Shown here: piece after piece, positions 1-64,000 of the stretch
Layout of the letters: each line of letters starts with the position of its first letter
Position numbering within the stretch: position 1 is the stretch's first letter
Assembly: GCA_964016885.1 (NCBI GenBank)
Contig: OZ024740.1
Coordinates: forward strand, 33,542,001 to 33,606,000
Length of the DNA stretch: 64,000 nt
Direction: 5' to 3'
From: Eledone cirrhosa
Lineage: Eukaryota
Translations under genes and position numbers: made by a program
The notes under the pieces: model-generated
Told to the model about the DNA's origin: nothing
Seen by the model: only the letters and a program-made list of their open reading frames with translations
The model's database searches: none

Positions 1-1440
1 GTATGTATATATATATATATGTGTTTGTATATATATATGTGTTTGTGTCATCATCGTTTAGATGTTTTTGTAATATCTTGCCAAAGTTGGCACCAACTAT
101 AAACAAATTAAGGCCGGGTCATAAGAAGGACAGAGAATGATAAGGGATTTGGGTAAAAACATCTAAACGATGATGATGACACAAACATATATATATATAT
201 ACAAACATATATATATACATACAGACACACATATATATACACACATATACACACCCACACATATATATATAAGAGAAAATAATCACACACGCAATACTAA
301 TTAACACCATATCACTATAGAGATCTGTTGTAAATAAACAAAGAGTGTATCGTAAATTTCATTGTAAAAAACAAAAAAAACACATTCACTTGTCAAAAAA
401 TCCACTTTCAATTTCGAGGACGTTATTCTTAACCTATGCCTTATTTATTTAAGTATTTCATTAGATTACAAAATGAATTAACATGAAATTATATTTTTCA
501 ATTGATTTTAAATTAGATAAATGCACTATGCTATATGTAGTTCTCGAACTTTTAATTTTTTAGTATCGAACGGTGAACACCCAATATCGGTTTAATAATT
601 ACCTCTTAAAAACATATTTATAACGTTTGTTTTGGACATTACAATTTGAATGTAAAATAAATCGACATTTTATTTAAAATATCGATATCAAACAATATAA
701 AATCAAAATTTAGATTTATTTTTCATGAGTTGCTTTACATGTCTGTCCTATCTGCAAAAGTCCTGTTAGAAAGCATCATCATTGTTATATAACTTCGGTC
801 GCAGTGTAGTATAAGTCTCACACATGTCACAATATTATATTTAATTGAACAAAACATTTGAAACATTAATTCAAGTCCAAAATACAATATAAATATTAGA
901 TTGGCATTGAAAGTTCAAAATGTAGTCCATAACTAAGAGAGTCCGATGTAATAAATTTTTGATCGTTCAGTAACATTTTAAAGGGAGAATGTCACAAATA
1001 GCAAACAGTTCAACATTAAACATATGTAAACTTTCAAGACTGGAAGAAAATTGATAATAATCAGAACAATGTAAACAATAAGATATAAATAGTTCAACAC
1101 TAACCTTAATAATGCATTTTTAAACGTCCTCGAAAAGTGCTTGTGTCCGCTTGACAAGTGCTTACTTAGTTACTTCCCCTTTGTAATTAACAAATAACAT
1201 TTTTTAGATAAGACTGAAATATAAAATAGTTTAGTTGTGTTTTGACCACAGAGATTTATATCATTACTTATTATATCAGCCAGCGGGGTGTCTCTTCTTA
1301 CTCATTCAACTATCTAGAAATATCAGCCAACCCTCCCACAAATCATACTTTTCTGCATATAAGAAAAATACGAGATGGTTATAGGTTAAATGTCTTTGAT
1401 CATAAATCTGCCTGATCAGAGCTTAATCAGCAACATTTCA

Positions 1441-1628
1441 TAATAATTGTTTCTACTTTTTGCACAAGACCAGCAATTAACCAGTACATTACTGGTACTT
1501 TATTTTATCGACCCCGTAAGGATGAAAGGCAAAGTTAACCTCGGCGGGATTTGAACTCAGAATGGAAAGGGCTGTAACTATGCGTCAAAGCATGGCGTCC
1601 GACCCTCTACCGATACTGCCAATCCACG
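1441..1628 (-). mobile_element. SINE (family with GTCGATAAAATAAGTACCAG core and AGAAACAATTATT tail)
   Basis: Near-identical to copies at 40025-40202 (-), 25393-25525 (+) and 8796-8880 (+). B-box-like GAGTTCAAATCC on the minus strand. Confidence 0.8.
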
Positions 1629-2214
1629 ATGTCTAAAAGATACAATGCTTCAACTTTGTATGAGGGGTATTATAGGTTTATATCTGTCATAATAGAGATT
1701 TGATAACACTGTATATACAATTTAAATCATATCAGTTTGAAATACATACACATACAATAAACAATAAGTATAAATATGAGTTAGAAAACAAATACAGTCC
1801 GTTAGTTACACCTAGCCACTGGTTAACTTAGTGTTTTCCTCTAAAGTACTTATATTACTCATAACTTTCAGTACTACATCTCCTATTGCAGCTGATAATA
1901 CATGTGATTAAATTGATTATCGTGAATACAGTTAACAAAATGGACAATAACGATAAAAAGAATCCTAGCTGTCCCAATATGAAATAAGTTAGTATATCAC
2001 GATGGCGAGAAGGGTCACTATAGCTGAAAATAAAGACAATATTCGTATACTGTTATTCATATGATAAATCTAACTGCCCCACTGACACAAAAGGGTGGAT
2101 GGGGTATGAATTAGTCACCTTCTGGTGTCATTAGTAGCTTTTATAGGGTCCACTTCGTTGCCCCCTTTATTTCCAGCTGATTTTCCTGCTTATTTACAAA
2201 CCTGTGGCTTTTAC

Positions 2215-2420
2215 AAATAATTCTTTATCACATTGGCACAAGAGGGAAGCAATTTGGAGGAAGGAGAAAGTCGATTATATCAACCGAGTACTTTATTTTA
2301 TTGACCTCAGAAGGATGAAAGACAAAGTTGACTTCGGCAGGATTTGTACTCTGAATGTAGAAATTTGTAACTAAATATCACAAAGTATTTTGTCTGATGC
2401 TCCACTAATACATCCAGTCT
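2215..2420 (-). mobile_element. Diverged SINE of the same core family
   Basis: tactttattttattgacctcagaaggatgaaagacaaagttgacttcggcaggatttg matches the core of the 1441-1628 copy. Confidence 0.65.
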
Positions 2421-2626
2421 ACGATCCTTCATGTACGAAGTACATAGTACATGAATAATTCTAGGTGCTCCCACCTAGAATAGTGACCTCTAGGAGATGG
2501 TTCATCTTCTGCCTGACTGTAAAACGTGTATCATTGCATAGACGTGGTTGTTCCACGTTTCTCTAAAGGATGATGGAAGTTCCAATCTTTTATATTATAT
2601 GTAGATATAGATATAGATATAGATAA

Positions 2627-2875
2627 TTAATATAAAAGATGATGCTCAGCCAGTTCGTCTTCAACCATCGCAGCACGCCGTCGCTGCTTGGCTCCAGTGT
2701 TTCGTTGGCGTTGTTCAGCCAGCTCCTCTTCATTCATGGCGGCACGTCTTCGCCTCTGAAGTTCGGCGTTCCGATGGCGCTGTTCGGCCCGTTTTTCTTC
2801 ATTCCTGGCTGCACGCCGTCGTCGCTGTAGTTCACTGTTTGATAAAGTCGAATTGCTTTTATTATCAGTATTCAT
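2627..2875 (-). mobile_element. Helitron-like RepHel N-terminal fragment (23-aa STPR-like repeats)
   Basis: About three 23-aa charged helical repeats (NxELQRRRRAAxNEExxAEQRxR) truncated into AT-rich sequence. This repeat type occurs at the N-termini of animal Helitron proteins. Confidence 0.55.
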
Positions 2876-3414
2876 TTCGAGAAATTGTCAAAAAATGACA
2901 CAATAATAAATATAAAAGATGTCTGTCAATGTAAAAAAAGGTCCCTATTTACTCCCTTCACAACTCTGTGTATGTTAGACTGACAGACAGATAAACTGCG
3001 TGGCGATTGTGGAACGCCACCCACGTACACACACATACACGCATGGAAACGCGCACACGCACGCAAACTTACACATGTTGATAGTTTTTACTTTCTGTGG
3101 AACGCTGCACGCACGCACACACACATAAACATACGCACACGTACTTACACACGCACACATGGTAATAGTTACAGCGTTCACTTTGCCTCTCTGTTTCTTA
3201 CTCTCCCCTCTCACTCCCTCATTGGCATTATGCGTATTAATTTAAGTTTGGCGTCGTTGGGGTGGGCGGAGTCGTTTGAAACCTATGAACCAATGATAAT
3301 CGAGAATTATGACACACGGAATACTGACGTTGTTGAAATTAATATATAGATGCGTGTGTATGTGTTTATCACCGTACTTAAATTAGAGACATATATATCC
3401 CAGTCTACTGTCTC

Positions 3415-3459
<45 letters not shown>

Positions 3460-4471
3460 GCAAAAAGAAAAAGATGTATGTGACACCTCCATCTACTAGA
3501 AATATTAGCAAAATCTATTTCAAATCACAGCAAATAGTATTACACACACAAACACACACACATGCATGTGTGTGTATGTATGTCATGAAAGCCACTATAA
3601 CTGTTGGTGTACCTAAAAGAAATAGAAAACAAATCTCCCTCAAACAAGATCCTACTGCCATAGAGGTAAAAGTTGGTGAAAGCTACAGTGTAAAAATTTT
3701 AATTAACCCAGGCTCTGCTCCACTTTGGGCCAAGGAGTGTAAACTCTCTGAATAACAGTCATCTCCGACAGGTTTGTTGTTGAGCCCATAGCAATGGAGA
3801 CTTCTGGTGTCCTTGGCTCTAGGGCTACCTCCCAACTCACCACTATCGGCACAGATTTGGCTACCCGCAGGGGTGAGCCTCACAAGACGGATTGGATTTT
3901 CTGGACTGTCGGGCGGCTTGCGTGTGGGCCCCCATTTGTTCATAATAGTGAGTGATGGAGAGATTGGGAGAGATGGAGGCAGTGACAGTGGGAGTTTGGT
4001 TCTTGGTGTATATGTATATATTTACCACACTTATACACATTTAAATAAACTTTCCTGAATTACAGAAATGAGTAAGTAAATTCTTCATTCATTCATAAAC
4101 CAATGGTAAATTTATTTTTTTAATTTCATTTTATTTATGCTTCTTAAAATAGCCTTCACATTTTGTTTGAATTTCAGAGGTTCTGATTCCCCCCCCCCCC
4201 CCCCCCCCCGGATGAATAAAATCAAATTTTTTTTTTGGGGGGGGGTCATGCCCATTTCACTGACAACATACCTAATGATTCTTCCAAGTGCGAAGCATTA
4301 TATATGCTGACTGAAATAGGGAGCAGTATTTTAAAAAAATCACCACTGGACAAAACTAATATTTTTATCTACATGATTTGCTTTAAACAAACGTCAATAA
4401 ATATTCTGCTATAATTCCTACTTTAGTTAAAATTCAGCAATCATATTTCAATATTGTAACTTTAATAAAAT

Positions 4472-4500
4472 ACCTGGGAATCACTGGGTAGCTCAGCTAG
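4472..4500 (+). mobile_element. Degenerate Helitron 3' terminus
   Basis: Imperfect GC hairpin acctgggaatcactgggt, a short spacer, then CTAG followed by T. Confidence 0.45.
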
Positions 4501-4799
4501 TATACAATAAAAACACATGTGCCAGTAGAGTTTCACTTCAGTTTATTATCAGTTGGGTAACTAATTCATTCATTGGTTAGTTTAGTAACCAGATAGTTGT
4601 TATTGGAAAACAAAAACAAAGACAAAAATATAAAAATATGTTTTTAAAGGCTTTATTAAGGTGTCTGTAACTGCTTTTAGTTTATGCAAATTAAATAAAA
4701 ATAATTCAATACCATCTTGACTTTCCTTGAATGTGTGTCAAAGAAGATAGCAAAATACCGAAAAGGGGGTAAGAGTGAGAACACATCCTTGTTTTAGTC

Positions 4800-5580
4800 T
4801 GTAGTAAGCAGCAGAGGCATTACTTACCGCGGTGGAACAATTGGGTTGCGCTTGGTAAATCGCCGGACCTGTAAGTCGGCAGCGCAGAAATACCAGGTAC
4901 TTATTTCCAACCAGCAAAACCAATTCGCGCTCTTTTTCTCTTCTAAACAGTTGCTGCTTTCATTTTGAGGAGACAAGACCTAACTAATCACATTCCCAGT
5001 CGATACTAGCAAGATGTAGCACTAAACAAGAAACTTTGGCCCTCTCGGCAAGGGCCCAGCAACATTCTTCCCTTATTTCAAATACATTTTTATTGTTTAA
5101 TTTAATAATGCGGTATGCTACCAGCTTTTCAATCTCTTTGTGTTTATATCAATTTACGGAAGAAAATAAACCCTTTATAAAATGTTTTAACAGCCTTCTG
5201 ATAATTTCTGCCACCATTGTAATCTTCACACATCTTAAAAATATTTCTTCTGAGATTATCTTTCATCAACCAACTAGATATCTCATCTGCTAAAATGGTA
5301 CAACCAAATAACTTTCTTTTACTGCTAAAGTGGTGACCCCGACGTGATATGGAAAAATCATTTTTTCCAAGGTAATACCACTTCACACCACAACAAGTGA
5401 GTACAGTTTTTGTTTCCTGAAAGATGGCATAACTTCTCTCAACTCACTGAGATCAACTTCACTTACTCACTTGAAAACAACAACAGCTAATAAAAATTTC
5501 AACTGCTAAAACTCCACCAATGACTTGAAATTACTCCCACATAATTTCCATCAATCAACTTTAAATAATTCTTGACTGAT
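4800..5580 (+). mobile_element. Truncated LTR retrotransposon: putative 5' LTR (4800-5329), tRNA-Trp PBS (5331-5348) and leader
   Basis: TGGTGACCCCGACGTGAT is an 18-nt complement of the eukaryotic tRNA-Trp 3' end. It is preceded by CTGCTAAA, the same end as the Gypsy LTR at 44499. A TGTAGT start lies at 4800; this left boundary is inferred. Confidence 0.7.
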
Positions 5581-5629
5581 GGTAAATAAGTTTCACATGT
5601 GTCTGTTATTTGAATTTCAATACTTTTAC

Positions 5630-6200
5630 TTGCTGACATGGGTTGGACGGGTCCTTGTCAGCACAGCCTTCCTCCACTAGTAATGTTCCTTCGTTATCTC
5701 TACTGTGAGGTCCAATGTTTTGAGATCAGCTGTAACCATCTCTCACTAGGTTTTTCTGTCTTCCTCTACCGCAGCTTCCTTCCACTTTCATCAGCTTACA
5801 CTTCTTCACTCAGCATTCATCATCCTTATGTACTACATGTCCATATCAGTGCAGTCTTCTCTTGCATACTACATATCTTATACTCAGCTTTTCTTTCAGT
5901 TTATTCATGCCCTGTTGTTCATACACATTCAATGGAGCATGCTGGCTTCATTTCTCTCCAGCCTCTTATATCCTCTGCATCTACCAACCATGTCTCTTTG
6001 CCATGCAAGATTACACTTCTTACACAGGCATCATACAATCTACCCTTCATTCGTAGGGAAAATCCCTTTGTTGTAAAAAAATGTAAACTTTTTCCAACCT
6101 ATCATTATTCTAGCTACTATACTTTCAGAGCAACCCCCTTCATTGCTAATTAAGCACCTAAGTAACAGAAGCTATCAATTACTTCTATGGTACCTCTCAA
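5630..6200 (-). mobile_element. Old RTE-like LINE 3' fragment
   Basis: catgggttggacgggtcc 3' motif shared with the RTE 3' ends in the window, plus degenerate RT C-terminal coding remnants. Confidence 0.5.
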
Positions 6201-7368
6201 GATGGAAAAATGTTTATTTCACTACTGCTCTAACTAATAACTATCTCTGTACATCTACCACATACATAGTTTATCTTTACTGTTAGTCTACCACTTCCAC
6301 CATTACACCTCTTGTGTACCCAAGATTTACATTATGTATATTGTATAGAGTTCTTACCTACTCCTTTTTTACTTATTGAGCAAGCCACTTCCCTGATGGG
6401 ATCAGTGTCTTGTCCTCTTTCTTATTTACTAAAAGTTTGGTCTTTGTACTGTTTCTACAACAGGAATTTTTTTCCTCAAGATCTTCTACAAATTTGGCTA
6501 TGAGAACCAGGTCATGAGCACCCAGAATGATTAATTTCATGCTTGGGATGCTGTGTCCTTGGTTATTGAGATTCCATAAGAAATGGGAGAGGGTAATAGA
6601 GTTTTCCCTATTCCTGTACCAGAATGAGTGTATGTACTGGGTAAATCTAGCCTAAAACTCATTGGTTATGTGTATGTTGGGGCTTATGTGGCTGGGTACT
6701 TTGTTGTTGTTGTTGTTATAACGTGCGATATTTGAAGTTATGCTATCTAAACAAGAATTAGGATTTCCACTTAAATATGGTAATGCTAAGAAACTCATAG
6801 CATTAGGATAGGTAACAGCGAGGTTAAAGCACTGGAACAGTCAAGCACCACGAAGACGTGAACACTCAATTACACACTACATCAAGGAATGCTGGAGTTG
6901 CCTACTAAAAATATTTGAGGCAAGCCAAGACACTTACCACGGATGATAGAATAGCCAAGTACCCCATAAACCACCTGATACTTGATTAAAGCATGCCATA
7001 AACAATAGCAAAACCCTGTTGTTAACGGTCCACCTGCCCCACCTCACCTTTCGAAAGTTACAGGCTGAGAATTGTAATTTACCGATAAATTACTGTCAGG
7101 AGTATTTTAAATACAATTTATTTCGCTAATGAAAAGTGGGAAATATTTGACTTAGCACATGGTTTAGCTACTAATTACATTTTTATATTCTATTCACAGT
7201 TGATGAATAACAATTCAAATGCGTAAATAACATTATATATTTGTAGTGGATACATGCGCAAAATAAATATAATAATAGAATTCATTGAACAGTAATGATA
7301 AAGGAAAAAAAAGAGGGAAGCAATTCACCACCAAGTGCGACAATCAGCCACACCTCACACCTTAGGGG

Positions 7369-7780
7369 TTAACTACACACTTTGAGGCAAGCCAATACGC
7401 TCGCAGCATTACCACAGGTGATGGCGAGGCTAAGGTGCTGAGATAACCACGCACCCTCACGGGCATCATCTGACACATCCGTAAGGCGAGCCGCCAGTGA
7501 TGACAAGAACTTCGTTGTCAACGGCCCAACTGCACCAAACGTCTCGAACACCACAAGCTGTAAAAAATAATTGTTAGATAGATCCTGGTATTTCCAATTT
7601 TATTCCGTTCGGCAAAGGAAGCAGTGACCCCCACATTCACCGCGTCATCCATGATGTGGGAGGGAGCAAAGGAGTCACTGACTGTGACGTCCCAGATGAG
7701 ACACCTACCTCTCACTCAGGGACAAAGGTCTCTTCCCATCACTTCTGGATAAACCAGCCAGCTCTATGAGAATTGCCGTA
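7369..7780 (-). mobile_element. CRE-clade non-LTR retrotransposon 3' fragment (restriction-like endonuclease)
   Basis: Frameshifted translation LAGLSRSDGKRP...RGRCLIWDVTVSDSFAPSH...AERNK...FETFGAVG...LSLAITCGNAASVL, the C-terminal PD-(D/E)xK region of CRE elements. Confidence 0.8.
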
Positions 7781-7859
7781 ATACAAACACATAATTTTAA
7801 TTCATTAATAATTTAATCGAAATATATATTTTGAATGTTTAATTATAGTAATCACGAAA

Positions 7860-7951
7860 CATATCGAACTCTCCTAGTGAATATTTTCCTGATGACGCAT
7901 ACCATCGCCGATCTGGGATTTTTATTTACGTAACGGAATTAAGTGGTAAGT
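7860..7951 (+). promoter_or_regulatory. Possible non-coding first exon/promoter of ABCC10
   Basis: Locally CpG-containing non-repeat stretch with a TGACG site and a strong donor G|GTAAGT at 7946. The coding exon has an acceptor at 14348, so an upstream exon is expected. Speculative. Confidence 0.25.
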
Positions 7952-8574
7952 CTGGGAAAAAAACAGAGATATAAATAATGTTAAATACTATATAAGGAAA
8001 GCATGACTTCAGTTCGTGGCCATTTTACTTAATTTATGACACTAATGTTTATTTTTTAATGACATGAACACCACAACATCCACTTATGATCTTTCAACAC
8101 CCAGTCTTCTGTCTACTCCCCGCCACCCCAACAAAAATCAATATGCAAGGGAGATAATTATGTGGACACTTGTTAATCTCCCAAGTTACTTTACTTGTCT
8201 TGCCTGCATTTTGTCGACATCATCCACAAATTATCGTCTGACGTTGACTTTAAAATATATTTATTTCTATAATTATTTTATGTTTTATGCATGAGTAACG
8301 AATTAGCAAAAATAATACAGTAAGTATATTTTTACATATTTCATAAGAAATATTTGATTTTCTTTTGTAAATCTATTGTTTTAGAAATGAAGCGTCTCAA
8401 CGCGTCGTAATCTTCTTTAATTTCACGTTAACATTTCCGATTTTGATTATTTAGATTACTATCTCTTCTTAAAGAAGATATTCTTTTTAGTTACCTAGTA
8501 ACAAAACAAAAAAAAAATCACTCTGAGCATTAATCTCAAATGTTGCGCATCTGGTTAAATTACATTATTTCATT

Positions 8575-9034
8575 TGTCAGGTTCATAACCATTCCGAGGG
8601 TATTATCCATGTGAAGAATGAAATGAAATGTTTACAATTGAGAAGTGAAACTTAACCGAAGGCTCACTTTGCCGGCAGCTTATCTAGACGGCTCTTATCA
8701 ACACTAGAAATTGTTAGTTGACAAATGAAATAATTGTTTCTACTTTTGGCACAAGGCCAGCAATTACCAGTGCATTACTGGTACTTTATTTTATATTTCA
8801 TCCTTACGGGGTCGATAAAATAAAGTACCAGTAATGCACTGGTAATTGCTGGCCTTGTGCCTAAAGTAGAAACAATTATTTCATTTGTCAACTAACAATT
8901 TCTAGTGTTGATAAGAGCCGTCTAGATAAGCTCCCGGCAAAGTGAGCCTTCGGTTAAGTTTCACTTCTCAATTGTAAATATTTCATTTCATTCTTCACAT
9001 GGATAATACCCTCGGAATGGTTATGAACCTGACA
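8575..9034. repeat. Long inverted repeat (220-bp arms, 20-nt loop) centred on a truncated SINE
   Basis: 8575-8794 is the reverse complement of 8815-9034, with about 3 mismatches. Confidence 0.95.
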
Positions 9035-9234
9035 CAACCTCATTTCATCTTCTCTCAAAATCTGAAGTTTTGTAACAACGTGACAGATCAGTAATTTGTC
9101 ATATACAAATTATAATATATACTCCTATAATCGAATTAGTTATAATATATGGATTAAAAGCCGTTTCATAGATAATGTATAGCAATTTAAAGAAAAAGAA
9201 TAGAAATATAATTATCACCTACAAATATATGTAT

Positions 9235-9910
9235 AGATTTGACTGTTGATATCATGTAAAATTTCTACGACTTTCTACAGATGTAATATTTATAGATTTG
9301 TTTGTTGTAAAATATACACAACTTTCTACAGATATAAAATCTATAGACTTGTCTGTTGATGTGTAAAATATACACAACTTTCTACAGATGTAATATTTAT
9401 AGATTTGTTTGTTGTAAAATATACACAACTTTCTACAGATATAATATCTATAGACTTGTCTGTTGATGTGTAAAATATACACAACTTTCTACAGATGTAA
9501 TATTTATAGATTTGTTTGTTGTAAAATATACACAACTTTCTACAGATGTAATATTTATAGATTTGTTTGTTGTAAAATATACACAACTTTCTACAGATGT
9601 AATATCTATAGACTTGTCTGTTGATGTGTAAAATATACACAACTTTCTACAGATGTAATATTTATAGATTTGTTTGTTGTAAAATATTCATAACTTTCTA
9701 CAGATGTAATATATATGGATCTGTCTGTTGATATATAAAATATACACACCTTTCTACAGATGTAATATCTATAGACTTGTTTGTTGATGTGTAGAATATA
9801 CACACCTTTCTACAGATGTAATATCTATAGACTTGTTTGTTTATATATAAAATTTCTACAACTTTCTACATGGCATTGCCTGTTTATATGTAAAATATAT
9901 AAAACTTTCT
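9235..9910. repeat. Minisatellite with alternating ~42 and ~47 bp units
   Basis: Recurring aaaatatacacaactttctacagatgtaatat with two alternative spacers. Confidence 0.9.
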
Positions 9911-10449
9911 ACATTGAACAATTTCTTCTTTAACATGGTCCATAGTCTTCCTTGTTTGTTCAGACATATATATCTCTCTTAATAAATAGTGATAAAGTTT
10001 AAATAACTATCATGGGAAAACAAGACTGTTATTTTGTGTTATATATTATGTTTGAATTAATACTGAAACATTTCTAATTCCATATGTGTGCCTTATCATA
10101 TTGTTTTCTTTCTAAACTAAGGTTTATCTTTAGTAAGAAGATAGGAAATAAGAAGCACACCTTTAACGTGATTTTTAAAATAATATATTTATATACTCGT
10201 AAAATAATCTTTTATTTCACAAAAGAAAGTGTTAAATTATTCTTTAGGTTGCTTGTAAGCCTGAAATCTTTCTTTTTTATATCATTTTTTTAATTTCCTT
10301 GAGTTAACATTTTCACAATATTTGGTTTAAGATTCGGCAATATTATAAGTCTTATTTAAACAGAATAATAAATAATTTTATTTCCTGTGTCTGAGTTACA
10401 CTGTATAAAATATACATTTGTGATTCCATATCTTCCACTCACTAATGTA

Positions 10450-11080
10450 TAAACTTATATTGCTGGATGTATAATGTTAGTATATGTGAATGACCGAGCA
10501 CAAGTGAACTGAAAGAAAAGCTGAGTATAAGAGGAAGACGATTGTACTGGTATGGTCATGTGATACGTAAGTAGTGTGAGAGTTATATAAAAAATAAAAG
10601 GTTGTGTGCTTCAAAAGAATGGAACCTATGGATGAGGGAGACCAGAAAGACATGGGACAAAGTTGTGAATAACGATCTCAAGAAATCGAACCTTCTCAAG
10701 AGATGACACAGGACCAAGCTAACTGGTGGTATGCCAAAATATAAAGGACTCATCTACCCCTACAAGCATTGTGACACTAAAAATAAAATTGGTGAAAGAC
10801 TGGGGACTATAATGTTCATGATTGAACGAAGACAATATAGGGATTGAGAGGAATCTTCAGTTAGGATGAGAATGTGACAACCTCTCTAGTGTTTGTGCCA
10901 CAATAAAATGCAACCATTACACCTTGCAAGGTGGATGGCACTAGGAAGGCATCCAACTGTAGAAATTATGTGACATATGGAACATATGGGTGAGATGGAG
11001 TGACTTCAACAAGTTTTGACTCAGATTGTGACAACCTGTCCAACTGGTGGCAGAATGTAAAGTGGATGTAAAGTGATGTT
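10450..11080 (+). mobile_element. Degenerate RTE 3' fragments
   Basis: aagctgagtataagagga, tggtatggtcatgtgat and gggagaccagaaagacatggga match the RTE C-terminus (WYGHV, GRPxKTW). Confidence 0.6.
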
Positions 11081-11139
<59 letters not shown>

Positions 11140-11635
11140 GATTTGTGCTATCTATGCAATGTTTTGTATGATATACACATACTGAATTCATTTGCCAAAA
11201 TGTGGGGAATTTCCCCTTGTGACTTACGCATGTGCGTTTACAAAGTTCTGCGTCACTCGCAAAGTTGGTTACAGAGCAAAATTACCTGTTGATAACGTGA
11301 TATTCCTTGTTCGATCTTTATGCTGAAGGCTTATAGTTTTAAGCAGACAGTATTATTGATTTAGGTGTCATAGAAACCCTGCATTTGGATTTTACCATTT
11401 ATTCCATTTGGGTCCAGGTCTGTTTTTATCATTTATTTTGTTTGACCTGTTTAGCTTCATTTGTTTTTTGGCTTAGGTGGTTAATGCCTTCTTAACCACT
11501 TTTTCAGTTTGTATGGCGTTTTAACATATTGTTTAGCTCTAGTTTTCTTAACTATTGAGCGCTTGCCAACATTTCTACGATTTTGCGTTTCGTTTCGCTT
11601 TTTCTACCAGCCGAAATACGATTCTCGCTGAATTA

Positions 11636-11672
<37 letters not shown>

Positions 11673-12479
11673 AACCAAGTCCACCTTGTTAAAGTGGTCA
11701 TACTGGTGGCATGACAAAAAACACCCAGTCCACCCTGTAAAGTGGTCATGTTGGTGGCATGAAAAAAAAATGGCCAGTCCACACTGTAACTAGGAAGGGT
11801 ATCCAGCTGTAGAAACCAAGCCAAAAGACAGATTCATATGAATGTGATGTGGTCACCTGACATGACATGTTTCATAACATGACAACCTGTGGAAAAGCAG
11901 ATGTTAAATCATGATAATGGTAAGCCAGGGCCCCATAAGCCAGAGAGAAGGAAGCTCCTCTTGGAGAGCAGTAACTCCTAATGAATAATACTGCATGGGG
12001 TAAACAAAGACTCAGAAGTCATCTCAGCTAAGAGAGCAGTTATTCTCAATTAAAACTGATACAGGGTAAAGAGGATTATTAAATTTTCACATACCGACTA
12101 AAATGCATCCAGGTCCGTGCTGTAAAGTGGTTGGTGGTAAGAACGGCATCATGCCAGAAAACCTCAGTCCTTGCTGTACAGTGGTTGGTGATAAGAAGGC
12201 ATCTAGCCAGAAAACTTTTGCAAAAAAACTATGACGAGCACAACACATATTAAAAATAATTGTATATATATGGCTGACATTAATCATATTAATGCTGTGC
12301 AGTGTAGTTGGGCTGGTTAGCCTAAACTAGCACAATATATAGTATTAAAAATAGTTGTATATATATGGCTAACCCTAATTGTATTAATGTTGCACAGTGT
12401 AGTTGGGCTGGTTAGCCTAGCCAAGTGTAAGAACCCTCCCTAATCATCATCAATTAATCACACATTCCCTTTCAGGTAC

Positions 12480-13180
12480 AAAGAGCTAATATCAAAATAG
12501 GAAAATTCCTGTTGTGTAAATAAAACTTGGAATCAAAAGGGCTCAGAGAAAACCTAGCAAAGACCAAACTTTTAGTAAGTAGGAAAGAGGACAAGACTCT
12601 GATTTCATCAGGCAAGTGGCCATGCTCAATAGGTTGAAAAGGAGTTGGTAGGAACTCAATACAATGTACTCAATGTAAGATATAGGTACACAAGAGGTGT
12701 AGTGGGATTGTACATAGATTAACAGAAAATATAGACTTTCTATGTGACAGATGCACAGGAATAATGTGTTGTAAGATCAGCAGTGAAATAAACCTCCAGG
12801 GAGGTACCGTAAAAGTAGTTGATAGCTTCATTGATGCTCCATTGGATGTATAATGTTAGTTTATATGAACAACAGGGCATGGATGAACTGAGAGAAAAGG
12901 TGAGTATAAGAGGAATCAGATGTAATGTACACTGATATGGACGTGATGCATATGGAGGAGGAATGCTGGCTGAAGAAGTGTCAGGTGATTACCAGTGGAA
13001 GGAGTTTGCAGTAGAGGAAGATCAAAATAAATGTGGTCAGAGTAGGGTTATAGCTAATCTTAAAGCATTGGACCTCACAGAGGAGATAACAAATGAACGT
13101 TGCATGTGGTTAGAGGATGTATTGGAGAGGACCCATCCAATCCATGCAAGCATAGAAAAATGTATTTAAAATGATGATGA
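12480..13180 (+). mobile_element. Degenerate RTE LINE fragment including a zinc-finger remnant
   Basis: tcaggcaagtggccatgctca and ggtacacaagaggtgtagtgggat match the SGKWPCS/WVHKRCSG finger of the younger copies; ends in atgatgatgat. Confidence 0.7.
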
Positions 13181-13599
13181 TATATATAACTGAAACTTAG
13201 ATCTCTTTCTTAATATATATTGTAAAAAGTAAGTGCCCAACAGCTGAGCTCTTTCTTGCTTTTTCAACAGGTAGTTAACTGAATAATGGTTTTACTAGTC
13301 TAGTAATTCCAAAACTATATATATATACACACACACACTCACATATATATAACTTTATTCTTTTCCAGTTTTCTCCAGAGTTGTGTCCTCTAACTAGTTA
13401 TTTTTATAATGGATTAGTCTAGATGAAGTGAGGAGTGTTGATAGATTGGTCTAAATGAAGAGGGGGTGCTCAGGGTCATGATAGATTAGTCTAGATAAAG
13501 TAGGGAGTGTTCAGGGTGTTGATAGATTAGTCTAGATGAAGGGGTGGGGGTTCTCAGGGTCTTGACTGACTTGATGTGACTGATGCAATTGATATTCTT

Positions 13600-13900
13600 G
13601 AACAACTGCAAGAAAATCATGAGAAAGGAGGGAAAGGGGTAAATGTTGAAGTGTGTTGGTGAATGACACCATGTCAATGAGCTAGGCAACCTAGGATGTT
13701 CAGCCCTATAACAGTAACTCTGTCCTATATAGATGTTGAAGCAATACTCCATTGTGGGTCTCCCTTGAGTTTGTAAAGAGTTAACAACTGTTGGGAGATT
13801 AAGTATTTTTAAGTCCTGAAGAAGAAGGCCACCCTTTGCAATGTTGTGTATGTGTGATTGCCAAGAAGGATGACGACCAGTGATTGTGGGCTCCAACATT
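13600..13900 (-). mobile_element. Old CR1/L2-like LINE 3' fragment
   Basis: RPTMEYC motif in the ORF translation; highly decayed. Confidence 0.35.
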
Positions 13901-14482
13901 TGAGTGTTTTATCTACTGATATTATTAGACTTATTTCCTTGTAGGAGATAGATATTACACCATTTTATATCCATATCATGGATATTAGTTCTCACTTCAA
14001 AGGAAGATCTTCATTATTACAAAGGAAATGTTCCAATTTTAATATGAAAGATTTTCTGATTGTTCATGGATCTAACCTGAGTAACAACCCTTGCTTATCT
14101 TTTTATATTTTCAGATATTTTTATATTTCTATAACGTATATGATTTGAATTGAATTCATCATTGTGTTATTTTAATTAATTTACCATATTATAAGATTTT
14201 AAAGAACTGAAAAATCTATTATTTCATAATCATAATAGTACATGTTGCTGAAATACTTTGTATAAAATTTCAATAATCTCATTTTGATTAAATTATCTTA
14301 TATATTTTAGAATAAAAAATTTTACCTTATGTATTTTTTATTTTACAGTTACGTGCTAATATGGTGCGAGTAAAAATATTTCACTCCTGACATATTTCGA
14401 AGATGGAGAAGACAGCAACATATCAATGAATTATTGCAAATTTTTAAGTTGGCAATAAAACCTTCAAAATTCCCAAAACAAC

Positions 14483-16066
14483 ATGACTTTTACCTGGAAA
14501 TGGCAAGATCTGTGTGGCAAGGGAAAGAATTTTACTGAGTGGCGAGCAGGAGATTTTGGATATTGCTTTGAGCAGCTGGCTATCATCTGTCCAACTCATC
14601 TTATTCTTGCAATCTGCAGTGTTTATTTTGCAGCTGCAGCTCAAGATAATAATCGCAATCTTGGAGAAATTCTGTCACCACCATGGTTTCTAATCTTACG
14701 GGTTTTGGTCACTGTATTATTAATGATAATTCCAATCACTGGAGTTACTCTTTCTACTTTATTAAATTACCAGAAACTAAGTATTATGGATGGAGTTACA
14801 GAGTGTATCATTGCTTTTACTTGGTTAACCAATTTGGTTTTCTTATGGTATCTTCGAGAAGTATATTGGCTGAGTTTACGTGGACCAGTCATAATGAATT
14901 TGGCTGTCTTACTCACTCTTGCATCTCGTATTATTCAGACTCGCAGTGTGGCATTGCATCATCTGACTCATCCAAATTTAAATAATCCAATTGAGGAATA
15001 CACAGTGTATATATCATTAGTATTTCATTGCCTTTATCTTGTTTCAATTTTGCCCTCAAGGCGACGTGAAGATATACCCGGCCAGTCTTTCCTCATTAAT
15101 TATGATCCGTTAGAGACTGAACCTCTAATTTCAGATCATGTTAATAATTATGGTGGTGTACAAGTTGATCGTAGTCAAGTAGAAATTGCAGAAGATGGTT
15201 CCAGTTGTTTTTCTCGTTTATCTTTCCATTGGGTACAACCTATGATGAGGCGTGGAACCAGAGGTAAGATTGTTTCTGTAGGAGATTTACATCATCTACC
15301 TCGGCGTCTTCGAACACACACAGTTGAACAGAATTTCAGTAATAGCTTAACTCAATACATATTAAGCAAAGGAAGAACAAGAGGCCAAACAGATCCTTTC
15401 TGGGATAACAATGAAGAAGCAATCAATAGTTTTTCTGCATCCCCTTCCATTGCTATTCAAGATCCATCTTCCCAAAATTGCGGAAAACATTCTCTCTTTA
15501 AAACTTTATTCAAAGAATATGGTAATGAATATCTTCTTATAGGCGTCTTAAAAATCTTTACAGACATTTTAAGTTTTTCTGGTCCAATTCTTCTTAACTA
15601 TCTCATTTCTTTTATGGAAAACAGCAAAACCAAAGAATCTGATGGAATCCTTTATGCTTGCACATTTTTTTTATGTTCTTTGGTAGGCTCTTTCTGTTCA
15701 TCACAATTCACATATCGTGTACAAGTACTTCAGTTCAAAATTCGAGCTGCTATTATAACTACATTATATAGAAAAGTTTTGTCTGTCAACAATGTTCTGA
15801 TGTCTAAATTTTCAGCTGGCCAAATTGTTAATTTTATGAGTACTGACACTGATCGGATAGTAAATTTTTGTTCAAGTTTTCACCAGCTATGGAGCTTACC
15901 ATTTCAAGTTGCAATAGCTCTCATCCTTCTCTATCAGCAGATTGGACTCTCTTTTCTAGCTGGCTTAACTTTCACACTTATTATCATACCAATCAATCGA
16001 TGGTTGGCATTGAAGATCTGTGATATTAGCAAACTTAATATGACGCAGAAAGATGCTCGTGTTAAA
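14483..16066 (+). CDS. ABCC10: ABCC10/MRP7-like ABC transporter, first coding exon (TMD0, L0 linker, start of TMD1)
   Basis: The 528-codon ORF portion has FGYCFEQL, AEDGSSCFSRLSFHWVQPMMRRG and GQIVNFMSTDTDRIVNFCSSFHQLWSLPFQ, typical of MRP7. Donor GTAAGT at 16067 (phase 0). A likely acceptor ttttacag ends at 14348, giving a short 5' UTR in this exon. Confidence 0.93.
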
Positions 16067-16349
16067 GTAAGTAACTTTGCTACACATTTATTTTTATGAA
16101 TTTATTATTTATGTGATGAGTAAGTAATACCCATGTAATGAAGCTATTAGCAAGTCTCCCTACACACAGATAAGACAATCTTTGTAATAATTAGTTTTAA
16201 AATAATATTGTATATATCTATCTTAGAGCGAGTTAAAATCTTCTAAAGATATTTATTTTGTTATTAGATAAATATATCATTTGTAGCTATATGTCAACTG
16301 TGAAAATGTATAAATAAGATATAGTTACACACAACTTAGTAGCTATATG

Positions 16350-17175
16350 TCTTCTTCTTTGTCCACTTGTTCCTGAGAGGGTCGTTGGTGTAGAGTCCTC
16401 AAACACTCCTTCCAGCGGGTCCTGTTAGAAGCACCCATCTCCAACTGATCTGGTTGGATCTCCTATCTTGCTTGGACTCTACCCCTGGGTCTCCTGCCAA
16501 TTTGTTTTGCCCATAAAATCTGCCCAGCAACTCTCTGATCTCTGAGCTACACACTCTACTGAGTAACGTTACTCTAAGGACTCTTTAAAGGAACCCCATT
16601 TCAGCTGCTTGTATTTACGATTGTATTCTTTCAATCATTACCTAAGATTCATGACCAGAGTTAAGGGTTGCTATGAATACTGAATTAAAGATAACAAGTT
16701 TGGCTTTTACACCTACCTCCCTTCTAATTACTCAATGCTGAAGCTGGTGCATTACTGCACCAGCTCCTGCAATTCTTGCAGTTAATATAACTTCCTGCCT
16801 GCCATCACTCATGAATATAGCCTCAGGATACTTGAACTTCTCTATCTGCTTCAGTGGAACTCCATTCACATGTAGAGTTCACTGGGCAGGCTTTGTTGAG
16901 AGGATGAGTGTTACAGTTTTTGCAGCACTAATTTTCATTCCAGCCATGCAGCACCCTGCATCAAACGTATCAAGTGCAAGTCGGAGATAATCTTCTGTCG
17001 AGTTAAGTAATACCATGTTGTCTGAAAATTCCAGCTGACTGATTTGACACCTGCCAGTCATGATACCACTTCCAACCTGGCTGCACATGTCAATCCTGTT
17101 CATGAAAATAATGAACAGGAGAGGTGACAGTACGTACCCTTGGCAGAGTCCAACTCCCACATTGAATAGTTTTAA
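16350..17175 (-). mobile_element. RTE-clade LINE fragment (third family, no zinc finger)
   Basis: FNVGVGLCQGYVLSPLLFIIFM...MKISAAKT RT motifs, followed by KFKYPE/FMSDG-like remnants and a (GAA)n tail. Confidence 0.75.
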
Positions 17176-18104
17176 TTTAGCATAATTTAGGTGTGAGGTG
17201 TTGCTGATTGTCGCACTTGGTGTTGAATTTCCCCCATCCTTTTTTTCTTCTTTCTTTCCTTTATCATTTTTGTTCATGATTTTATATTTTTGGGTCATTA
17301 TACACGGCTTGGACATAAAGGTAACTGTAGCAGATGTAATAAATTGTCAATGAAGTTATTCATACTTTTGACTGATATAACTACACTCCTGTACTGGATT
17401 AATAAAGGAGGTTAACATGAAAAAAAAAAACAAGAACTTGATAGCTATATGTCAAGTGTAAAAATGTATAAATAAACTTCATTATGATCTAGTCACACAC
17501 AACTATATAACTCCTGGGGAAAAAACGTCTTCATAAGAAAACCTTTCAACTTCATTGTTTTTATATTACATATTTCCATTTAATATTGTTTAATTATTTT
17601 ATATATTTTCATTTAATATTGTTTTATTATTTTAGATATTTCTTAAATGTTTAATTTTGATGGCAAATTTTGAGAAGGTTGATATTTTAAAAACAGTTAT
17701 AGTAACCCTTTCACAAAAAGAAGCTTATTTTGATTTCTCACAGAAAATTTATGCTTGTTTAACATATGAGGACTTTTATTTACATGGTAACTTTAATCCC
17801 CCCTACCCCCAATTTTAATTTTAAGAAAGACAAATCTCTATATAAGCCAGTCTAGAGTGCAGGTTCTTATTTATACATGACCCCCCTCCCCCTTCCCTAT
17901 AATTCTAATGGGACCAAGTGAATGAGAGACTGGACTGGATACTGATCCATAACAGACAGGAATTGAACCTAGCACTCCAAGACAATAAATTCCTTGCCAG
18001 TTTTACACAGAAGACACCACTTACAACATTCTTGCTGTAGCTGTATAGAGATAAGTGCACTTATCTGTTGAGAGTTACTTGTGTAGGGCTTGGACACAAA
18101 ACAA

Positions 18105-18405
18105 TGTCAACTGGTGACAGTATATGGACGTTGACTTATCAACAGGTGACAGTATATGGACGTTGACTTATCAACAGGTGACAGTATATGGACATTGACT
18201 CCTCAACAGGTGACAACATATGGACTGGTGTCTTCACAACAGGTGACAACATATGGACTGGTGTCTTCACAACAGGTGACAACATATGGATTGGTGTCTT
18301 CACAACAGGTGACAACATATGGACTGCTGTCTTCACAACAGGTGACAACATATGAACTGCTGTCTTCACAACAGGTGACAGTCTATGGACTGGTGTCTTA
18401 TCAAC
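18105..18405. repeat. 33-bp minisatellite, about 9 copies
   Basis: caacaggtgacaacatatggactggtgtcttca repeated. Confidence 0.9.
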
Positions 18406-18684
18406 TTATTTTTCCATGGTCCTGAAGGTTTCCAGTTGTAAAATAATTAGTTAATTTTACATCTGTTTTGCGTGAATTTGATAGTAGTCAATAATTTATA
18501 TTTTAATATTTAGTCTAAGGGTGTATGATGGATATATTTCAATAGGAAAATGGTAAAAACTATTCAGGATAGCTAAAGATGTTCTTGTAACATTAGAAGA
18601 GACAAATGGGAAGATTTGTTTATTAGGTAGATGGGTGGTTTTTTAATATTTGTAATGGGATGTAATATTTTGGGGGAATAGAAT

Positions 18685-18910
18685 AGCTGGGTCATGTCAC
18701 ATATCTGAGGAGTACTTTATGACAGCAGGGTCCTGTCACATATCTGAGGAATACTTTATAGGACACCTTATGTCATGTATCTGCGGAGTACTTTGAGCTG
18801 TATTATGTCATGTATCCTTGGAGTACTTTATGGGACAACTTGGTCATGTCACATATCTGAGGAGTTCTGTATGGGGCAGCTGGATTATGTCACATATTTA
18901 AGGAGTACTT
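18685..18910. repeat. Degenerate ~39-bp tandem repeat
   Basis: atgtcacatatctgaggagtacttta recurs 5-6 times. Confidence 0.7.
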
Positions 18911-19844
18911 AATAGAAACTGTTTTTTCTGCTTTCTTTCTTACAGAATTATTTTGGAAGCTTTCTAAGAGAAGCCAGTAAACATGTTTAGACTATTTACC
19001 TATCTAATGGAAATAACCCCCCCCCCCCCCCCCCCCCCATTTTTCACAAGATTACCTCTGAAACAATTTATGGGGGTGTGTAATACATTTTCCTATGTAG
19101 AACCTATTTCATTTCTCTAATTCATAATCTTATCTCCACTGGGCATAGAAAAGAAAAATAGAAATCACTCCAGTGTATACTCTCTTGGATCGTTACAAAA
19201 AAAATGGAATCTTCAGTAGAAACCCCTATCAATTCATTGGTTTATAAATGTTATAAATGTATCTCCTTTAAAAGGTTTGTTGATTAGTCACTCATTAGAA
19301 ATAATCTAGAGAAGACTATACCTATATATAATCCTTAAAAAAATACTAAAAAGCAGGGGAATTTATGAATGCTGCCAATTCTATCAATTATGTCTTTATA
19401 ACAATATTTTTGACACTTTTATCATTTTCAGTTTATATTTATTTAGTTAAATGTTTTCTACAGGTATTTATTAAGTAATTAATAATCTATTAATCTGTTT
19501 AACCTGCACAGTTATTTCTGTATACATGAATATATGTATATTTATATACGAAGGTCTGTATACATGAATATATGTATATTTATTGACAAAGGTCAACTGA
19601 AAAAGTTCATAGACTGACAAGTTCATAGGCTGACCAAGATACTCTCATGGAATGGCCAAATTAGCTTTATTTTTTAACATAGTCTCTGGAAAGTAACAAT
19701 GCAGTTACTAATAAGAAGAGTTAAAATTTCATAGCTCTAGCATCACTCCTTTATAGTCAGTTTATGAACTATTCAGCTGACCCTTGTATATTCATACGTG
19801 CATATGTATATCTATATTTATATATTTGCAAATCTTTTATTAAG

Positions 19845-20072
19845 GTTATTAATGAACTTTTGTATGGCATAAGGATGGTCAAATTTTATGCTTGGGAAAA
19901 ATATTTCTTTGATAAAATTAATTCTCTGCGAGAAGATGAATTAAGCAGCTTGAAAGCAAGAAAATATTTGGATGCATGTTGTGCATTTTTCTGGGCTACA
20001 ACCCCGGTTATGATTTCAGTACTGACATTTGTTACATATATCTTGATGGGAAAGGAACTCACAGCTGCAAAG
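19845..20072 (+). CDS. ABCC10: ABCC10 coding exon 2 (TMD1)
   Basis: attaag|GTTATT ... GCAAAG|gtaaga; VINELLYGIRMVKFYAWE...CAFFWATTPVMISVLTF; 228 bp, phase 0/0. Confidence 0.92.
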
Positions 20073-20845
20073 GTAAGATTAATTCACTTTCTGATCTATA
20101 AAAATATTTTATTATTTTTGTTGTAAAATTTAGCTGCCTTCATAATCATCATCTTCATTATAGATATTTTAATGTTCACTTTTCTATGTTGCTAAGGGTT
20201 GGAAGGATCAGCTATACAGCATATTGCCAGTTATCTTTTCTTATCTGTCTTGAACTTTGACTTCTTCCTAAATCTTCCTTGGTCTTTCTTTCCCACAGTT
20301 TGCCATCACTGGCAATAAACAGGACAGTTTTACCCACAACACACCCTTTATTTACATCACATATCCATACTAGCGTAGTCATCTCTTTGTTGCATACATC
20401 TGCTAATGCCTTAATATCTGACTACCCTCTCACTTTTACCCTGATTTATTTGAAAACTAATATTACACATCCAACATATACTTGATCCACTTCTCTTCAT
20501 ATTCCGTATATTTCTCTGCTCTGTATCATTATCATTTTTTACATATCCTTCATATAGTTGTTATTTTAAACATAAACTTGTTAAACTTCTTCTATTCTTC
20601 TTACATTAATTATTATATTTTCTCTATAACTAATTAGAGTATCTAAGTTACAGAAAATGTTGACTAGTAAGCCAATTAAACAGCTTAACTGTATATCTCT
20701 TCAATCTGAAGTCTTAGTTTTTAATTATCTTGCTAGAGATTATTTAATTACAATAGTAGATCTATAGAAATTGATTAATTACCATAGTAGATCTGTAGAA
20801 ATTGTTTACCATAGTGCTCTAAATAAACATGTTATATATTTTCAG

Positions 20846-21011
20846 GTGTTCACATCTCTCTCTCTATTTGTAATGTTAATTGCACCTTTGAATGCTTTTC
20901 CTTGGGTTGTAAATGGAGTTATGGAAGCCTGGGTGTCAATTCAACGTGTCCAGCAATTTGTTGATGTGCAGAATATTGACTATGAACAGTACTATTCATT
21001 ATATAAATCAA
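20846..21011 (+). CDS. ABCC10: ABCC10 coding exon 3 (end of TMD1)
   Basis: tttcag|GTGTTC ... TCAA|gtaagg; VFTSLSLFVMLIAPLNAFPWVVNGVMEAWVSIQRV; phase 1 matches the next exon. Confidence 0.9.
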
Positions 21012-21152
21012 GTAAGGTTTTGATTTTTTTAATGCATTACATAGCTAAAGATATATTCAGGATATTAGTTATACACACATGCACACATTCCATGTCATAA
21101 ATAAGTTTCATAACAAAAGTAAAGAATCCTTAAAGAAATAAAAATAGAATAA

Positions 21153-21336
21153 TCATTATTATAACTGTACAAATGTCCATCTTTCTCTGCTATCACAGTT
21201 GGACCAGTTGGTGTCTTGAACTACATATTTTACAACTACAATCACATTATTATAACTGTACAAATGTCCATCTTTCCCTGCTATAACAGTTGGACTGGTT
21301 GGTGTCTTGAACTACATATTTTACAACTACAATCAC
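21153..21336. repeat. ~92-bp tandem duplication
   Basis: cattattataactgtacaaatgtccatc...ttacaactacaatcac occurs twice. Confidence 0.85.
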
Positions 21337-21847
21337 AAAAATAGTCAAGCTAACTTTATCATGAACTAACTATACTAAAACTCTTACAACCTAATTTCAA
21401 CACTAATGATTCTCTTTAGTGCTTCCTTTTGTTGATGTAGCATTTAACAATGCTACTGTGATACTGCTTCATCACTTTTAGAGTTGACTAATAGTTTACT
21501 AAAGTCATCAATACTTGTAAAGCTAGAGCTAATTGTTTACTGAAACTGGTTAAGTGATACTATACCTATGGCCAGTGTAATAAAATTATGATGCAATGCT
21601 TGTTTTGAAGAGTGCAACATTTAAACAATGAAACATTCAATGTGTTATACAATTTTTTTCTGAATTATTAAATAATACAATTACATCATGGAAAACCCAT
21701 TTAGGATTCAGTTTTACTACTGTGGATTTGTCAGTGGGTGACCAGGTTGTCTAACTACAAAAACTTTTTTGACTCATCATAGTAGACAGTAGTATTAAGA
21801 AATAAATGAAAAATGAATGCAGAAGTTTTTGTGTGTTTCTAAATAGA

Positions 21848-24800
21848 TAAAATGACTTTTCCATGATGTAATTGTTTTAGTTTCAATATGTCACAGTCTC
21901 AGATCAACTCACTTGCCAGACATTTACAACTGTGATTAAAATGACTCTTCCATGACGTAATTGTTTTAGTTTCAACACAGTCTCAGATCAAGTCTCTTGC
22001 CAGACATGTACAACTGTAGCTAAAATGACTCTTCCATGACGTAATTGTTTTAGTTTCAACACAGTCTCAGATCAAGTCTCTTGCCAGACATGTACAACTG
22101 TGATTAAAATGACTCTTCCATGACGTAATTGTTTTAGTTTCAACACAGTCTCAGATCAAGTCTCTTGCCAGACATTTACAACTGTGATTAAAATGACTCT
22201 TCCATGACGTAATTGTTTTAGTTTCAACACAGTCTCAGATCAAGTCTCTTGCCAGACATGTACAACTGTAGCTAAAATGACTCTTCCATGACGTAATTGT
22301 TTTAGTTTCAACACAGTCTCAGATCAAGTCTCTTGCCAGACATGTACAACTGTAGCTAAAATGACTCTTCCATGACGTAATTGTTTTAGTTTCAACACAG
22401 TCTCAGATCAAGTCTCTTGCCAGACATGTACAACTGTAGCTAAAATGACTCTTCCATGACGTAATTGTTTTAGTTTCAACACAGTCTCAGATCAAGTCTC
22501 TTGCCAGACATGTACAACTGTAGCTAAAATGACTCTTCCATGACGTAATTGTTTTAGTTTCAACACAGTCTCAGATCAAGTCTCTTGCCAGACATGTACA
22601 ACTGTAGCTAAAATGACTCTTCCATGACGTAATTGTTTTAGTTTCAACACAGTCTCAGATCAAGTCTCTTGCCAGACATGTACAACTGTAGCTAAAATGA
22701 CTCTTCCATGACGTAATTGTTTTAGTTTCAACACAGTCTCAGATCAAGTCTCTTGCCAGACATGTACAACTGTAGCTAAAATGACTCTTCCACACAGTAA
22801 CTATTTTAGTTTCAACACAGTCTCAGATCAAGTCTCTTGCCAGACATGTACAACTGTAGCTAAAATGACTCTTCCACACAGTAACTATTTTAGTTTCAAC
22901 ACAGTCTCAGATCAAGTCTCTTGCCAGACATGTACAACTGTAGCTAAAATGACTCTTCCACACAGTAACTATTTTAGTTTCAACACAGTCTCAGATCAAG
23001 TCTCTTGCCAGACATGTACAACTGTAGCTAAAATGACTCTTCCACACAGTAACTATTTTAGTTTCAACACAGTCTCAGATCAAGTCTCTTGCCAGACATG
23101 TACAACTGTAGCTAAAATGACTCTTCCACACAGTAACTATTTTAGTTTCAACACAGTCTCAGATCAAGTCTCTTGCCAGACATGTACAACTGTAGCTAAA
23201 ATGACTCTTCCACACAGTAACTATTTTAGTTTCAACACAGTCTCAGATCAAGTCTCTTGCCAGACATGTACAACTGTAGCTAAAATGACTCTTCCACACA
23301 GTAACTATTTTAGTTTCAACACAGTCTCAGATCAAGTCTCTTGCCAGACATGTACAACTGTAACTAAAATGACTCTTCCACACAGTAACTATTTTAGTTT
23401 CAACACAGTCTCAGATCAAGTCTCTTGCCAGACATGTACAACTGTAGCTAAAATGACTCTTCCACACAGTAACTATTTTAGTTTCAACACAGTCTCAGAT
23501 CAAGTCTCTTGCCAGACATGTACAACTGTAGCTAAAATGACTCTTCCACACAGTAACTATTTTAGTTTCAACACAGTCTCAGATCAAGTCTCTTGCCAGA
23601 CATGTACAACTGTAGCTAAAATGACTCTTCTATGGTGTAATTGTTTTAGTTTCAACACAGTCTCAGATCAAGTCTCTTGCCAGACATGTACAACTGTAGC
23701 TAAAATGACTCTTCCATGACGTAATTGTTTTAGTTTCAACACAGTCTCAGATCAAGTCTCTTGCCAGACATGTACAACTGTAGCTAAAATGACTCTTCCA
23801 TGACGTAATTGTTTTAGTTTCAACACAGTCTCAGATCAAGTCTCTTGCCAGACATGTACAACTGTAGCTAAAATGACTCTTCCATGACGTAATTGTTTTA
23901 GTTTCAACACAGTCTCAGATCAAGTCTCTTGCCAGACATGTACAACTGTGATTAAAATGACTCTTCCATGACGTAATTGTTTTAGTTTCAACACAGTCTC
24001 AGATCAAGTCTCTTGCCAGACATTTACAACTGTGATTAAAATGACTCTTCCATGACGTAATTGTTTTAGTTTCAACACAGTCTCAGATCAAGTCTCTTGC
24101 CAGACATGTACAACTCTAGCTAAAATGACTCTTCCATGACGTAATTGTTTTAGTTTCAACACAGTCTCAGATCAAGTCTCTTGCCAGACATGTACAACTG
24201 TAGCTAAAATGACTCTTCCATGACGTAATTGTTTTAGTTTCAACACAGTCTCAGATCAAGTCTCTTGCCAGACATGTACAACTGTAGCTAAAATGACTCT
24301 TCCATGACGTAATTGTTTTAGTTTCAACACAGTCTCAGATCAAGTCTCTTGCCAGACATGTACAACTCTAGCTAAAATGACTCTTCCATGACGTAATTGT
24401 TTTAGTTTCAACACAGTCTCAGATCAAGTCTCTTGCCAGACATGTACAACTGTAGCTAAAATGACTCTTCCATGACGTAATTGTTTTAGTTTCAACACAG
24501 TCTCAGATCAAGTCTCTTGCCAGACATGTACAACTGTAGCTAAAATGACTCTTCCATGACGTAATTGTTTTAGTTTCAACACAGTCTCAGATCAAGTCTC
24601 TTGCCAGACATGTACAACTGTAGCTAAAATGACTCTTCCATGACGTAATTGTTTTAGTTTCAACACAGTCTCAGATCAAGTCTCTTGCCAGACATGTACA
24701 ACTGTAGCTAAAATGACTCTTCCATGACGTAATTGTTTTAGTTTCAACACAGTCTCAGATCAAGTCTCTTGCCAGACATGTACAACTGTAGCTAAAATGA

Positions 24801-25290
24801 CTCTTCCATGACGTAATTGTTTTAGTTTCAACACAGTCTCAGATCAAGTCTCTTGCCAGACATGTACAACTGTAGCTAAAATGACTCTTCCATGACGTAA
24901 TTGTTTTAGTTTCAACACAGTCTCAGATCAAGTCTCTTGCCAGACATGTACAACTGTAGCTAAAATGACTCTTCCATGACGTAATTGTTTTAGTTTCAAC
25001 ACAGTCTCAGATCAAGTCTCTTGCCAGACATGTACAACTGTAGCTAAAATGACTCTTCCATGACGTAATTGTTTTAGTTTCAACACAGTCTCAGATCAAG
25101 TCTCTTGCCAGACATGTACAACTGTAGCTAAAATGACTCTTCCATGACGTAATTGTTTTAGTTTCAACACAGTCTCAGATCAAGTCTCTTGCCAGACATG
25201 TACAACTGTAGCTAAAATGACTCTTCCATGACGTAATTGTTTTAGTTTCAACACAGTCTCAGGTCAACTCACTTGCCAGACAAATGCAAC
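21848..25290. repeat. 84-bp satellite, about 41 highly homogeneous copies
   Basis: Unit aaaatgactcttccatgacgtaattgttttagtttcaacacagtctcagatcaagtctcttgccagacatgtacaactgtagct, with a variant block at 22781-23620. Confidence 0.98.
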
Positions 25291-25392
25291 TCCAAAATAG
25301 TAAATAATAGTTTCCTTTATATCAGTTTTTACTTTTTTCCTATATATGTTATGATTGATAGGCATATATAATTATATTTCATTATTATTTAA

Positions 25393-25525
25393 GGACGGTG
25401 GATTGGAGTTCAAATTCCGCCGAGGTTAACTTTGCCTTTCATCCTTACGGGGTCGATAAAATAAAGTACCAGTAATGCACTGGAATAATTGCTGGCCTTG
25501 TGCCAAAAGTAGAAATAATTATTAT
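25393..25525 (+). mobile_element. SINE, internally deleted
   Basis: gagttcaaattccgccgaggttaactttgcctttcatccttacggggtcgataaaataaagtacc...agaaataattattatt. Confidence 0.8.
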
Positions 25526-25584
25526 TTAATAATTGTTGAAACTTCTTGCACTAAATATAAAAACACTTCATTTCTCCTTTCAAG

Positions 25585-25748
25585 ATGAGCCTACATCTGA
25601 TGATTGTTTTAGTATCCATGATGGTTATTTTGCTTGGAAATGCCCTGAAACAGAAGCTGTGCTTGACTCAACTAAGAGCTCAACAGAGACCCTAGAACAG
25701 CAACCCCCAGAATCGAATCTCACTAATATTAATTTAAACATAAAAAAG
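25585..25748 (+). CDS. ABCC10: ABCC10 coding exon 4 (start of NBD1)
   Basis: ttcaag|ATGAGC ... AAAAAG|gtgaaa; FSIHDGYFAW...LTNINLNIKK; phase 1/0. Confidence 0.85.
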
Positions 25749-25889
25749 GTGAAACAACTATTGTTTATTCTTTTTGTCATCATTAGAATTTGATCTGTAT
25801 AATTATTTGGTTAAAATAAATCAATTTTTAAATTTGAAGGAATGATTGAATAATTAATGCAAAAAAATATTTAAGTTAGATTTTTACTA

Positions 25890-26370
25890 CTATCATCATC
25901 ATCCTCATCATCATCACTGCCACCACTGCTATCGTTTAATGTCTATTTTCCATGTTTGAATGGGTTAGATAGGTTGTCATATTCTGAGGTCAGGTGACCA
26001 TGTCTTACACTCCATCTTTGGCTTCATTTTTTATGGCTGGATGTCCTTCCTAATGCAAACCACGTTACAGTTTGTACAAGGAGCATGGTTTCTGTGGATG
26101 GATGCTCTTCTTAACACCAACCATGTTACAGTGTGTGCTGCGAACATTGTTTCTACAGCTGGATGCCTTTCCTAATGTCAACCATTTTACAGTATGCACA
26201 GGGAGCATTTTATCGTGACTCTGACACTACCACCTTACAAGGTGGATTGGGTGCATTTTATCATGACACTACCATTACCACTTATAGAATGAATTATGTC
26301 CATTTTATCATGACTCCATCACGACCACTTTACAGAGTGTACTGGGTGGATTTTATCATGGCATTACACT
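25890..26370 (-). mobile_element. RTE/SINE-type 3' UTR with internal repeats and (CAT)n tail
   Basis: cgtttaatgtc...ggatgcccttcctaa motifs repeated, shared with the RTE 3' ends. Confidence 0.6.
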
Positions 26371-26608
26371 ACCGCTTAGGTGCAGACACTATTCTTTCTT
26401 CTCATCTGATTACCATGGGATTATCTTACCTGCCTGGGGGAGCTTATCTCACCTATTTGAGAGGGCCTATAATGGATACAGATGCTACCCTTTCTACTCA
26501 TCTCATTACTATGGGCTCAACAATTATTGATGAAATTCCTAACATATTTTATGACTGGATTTTTGTTAAGATGATAAAATAATACAAACTTTTTCTTTGT
26601 ATCGCTAG

Positions 26609-26866
26609 GGGATGTTTGTTGGAGTAATTGGTAAAGTTGGTTCAGGCAAAAGTTCCTTATTGTATGCTATCCTAGGGGAGATGTCAAAGATAAAAGGAGA
26701 TATACAAGTGGTTAGTGCCTTAATTAATGATGGATTTGCCTTTGCACCTCAAGAACCTTGGATACAGAATGATACCATCAGAGCAAATATTATGTTTGGA
26801 CAAACAGAAAACATGAAAAAATATGACCAAGTGATCTCAGCATGTGCTTTAGATGCAGATTTGACG
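26609..26866 (+). CDS. ABCC10: ABCC10 coding exon 5 (Walker A, Q-loop)
   Basis: gctag|GGGATG ... TTGACG|gtaact; GKVGSGKSS and PQEPWIQNDTIRANIMFG; 258 bp. Confidence 0.95.
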
Positions 26867-27029
26867 GTAACTATAGAACAAAAATATTTTTTTATTTTAC
26901 TATTCTTGTAAGAAGTTTTTTCTATATGTCTTTATATTATTCCCAGTTATTTCAAACAGCTCTTCTTACAGAGTGTTGAGAGTTAATGGACTACAATTTA
27001 GCATTTTCTTTTGTCATATAGGTTTATCT

Positions 27030-27390
27030 GTGGAGGCAAAATGGCCACATAGTTAAGTTTGCTTCACAACGATTAGGTCCTGAGTTCAGTCTCACTACAT
27101 GGCATCTAGGGCAAGTGTCATTTATCATAACCTCAGGTTGACACATGCCTTGTGAGTGAAATTGGGTAGACAGAAACTGTTTGGAAGTCTCTCAGTTCGA
27201 CTGTACTTGGAATTCAAAGGACCAGCCTTGTCTGACACTGTGTCACAATGAAGCTCCCTGAGAATTACATTAAGGGTGCATGTGTCTGTAGAATGCTGCT
27301 CAGCCACTTATGTTAATTTTATGAGCAGGCTGTTCTATTAATCGAATAACTGGAACAGTTGTTGTTGAAACTGACAGAAGTCCATTGCAC
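27030..27390 (+). mobile_element. tRNA-derived SINE (composite)
   Basis: A/B-box-like head (tggccacatagttaag...gagttcagtctc). The 3' part (ccagccttgtc...ctccctgagaa...ctcagccactt...agcaggctgttc) is shared with 50740-51070. Confidence 0.7.
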
Positions 27391-27645
27391 AGTTTCATCT
27401 GTATAACTTATATATAACTTATGCTCCAATTATGCAGTTTAAACAGTTAAATTTTACTTATCAAAATGTAATTATTGTGTGGATTTTGCATGGCATTAAA
27501 TAAAGCCAGACTGACAATTAACATGGAAAAATGAATGTTTGAATATTTTGTTTATTTTGGAAATTGATTTGCATTTATTGCCAAATAGACTTCAAACATA
27601 ATTTCTAATTTCATTTAATATTTTATTGATTAAAAATATATGTAG

Positions 27646-27768
<123 letters not shown>

Positions 27769-28055
27769 TAATTATGTAATTATATGTAACTAGTAAAAGC
27801 CTGTCGCTATGCTGCTAGTAAAAAGTACTACCACCACTATCATCACCATCATCATCAGTTTTACATTTGTTTTCTATGCTGGTATGAGTTGAGTGAGACT
27901 TTTTGAGGCAGAATTCTATGACTGGATGCCCATCCTGATGGCAACCTTCACTTGTTTATAAGTAAAATACAAATCTTTGTATGTCTAACCACTGAGCAAT
28001 GGGATCTCTATTTATGTTGGATGTAAATAAATATCATCACTGCTTGCTATGTTGA

Positions 28056-28500
28056 ATCATCATCATCATCATCATCGTTTAACGTCCATCTTTCATGCTA
28101 GCATGGGTTAGACGGTTTTGTTCCATTTGAAGCGTCTCTGGCAGGTTTTTTTTTTTACAGCTGGATGCCCTTTCATAACTCCAACCACATTTACAGTGTG
28201 GACTGGGAGCCTTTTCACTGTGTCCCCTACACGGCCACCTTACAGTGTGGACTGGGAGCCTTTTCACTGTGTCCCCTACACGGCCACCTTACAATGTGGA
28301 CTGGGAGCCTTTTCACTGTGTCTCCTACACGGCCACCTTACAGTGTGGACTGGGAGCCTTTTCACTGTGTCTCCTACACAGCCACCTTACAGTGTGGACT
28401 GTTGTGTCATCGACACAGTGGACGGAACAGGAGAGGGAGGTAGGGTGTGGCAGTGGAGTGTACATTAAGTTAAGAGGTGCCTACTGACTGTAGGTTTGTA
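28056..28500 (-). mobile_element. RTE 3' UTR with ~49-bp internal tandem repeats (left half of an element split by CR1)
   Basis: (CAT)n tail, cgtttaacgtcc...ggatgcc, and repeated ttacagtgtggactgggagccttttcactgtgtc. Confidence 0.85.
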
Positions 28501-31198
28501 ATAATAATAATAATGAAAATATTGTGTACAGTGCTCAGGTGCACTACAACTCATCAAAAGTGTATGTATAGTACATAGGGTAATGTACAAACGTCAGGAA
28601 AATGAACAGTGCATGAGTCATGATATACACGTGTGCATGTGTATGGAAGGGGGACATCAGGTGTAGTTTTGTTAAAGGATGCAGTGTCTCAGCAGCTAAC
28701 AACTGACGCAGGCAGTTTGTTCCATGCTTCAGCAACTCTAAGCGTGAAAAAATGTTTCCGAAAGTCATGGGAGCTGTGCTGCTTTCTGACTTTGTAGGCA
28801 TGTCCACGTGTGTTAGACACATGGAGATCAAAAAGGTGCTCAGGGTTGTTGTTAGCGAGATGGTTAATAACTTTGTGGGTGTTTACCAAGTCCATTGCCA
28901 GACGTCAGAGCTTCAATGAATCCATGCCCAGGGAAGCAAGGCATTCAGAGTATGGTAGGTGTCTGATGGAGGGTATGCGCTTGGTTGCACGTCTCTGAAC
29001 AGTTTCCAGGAGGTCAATGTTCTGAGCAAGATAGGAGTTCCAGACTGATGATGCGAATTCCAAGTGTGGTCGTACCATAGCTGTATACAGCTTTAAATAG
29101 ATGGCTAGAGAGCGGCTAACAAAGGTCTTGCTGAGTGATGCCAAGACACCCTCGGCCTTCTTGACAATCTTAGAGACATGCTTTGTCCAACGCAAATCGC
29201 TGCTGACAGTAATGCCCAGGTCACGTTCACAAGAGGACTTCTTGATATCAGGAGGGAGTATGTGGACGCTGGAATTTTCCTCCCAAAATGCATGGTGGTA
29301 CACTTGTCCACAGCCAGCTTCAGTTGCCAGTCTGTGATCCATTGCTGCATTGTGTCCAGGTCTGATTTTAGGAAAGAGTTGTAGATTTCAGGATCTGTCT
29401 TTTGATTTCAAGGTACAGCTTGATGTCATCTGCATATTTCAGTACTGTGACATTCTTTAAGTTGGCATCTATGTCATTAATGTATGCAACAAACAAAAGG
29501 GGACCAAGAACAGATCCCTGTGGTACACCAGATGACATCTCATATGGTGAAGAATGCTGTCCTAGAACCGTGACTACCTCTTTTCAGCTGAGAATGAAGG
29601 ATTTCAACCAGTTAAAAAGATCATCCTTCTCACCCATTGCAGAGAGTTTCGCCATAAGTCTTTTGTGTGGCACAGAATTAAAAACCTTAGCGAAGTCAAG
29701 GTAAACAACATCCACAACATGGAATTTGATGTTAGAGATGGTGGAGATGGTACATTCTGGTTTTCAACAGTAAAAATGCTTGCATCGCACTCAGCAATGA
29801 GTTCTGCGCATTCTTTGGGATCGTCAGAGATGTGGCTTGTGTGAGGATTGCGAAGAGGACCAACTGGAGAGTGAGGTCTCTGCTTTGAATGTACATATTT
29901 CCAGAACACATTACTGTCAGGATTGGTTGCTATGCACTGTTCAAATTCAAGCACTGCCTTCTTTGTCATTTGCTTGAGATGGTTGGAAGATTTATCCGCT
30001 TTTTTCTGTTGGCATCTGATTTATGCAGTTTATATTCCCGTTCAGCGTTCCGACGTTCTTTCCTGGCAAGTCGGACCGCAGAAGTTTCCCAAATTGCACT
30101 TTTGGGGTGGGGTTTTTTCTGCTTGCGTGGCACTGATGCTGCACACGCTATCCATATTGAGTCCAGGATGCTCTGGAGTATAGTGTTCACATCTCCAGAG
30201 TTATAGGACTCATGCCAGTTTGGCGCTGTAGTTCAGTGCAGTACAAGTTCCAATCTGCTTTCTTCCAATCAAAGCAAGCAGATTGGAGATGGTTCTGGTT
30301 TTTGTTGCTGCCCGCAAGAGCCAGATTGGCAATGATCATAGCATGATCAGAGTCACCTAGAGGTTCCTCAGTAGTACAACTGATAACCACTTCAGGAGTA
30401 GTGGTGAAGATCAGGTCCAAAGTGTTGTCACCTCTTGTTGGAGAGGTGACTACTTGTGACCAGTTAGAGTCCAGCACTAGCTCAAGGAAATCGTTTGCAC
30501 TTTGTGGTCAACGAAAGGTTTCCCAATCAATCTCAGGATGATTGAAGTCACCTGCAATAAACACGTAAGTGGCTGTTTTCCTGGCAGCAGCTATGAGGAT
30601 ATCGCAAAGCTGTGTGTCCTGATGGTAGTTTGGGGGGCGATAAACAACACCAAGCAGAAGTGTTGACAAGGTCATACGTATGTCACAGAAAAAAAATTTC
30701 TTCTTGTGATTCGTTCAATTCAACACAAGGAATTACCGAAAAATTTGAACGAACGTAGACCATCACACCACGACCACAGCGATTAATGCGGTCCTTGCGG
30801 AACAGGTTGTACCCAGTAATGCTGAAAACCCCATCACAGAGTAAGGAATGTGCCCATGTTTCCGTGACTGTGATGAAGTCAGGGTTGATGCTTCTGACGT
30901 AGGAGTTAAACAGATGTATCTTGTTGCATAAACTGCGAGCATTTAAGGACAACAATTTGTACCGTGCTTGCAGTTTATGATGGTGTGTAGAGGATGGCAG
31001 GTTGTTCTGGTTTAGTTTCCCAGAGTTGTTGCAGTTTTTTCATTGCCAGTTATTTCATACCAGCTGGTATCTCTCTTCCACGTTTCACCAGCCTTAACAA
31101 ACCTCCAAATCTGCCCATCATCACGCAGACTAAAACTTTCATGTTGTTCTGAGTTCCAATTCAAGGAAGCTGCAGCATGTAGCTTTGGACGTACATCA
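28501..31198 (-). mobile_element. CR1-clade LINE, 5'-truncated and internally deleted, nested in an RTE
   Basis: APE endonuclease (LSLNARSL, TETW, GDFNHP, LDLIF, GDSDH), RT (GVPQGSVLGP, YADD) and CR1 C-terminus (RPHLEF, QRRATK, TRGH, FFTLRVAEAWNKLP); (TTA)n tail; 7-bp TSD GTTTGTA. Confidence 0.93.
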
Positions 31199-31295
31199 GT
31201 TTGTATGCAATGGTAGTCGGGTCTTCTGTACAACTGCATGGCGCCAAAGGTCTCGATCCAGTGTCATTGCCTTAGAGAATGTGAAGAGAAAAGAC
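31199..31295 (-). mobile_element. RTE ORF end (right half of the element split by CR1)
   Basis: SKAMTLDRDLWRHAVVQKTRL matches the RTE C-termini in the window. Confidence 0.8.
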
Positions 31296-31669
31296 AAATA
31301 GTAGGCTCTGTTTATATGAGATGTAAACAAATATAATACCTGTGATGTTGAATGTGAAGAGAAGAAAAGGGACAAACAGACACATGCACACATATATAAA
31401 CACATACTTACACATGTATATACACACACTTACATATGCATGAACACACACAGTAGGATTCCTTACAGTTTTCATCAACCAAATTCACTTGCAGGGTATT
31501 AGTTAACTTAAGGTTATAGTAGATGTTATTCAGTGGTATAGAACCCAGTGGTAGTGAACTTCTTAACCACTCAACCATGCTTACATCTGATCGTTTATTG
31601 GCTGTTTTTCATATCAGAGAATTTAGCTCCTTCTTATTTTACTATCTCCTCTTCAATGATTACATTGGT

Positions 31670-32010
31670 GACTGAGGAGATGAGTTCTTGCATGGAACAT
31701 ACTGGCTGACCTAATCTGCTGTGGGGTTGATCTGAAAGTTAGATAGCCAGGGCCAATTCTTGCATGGAACATACTGGCTGACCTAATCTGCTGTGGGGTT
31801 GATCTGAAAGTTAGATAGCCAGGGCCAATTCTTGCATGGAACATACTGGCTGACCTAATTAGCAGTGGGGGAGGAGGATCTGAAAGTTGGATAGCCAAAG
31901 TGAGAACAGGTTGGAAGAAATTTAGAGAGACAGATCTCTACTGACAACAAAGGACTTCCCTTTCAGAGTGAAGGGTAGTTTGCATGATGCCTGCATGTGA
32001 ACTACAATGT
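31670..32010 (+). mobile_element. Decayed RTE ORF fragment with an internal 70-bp tandem repeat
   Basis: ctaattagcagtggggga...agaacaggttggaagaaatttagagag (ISSGGG...RTGWKKFRE); 70-bp unit about 2.5 times at 31684-31860. Confidence 0.7.
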
Positions 32011-32224
32011 AGTTACAATGATAAAAAGTAATGTAGCTATAATAATATATAGTAATGTAGTTATAATAATAATATGGTAGAAGCACTGAGATACAACTGC
32101 ATGACTTGGATTGACTGTGGGTTGTTTTGGGTTACGTTTGGTGCCAAACGCGAGCTTTCGTGTGCAGACGACATCCTGGGAAAATGTTAACTTTTTGGAA
32201 TTTTGGATAAAAGATTTTGAAACT

Positions 32225-32380
32225 GCAATGTAGTTATAATAATATATAGTAATATAGTTATAATAATATATAGTAATGTAGTTATAATAATATATAGTGA
32301 TATAGTTATAATAATATATAGTAATGTAGTTACAATAATATATAATAATTTAGTTACAACAATATATAGTAATGTAATAG
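32225..32380. repeat. 24-bp AT-rich minisatellite
   Basis: tagttataataatatatagtaatg repeated. Confidence 0.85.
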
Positions 32381-32626
32381 TTGAAGATGTTCTCTGTTAT
32401 ACACTACTATTAGTTTTGTTTTTCTTACTGTTCTCAGATGATAAATGATGATAAGACCTCTACATACCAATAGTTGTGTAAGTGTTTATTTCTTAAAACA
32501 TAGCTGTATGGTTTTAGATAATTATTTATGCAAATATATGAAAATAATTGTTTTTATTCAGCTCAATTTTTTTATTACAAACTGTAGAACAAGTAGTCAT
32601 AAAGATATTTGATTTTGTTCTTTCAG

Positions 32627-32816
32627 GATAAAGAAACATATCTTTTAGATGATCCACTATCAGCTGTAGATGCCCATGTTGCACAACATCTCTATAAAAA
32701 CTGTATCAGGGGTATTTTAAGTGATAAGACTTGTATATTGTGTACTCACCACATCAAGTATTTACAAGGTGCAGATTTAATAATTGTGATGAATGAAGGT
32801 ACAATCGTGCAATCAG
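32627..32816 (+). CDS. ABCC10: ABCC10 coding exon 7 (Walker B, D-loop, H-loop)
   Basis: tttcag|GATAAA ... TCAG|gtaggt; YLLDDPLSAVDAHVAQHL...ILCTHH; phase 0/1. Confidence 0.95.
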
Positions 32817-33653
32817 GTAGGTCAAAAAGAATTACTTTATAGAATTGGGTCTGGATTAAAATTAAGTTTAGCTATGGTATTAAGTAAGATAAATAGAATC
32901 CATTAAATTTCTTTATCTTGCTTGTCTACCCATTATTATGGTATAACATATTAAAATTTCAGTGCTTGATCATACAAACATACATTAATAAGCCCCCACC
33001 CCACTAACTTCTATTTACAGTATATGGACACAAAATTGGCTGTAATATTTTATTTGACTTCTCAATTACATAGAACGTATTTACCTGAGCCAAGGCCTGC
33101 TTAATAATTAAATTTAATTTGATATGTAATGTTTACTAATTGGGCTACAAGTATTATCTTATGTTATTTCTTTATATAAGACTGAATATAGCAATTTAAA
33201 TAATAATTATTTATAAACGTTTGTATATGTATAATAAAGCCAAAACAATGCAGGTATGGACATAGAATAAAGAATGCAAATGCAAAAGATATTGTTGACA
33301 ATTAGTCTTTTACCTTAGATTTATTTAAATGTCCTTAATTTTCGAGATAATATCTCTTCTCTTCTTCGGAGGGAAGTAAAGTGGTTAAACCAGTGTTCTA
33401 AATAGCTTGCCAAGTCATGCTGACAGGAAATGGTATAGAGGATCTGTTCTATCTCTAATATCAAAGAGTTATGGTTAGGTGGATATACAAACGTTTATAC
33501 CTCATTACACAATGCTTCAAGTGAACTATAACTTCCCCAATTATTATTTAAATTAGATGTTTTTTAAGTAAATTAAGTAGACCCTGAAAAATTATTTGTT
33601 ATAAAATGCAATTTAAATAACAATACTAATTATAGCTATTTTTTTCCTGCTAG

Positions 33654-33896
33654 GACCTCCTGAAGAAATTCTTGAAAGCTTTTCTAGCAAACTTCTTGAT
33701 TCTATATCAAGTAACAGTAATGAGCTAGAAGAGAATTCAGAAGAAAAGGAAGAGGAGTTTGTAGCTTCTTCCAAATTAGTTGGAGCAGAAGAGAAGGAAA
33801 CTGGATCTGTGAGAGTGGCTGTTTATAAAACATATTGGAAAGCTATTAGCACATCCCTCTCCATAATCATCTTATTGTCTCTTTTATTCATGCAAG
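33654..33896 (+). CDS. ABCC10: ABCC10 coding exon 8 (linker, start of TMD2)
   Basis: ctgctag|GACCT ... CAAG|gtaaat; PPEEIL...EEKETGSVRVAVYKTYWKAI...LSLLFMQ; phase 1/1. Confidence 0.92.
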
Positions 33897-34129
33897 GTAA
33901 ATATGTTAGCCTATTTATTCATACAAACGTTTAAGAAATAAATAATTAACAAAAAAAAAAAATTAAAAAGATATTAAGGGTGTTATCATATGGAATAAGA
34001 GCTTATCATCATCCTCGTATTCATCATCATCATTTAACATCTGTTTTCCTGCTAGCAAAGGTTGGACAGGTCATTACAGACTGAGTCAGTACTGAAGTGG
34101 GGTTACTGATCTCTCGGATGGGCCACAGA

Positions 34130-34355
34130 TCTACATCTCTACTGGGTCCTTAGACAAGCTGGGGGCCCTCTTCTCATACCCCTGTGCTCTACTGGGTCCT
34201 CAGACAAGCTAGAGGCCTACATCTCACTTACATTATTGTGTTCTACTGGATCCTCAAACAAGCTTGAAGCCTTAATCTCACTTACATACAGCCCTGTACT
34301 CTACTGGGTCCTCAGACCAGCTAGGGACCTACATCTCACTTACATACACTCCTGT
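34130..34355. repeat. ~55-bp degenerate tandem repeat
   Basis: ctctactgggtcctcagacaagct...ctacatctcacttacat about 4 times. Confidence 0.75.
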
Positions 34356-35328
34356 GGTTTATTAAGTGTATATTATCATGGCATTAGCTGTATGTTTGAA
34401 CCCTTTTGTTACCATATTTTTTAATGAAATATTAATTTCAATTAATAATGAAGAATTTACAGGTATTTAGTAACATAGCTGAACTTATTTTATTATTAAA
34501 ATGATGTTTAGAACATAATTTAACTAAAATCTTCTTAAAATTATGATGAAAGGTTTTAATTAAGATATAAACACTTTAAAATGAACAGTTATGTATGATA
34601 AAAGCAGTGTCAGTTTCAGATGGATTGCTGTCAAAAGGGTTAAAGTTTTGTTTTCAAATTTGTTATATGTGGAATATAACATGTTTTTAGTTGAAATTTG
34701 ACTGTCATTACATTTTCTTTGCTATTTCTAAAACTTTAGCAGACAAAAGGTTTTGTTCTTTTTTTTTTTGTGCTTCTATTGGATTGTAACAAATTCCCGC
34801 TGTTTTTATTAAGAAGTTTTATAACAACGGCGGAAATTCATGTTACAACCCAATAAATTCACCTACAATGCCCAAGACATGCTGTATGTTACCATGGTGC
34901 GTCTACAATTCCATCTGGAGTTACATGTCTATATATGCATATTCATCTACAATGCCCATTTAAAATTTCAACTACAGCTGAATAAAAACAATGAAAAGAA
35001 GAAAGAAAATCAAAGTCAAGATATTTCAATAAAATCTTGTACCATACACCCAGTGGTGTATTGCTGAGGGTACAGCTACTCCTAAAAATTGTCGGAAAAT
35101 TAGGAATGTCTGCACCAAAAAAATTATAGGAAGAATATGCTTATGCATATGCTTTTTAACATTTTGTACCTTACACAATTTAAGATTTTGTACCATACAC
35201 AATTTAAGATTTTGTACCATACACAATTTAAGATTTTGTAACATACATCTTTTAAGATTTTGCTATATTGGAGAAATATTGTTTTCATATTGATTAAATG
35301 TTTAACAACTAACTTTATTTTGCTATAG

Positions 35329-35407
35329 CTTCAAGGAATATTACAGATTGGTGGTTGTCATATTGGGTTAGTCACTCACATGACCAAGGTCAAGGGAATA
35401 CTAATGG
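35329..35407 (+). CDS. ABCC10: ABCC10 coding exon 9
   Basis: ctatag|CTTCA ... AATGG|gtgaga; ASRNITDWWLSYWVSH; phase 1/2. Confidence 0.9.
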
Positions 35408-35502
35408 GTGAGAAGTTTTTAATTACTTTTCTCATTTTCTTCAATTATGTAGATATTGCTTTCTATTCCTTTTGGAACAACCCCTCTAGTGCAACTGGCA
35501 CT

Positions 35503-37715
35503 ATGTAACATACCCTGTCACCGCTGTAAGACATACAATGTAACATACCCTGTCTACCCTGTAAGACATACAATATAACATACCCTGTCACCGCTGTAAG
35601 AATACAATATAACATACCCTGTCTACCCTGTAAGACATACAATATAACACACCCTGTCACCCCTGTAAGACATACAATATAACATACCCTGTCACCCCTG
35701 TAAGACATACAATGTAACACACCCTGTCTACCCTGTAAGACATACAATATAACATACCCTGTCTACCCTGTAAGATATACAATGTAACATACCCTGTCTA
35801 CCCTGTAAGACATACAATGTAACATACCCTGTCTACCCTGTAAGATATACAATGTAACATACCCTGTCTACCCTGTAAGACATACAATGTAACATACCCT
35901 GTCTACCCTGTAAGTCATACAATATAACATACCCTGTCACCCCTGTAAGAATACAATATAACATACCCTGTCTACCCTGTAAGACATACAATATATCATA
36001 GCCTGTCATCCCTGTAAGACATACAATATAACACACCCTGTCACCCCTGTAAGACATACAATATATCATACCCTGTCACCCCTGTAAGACATACAATATA
36101 ACACACCCTGTCACCTCTGTAAGACATACAATATAACATACCCTGTCACCCCTGTAAGACATACAATATAACATACCCTGTCTACCCTGTAAGACATACA
36201 ATATAACACACCCTGTCTACCCTGTAAGACATACAATATAACACACCCTGTCACCCCTGTAAGACATACAATATAACATACCCTGTCTACCCTGTAAGAC
36301 ATACAATATAACACACCCTGTCTATCCTGTAAGACATACAATATAACACACCCTGTCACCCCTGTAAGACATACAATATAACATACCCTGTCTACCCTGT
36401 AAGACATACAATATAATACACCCTGTCACCCCTGTAAGACATACAATATAACACACCTTGTCTGCCCTGTAAAACATACAATATAACATACCCTGTCTAC
36501 CCTGTAAGACATACAATGTAACATACCCTGTCTACCCTGTAAGACATACAATGTAACATACCCTGTCTACCCTGTAAGACACATACAATATAACATACCC
36601 TGTCACCCCTGTAAGACATACAATATAACATACCCTGTCTACCCTGTAAGACATACAATATAACACACCCTGTCTACCCTGTAAGACATACAATATAACA
36701 TACCCTGTCTACCCTGTAAGACATACAATATAACATACCCTGTCTACCCTGTAAGACATACAATATATCATAGCCTGTCACCCCTGTAAGATGTACAATA
36801 TAACACACCCTGTCACCCCTGTAAGACATACAATATAACATACCCTGTCTACCCTGTAAGTCATACAATATAACATACCTTGTCTACCCTGTAAGACATA
36901 CAATATATCATACCCTGTTACCCCTGTAAGACATACAATATAACATACCCTGTCACCCCTGTAAGACATACAATATAACATACTCTGTCACCCCTGTAAG
37001 ACATACAATGTAACATACCCTGTCACCCCTGTAAGACATACAATATATCATACCCTGTCACCCCTGTAAGACATACAATATAACACACCCTGTCACCCCT
37101 GTAAGACATACAATATAACATACCCTGTCACCCCTGTAAGACATACAATATAACATACCCTGTCTACCCTGTAAGACATACAATATATCATACCCTGTCA
37201 CCCCTGTAAGACATACAATATAACATACCCTGTCACCCTTGTAAGACATACAATATATCATACCCTGTCACCCCTGTAAGACATACAATATAACATACCC
37301 TGTCACCCCTGTAAGACATACAATATATCATACCCTGTCACCCCTGTAAGATATACAATATAACATACCCTGTCACCCCTGTAAGACATACAATGTAACA
37401 TACCCTGTCACCCTGTAAGACATACAATATAACATACCCTGTCTAACTTGTAAGACATATACCCAGTCCACCCTGTAAGACATACACCCAGTCCACCTTG
37501 TAAGATATACACACTCAGTCTACTCTGTAAAACCCACCCTGTCAGACATATCCAGCCCACCCTGTCATACATACCCAGCCCACCCTGTAATAGATATCCA
37601 CCCCACCCTGTCAGACATATCCAGCCCACCCTGTCAGACATATCCAGCCCACCCTGTCAGACATACCCAGCCCACCCTGTCATACATACCCAGCCCACCC
37701 TGTCAAACATATCCA
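35503..37715. repeat. 35-bp minisatellite (about 55 copies) grading into shorter ~23-28-bp units
   Basis: aacataccctgtc(ta/ac)ccctgtaagacatacaatat; from 37450 the units are acccagcccaccctgtc. Confidence 0.97.
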
Positions 37716-37809
37716 GTTCTCTATTGCTGCATCAGTGGATGTAGATTGTGATTTGTGGTAAGACTTGTAACAACACATGTCAGCATCATCAACAAAACAG
37801 ATGTTAAAT

Positions 37810-38018
37810 GTTGTTGATGATGATGATGAAGGTGGTGATAGCAATGGTTATGGTGGTGATGATGGTGTTGATGTTGATGTTGATAGTGATGGTGTTGATG
37901 GTGATGGTAATGATGGTGTTCATAGTGATGGTAATGATGGTGTTGATAGTGATGGTAATGATGGTGTTCATAGTGATGGTAATGATGGTGTTGATAGTGA
38001 TGGTAATGATGGTGTTGA
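37810..38018. repeat. GAT/GGT-rich 21-bp minisatellite, segment 1
   Basis: gatagtgatggtaatgatggtgtt-type units built from triplets. Confidence 0.9.
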
Positions 38019-38321
38019 TCATCATCATCATCACCGTTTTACGTCCGTTCTTCCACGCTAGCATGGGTTAGACGGGTTGTCCTGTTGTGGGCAGTGTCTG
38101 GTCGGCTGACCATGCCTTGCTCATACAGGAACTGATCTGGCTTGATTTCTACAGCTGGATGCCCTTCCTAACACCAACCTCATTTACAGTGAGTGCTGGG
38201 TGCTTTTTCGTGGCGCCTACACGTCCACTTTACAGTGTGGGCTGGGTGCTTTTTTGCCGTGGCACCTCCACGACCACCTTGCGGTGGGGGGGGGGGGGGG
38301 GGGGCATATTGTTTATATGCT
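38018..38321 (-). mobile_element. RTE family 1, 3' UTR-only copy
   Basis: Nearly identical reverse complement of 39630-39940; (CAT)n tail. Confidence 0.92.
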
Positions 38322-38373
38322 GACATATTGATGATGCTGACATGTGTTGTTACAAGTCTTACCACAAATCACA

Positions 38374-38610
38374 TGGTGATGGTAATGATGGTGTTGATAG
38401 TGATGGTAATGATGGTGTTGATAGTGATGGTTATGATAGTGTTGATGGTGATGGTAATGATGGTGTTGATAGTGATGGTGTTGATGGTGGCGATAGTGAT
38501 GGTAATGATGGTGTTGATGGTGATGGTAATGATGGTGTTGATAATGATGGTTATGATGGTGTTGATAGTGATGGTTATGATAGTGTTGATAGTGATGGTA
38601 ATGATGGTGT
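38374..38610. repeat. GAT/GGT-rich minisatellite, segment 2
   Basis: Same units as 44900-47420. Confidence 0.92.
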
Positions 38611-39940
38611 TCATCATAGTCCTGCAGGCAATAACGGAGGAGTTTAAGACCGGATGCCCATGGGAACTCCTGTATGCTGATGACCTCGCACTCATAGCTG
38701 AATCTATGGTAGAACTAGAGAATAAATTCCAAACTTGGAAGCAGGGACTAGAAAGAAAGGGTCTCAAAGTCAACATGACAAAGACTAAGGTCCTTGTAAG
38801 TAGACGAGAAAACAGAACCCAGATCCCCTCAGGGAAATGGCCTTGTTCAGTATGTAGGAAAGGTGTAGGTAGGAACTCCATTCTCTGCCCCAAATGCAAA
38901 CAATGGGTACACAAGAGATGTAGCGGGATCTCAGGAAGCTTAATTAAGAACGTAGGCTTCACATGCAGCAGCTGTGCTGGGACAACAAGCAGCAAAGAGC
39001 CACGGGAAACAAGTACCACCAATCTCTGGGAGGGCTCTGTAGAAACAGTAGACAGCTCCTGTTACCTAGGTGACCGAATTAGCAGCGGAGGTGGGTGTTC
39101 AGAAAGTACAATAACTAGGGTAAGAACGGGATGGAAGAAGTTTAGGGAACTACTACCACTGTTAGCTGCAAAAGGCTTCTCCCTCAGAATGAAAGGCAGA
39201 CTGTATGATGCGTGTATCCGAACAGCGATGTTGCATGGTAGTGAGACCTGGGCGCTGAAGGTGGAAGACTTACGTAGATTAGAGAGAAACGAAGCCTGCA
39301 TGCTCCGATGGATGTGTAACAGTAATATACGTGAACAACAAAGCATAAATGAATTGAGAGAGAGACTGAGCATAAGAGGTATCAAATGCTGTGTGCAGGA
39401 GAGGCGGTTGCGCTGGTATGGACATGTGATGCGTATGAAGGATGACAGCTGCATAAAAAGGTGCAGAGCACTAGAAGTTGATGGAAACCACGGAGTGGGG
39501 AGACCCAAGATGACCTGGGATGAGGTGATAAAAGCCGACCTTACCCAATTACACCTCTCAAAGGCAATGACACACGACCGTGACTTCTGGCGTCACGCAG
39601 TAATACAGAGTACCCGACCTCCCATGGGTACAAGCTGAAGCATATAGACAATATGCCCCCACACCCCCCACCGCAAGGTGGCCGTGGAGGTGCCACGGCA
39701 AAAAAGCACCCAGCCCACACTGTAAAGTGGACGTGTAGGCGCCACGAAAAAGCACCCAGCACTCACTGTAAATGAGGTTGGTGTTAGGAAGGGCATCCAG
39801 CTGTAGAAATCAAGCCAAATCAGTTCCTGTATGAGCAAGGCATGGTCAGCCGACCAGACACTGCCCACAACAGGACAACCCGTCTAACCCATGCTAGCGT
39901 GGAAGAACGGACGTAAAACGGTGATGATGATGATGATGAT
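38608..39940 (+). mobile_element. RTE family 1 LINE, 5'-truncated
   Basis: Uninterrupted FIIVLQAITEEFKTGCPWELLYADDL, C4HC3 finger, RLRWYGHVMR and GRPKMTW to the stop at 39638, then 3' UTR and (GAT)n tail. Confidence 0.96.
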
Positions 39941-40024
39941 TGAGACACGAGTAACATAATAATGATGTCAACAGCAGAAATTAGAGATGAAATGTATGTT
40001 AATTTTTGTTGTAGCACAAATAAT

Positions 40025-40202
40025 TGTTTCTACTTTAGGCACAAGGCCAGCAATTACCCAGTGCATTACTGGTACTTTATTTTATCGACCCCGTAAGGAT
40101 GAAAGGCAAAGTCAACCTCGGCGGGATTTGAACTCAGATCGTAAAGGGACGTAACTATGCTGGAAAACATGGCGTCCGACCCTCTACTGATACTGCCAAT
40201 CC
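40025..40202 (-). mobile_element. SINE inserted into the Gypsy 3' LTR
   Basis: Present in the left LTR and absent at the matching site of the right LTR (caaataat|gttggtt); matches the 1441-1628 copy. Confidence 0.93.
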
Positions 40203-40429
40203 GTTGGTTAACTTGTATGGTTGAAGTTACACATAAAAATGAGGTTACAAAAGGGAATGGGTCATTGCGCCGGAAAGTCGGCAGGTTAAGGTGCAAAATC
40301 TCACCGTCACATGTACGTGTTGCTGGTTCGAAGTCCCAGGTGCGAGAGAGAGATTTTCTTCAAATCTTCGCAGGTAATTTCTCTCTCAGGACGCGTAGGG
40401 ATACATCCTCTTCTGCTGGCGCTGATTGG

Positions 40430-43400
40430 CTTCGCCCAGAACGGGTCGTAGTTCTGTATGTTGATGGGGGAGGGGGGAGAAATAGGCGAATGTGGCAAAG
40501 AAAAAGAAGGGGGCATTTGAGTTTCAAGTGTCATTGTGCCATTGTCCAGGTTTGCTCGTTTGAGACGATCAACGGAAACCGTTTCCCTGGAACCCCGAAT
40601 GTCTAGTTTGAAATGTTTGTCTGTGCGAGCAAGCACACGATAGGGTCCAGAGTACGGCCGTTGAAGAGGGGGTCGCACGGCGTCGTCTCTAACGAACACG
40701 TGTCCACAAGGCAATATCCCTTGGGACGGCAGTTTTTACAGTCTGCTTCCTAGTGCCCATCGATGGTAGATCCTTGAAATAAGAGTGAAGCCGGGACACG
40801 TAGGAAGCGGGGTCCTGCGAAGTCAGGTCAAAAGGGGCCAGCATTTGCCCCGGTAACGCCAGAGGAGTACCATAAACTAATTCGGCAGAGGAGAACCCAA
40901 GGTCCACCTTTACCGTCGACCGAATACCCAACAACACAATAGGTAGGTACTCGCTCCAACGTGAAGAGTCCATGGAAGCCCTTAAGGCGGCTTTGAGTTG
41001 CATGTGGAATCTTTCCACCATTCCGTTTGATGCTGGATGATATGCCGTGGTTCTTATGCGAGTGGCGCCAATAATTTGTGTTAATTCACGGAAGAGGTTC
41101 GATTCAAATTGACGACCGCGGTCTGTTGTTATTGTGGTTGGTACTCCAAAACGAGCGATCCATGCAGATACGAGAGTACGCGCTGTCGTTTCAGCAGTGA
41201 TATCTGTCATAGGGATGGCTTCAGGCCAACGCGAAATACGGTCAACGATCGTCAAAATATACGAATAACCACGACTAACCGGCCACGGGCCGACGATGTC
41301 CACATGAATGTGACGGAATCTGGCATCAGGACAGGTGAAAGTTCCGAGAGGAGCTTTAACGTGCTTATAAACTTTTGACTTTTGGCAAGCGACACAGGAA
41401 CGGCACCAAGCAGCAATGTCACGTCTCATATCAGGCCAGAAAAATCTGGCTGTTATGAGTTTTACTGAGGCTAATACTCCAGGGTGAGAAATGCCATGTA
41501 AAGCAAGAAACACAGTTCGTCGATGTTCCACTGGGACTAGAGGTCGTGGTGAGTCCAACGAAGCATTACACAGTATTTGTCCGTCAGCCGTTGAGATCGG
41601 AATGTATTTCAGTTTGCAATGTACAAACTCTGGTGATGTAACATCCAACGATTCGAGAGTGGGTTGAGCAGCTGCCATTCGATGTAAATCTATCTCCTCG
41701 GAAGACGAAATCGATGCGATCGGCAGGCGAGACAGCGCATCGGCCGCTGTATTCAAAGAACCCGGAATATGTTGAATGTCATTCGTGAACTGTGAGATGA
41801 AGTCCAGATGTCTCGTTTCTCTGGGCGAGTATTTGTCTGCTTTAGTTCGAAGAGCAAACGTCAAAGGTTTATGATCAGTGAAAATAGTGAACATTCTACC
41901 TTCAAGTACATGAGCAAAATGTTTCACTGATAAATATATTGCTAATAGCTCCCTGCCAAAGGTGCTATAGCGAGTTTCGGCAGGCTTTAACTTTCTCGAA
42001 AAGAACGCGAGTGGTTGCTGTAACCCCTCACACTTCTGCTGTAAGACTGCGCCCACGGCGCTATCCGAAGCATCAACACAGAGCGACAGCTCGGCGTTGG
42101 GCATGGGGTGGGCGAGCAAAGATGCAGTCGCTAACGCTTTCTTCACTTTCTCAAAATCCGCCAGGTGCGTTGCATTTAATGAAATGTTCATATTCTTCTG
42201 TCGACAGTTTTTAAAATATCTGTCAACGAGGACAGTAAGCTGGAACAATTAGGCACGAATAGCCTATAAAAATTCACAAGGCCCAAGAATTGCCGTAAAT
42301 GTCGAAGCGAACTTGGCGGAGGCAAATCCAAAATTGCCTTAACTTTTTCCGGAAGGGGCCGAATACCATCAGCATCAATAAAATGGCCCAAAAATGTTAG
42401 CGATGTCGAGCCGAAAACACACTTAGCGGCATTAACACGAACATTATATTTCTGTAAACGCCGAAATAAGATATCCAAATGTTTGGAATGTTGTTCAGGA
42501 GAAGAACTAGCAATCAGTACATCATCGATATACGTGTAAACAAAATCGAGACCACGAGTGACATCATCCATGAATCGTTGGAAAGTACTTGCAGCATTTC
42601 TAAGTCCGAAAGGCATAGTGAGGAACTCGAATGATCCGAAAGGAGTGGCAATAGCAGTCTTTGGAATATCCTCATTTTTAACCGGAATTTGATTATAAGC
42701 GTGGATCAAATCAAGCTTAGAAAAGATTCTACAACCCTGCAATGACGATGCAAAATCCTGTAAATGCGGGATTGGATAACGGTCAGGCACAGTAATCGCG
42801 TTTAAGCGTCAGTAGTCACCCGTCGGTCTCCAATCACCAGAAGATTTAAGTACCATATGCAGAGGCGATGCCCAAGGACTTGTGGAACGCCGAATTATTC
42901 CTAATTCCAGCATGTGGTCGAATTCAAGACGTGCAGCTTTCAACTTCTCTGCAGATAATCTTCGAGGACGTGAGAAAACGGGTGGACCTGTAGTGGATAT
43001 AAAGTGTTCAATCACATGATCCGGACTAACAATTTGTAATCTTCCTTGCGTCAGCTGTGGGAATGATTTTAACAAACTGTGATACTGGTTGCCCACTTCA
43101 GCCAAGAAAAAAGCAGGGCTTACTGTGGCGATCTCCGGCTTTGTACCCTCGAACGATAGGCCTGTATTAGCATCAAAAAGTCGTTGTCTGCGGATGTCAA
43201 TCGACAAGGAAAAATGGTGGAGGAAATCCGCTCCCAAAATGGCGTATGGCAAGTCGGCGATAGTAAACTTCCACTTCAATCCACGACGCAAATTTTTAAA
43301 CCGAAGAGGAAGCGAAATTTGCCCGTACGTTCGAATGGCCGTGTTGTTGATTGCTCGTAAATTGATATTTGATTCAGATGGGGTTCTTTTAAGATAACTG

Positions 43401-43500
43401 ACTGGCCAAATACTTAGTGACGCGCCAGTGTCGACAAGAAAAAATTTTTTTGACTGCAGATCGTACACAAAAAGATGACGGTTTGGTCAAGTTTCCCAGA
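40430..43500 (-). pseudogene. Gypsy pol (PR-RT-RH-IN) broken by stops and frameshifts
   Basis: ORF pieces 42809-43468, 42188-42790, 40689-42248 and 40307-40714 are collinear pol domains. Confidence 0.93.
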
Positions 43501-43515
43501 GTTCACTAGCCGCCC

Positions 43516-44138
43516 CTAGTGGCTCTGATTGGAACTCCTATAGTTGCAAGGCGCCCGACTGCCAAAGTTAACATGATACCAACAAATCGAAGGATTACTG
43601 CTGCCTGAAGTGTAGTGTTGGCGAGGAACAGAAGACGGTAGCGAACGGTACTCGTAGCGGTTTCGAGGAATAGCAGACGGAGGCGAACGGTACCTTAAAC
43701 GTTGAGAAGGCTCTCTATGTTGTACAGTCAAATCTTCTACCTTTTTGGTGAGAGCTTCAATCAACTCCAACAGTCTGCTGTCGGCCACAGAAGAATTGCG
43801 TGGGGGGACGCAAGCCGAAGCCACATAAGGATTATGCCGATTGCTGTTCGAGTCCACCTCAAGTATTCTATCCGCGGACGCGGCAAGTTGCTCTAACGAC
43901 ACCCTACCGACTTGGTATTTCGACGAAGAATTTCGTTTTTTAATGAGCCGTAGGTAACGTCGGCGTCCAAATCCGTCACAACGTCCTTCACTGAGAATGC
44001 CAAGGAAACAGGTAGGCCATTGATCAGGACCTTCAGCTTATGCTGTTCTTTTGTCTGTGTTAATTCAAAGAAACATTCCAGCTGCGGAAACCACAACTTG
44101 ATGTCGCCTGCGAAGGACGGCAAATGATGTTGACTCAT
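43516..44138 (-). pseudogene. Gypsy gag, internally deleted and frameshifted
   Basis: LPSFAGDIKLWFPQLECFF N-terminus joined to LEQLAASADRILE and the CWYH knuckle. Confidence 0.85.
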
Positions 44139-44899
44139 GGTGCCACGTATTTGATGAATTTTTGGTGTTGGTTAATAGTTAGCCAGGTGTTGCTGCTGAT
44201 GGCTGGTACTTGGTGGTAGCCGTTTTGAAATACTGCTAATTTTTTTCTTTAAAAAAAAATTTCTAAATAAAATTTGATTAAAAAAAAAAAATCATTTTCC
44301 ATGAAAGTTATGACAGAAATATTGTGCAGGCCGCGTGCTTCAACAAATGGAATATTATGAATTTTATGGACTTACGCTAAGTGAGTCTAGCTACCCGATT
44401 CGAACATTCCAAATGTTAAGCCACTCCACATTGCCGTTAAAACGAATGGCGAATTCAAATAGGCTGCGTTTTCATACTTAATCGTCGAAGGTCACCAATT
44501 TAGCAGCATGGTAAATTAAATGTTATTGAGACACGAGTAACATAATAATGATATCAACAGCAGAAATTAGAGATGAAATGTATGTTAATTTTTGTTGTAG
44601 CACAAATAATGTTGGTTAACTTGTATGGTTGAAGTTACACATAAAAATGAGGTTACAAAAGGGAATGTGTCATTGCGCCGGAAAGTCGGCAGGTTAAGGT
44701 GCAAAATCTCACCGTCACATGTACGTGTTGCTGGTTCGAAGTCCCAGGTGCGAGAGAGAGATTTTCTTCAAATCTTCGCGGGTAATTTCTCTCTCAGGAC
44801 GTGTAGGGATACATCCCCTTCTGCTGGCGCTGATTGGCTGAGCTGAGCCAAATCACGCACAGAGAATGTATGTGAGCCCGCGGAATGTAGGTCACTACA

Positions 44900-47450
44900 A
44901 TAGTGATGGTAATGATGGTGTTGATAGTGATGGTAATGATGGTGTTGATAGTGATGGTAATGATGGTGTTGATAGTGATGGTAATGATGGTGTTGATGGT
45001 GATGGTGTTGATAGTGATGGTAATGATGGTGTTGATAGTGATGGTAATGATGGTGTTGATGGTGATGGTAATGATGGTGTTGATGGTGATGGTTATGATG
45101 GTGTTGATGGTGGTCATAGTGATGGTAATGATGGTGGTGATAGTGATGGTAATGATGGTGTTGATGGTGATGGTAATGATGGTGTTGATGGTGATGGTAA
45201 TGATGGTGTTGATGGTGATGGTGTTGATAGTGATGGTTATGATGGTGTTGATGGTGGTCATAGTGATGGTAATGATGGTGGTGATAGTGATGGTAATGAT
45301 GGTGTTGATGGTGATGGTAATGATGGTGTTGATAGTGATGGTAATGATGGTGTTGATAGTGATGGTAATGATGGTGTTGATAGTGATGGTAATGATGGTG
45401 ATGGTAATGATGGTGTTGATAGTGATGGTAATGATGGTGTTGATGGTGATGGTTATGATGGTGTTGATAGTGATGGTTATGATGGTGTTGATGGTGGTCA
45501 TAGTGATGGTAATGGTGATGGTAATGATGGTGTTGATAGTGATGGTGTTGATAGTGATGGTAATGATGGTGTTGATAGTGATGGTAATGATGGTTTTGAT
45601 AGTGATGGTAATGATGGTGTTGATAGTGATGGTAATGATGGTTTTGATAGTGATGGTAATGATGGTGTTGATAGTGATGGTAATGATGGTGGTCATAGTG
45701 ATGGTAATGATGGTGGTGATAGTGATGGTAATGATGGTGTTGATAGTGATGGTAATGATGGTGGTGATAGTGATGGTAATGATGGTGTTGATAGTGATGG
45801 TAATGATGGTGGTCATAGTGATGGTAATGATGGTGGTGATAGTGATGGTAATGATGGTGTTGATAGTGATGGTAATGATGGTGTTGATAGTGATGGTAAT
45901 GATGGTGTTGATGGTGATGGTAATGATGGTGGTGATAGTGATGGTAATGATGGTGTTGATAGTGATGGTAATGATGGTGTTGATGGTGATGGTAATGATG
46001 GTGTTGATGGTGATGGTAATGATGGTGGTGATAGTGATGGTAATGATGGTGTTGATAGTGATGGTAATGATGGTGTTGATAGTGATGGTAATGATGGTGT
46101 TGATGGTGATGGTAATGATGGTGGTGATAGTGATGGTAATGATGGTGTTGATGGTGATGGTAATGATGGTGTTGATAGTGATGGTAATGATGGTGTTGAT
46201 AGTGATGGTAATGATGGTGTTGATAGTGATGGTAATGATGGTGATGGTAATGATGGTGTTGATAGTGATGGTGTTGATAGTGATGGTAATGATGGTGTTG
46301 ATGGTGATGGTTATGATGGTGTTGATAGTGATGGTTATGATGGTGTTGATGGTGGTCATAGTGATGGTAATGGTGATGGTAATGATGGTGTTGATAGTGA
46401 TGGTGTTGATAGTGATGGTAATGATGGTGTTGATAGTGATGGTAATGATGGTTTTGATAGTGATGGTAATGATGGTGTTGATAGTGATGGTAATGATGGT
46501 TTTGATAGTGATGGTAATGATGGTGTTGATAGTGATGGTAATGATGGTGGTCATAGTGATGGTAATGATGGTGGTGATAGTGATGGTAATGATGGTGTTG
46601 ATAGTGATGGTAATGATGGTGGTGATAGTGATGGTAATGATGGTGTTGATAGTGATGGTAATGATGGTGGTCATAGTGATGGTAATGATGGTGGTGATAG
46701 TGATGGTAATGATGGTGTTGATAGTGATGGTAATGATGGTGTTGATAGTGATGGTAATGATGGTGTTGATGGTGATGGTAATGATGGTGGTGATAGTGAT
46801 GGTAATGATGGTGTTGATAGTGATGGTAATGATGGTGTTGATGGTGATGGTAATGATGGTGTTGATGGTGATGGTAATGATGGTAATGATGGTGTTGATA
46901 GTGATGGTGTTGATAGTGATGGTAATGATGGTGTTGATAGTGATGGTAATGATGGTGTTGATAGTGATGGTAATGATGGTGTTGATAGTGATGGTGTTGA
47001 TAGTGATGGTAATGATGGTGTTGATAGTGATGGTAATGATGGTGTTGATAGTGATGGTAATGATGGTGGTGATAGTGATGGTAATGATGGTGTTGATGGT
47101 GATGGTGTTGATAGTGATGGTAATGATGGTGTTGATAGTGATGGTAATGATGGTGTTGATAGTGATGGTAATGATGGTGGTGATAGTGATGGTAATGATG
47201 GTGGTGATAGTGATGGTGTTGATAGTGATGGTGTTGATAGTGATGGTAATGATGGTGTTGATAGTGATGGTAATGATGATGTTGATTGTGATGGTTATGA
47301 TGGTGTTGATAGTGATGGTAATGATGGTGTTGATAATGATGGTGATGATGATGAGGTTTATAGTGATTCTGATGATGTTGATGATGATGATCATCATCAT
47401 CATGGTGATAATAGTGATGGCTGATGATAAGAATGATGATGATGATGACT
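44900..47450. repeat. GAT/GGT-rich minisatellite, main block (~2.5 kb)
   Basis: Triplet-based units such as agtgatggtaatgatggtgttgat; stop-free in three frames. Confidence 0.98.
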
Positions 47451-47509
47451 GTATGTTACTTTATAGTGAAATGCATTTAATTATTAACACTTTCATATAT
47501 ATTTCACAG

Positions 47510-47717
47510 ATGGGCCAACATTGTAATTGACCAAAGCAACCAGTCTCTGACTAATATAACTAATGGCAAAGACAACCTAAATTTCTACCTTGGCATTTAT
47601 GGTGGACTAGCTGCTGGCAACTTTATATTTGCACTATGTCGGGCTTTTTCTTTTGCTTATGGTGGTATTAATGCTGCAAAGGTTATACATGCCAACCTAA
47701 TAAGAACCATCTTGAAG
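47510..47717 (+). CDS. ABCC10: ABCC10 coding exon 10
   Basis: ttcacag|ATGG ... TTGAAG|gtttga; FYLGIYGGLAAGNFIFALCRAFSFAYGGINAAKVIH; phase 2/0, consistent across the 12-kb intron. Confidence 0.92.
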
Positions 47718-47910
47718 GTTTGATCTTTTAATATCTTCTTCAATTGAAAGATTTTTTTTTTATCACCAAATTAATTTTTGACAAGTTTAATAATTTCTTT
47801 AAGAAAAAATAAATGCTTGTAAATAGTAAAGATTAAAATATCCTAAGGAATTATAATATTTTATGATTTTATTTACTTTTAAAATCAAATAATACTGTCT
47901 TTATTTTCAG

Positions 47911-48126
47911 GCACCAACTTCTTTTTTTGATGTGACACCAATTGGACGTATTCTCAATCGATTTTCATCAGATACTTTCTCTGTTGATGATACCCTTCCA
48001 TTTGTTTTGAATCTCCTCTTGGCTAATTTTTACAGCCTACTTGGTACCCTAGTAATAATATGCTATGGTTTGCCATGGTTCTGTGTTCTTCTGGTACCAC
48101 TTGGTTTTCTCTATTATTTTATTCAG
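47911..48126 (+). CDS. ABCC10: ABCC10 coding exon 11
   Basis: tttcag|GCACCA ... ATTCAG|gtaaac; APTSFFDVTPIGRILNRFSSDTFSVDDTLPFVLN; 216 bp. Confidence 0.95.
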
Positions 48127-49807
48127 GTAAACTATTTAAAATATTTCTTGAGTGTAGATTAAATGCTAAATCATCCTGTACAAAAGTACTTTCTTTTAGT
48201 ATTTATTTCCTTTCAATAAATTTATAATCCCTATAGAATTAGTGATCTAATGTCTTGTCATTTTTATATTTCAACTGTAATCTGTTGTGTGGTTTAACAT
48301 TTCAACTATCTTTAGTAGAGTCCACTCTGTTGCAAGCATTTGGGCCAGGTCTCTATTTTGAAAATATATTACTAACTCCCTCCCACCCACCAGTTGTTCA
48401 GCGGCCTAGAAATGGGTCATGGGCACAGACTAACCCTGAAATGGGCTATGAGCACTGGGGCACTTTCCCTTCCTCCAACCAGTCATGGAAACCTTGAAAT
48501 GGGCTATGGGCACTGTCCCTGCCTGCTACTAGCTTTCAGAGACACTGAAATGGGTTATAGGCACTGTCCCTCCCCACATACCTGACTAAAACATTATGTT
48601 TCTTTTAACCATCATCAGTTTATTTACTATTTGACTTTGTTAGCCTGCAAAATAAAACTTACAAGATTTTAAAAGAATATTAATAATTTCATCATCATTT
48701 TTATGTCCATTTTTCCACACTTGCATGGATTGGACATGTCCTTCTCAGCATGGCATTTCTCCACTCATATTAATAATTGACAAACTACACTAACTTCAAC
48801 CACATTTACCAACTTTCTCCTGCGAGGATATTCATTCATATTTTAAAATAAAAAAATTAAAAAAATCTAAAATTTTAAACCATAATATCATCAAATTTAC
48901 ATTAATCTTTTATGACCATAATTTTTATAGAAATACACTGTATTTCAATAAATTAATGGTGAATTTTGAGGCCTTTATTAAAATTGTCAATTATTTCATT
49001 AAAATAGTTTTTGTAACATTATTTAACTCTTATGTCAAATTATGTTGGAAGATTTAAATATAAACAGAAACTCTTTAAAATGGATGGTTCTGTTTCATAT
49101 AAATAGGCAGTTTTGGATGGGTTGGTATCAAAAGGATTAAGAATCTAGTGATATTTTCTAAAGGACTTATAAATTGTTTTAGTATATCCAATAATATTCA
49201 TTTAAGAAAGTTTCTACTTCACCATACAATAATAAGAGAAGATTTATCAATATGTAAGTGTGATAGCTGGTTGTTTGATTTTAATAACATTACAAATGCT
49301 TAGATAGCATTATAAATTGCTCGCGATTCTTTCAGAAGGATATATTCTTTTAATGTTGCAATATTAAAGAAAATGTAAAGGAAGGGGTGAACAACTGAGC
49401 CAACACCAATAATGGCACAAGGCCAACAATATTTGGGAGGAGTGGGGAGCAATTAGATTAACTCCAGTGTGTTACTAGTTCTTTATTTTATTGACCCCAC
49501 CACAAAGTATAAGTAGCAAGTTACAGCCAGTTTGAACAGAAAATGGTGAGAGAATTGTGGTCGGTTTAAATGCCAAAGGGTTAAAAAAGGAGTAAATATT
49601 CTAACACATTTGTCATAGATAACATAACTAAAGTGAAACAACTACCAATTCAGAAATTCTACTTAATCAGGGTTTATCTTTTCCTCTGTAATAATTAGTT
49701 GTATACTTAATTTAACCAAAACAAACAAAACTCAATATATTTACATATTTTCAGATTACTTTTTAAGGTGATGATGAAATTAAATAATTGTTTACTTTGC
49801 TGTGTTT

Positions 49808-50065
49808 ATCTATATACCTCTGTCTATCTCTATATGTCTCTATATATCTCTACATGTCTCTGTATATCTCAATATATCTCTACATGTCTCTATATATCTC
49901 TATATATCTCTATATGTCTCTGTATATCTCTATATATCTCTACATTATTTATATGTCTCTGTATATCTCTATATATCTCTACATGTCTCTATATGTCTCT
50001 TTATATATCTCTGTATATCTCTATATGTCTCTGTATATATCTGTATATCTCTATATGTCTCTGTA
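49808..50065. repeat. (TC/TA)-rich compound microsatellite, continuing at 50665-50740 and 51078-51220
   Basis: tatatctctatatgtctctg-type units split by RTE and SINE insertions. Confidence 0.85.
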
Positions 50066-50664
50066 TCATCATCATCATCACCGTTTTACGTCCGTTCTTC
50101 CACGCTAACATGGGTTAGACGGGTTGTCCTGTTGTGGGCAGTGTCTGGACGGCTGACCATGCCTTGCTCATACAGGAACTGATTTGGCTTGATTTCTACA
50201 GCTGGATGCCCTTCCTAACACCAACCTCATTTACAGTGAGTGCTGGGTGCTTTTTCGTGGCACCTACACGTCCACTTTACAGTGTGGGCTGGGTGCTTTT
50301 TTGCCGTGGCACCTCCACGACCACCTTGCGGTGGGGGGTGTGGGGGCATATTGTCTATATGCTTCAGCTTGTACCCATGGGAGGTCGAGTACTCTGTATT
50401 ACTGCGTGACGCCAGAGGTCATGGTCGTGTGTCATCGCCTTTGAGAGGTGTAATTGGGTAAGGTCGGCTTTTATCACCTCATCCCAGGTCATCTTGGGTC
50501 TCCCCACTCCGCGGTTTCCATCGACTTCTAGTGCTCTGCACCTTTTTATGCAGCTGTCATCCTTCATATGCATCACATGTCCATACCAGCGCAACCGCCT
50601 CTCCTGCACACAGCATTTGATTCCTCTTATGCTCAGTCTCTCTCTCAATTCATTTATGCTTTGT
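50065..50664 (-). mobile_element. RTE family 1, 5'-truncated
   Basis: ERLSIRGIKCCVQERRLRWYGHV...; near-identical to 39340-39940. Confidence 0.94.
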
Positions 50665-50739
50665 ATATCTCTATATATCTCTACATGTCTCTATATGTGT
50701 CTATATGTCTCTTTATATGTCTCTGTATATCTCTATATG

Positions 50740-51070
50740 TGAAGTTGCATGGCTTTGTGGTTAAGGTATTCAGTTCACAATTGTATGGTCATGATTTCAA
50801 TTTCCGGCGACATATTGTGTCTTTGAGCAAGACATTTTATTTAATGTTGCTCCAGTCCACTCAGCTGATAAAAATGAGTTGTACCTGTAATTCGAAGGGC
50901 CAGCCTTGTCAAGTTCGGTGTTACACTGAACCTCCCTGAGAACTACGTTAAGGCTACTTGTGCCTGTGGAATGCTCAGCCACTTGCATGTTAATTTCACA
51001 AGCAGGCTGTTCCATTGATTGGATCAATTGGAACAATACACATCGTCATAACCGACGGAGTGCCAGTATA
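50740..51070 (+). mobile_element. tRNA-derived SINE
   Basis: A-box-like tggctttgtggttaagg, B-box-like gatttcaatttcc, core ttgctccagtccactcagctg; 3' part shared with 27200-27390. Confidence 0.75.
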
Positions 51071-51237
51071 AAAAAATCTCTATATGTCTCTATAAATCTG
51101 TACGTCTCTATATGTCTATATATCTCTATATGTGCCTATATATCTCTGTATGCCTCTATATGTCTCTATATTTATCTATATCTCTATATGTGTCTCTATA
51201 ACTCTCTATATGTCTCTTTATGTATTTTTCTCTTTAG

Positions 51238-51365
51238 CAATACTATCGTTATACATCCCGAGAAATAAAGCGCATTTCTAGTATTACCCAGTCACACATC
51301 TATTCTCAATTCTCTGAAACAGTTTCAGGATTATCTGTAATTCGAGCTTTCAGAGAAAGTTTCAG
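51238..51365 (+). CDS. ABCC10: ABCC10 coding exon 12
   Basis: ctttag|CAATAC ... TTCAG|gttagt; QYYRYTSREIKRISSITQSHIYSQFSETVSGLSVIRAF; phase 0/2. Confidence 0.93.
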
Positions 51366-51519
51366 GTTAGTCTATCAGCTATTTACTTTATATACAAATA
51401 CATTGTTGTTTTTGTCATTGTTTAAACCCAAATTGGCCTTGATATGATTAAAAGCAATTGAGCCTTGATTCTCCTATCTTATTTTCAGTAATAATCTTAG
51501 ATTACATCATTTTGAAGGT

Positions 51520-52450
51520 GGTGATGGGTGGTTATGGAGATCTAGAAATCACAATGGAATGAGTTATAAAATTATCCCTGATGAAGCAAGAAGTGCATCA
51601 AAACAAGGAGATGAAACTATTCAGAAAGAGGTTAAATGATTAATTAAGTGTGAAGGACTCCTAATTTCCCAACTCTATGATGTGAATGAAACTGGGTTGT
51701 ATTGGCAGTTGCTACCTCTGAAGTCTCAAAGTTTTAACAATGAAACCTCTACACTTGATCATAAACTAAAGAAGGAACATTTTCAGATGGTAGAAAACAC
51801 AGATGGTATGGTAGGGAACATCCAAGTGACCTTCAACTTGTATGTCAAGGTATATCTTCTTAGTGTAATTTCTTGTCACTCAGTATTACTTCCATTATAA
51901 CCTGCATGATGATATTTGGAAATGTTAAAGTTTTGACAATGAACATGAAGAATTACAACCTCGAGTCTACAATATTCAACATAGCAATTTCATGGATGGC
52001 ACTGAAGACTACCACTCTAGTCAATATTTAGAAACACTTCTGTATGAACAGTGCTGAAGACCATACATCACTCTGTGAAATACTTCTGAATGGTGTGGAG
52101 GTAAAATACGATTTTGAAGTTTTGGAGGAAAGAGATTTTCATTGTATAGTTCAGAGGGTAAGTGAAACAGATGTCAGAGACAATAAACATCATAACATGA
52201 CCAGAAGATAGAGAAGGTAACTATGGATAACATGTATTAACAGAAGATGAAATAGAAGATTTTGTTGGTAACATCAGAGACAGTGTGTGTGTGGGTGGGG
52301 GGGCTGATAAGAATGACAGACCATTATCTATTATCTGCAAAATTTTAACTTTCTCTGATTCAAGAATCTTTGATGACATTTTTTACTTAGTTTTGTCAAC
52401 AGAAACTGATATTCAGCCAAATTATCAACATCTTAGAACCTTAAGGGAAC
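51520..52450 (+). mobile_element. Tigger/pogo DNA transposon remnant
   Basis: QLYDVNETGLYWQLLP matches the pogo/Tigger DDE motif (YNxDETGLYW); many stops; boundaries approximate. Confidence 0.55.
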
Positions 52451-53478
52451 TCATTACCCAGAGGTAGCATCAACAATATAAACAACTGAAACTTGCATTC
52501 TTCAATCTGATTTGTTCCAATCCTGTTGCAGCTGTTGAGCATGCTAATAACATTGGTCATCCATATTCTGTTAACTAAGACTCTCTTCTCTTACCTCTGA
52601 CATTTACGTGTGAGTAGCTATGCTAAACCCATCTCCATCACACAAAACTCATTTGTCATCTAATACAGATACATTAATTTAACAATTAACAATATTAATC
52701 TTTAATTCTGACACACTGTAAAGTTAAATAATTTGAAGCATATAATGTTCAGCAAGTTAAACATAAACAATTAAAGGTAAAAACTTGCTGCATGCAGAAG
52801 GTAACTGATTCAGTAAATAATCTGTTCTTTATACAATGAGAATTCATAAATTGTGTGTAAATAATTTGTGAAAGTAAATAAACAGTGAAGCCATTGTTTA
52901 CGCTATTAACCTTTCGTCATCATGTTTCTAATGGAAGACACTGCCTATGTCATTAACCATTTCATTACCATATTTCTAACAAAAAGACATGATTTTCAAA
53001 TAATTTTGATAATAAAAAAAATAAAAATTTAAGGGATTCAGGGATATAACTAACTTGCCTATTATGAAGCTGGTATTTGGAATATAACTTTACATAAAAT
53101 TATAATGGAAGGTTTTGGGTAAATATAAGCACTTTGAAATACATGGTTTTGTATCATAAGGACCAGGAGAGGTTTCAGGTAGTTTTGTATTATAAGGGAT
53201 AAGGAAGGGATCATATTCCTGATACGAATGGCTGACTTGTTTGATGAAAACCTTTAATAAGACAGTAAGATGTATTTGGTATTTAATAAGACAGTAAGAA
53301 ATATTGGGTATGTAATAAAACAGTAAGAAACTTTAAATAGAGGTTGGTTCATACATATTTTCTTCAGAATGTTAAAGTGATAATATAAATATTTGTTTAT
53401 TGTTGAGAACTCATGACCTTAAATCTCTCTGAATTCTATAGTTTATTGTTTCTGGTTTATTTATATATATATTTCCAG

Positions 53479-53648
53479 ATTTCAAGAGGACAATTTATGT
53501 AAACTTGATGATAACCAAAGAGCCCAATTTGCTGACATGACTGTTTCTTGCTGGTTAAACTTCAGATTACAAATGATAGGTGTTGCTATCATTTCTGGGG
53601 TGGCCATCATTGCTGTTATTGAACATCATTTTCAAACATCTAATGTGG
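53479..53648 (+). CDS. ABCC10: ABCC10 coding exon 13 (gene continues beyond the window)
   Basis: ttccag|ATTTC ... GTGG|gtaggt; LDDNQRAQF...WLNFRLQMIGVAII; phase 2/1. I found no further ABCC exon through 64000. Confidence 0.92.
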
Positions 53649-53798
53649 GTAGGTGTTAACAGTTACTTCTTTTATAAGATGACAGCATTTATATACAAAT
53701 CACAGGTGCATGTGTACACATGCACACACATATATACACATGCACACACATATATATATAGTGGACTAGGGGCTTTTGTTGTGTGTGTGTATATATAT

Positions 53799-53965
53799 AT
53801 CATCATCATTGTTTAACGTCTATCTTCCACGCTAGCATGAGTTAGACAGGAATTGTCCTACGTGAGACAAGATTGGTTGGGTGACCGTGTCTCGCTCTTA
53901 TAGGACTATCTGGCAGGTTTTCTACGGTTGGATGCCCTTCCTAACACCAACCACATTTACAGTGT
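53799..53965 (-). mobile_element. RTE family 2, 3' tip
   Basis: (CAT)n tail with gtttaacgtc...ggatgcccttcctaacaccaaccacatttacagtgt. Confidence 0.8.
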
Positions 53966-54023
53966 ATTTAATGCATATATATATATATATATATATACAT
54001 AATGTATATATATATATATATAT

Positions 54024-54221
54024 GAGTAGGACCCCGAGGGCTGAGCTCAAGCCGTTTCGACGGCTAATTCTGGACTGATTTTAGTCCAGAATTAGCCGTC
54101 GGAACGGCTTGAGCTCAGCCGTCGGGGGTCCTACTCGTTCCTATTACCCACTCTACTACCCTAAGTATTGAGTACTTTGGTGCGTTATGGTCCACCTGGT
54201 TCCTTACCACATTTCCTTCGT
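54024..54221 (+). mobile_element. Penelope-like/retrozyme fragment: hammerhead 3' half with fold-back palindrome (54024-54136)
   Basis: GAAAC-GGCT-tgagctc-AGCCG-TC stem III and cleavage triplet reconstructed from the two arms; flanked by (TA)n on both sides. Confidence 0.6.
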
Positions 54222-54271
54222 TATATATATATATATACATAAAGTACACCATCACCATTAAGGACACACTT

Positions 54272-54310
<39 letters not shown>

Positions 54311-54311
<1 letters not shown>

Positions 54312-56502
54312 AGAAGTGTGTCCTTAATGGTGATGGTGTACTTGCCATCACTGACGCTGATAAGAAGGTAGCTTGGAAGTGTCACTACGAAAGGCTACTA
54401 AATGAGGAGAATAATTGGGAGAAAGACAATCTCCCCCACATCGATCCAATAGAGGGTCAAGCAGTGCAAGTTGAAGGTAGTATAATAAGTAAGGTGATCA
54501 AAGACATGAAGACAGGCAAGGCGGCTGGGTCTTCGGAAATAGTTGCTGAAATACTGAAAGCATCTGGAACGGTGGCACACACTATGGTTACCCGGATAGT
54601 AAACCAAATCATACAGAATGGGATCGTTCCGAAGGACTGGCGCAGCAGCTTCATCATTAACTGCTACAAGGGTAAAGGAGATGCCCTAGATAGGGGAAAC
54701 TATAGAGGCATTAAATTAATTGACCAGGTCATGAAGGTCACAGAAAAAGTAATAGCGCAACTAATCAGAGAGCGAATTGATCTAGATGAAATGCAGTTCG
54801 GGTTTATGTCAGGTAAAAGTACCACAGACGCTCTTTTCATTGTACGACAACTACAGGAGAAGTACCTAGCTAAAGATAAACCCCTATACTTAGCTTTTGT
54901 TGACTTGGAGAAAGCTTTTGACAGAGTACCCCGCTCGATTATCTGGTGGGCCCTTAGAAAACTAGGTGTTGATGAATGGCTTGTGAGAGCTATACAAGCC
55001 ATGTATAAAGAAACAGTCAGCAAGGTTAGAATTAACAATGAATATAGTGAAGAGTTTAGCGTAAAAGTTGGTGTTCATCAGGGCTCCGTCTTAGCCCCCT
55101 ACTATTTATTATTGCCCCTCAGGCTATAACAGAGGAGTTCAAGACCGGCTGCCCATGGGAACTTCTATATGCAGATGATCTAACGCTCATAGCTGAATCA
55201 ATGGCTGAACTAGAGAACTAGAGAAGAAATTCCAAACATGGAAGCATGACGTAGAATCAAAAGGCCTTAAAATTAACCTGTCTAAGACTAAAGTTCTAGT
55301 TTGTAGGAAGGAAAATAGGGCACTGGTCCCATCTGGGAAATGGCCATGCTCAGTGTGTAGGAAAGGAGTAGGCAGAAACTCCATTTTATGTCCCAAATGC
55401 AAAGTATGGGTGCATAAAAGATGTAGTGGGATCACAGGTAAGCTAACTAAGAATATAGATTTTATATGTGGCCGGTGCTCAGGTGCAATAAATAGCAGCA
55501 AGTGCCCACAGAGTACTAGCTCATTCCATTGCACAGATGGTTCTATAGAAATAGTGGACACCTTCCATTACCTGGGTGACAAAATCAGCAGTGGTGGAGG
55601 GTGCTCTGAAAGTACAATAGCTAGAGTCAGAATGGGATGGAAAAAGTTCAGAGAGCTTATACCACTATTGGCCGCTAAAGGGTTCTCTCTAAAAATGAAA
55701 GGCAGGCTGTATGATGCCTGCAAACGAACAGCAATTACATGGCAGTGAGACTTGGGCATTGTGTGCAGAGGATATACGCAGACTGGAGAGGAATGAAGCT
55801 TGCATGCTCCGTTGGATGTGTAATAGTAATATACGTGAATGGCAAAGCATAAATGAACTAAGGGAGAAATTAGGAATAAGAGGAATCAGATGTTGTTTAC
55901 TCGAGAGAAGACTACGTTGGTATGGTCACTTAATGCGCATGAAAGACGACAGCTGTATAAAAAAGTGCAGGGCGATAAAAATAGACGGTAGCCACGGAGT
56001 AGGCAGACCCAGAAAAACTTGGGACAACTTGATAAATTCCCACCTCACACACTTACACCTCTCCAAGACAATGTCACTGGACCGAGATCTTTGGCGCTAC
56101 ACAGTAATACAGAAGACCCACCTTACCTAAGTACAAAGCGAAACCTACAGCCAGTAAGCACCTCTAACAAAAATAACCCCCCACCCCACCCCCACCCCCC
56201 CACCCCATCTTTCGATGTAATGTTATGTTGGTACCACAATATCCAGTCCGAAATAAATGAGGTTGTGTAGGTGTCACGAAAAAAAAAACACACAGTCTAC
56301 GCTGTAATGTGGCCGTGTAGGTAACGGTAAAAACCTCCCAGTTCCACACTGTAAATGTGGTTGGTATTAGGAAGGGCATCCAGCCGTAGAAAACCCACCA
56401 GACAGTCCTATGCGAGCAAGACAACCAATCTTGCCTCAAGTGGGAAAACTCCCGTCCAAACCCATGCAAGCGTGGAAGATGGACGTTAAATGATGATGAT
56501 GA

Positions 56503-56505
<3 letters not shown>
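54311..56505 (+). mobile_element. RTE family 2 LINE, 5'-truncated and frameshifted
   Basis: RT (YKGKGD..NYRGIKL, QFGF, FVDLEKAFDRV, GVHQGS, YADD), finger, RLRWYGH; (GAT)n tail. Confidence 0.96.
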
Positions 56506-56549
<44 letters not shown>

Positions 56550-56595
56550 ATGTATATATATATATACACATAATGTATATATATATATACACATA

Positions 56596-56634
<39 letters not shown>

Positions 56635-56670
56635 ATGTATATATATATATATATATATATACACATAATG

Positions 56671-56703
<33 letters not shown>

Positions 56704-57000
56704 TATATATAATATTTATATATATATAATATATATATATAATATTTATATATATATAATATATATATATAATATTTATATATATATAATATATATATAT
56801 TATATATATATATATATATATAATATATATATATATATACACATAATGTATATATATATATATACACATAATGTATATATATATATATACACATAATGTA
56901 TATATATATATATATATATATACACATAATGTATATATATATATATATATATAATATATATATATAATATTTATATATATATATATAATATATATATATA
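56505..57000. repeat. (TA)n compound microsatellite with cacataatg interruptions
   Basis: Direct inspection. Confidence 0.95.
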
Positions 57001-57386
57001 TCATCATCATCATCAACGTTTAACGTCCGTGTTCCACGCTTGCATGGGTTTGGACGGGGGTAGTCCCACTTGAGGCAAGAGTGATTGTCTTGCTCGCATA
57101 GGACTGTCTGGCAGGTTTTCTACAGTTGGATGCCCTTCCTAACACCAACCACATTTACAGTGTGGGTCTGGGAGGTTTTTCCCGTGTTGCCTACACGGCC
57201 ACATTACAGCGTGGACTGTGTGTTTTTTTGTCGTGACACCTACACGATCTCATTTGTTTCGGCCTCGATGGCGCGGCACCAACATAACTTTACATAGAAC
57301 GGGGTGGTGTGGATGGGGTGGTGGTGGTGGGACGGGGTGTATTTTGTTAGAGATGCCTACTGGCTGGAGTAGGTTTTACTATATAT

Positions 57387-60300
57387 TTAAGTAAGGCGGG
57401 TCTTCTCTGTTACTGAGTACCGCCAAAGGTCTCGGTCCAGTGACATTGTCTTGGAGAGGTGTAAGTGTGTGATGTCGGAGTTTATCAGCTCGTCCCAGGT
57501 TTTTCTAGGTCTGCCTATTCCGTGACTACCGTCTATCTTTATTGCCCTGCACTTTGTTATACAGCTATCGACTTTCATGCGCATCACGTGTCCATACCAA
57601 CGTAGCCTTCTCTCGAGTAAACAACATCTGATCCCTCTTATCTCTAATTTTTTCCTTAGTTCGTTTATGCTTTGCCGTTCACGTATATTACTGTTACACA
57701 TCCAGCGGAGCATGCAAGCTTCGTTCCTCTCTAGTCTGCGTATATCCTCTGCACACAATGCCCAGGTCTCACTGCCATGCAGCATTGCTGTTCGTATGCA
57801 GGCATCGTACAACCTGCCTTTCATTTTTAGGGAGAACCCTTTAGCAGCTAATAGTGGTATAAGCTCTCTGAACTTTTTCCAACCAGTTCTGACTCTAGCT
57901 ACAGTACTTTCAGAGCACCCTCCCCCACTGCTGATTTTATCGCCCAGGTAACGGAAGCTGTCCACTATTTCTATAGAACCCTCTGCGCAATTGAAAGAGC
58001 TAGTATTTTGTGGGCACTTGCTGCTACTTATTGCACTAGAACACCGGCCACATGTAAAATCTATGTTCTTAGTTAGCTTACATGTGATCCCACTACATCT
58101 TTTATGCACCCATACTTTGCATTTAGGACATAAAATGGAGTTTCTACCTACGCCTTTCCTACACACCGAGCACGACCATTTCCCAGAAGGGACCGCCGCC
58201 TTGTTTTCTTTCCTACAAACTAGTACTTTGGTCTTAGCCAGGTTAATTTTAAGTCCTTTTGACTCTAGGCCGTGCTTCCATGTTTGGAATTTCTTCTCTA
58301 GCTCGGCCATTGATTCCGCTATGAGTGTCAGGTCGTCTGCGTATAGGAGTTCCCATGGGCAGCCTGTCTTGAACTCCTCTGTTATAGCCTGAAGGGCAAT
58401 AATAAATAGTAGGGGGCTGAGAACAGAGCCCTGATGGACGCCAACTTTTACGCTAAACTCTTCACTATATTCGTTGTTAATTCTAACCTTGCTGACTGTT
58501 TCTTTATACATGGCTTGTATAGCCCTCACAAGCCATTCGTCAACGCCTAGTTTTCTAAGAGCCCACCAGATAATGGAGCGGGGGACTCTGTCGAAGGCTT
58601 TCTCCAAGTCGACAAAAGCTAAGTAGAGGGGTTTACCTTTAGCTAGGTACTTCTCCTGTAGTTGTCGTACTATGAAAAGAGCGTCTGTGGTACTTTTACC
58701 TGACACAAACCCGAACTGCATTTCATCTAGGTCAATTCTCTCTCTGATTAGTTGCGCTATTACTTTTTCCGTGACCTTCATGACCTGGTCGATTAATTTA
58801 ATGCCTCTATAGTTACTCCTATCTAGGGCGTCTCCTTTACCCTTATAACAGTTAACGATGATGCTGCTATGCCAGTCCTTCGGAACAACCCCATTCTGTA
58901 CGACTTGGTTAACTATGCGGGTGACCATGGTGTGTCCCACCGTGCCAGATGCCTTCAGCATCTCAGCAACTATTTCCGAAGGCCCAGCCGCCTTACCCGT
59001 CTTCATATCCTTGATTGCCTTACTTATTATACTCCCCTCGACTAACACTGCTGGTCCCTCTATTGGGTCGATATGGGGGAGACTGCCTTTCTCCCAATTA
59101 TTCTCCTCATTTAGTAGCCTTTCATAGTGACACTTCCAAGCTACCTTCTTATCAGCGTCGGTGATGGCAAGTGTGCCATCGTCGTTTAGTACACACTTCT
59201 CCCCGACAATATCACGGTTTTCCTTGACGCATTGCCTAGCAATCCTGAACACCTCACGTTTTTGGTCATCGCGTTGTAGAACATGCTTGAACTTTCTTTC
59301 CTCAGCTTCCCTTCTTGCTAAGTACACTTGTCTCCTAGCTTCCCTCCTGGCCACTTGATAGTCTTCTCTACTTCCCCCATCCCGCCATACTTTCCAAGCC
59401 TGCTTTTTGGCCTTAATTGACCCCTCCACCTTACTGTTCCACCACCATGTTACTCTCCTCCTGCCTACAGGCCTGCTCCAGCCACAGACTTCGTCTGTCG
59501 CCAACAGCAGGTTTGCTTTCAGAAATTCCCACTCTCCCTCTATATTGTCCGACTCTAAATGTTCTTCCTTACTGTCGAAAGCATCAAGTAATATGCTTTG
59601 AAATTTATTCCTGGCTGTGGGGTCCTTTAGCTTCCATATTTTTCTCCTGAGGATAGTCCTCTTCTGCTGTCGAGTACGTCTCGTCCTGACTATGAGGTCG
59701 CTAATTATCACTCTATGTTGGGAGGTGCATTATTCATGGGGGAGGGATTTAGTGTTTACAACAGACACTCTGTCACGTCTTCTGGTAAGGATATAATCTA
59801 CCTGGCTTGTGTGTTCCCCGGATCTATAGGTGATCAGGTGATTGTCACGTTTTTTGAAGTTAGTGTTACAGATAGTTAGGTTATTTGCATTACAGAATTC
59901 CAGGATTCTGGAGCCTTCCTCATTTCTAGTACCAAACCCATAGCCTCCATGGATTTCGTCGTAGCCGTCACAATGTTGTCCAACGTGACCATTTAGGTCG
60001 CCTGCGATAATTATATAGTCACTGTCGGATATTTGGGAGGTAGTTAGCATCAGTGTCTCATAGAATCTGTCTTTTATAGTGCCGGGCAGTCCGGATTGGG
60101 GTGCGTACGCAGATATTACTGTCACCGTAGTTCTATTGAGGACAAGTCGTATTTTAATTATTCTGTCGTTCACTCTATTTACGTCTATTATCTTATCTGC
60201 CCACTTTTCTGCTACCATGATTCCTACTCCACCCAGCCCATCGTCGTTTCCCACCCAGAAAAGCTTATAACATCGTTTTTTACCCTCAATGAACCTAGCA

Positions 60301-60557
60301 GACCCACCCCTCCACCTGGTCTCTTGAATACAACAAACATCGACCTCCTTACGTTCAAGCATTTCTACAACCTCGTTAGCGCGACCCTTTAGGGTGCCTA
60401 CATTTATGGTACCAACTCTGAAGTTTTGGATTGCGTTTGGGGGTTGGGGGCGGTGAGGGGCGGGGGGCGATGGGGTTATGTTAGCCGTCCGCGGTCGAAA
60501 CAATGAGGAGTGCTCGCATTCTCGTCCAAGAGGTGAATTTGTCTTTATCTTTGGCAT
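57387..60557 (-). pseudogene. RTE ORF (APE endonuclease + RT + PHD-type finger) with one premature stop
   Basis: GTINVGTL, IQETRW, SAYAPQ, GDLNGH and SQVDYIL (APE). An in-frame TAA at 59730-59732 (PHE*CTSQHRVIISDL) is followed by the 774-aa RT part in the same frame. Confidence 0.95.
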
Positions 60558-60783
60558 TGTCGCTGAGCGTCCAGATTTTTCTCTCTCTCACCTCCACTCT
60601 CCAGGATTCCGCAGTCCATTCATCCATCATATATCGAAAGGCAACCAGGCAAGCGATAGTATAGGCCTCTGGTTTCTGATTTGGTCCGCGTAATAATACT
60701 GGTGATGCGTGGGGGCTCTGTTTTATGATTGGTCCACGTAATAGCAATGGTGGTGCGTGGGGGTGGGAGGGAGGGGTGTTGGG

Positions 60784-61087
60784 TAGCTAGCAAGAAGGTA
60801 ATGATTGAATGGGGTCCTTGCATTTAACAAGCGATTAACAAAAATACAAAATTTGTTCTGTTAAATACGCCCAAAAACTTTCGTATTTAACAATTAATAG
60901 AAACAGAAAATGTAGTTTGTTTTAGCGATAGATTGGCTATTTGGACTTGATACGAAATATGGATTGTTTTGAAAATACGCTAGAATTAAGATTTGTGGAG
61001 GGAGAGAAATGAAAACTGTACATTACGTTTACATGAATATCGTGGATGGACAGCAAGCAATGAAATTTGGCGAAGTGAATTCCTATC

Positions 61088-61138
<51 letters not shown>

Positions 61139-61607
61139 GAGAGCGAGGGGGGGGGGCCACATGATGGCTGTGGGTGTTAGGCGTTTGACCGCCCCGTGCC
61201 TTCGAAGAAGGAAGAAGGAAAGGATTTTGTTTTTTTTGTTTTGAAGATACGCTAGAATTAGGGATTGAGGTTTGAAAATACGTTAGGAATTAAGGTTTGA
61301 AAATAGCTAGCAAGAAGGTAATGATTGAATGGGGTCCTTGCATTTAACAAGCGATTAACAAAAATACAAAATTTGTTCTGTTAAATACGCCCAAAAACTT
61401 TCGTATTTAACAATTAATAGAAACAGAAAATGTAGTTTGTTTTAGCGATAGATTGGCTATTTGGACTTGATACGAAATATGGATTGTTTTGAAAATACGC
61501 TAGAATTAAGATTTGTGGAGGGAGAGAAATGAAAACTGTACATTACGTTTACATGAATATCGTGGATGGACAGCAAGCAATGAAATTTGGCGAAGTGAAT
61601 TCCTATC

Positions 61608-61655
<48 letters not shown>

Positions 61656-62129
61656 TGAGAGAGCGAGCGGGGGGGGGGGCACATGATGGCTGTGGGTGTT
61701 AGGCGTTTGACCGCCCCGTGCCTTCGAAGAAGGAAGAAGGAAAGGATTTTGTTTTTTTTGTTTTGAAGATACGCTAGAATTAGGGATTGAGGTTTGAAAA
61801 TACGTTAGGAATTAAGGTTTGAAAATAGCTAGCAAGAAGGTAATGATTGAATGGGGTCCTTGCATTTAACAAGCGATTAACAAAAATACAAAATTTGTTC
61901 TGTTAAATACGCCCAAAAACTTTCGTATTTAACAATTAATAGAAACAGAAAATGTAGTTTGTTTTAGCGATAGATTGGCTATTTGGACTTGATACGAAAT
62001 ATGGATTGTTTTGAAAATACGCTAGAATTAAGATTTGTGGAGGGAGAGAAATGAAAACTGTACATTACGTTTACATGAATATCGTGGATGGACAGCAAGC
62101 AATGAAATTTGGCGAAGTGAATTCCTATC

Positions 62130-62163
<34 letters not shown>

Positions 62164-62417
62164 TGAGAGAGAGAGTGAGAGAGCGAGGGGGGGGGGGGGC
62201 CACATGATGGCTGTGGGTGTTAGGCGTTTGACCGCCCCGTGCCTTCGAAGAAGGAAGAAGGAAAGGATTTTGTTTTTTTTGTTTTGAAGATACGCTAGAA
62301 TTAGGGATTGAGGTTTGAAAATACGTTAGGAATTAAGGTTTGAAAATAGCTAGCAAGAAGGTAATGATTGAATGGGGTCCTTGCATTTAACAAGCGATTA
62401 ACAAAAATACAAAATTT
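60784..62417. repeat. ~520-bp tandem repeat, 3.1 copies
   Basis: tagctagcaagaaggtaatg starts at 60784, 61304, 61826 and 62347. Confidence 0.97.
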
Positions 62418-62819
<402 letters not shown>

Positions 62820-62849
62820 AGATCAAAAGATGGTTAAAGGAGTTCAATA

Positions 62850-62920
62850 TATTTTATTATGCGCATTTCAAAAACAAACATCATCAAACAATAATATTTG
62901 TGTTTTCATCAGATAAAACA
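62850..62920 (-). ncRNA. Type I hammerhead ribozyme, mirror copy in the left palindrome arm
   Basis: Exact reverse complement of 63041-63111. Confidence 0.8.
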
Positions 62921-63040
62921 GGAGAACATGATATGAAGGCTAAAAAAACACTTGTTGATAGTGCAGTTTTAAATCAACATATGTTGATTTAAAACTGCAC
63001 TATCAACAAGTGTTTTTTTAGCCTTCATATCATGTTCTCC

Positions 63041-63111
63041 TGTTTTATCTGATGAAAACACAAATATTATTGTTTGATGATGTTTGTTTTTGAAATGCGC
63101 ATAATAAAATA
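63041..63111 (+). ncRNA. Type I hammerhead ribozyme
   Basis: Stem I tgttttat/ataaaata; CUGAUGA at 63049-63055; stem II 63056-63091 (caaatattat/atgatgtttg with G-U pairs); GAAA at 63092-63095; minimal stem III with palindromic UGCGCA; AUA cleavage triplet. Confidence 0.82.
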
Positions 63112-63246
63112 TATTGAACTCCTTTAACCATCTTTTGATCTTATATTATGCATACTCCAGTCCCACAAACTGTAGAGTGCTTCTTATCCGATATCTGCAT
63201 TGCTTTATTGTACTACAATAAAACTCACCTCCTACATATATATATA

Positions 63247-64000
63247 TCATCATCATCATCATCATCACCGTTTTACGTCCGTTCTTCCACGCTAGCATGG
63301 GTTAGACGGGTTGTCCTGTTGTGGGCAGTGTCTGGTCGGCTGACCATGCCTTGCTCATACAGGAACTGATCTGGCTTGATTTCTACAGCTGGATGCCCTT
63401 CCTAACACCAACCTCATTTACAGTGAGTGCTGGGTGCTTTTTCGTGGCGCCTACACGTCCACTTTACAGTGTGGGCTGGGTGCTTTTTTGCCGTGGCACC
63501 TCCACGACCACCTTGCGGTGGGGGTGGGGGGGGCATATTGTTTATATGCTTCAGCATGTACCCATGGGAGGTCGGGTACCCTGTATTACTGCGTGACGCC
63601 AGAAGTCACGGTCGTGTGTCATTGACTTTGAGAGGTGTAGTTGGGTAAGGTCGGCTTTTATCACCTCATCCCAAGTCATCTTGGGTCTCCCCACTCCGCG
63701 GTTTCCATCAACTTCTAGTGCTCTGCACCTTTTTATGCAGCTGTCATCCTTCATACGCATCACATGTCCATACCAGCGTAACCGCCTCTCCTGCACGCAG
63801 CATTTGATTCCTCTTATGCTCAGTCTCTCTCTCAATTCATTTATGCTTTGTCGTTCACGTATATTACTGTTACACATCCATCGGAGCATGCAGGCTTCGT
63901 TTCTCTCTAATCTACGTAAGTCTTCCACCTTCAGCGCCCAGGTCTCACTACCATGCAACATCGCTGTTCGGATACACGCATCATACAGTCTGCCTTTCAT
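63247..64000 (-). mobile_element. RTE family 1 LINE 3' part (continues beyond the window)
   Basis: MKGRLYDACIRTAMLHGSETW...RLRWYGHVMR; 3' UTR near-identical to 38018-38321; (CAT)n tail. Confidence 0.95.

Follow-up and report, generated by a model that had tools for sequence, protein, structure and literature searches.

A fold-back copy of an abundant short repeat in an octopod ABCC10 intron, most likely of Penelope type

The window (the whole stretch of DNA that was analyzed, 64,000 nt) is, judged by its coding content, octopod DNA. It contained 13 collinear coding stretches of ABCC10, running from 14483 to 53647, and the large ABCC10 exon was 93% identical to a protein of Octopus bimaculoides, 75% identical to one other match, and 35 to 45% identical to the remaining 30 matches. 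A fold-back sequence at 54024-54221 lies in the ABCC10 intron directly after the plus-strand exon at 53477-53650, which corresponds to amino acids 1185 to 1241 of the O. bimaculoides protein; the next 3' exon is outside the window. The parts and neighbors of the fold-back are given in Table 1.

Several other repeats were found in the window. The 5' end of the truncated LINE beside the fold-back is duplicated in inverted orientation (33 nt) around (TA)n at 54242-54343, an arrangement that reads as a snap-back at this self-complementary microsatellite. At 54312-60587, a compound (TA)n minisatellite is flanked by two tail-to-tail copies, about 90% alike, of a single LINE family (APE, RT, and PHD finger); open frames of 285 and 780 amino acids lie in the copy on the minus strand. 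A Ty3/gypsy-like element with protease, RT, RNase H, and integrase domains occupies 40692-44171 (minus strand) inside an ABCC10 intron. The palindrome found at 8575-9034 has arms of 220 nt that are 99% complementary, separated by a spacer of 20 nt. A CAT-based tandem array of 2.7 kb occupies 44770-47460, and a tandem unit of about 520 nt is present at 60790-62420 as three copies plus a partial one, all of them containing TA/GA and G runs.

Table 1. Features of the fold-back, its flanks, and the compared insert (positions in the window)
Feature	Position	Strand	Remarks
Candidate target-site duplication, left copy	53982-54023		Up to 42 nt; (TA)n with CATAA interruption; 21-nt exact match to start of right flank
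Inverted head copy, without tail	54024-54076	-	53 nt; private change at 54038; stops 5-8 nt before the short end common in the family
Junction of two copies, A/T-rich tips	54077-54082		6-nt spacer
Forward head copy	54083-54136	+	54 nt; private change at 54102
7-nt direct repeat, first copy	54094-54100	+	Second copy at 54117-54123
Hammerhead-like 3' half	54101-54123	+	GAAA site, 5-bp stem III, GUC; no CUGAnGA half
Short outer end of the family	54141-54144	+	Many copies run into (TA)n from here
Tail, one end only	54145-54221	+	~77-80 nt; long outer end into (TA)n
Candidate target-site duplication, right copy	54222-54242		Cut after 21 nt by later LINE insertion
LINE, 5'-truncated, RT and PHD finger	54242-56505	+	Adjoins the fold-back, separate from it
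Unrelated fold-back, same layout	62807-63236		174-nt arms, no spacer, (TA)n at both ends

The original prediction, made from the letters of the window, described a 113-bp imperfect palindrome, and the palindrome at 54024-54136 proved real, with arms and fold energy in agreement (z = -13.8). Its arms differ by two substitutions (54038 and 54102) and by one extra G in the run at 54124-54128. The 198 nt of the fold-back gave a fold energy of -122.5 kcal/mol (z = -13.79), and none of 200 shuffles was equally stable. No second copy of the fold-back occurred elsewhere in the 64-kb window. The distinctive core of the flank duplicate, TATACATAA, occurred in the window only at 53994 and 54234; the duplication candidate of 21 to 42 nt comes from one insertion only and lies inside a microsatellite and is therefore weak.

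The repeat family was followed in public reads and contigs aligned to the 230 bases at 54008-54237, from 4 of 19 listed runs: contigs (X1) and RAD reads (X17) of organism A, and contigs of organisms B and C (X4 and X6). Matches numbered 21,094 contigs in X1 and 25,524 of 12,467,656 reads in X17, and diverged relatives were present in organisms B and C. The family is a very high-copy short repeat that is common to other organisms. Among the best 19 of 490 loose ends, exits into (TA)n were represented by 2,220 reads before 54025 (mirror), 1,006 behind 54144, and 805 and 846 at the long end near 54221. Two alternative outer ends thus lie about 80 nt apart (54141-54144 and ~54221), with the intervening tail at the right end only in the copy studied here. 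Consensus ends in X1 and X17 were (TA)n; neither of the two long-end flanks listed for X6 was. As predicted, each arm carries a different single core mutation (54038 versus 54102). The family letter was A at 54102 in 8,180 of 8,225 reads and C at 54038 in 3,960 of 4,340 reads (X17), and because the family letters restore both core positions, both defects are private to this copy.

Pattern scans of viral contigs and genome contigs returned no family matches, and the 25 loci returned from metagenome contigs were all chance matches of 17 to 24 letters in unrelated sequence. Family motifs of 7 to 14 letters had no match among the cephalopod entries of the Naiad/Hydra consensus files that accompany PMC8557442. 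No GIY-YIG or Penelope-type domain of an autonomous partner was found in the 89 of 136 window frames that were scanned, and no full copy of the family element was seen in the data examined. The family was not found in print by sequence motif, topic, or supplements, a search that lay outside the O. vulgaris repeat library, Repbase, and Dfam, and is apparently undescribed. In a supplement to PMC13282606, Penelope-like elements are given as 6.83% of the O. vulgaris genome. By eye, the tail (at 54152-54177) is similar to the final 60 nt of the Hydra-2_Amil consensus, with a short hairpin and a similar loop; the 10-letter motif occurred once in 583,000 characters, and the likeness may be due to chance.

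Both arms were interrogated for hammerhead features. The GAAA position (54101-54104) reads GGAA in the forward arm, stem III pairs 54105-54109 with 54117-54121 around a loop that contains a 6-nt palindrome, and the GUC triplet ends at 54123. The family has the GAAA, the A-U pair closing stem III, and the NUH triplet of a type I hammerhead, and the copy studied here has this set broken once per arm. The claim that CUGAnGA is missing held on both strands of 54024-54221, exactly or with one mismatch, and the motif was likewise absent from the plus strand of 53650-54320 even with one mismatch. The fold-back had no hammerhead match at the Rfam gathering score, and none of the 117 Rfam matches at E ≤ 10 in the 50- to 64-kb region was a hammerhead; microRNA matches among them were rejected as generic hairpins below the gathering score. 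Single-arm folds of the copy did not form the three-way junction. Stem II is not formable within one copy, where its partner strand is the inverted copy only, and "stem II" and "stem I" are interpretive names rather than observed features. The 7-nt repeat at 54094-54100 can, by its predicted pairing with 54105-54109, compete with stem III.

A half core of this kind (GAAA or GGAA, a stem of at least 5 bp, and UH) arose in 9 of 5,000 shuffles of 54080-54221, in a test that was post hoc, and the window contained nine such GAAA sites on both strands, so that the half core alone is not rare. It stands about 100 nt from the long end, as do the Hydra-clade hammerheads tabulated in supplement S2 of PMC8557442. 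At the loose ends of a second subtype of the family, the letters around GUC are kept and the following sequence is different. The block of GAAA, stem III, and GUC is likely a 3' half left over from a type I hammerhead; the matching CUGAnGA half would have been upstream in the parent element. The copy is predicted to be unable to cleave on its own, and its ribozyme function was rated nil. The noncircular hammerhead orders CSG, SGC, and GCS, as set out in PMC10085705, were considered and rejected, the first copy of the 7-nt repeat abutting GAAA with no CUGAnGA downstream.

The original prediction placed the center of the palindrome in a preexisting stem II hairpin of the ribozyme. Similarity to the family stops near 54080 on the right arm and at 54076-54079 on the left. 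Depth in X1 at 54077-54079 was 1.2 to 1.6% of that at 54195, a rough ratio since repeat bodies inflate the depth of contigs; the matching reads in X17 numbered 116 at 54079 versus 1,519 at 54086. Four contigs of organisms B and C cross the boundary into A/T-rich sequence, and X4 was without any depth over 54032-54079, even though 126 to 131 upstream letters are present in two of its contigs. The four contigs (X4 and X6) yield three upstream strings of 30 letters. None of the three had the expected CTGAnGA directly 5' of the hairpin, and none had the complement of the "stem II 3' strand." With only 1 to 2% of family depth crossing the center and no upstream string that fits, the hairpin interpretation of the center was not sustained; the 18-bp "stem" is no more than a portion of the inverted pair of copies. 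The upstream strings are A/T-rich but not (TA)n, two of them agree by eye in 12 of 15 letters up to TTTA, and they may be internal to the element rather than flank.

Inner joints between arms were variable. Among the best 15 of 119 joints, 12 were skip joints, in which the inverted arm ended at 54063-54077 and the forward partner started at 54108-54183; microhomology at these joints averaged 2.17 nt, versus 0.69 nt over 1,216 random joints (P = 2e-5). The anticipated enrichment of breakpoints at the center was partly seen: 6 of the 12 best-supported joints ended, on one arm, at 54075-54077 (P = 0.004). Three "opposite strand" joints at 54024-54030 are located at the outer end and were excluded. 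These counts are biased, as they cover the best-supported joints, assign joints ending before 54057 to the other arm, and miss near-symmetric fold-backs, which appear as gapped pieces rather than joints. Half of the eight listed X1 records spanned the center, three of the four with 13 gap letters, which indicates that near-symmetric palindromes recur with different centers. Sharp molecule ends in X17 at 54069 and 54090 coincide with AATT sites at 54066 and 54090 and are read as RAD-library restriction cuts, so that, where copies of this subtype are concerned, X17 is no test of the center. The two arms have matching alleles at four polymorphic pairs (54067/54092, 54042/54117, 54029/54131, and 54024/54136). 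Our reading is that the center is the family's own 5' tip, where a cDNA end was joined via a few matching bases, and that here both arms reached that tip.

The fold-back near 63 kb served as a comparator. Its inverted arm has no tail and its forward arm has a tail of 82 nt, each arm carries both hammerhead core halves (CTGATGA at 63049 and GAAA at 63092), and the sequence turns at 62980/62981, which is 68 nt upstream of the CTGATGA and not at stem II. The two inserts belong to separate families, as had been proposed: blastn gave no match between them, and their local alignment score was reached by 393 of 500 shuffles. The 63-kb copy is a perfect fold-back with a long A/T-rich stem II, and a T-rich AG precedes its CTGATGA by 27 nt. 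The two unrelated families of the window both have tails of about 80 nt, longer than the published 30 to 40 bp.

Together with the layout, these observations suggest that the insert is probably a copy of an abundant, short (~140-nt), noncoding octopod repeat that was placed into (TA)n by a Penelope-like RT-endonuclease, with cDNAs joined at the 5' tip. A GIY-YIG nick in (TA)n would prime cDNA synthesis at one of two internal start sites, and the cDNA would extend as far as the template's 5' end. Its 3' end could then anneal via one to four matching bases, either back onto itself or onto another cDNA primed from the opposite target strand, so that the inverted arm would be rebuilt at each insertion. 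In this copy, two cDNAs, likely of full length, would have joined head to head at the A/T-rich 5' tip of the repeat; as neither arm would have stopped short of it, the palindrome is close to perfect and resembles a long stem. Self-copying and a second cDNA both allow the shared arm alleles, and two primed cDNAs account better for the fixed short end that runs into (TA)n. The insert is thus most likely a largely ordinary Penelope-type fold-back stub of an abundant repeat. On this reading, such palindromes arise via microhomology at the cDNA end and not via a ribozyme hairpin, and a short family with a fixed inner end is a good natural data set for distinguishing self-priming from two-cDNA joining in Penelope replication.

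Penelope insertions are described by Craig et al. (2021; PMC8557442) as having an inverted 5'-truncated copy, a one-ended tail, and a (TA)n bias. The family studied here has the inverted, 5'-joined copy with a variable junction, and it has the tail at one end with two alternative 3' ends, the tail being longer than published. As in the EN+ Penelope-like insertions portrayed in PMC3846280 and PMC8557442, copies stand head to head with a one-ended tail in what is probably a (TA)n target; the palindromic junction is read there as self-priming, and solo pLTRs are held to be mobilized in trans. Self-priming at palindromic junctions of inverted pLTRs was proposed in 2013 by Arkhipova et al. (PMC3846280). 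The original prediction had offered self-priming at stem II as a general cause of inverted pLTRs; self-priming as such is accordingly not new, and the 63-kb fold-back turns elsewhere.

Several differences from those accounts count against a Penelope-type explanation. Unlike the EN+ insertions, the family had neither an ORF nor an autonomous partner in the frames and consensus files searched, its tail is about 80 nt versus 30 to 40 nt, and one arm mostly extends to a single fixed 5' point, which is unusual since Penelope stubs are described as variably truncated; in addition, the two X6 long-end flanks are not (TA)n. The duplication candidate is up to 42 nt long, compared with 8 to 10 bp reported for Penelope-like elements of A. 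vaga.

Poseidon PAc of Anolis, as characterized in PMC11167929, has two adjacent RT start sites that define its tail and AT-rich nicks on both strands. The family is like PAc in its two alternative 3' ends downstream of the hammerhead and its probably AT-rich target and unlike it in that PAc contains a whole hammerhead with the ORF start inside, neither of which is present here. Mutations of the PAc hammerhead left insertion unaffected in vitro (Frangieh et al. 2024; PMC11167929), so a stub without the 5' half of the ribozyme could still be mobilized. The half core shares C-GAAA, a 4- to 5-bp stem III, a palindromic loop, and an NUH triplet that precedes the 3' end by about 100 nt with the Penelope hammerheads illustrated by Cervera and de la Pena (2014; PMC4209133) and in PMC8557442; in contrast to those hammerheads, CUGAnGA and the 5' strands of stems I and II were absent from all family sequence examined. 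Non-LTR retrozymes, as presented in bioRxiv 10.64898/2026.07.22.740005, are likewise short, nonautonomous, and likely derived from Penelope pLTRs, but they are tandem units with a whole type I hammerhead, whereas this family is dispersed and inverted with a half core. The fold-back, a single inverted insert with no CUGAnGA, was not assigned to that class.

Alternatives to the Penelope-type fold-back were weighed against the same data. The family could be the 3' part of a longer pLTR with a short stem II, a long and fast-changing A/T-rich loop or intron, and CUGAnGA more than 30 nt upstream, with short copies stopping at a T-rich boundary. The TTT before 54083 is kept in nearly all right-arm copies (flat X1 depth over 54080-54092), all listed boundaries and the window itself resemble by eye a splice acceptor (T-rich and then AG), and the 450 X17 molecules that end at 54080 agree with an AATT site shared immediately upstream. 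In D. virilis, the intron of Penelope is reported in PMC4209133 to end at helix I, and cephalopod Naiads are listed as "HHR_half_core" in a supplement to PMC8557442. Against this, the six best loose ends of X1 or X17 had no shared upstream continuation, whereas the listing included (TA)n continuations with as few as 23 contigs, and the three upstream strings lose their similarity to each other within some 15 letters. We regard this explanation as unlikely.

It is rather improbable that the family is unrelated to Penelope, being a SINE-like or a Helitron-like rolling-circle repeat in which nested 6- to 7-nt inverted repeats mimic half a hammerhead by chance. Helitron 3' ends have a GC-rich hairpin near the end, and a 16-nt GC-rich hairpin was found on the minus strand about 13 nt from the fixed end; the end fixed at one side, the post hoc nature of the motif test, and the lack of an Rfam hammerhead match also agree with this idea. 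No tRNA-like fold was found (ARAGORN predicted 0 genes, and no tRNA was among the 117 Rfam matches), and the layout matches that of the hammerhead-bearing insert at 63 kb. Overlapping head-to-head arms, two outer ends joined to (TA)n, and a long duplication, the last a candidate here, are not known as Helitron or SINE features. A tRNA-derived SINE was rejected, there being no tRNA-like head and only weak A and B box-like letters by eye.

Self-priming at stem II, in which the template holds the 18-bp hairpin and the cDNA snaps back on it and copies itself, was judged quite improbable. The clustering of one arm's breakpoints at the center and the listed X1 records that span it are in its favor, as are the shared alleles that it predicts, found at all four polymorphic pairs; the upstream view covers 30 letters, and a long-loop ribozyme in rare master copies could extend beyond them. 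Shared alleles are equally expected from two cDNAs of one RNA species, and the six best X1 loose ends included none at 54059. The upstream strings, the stretch of zero depth in X4, the low depth at the center with gapped spanning records, and the turning point of the 63-kb fold-back all argue against it.

A further reading, which we consider very improbable, is that a massively amplified octopod mini-element with a fixed, splice-acceptor-like 5' end carries exactly a hammerhead's substrate half (the 3' strand of stem II, GAAA, stem III, GUC, and the 3' strand of stem I) and receives CUGAnGA by splicing from an exon upstream or in trans from the RNA of the autonomous Penelope element. Should the half core prove active in trans, it would represent a natural split hammerhead, and the parasite's processing would be tied to its helper by a two-part ribozyme.

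That the whole palindrome is a fixed MITE-like unit moving as DNA is extremely unlikely: its long inverted arms and TA flanks would suit such a unit, but the center, with a depth of 1 to 2% of the body, is rarely spanned, the joints vary, the tail is one-ended, no fixed outer end was found at 54024, and the arms are not terminal. The family is treated as a separate one that was probably mobilized by Penelope rather than as a fixed MITE.

Hammerhead-like ends were also inspected in published Naiad consensus sequences. According to Craig et al. (PMC8557442), Naiads are without canonical hammerheads, and the type CSG of Eckert et al. (PMC10085705) is represented there by two metagenome sequences only, with no known organism. 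The consensus before Naiad_Hpol in supplement S5 of PMC8557442 (by table order Naiad_Hcon, from Haemonchus contortus) contains, by eye, a complete hammerhead in the CSG order named in PMC10085705, that is, CUGAnGA, cleavage site, and GAAA. Its stems I, II, and III measure 6, 5, and 9 bp, with GUC and an extra 8-bp helix. In the end of Naiad_Obim (PMC8557442), GAAA stands, by eye, upstream of CTGATGA with flanks that pair. The Naiad entries labeled "HHR_core" and "half_core" in that supplement may be permuted hammerheads.
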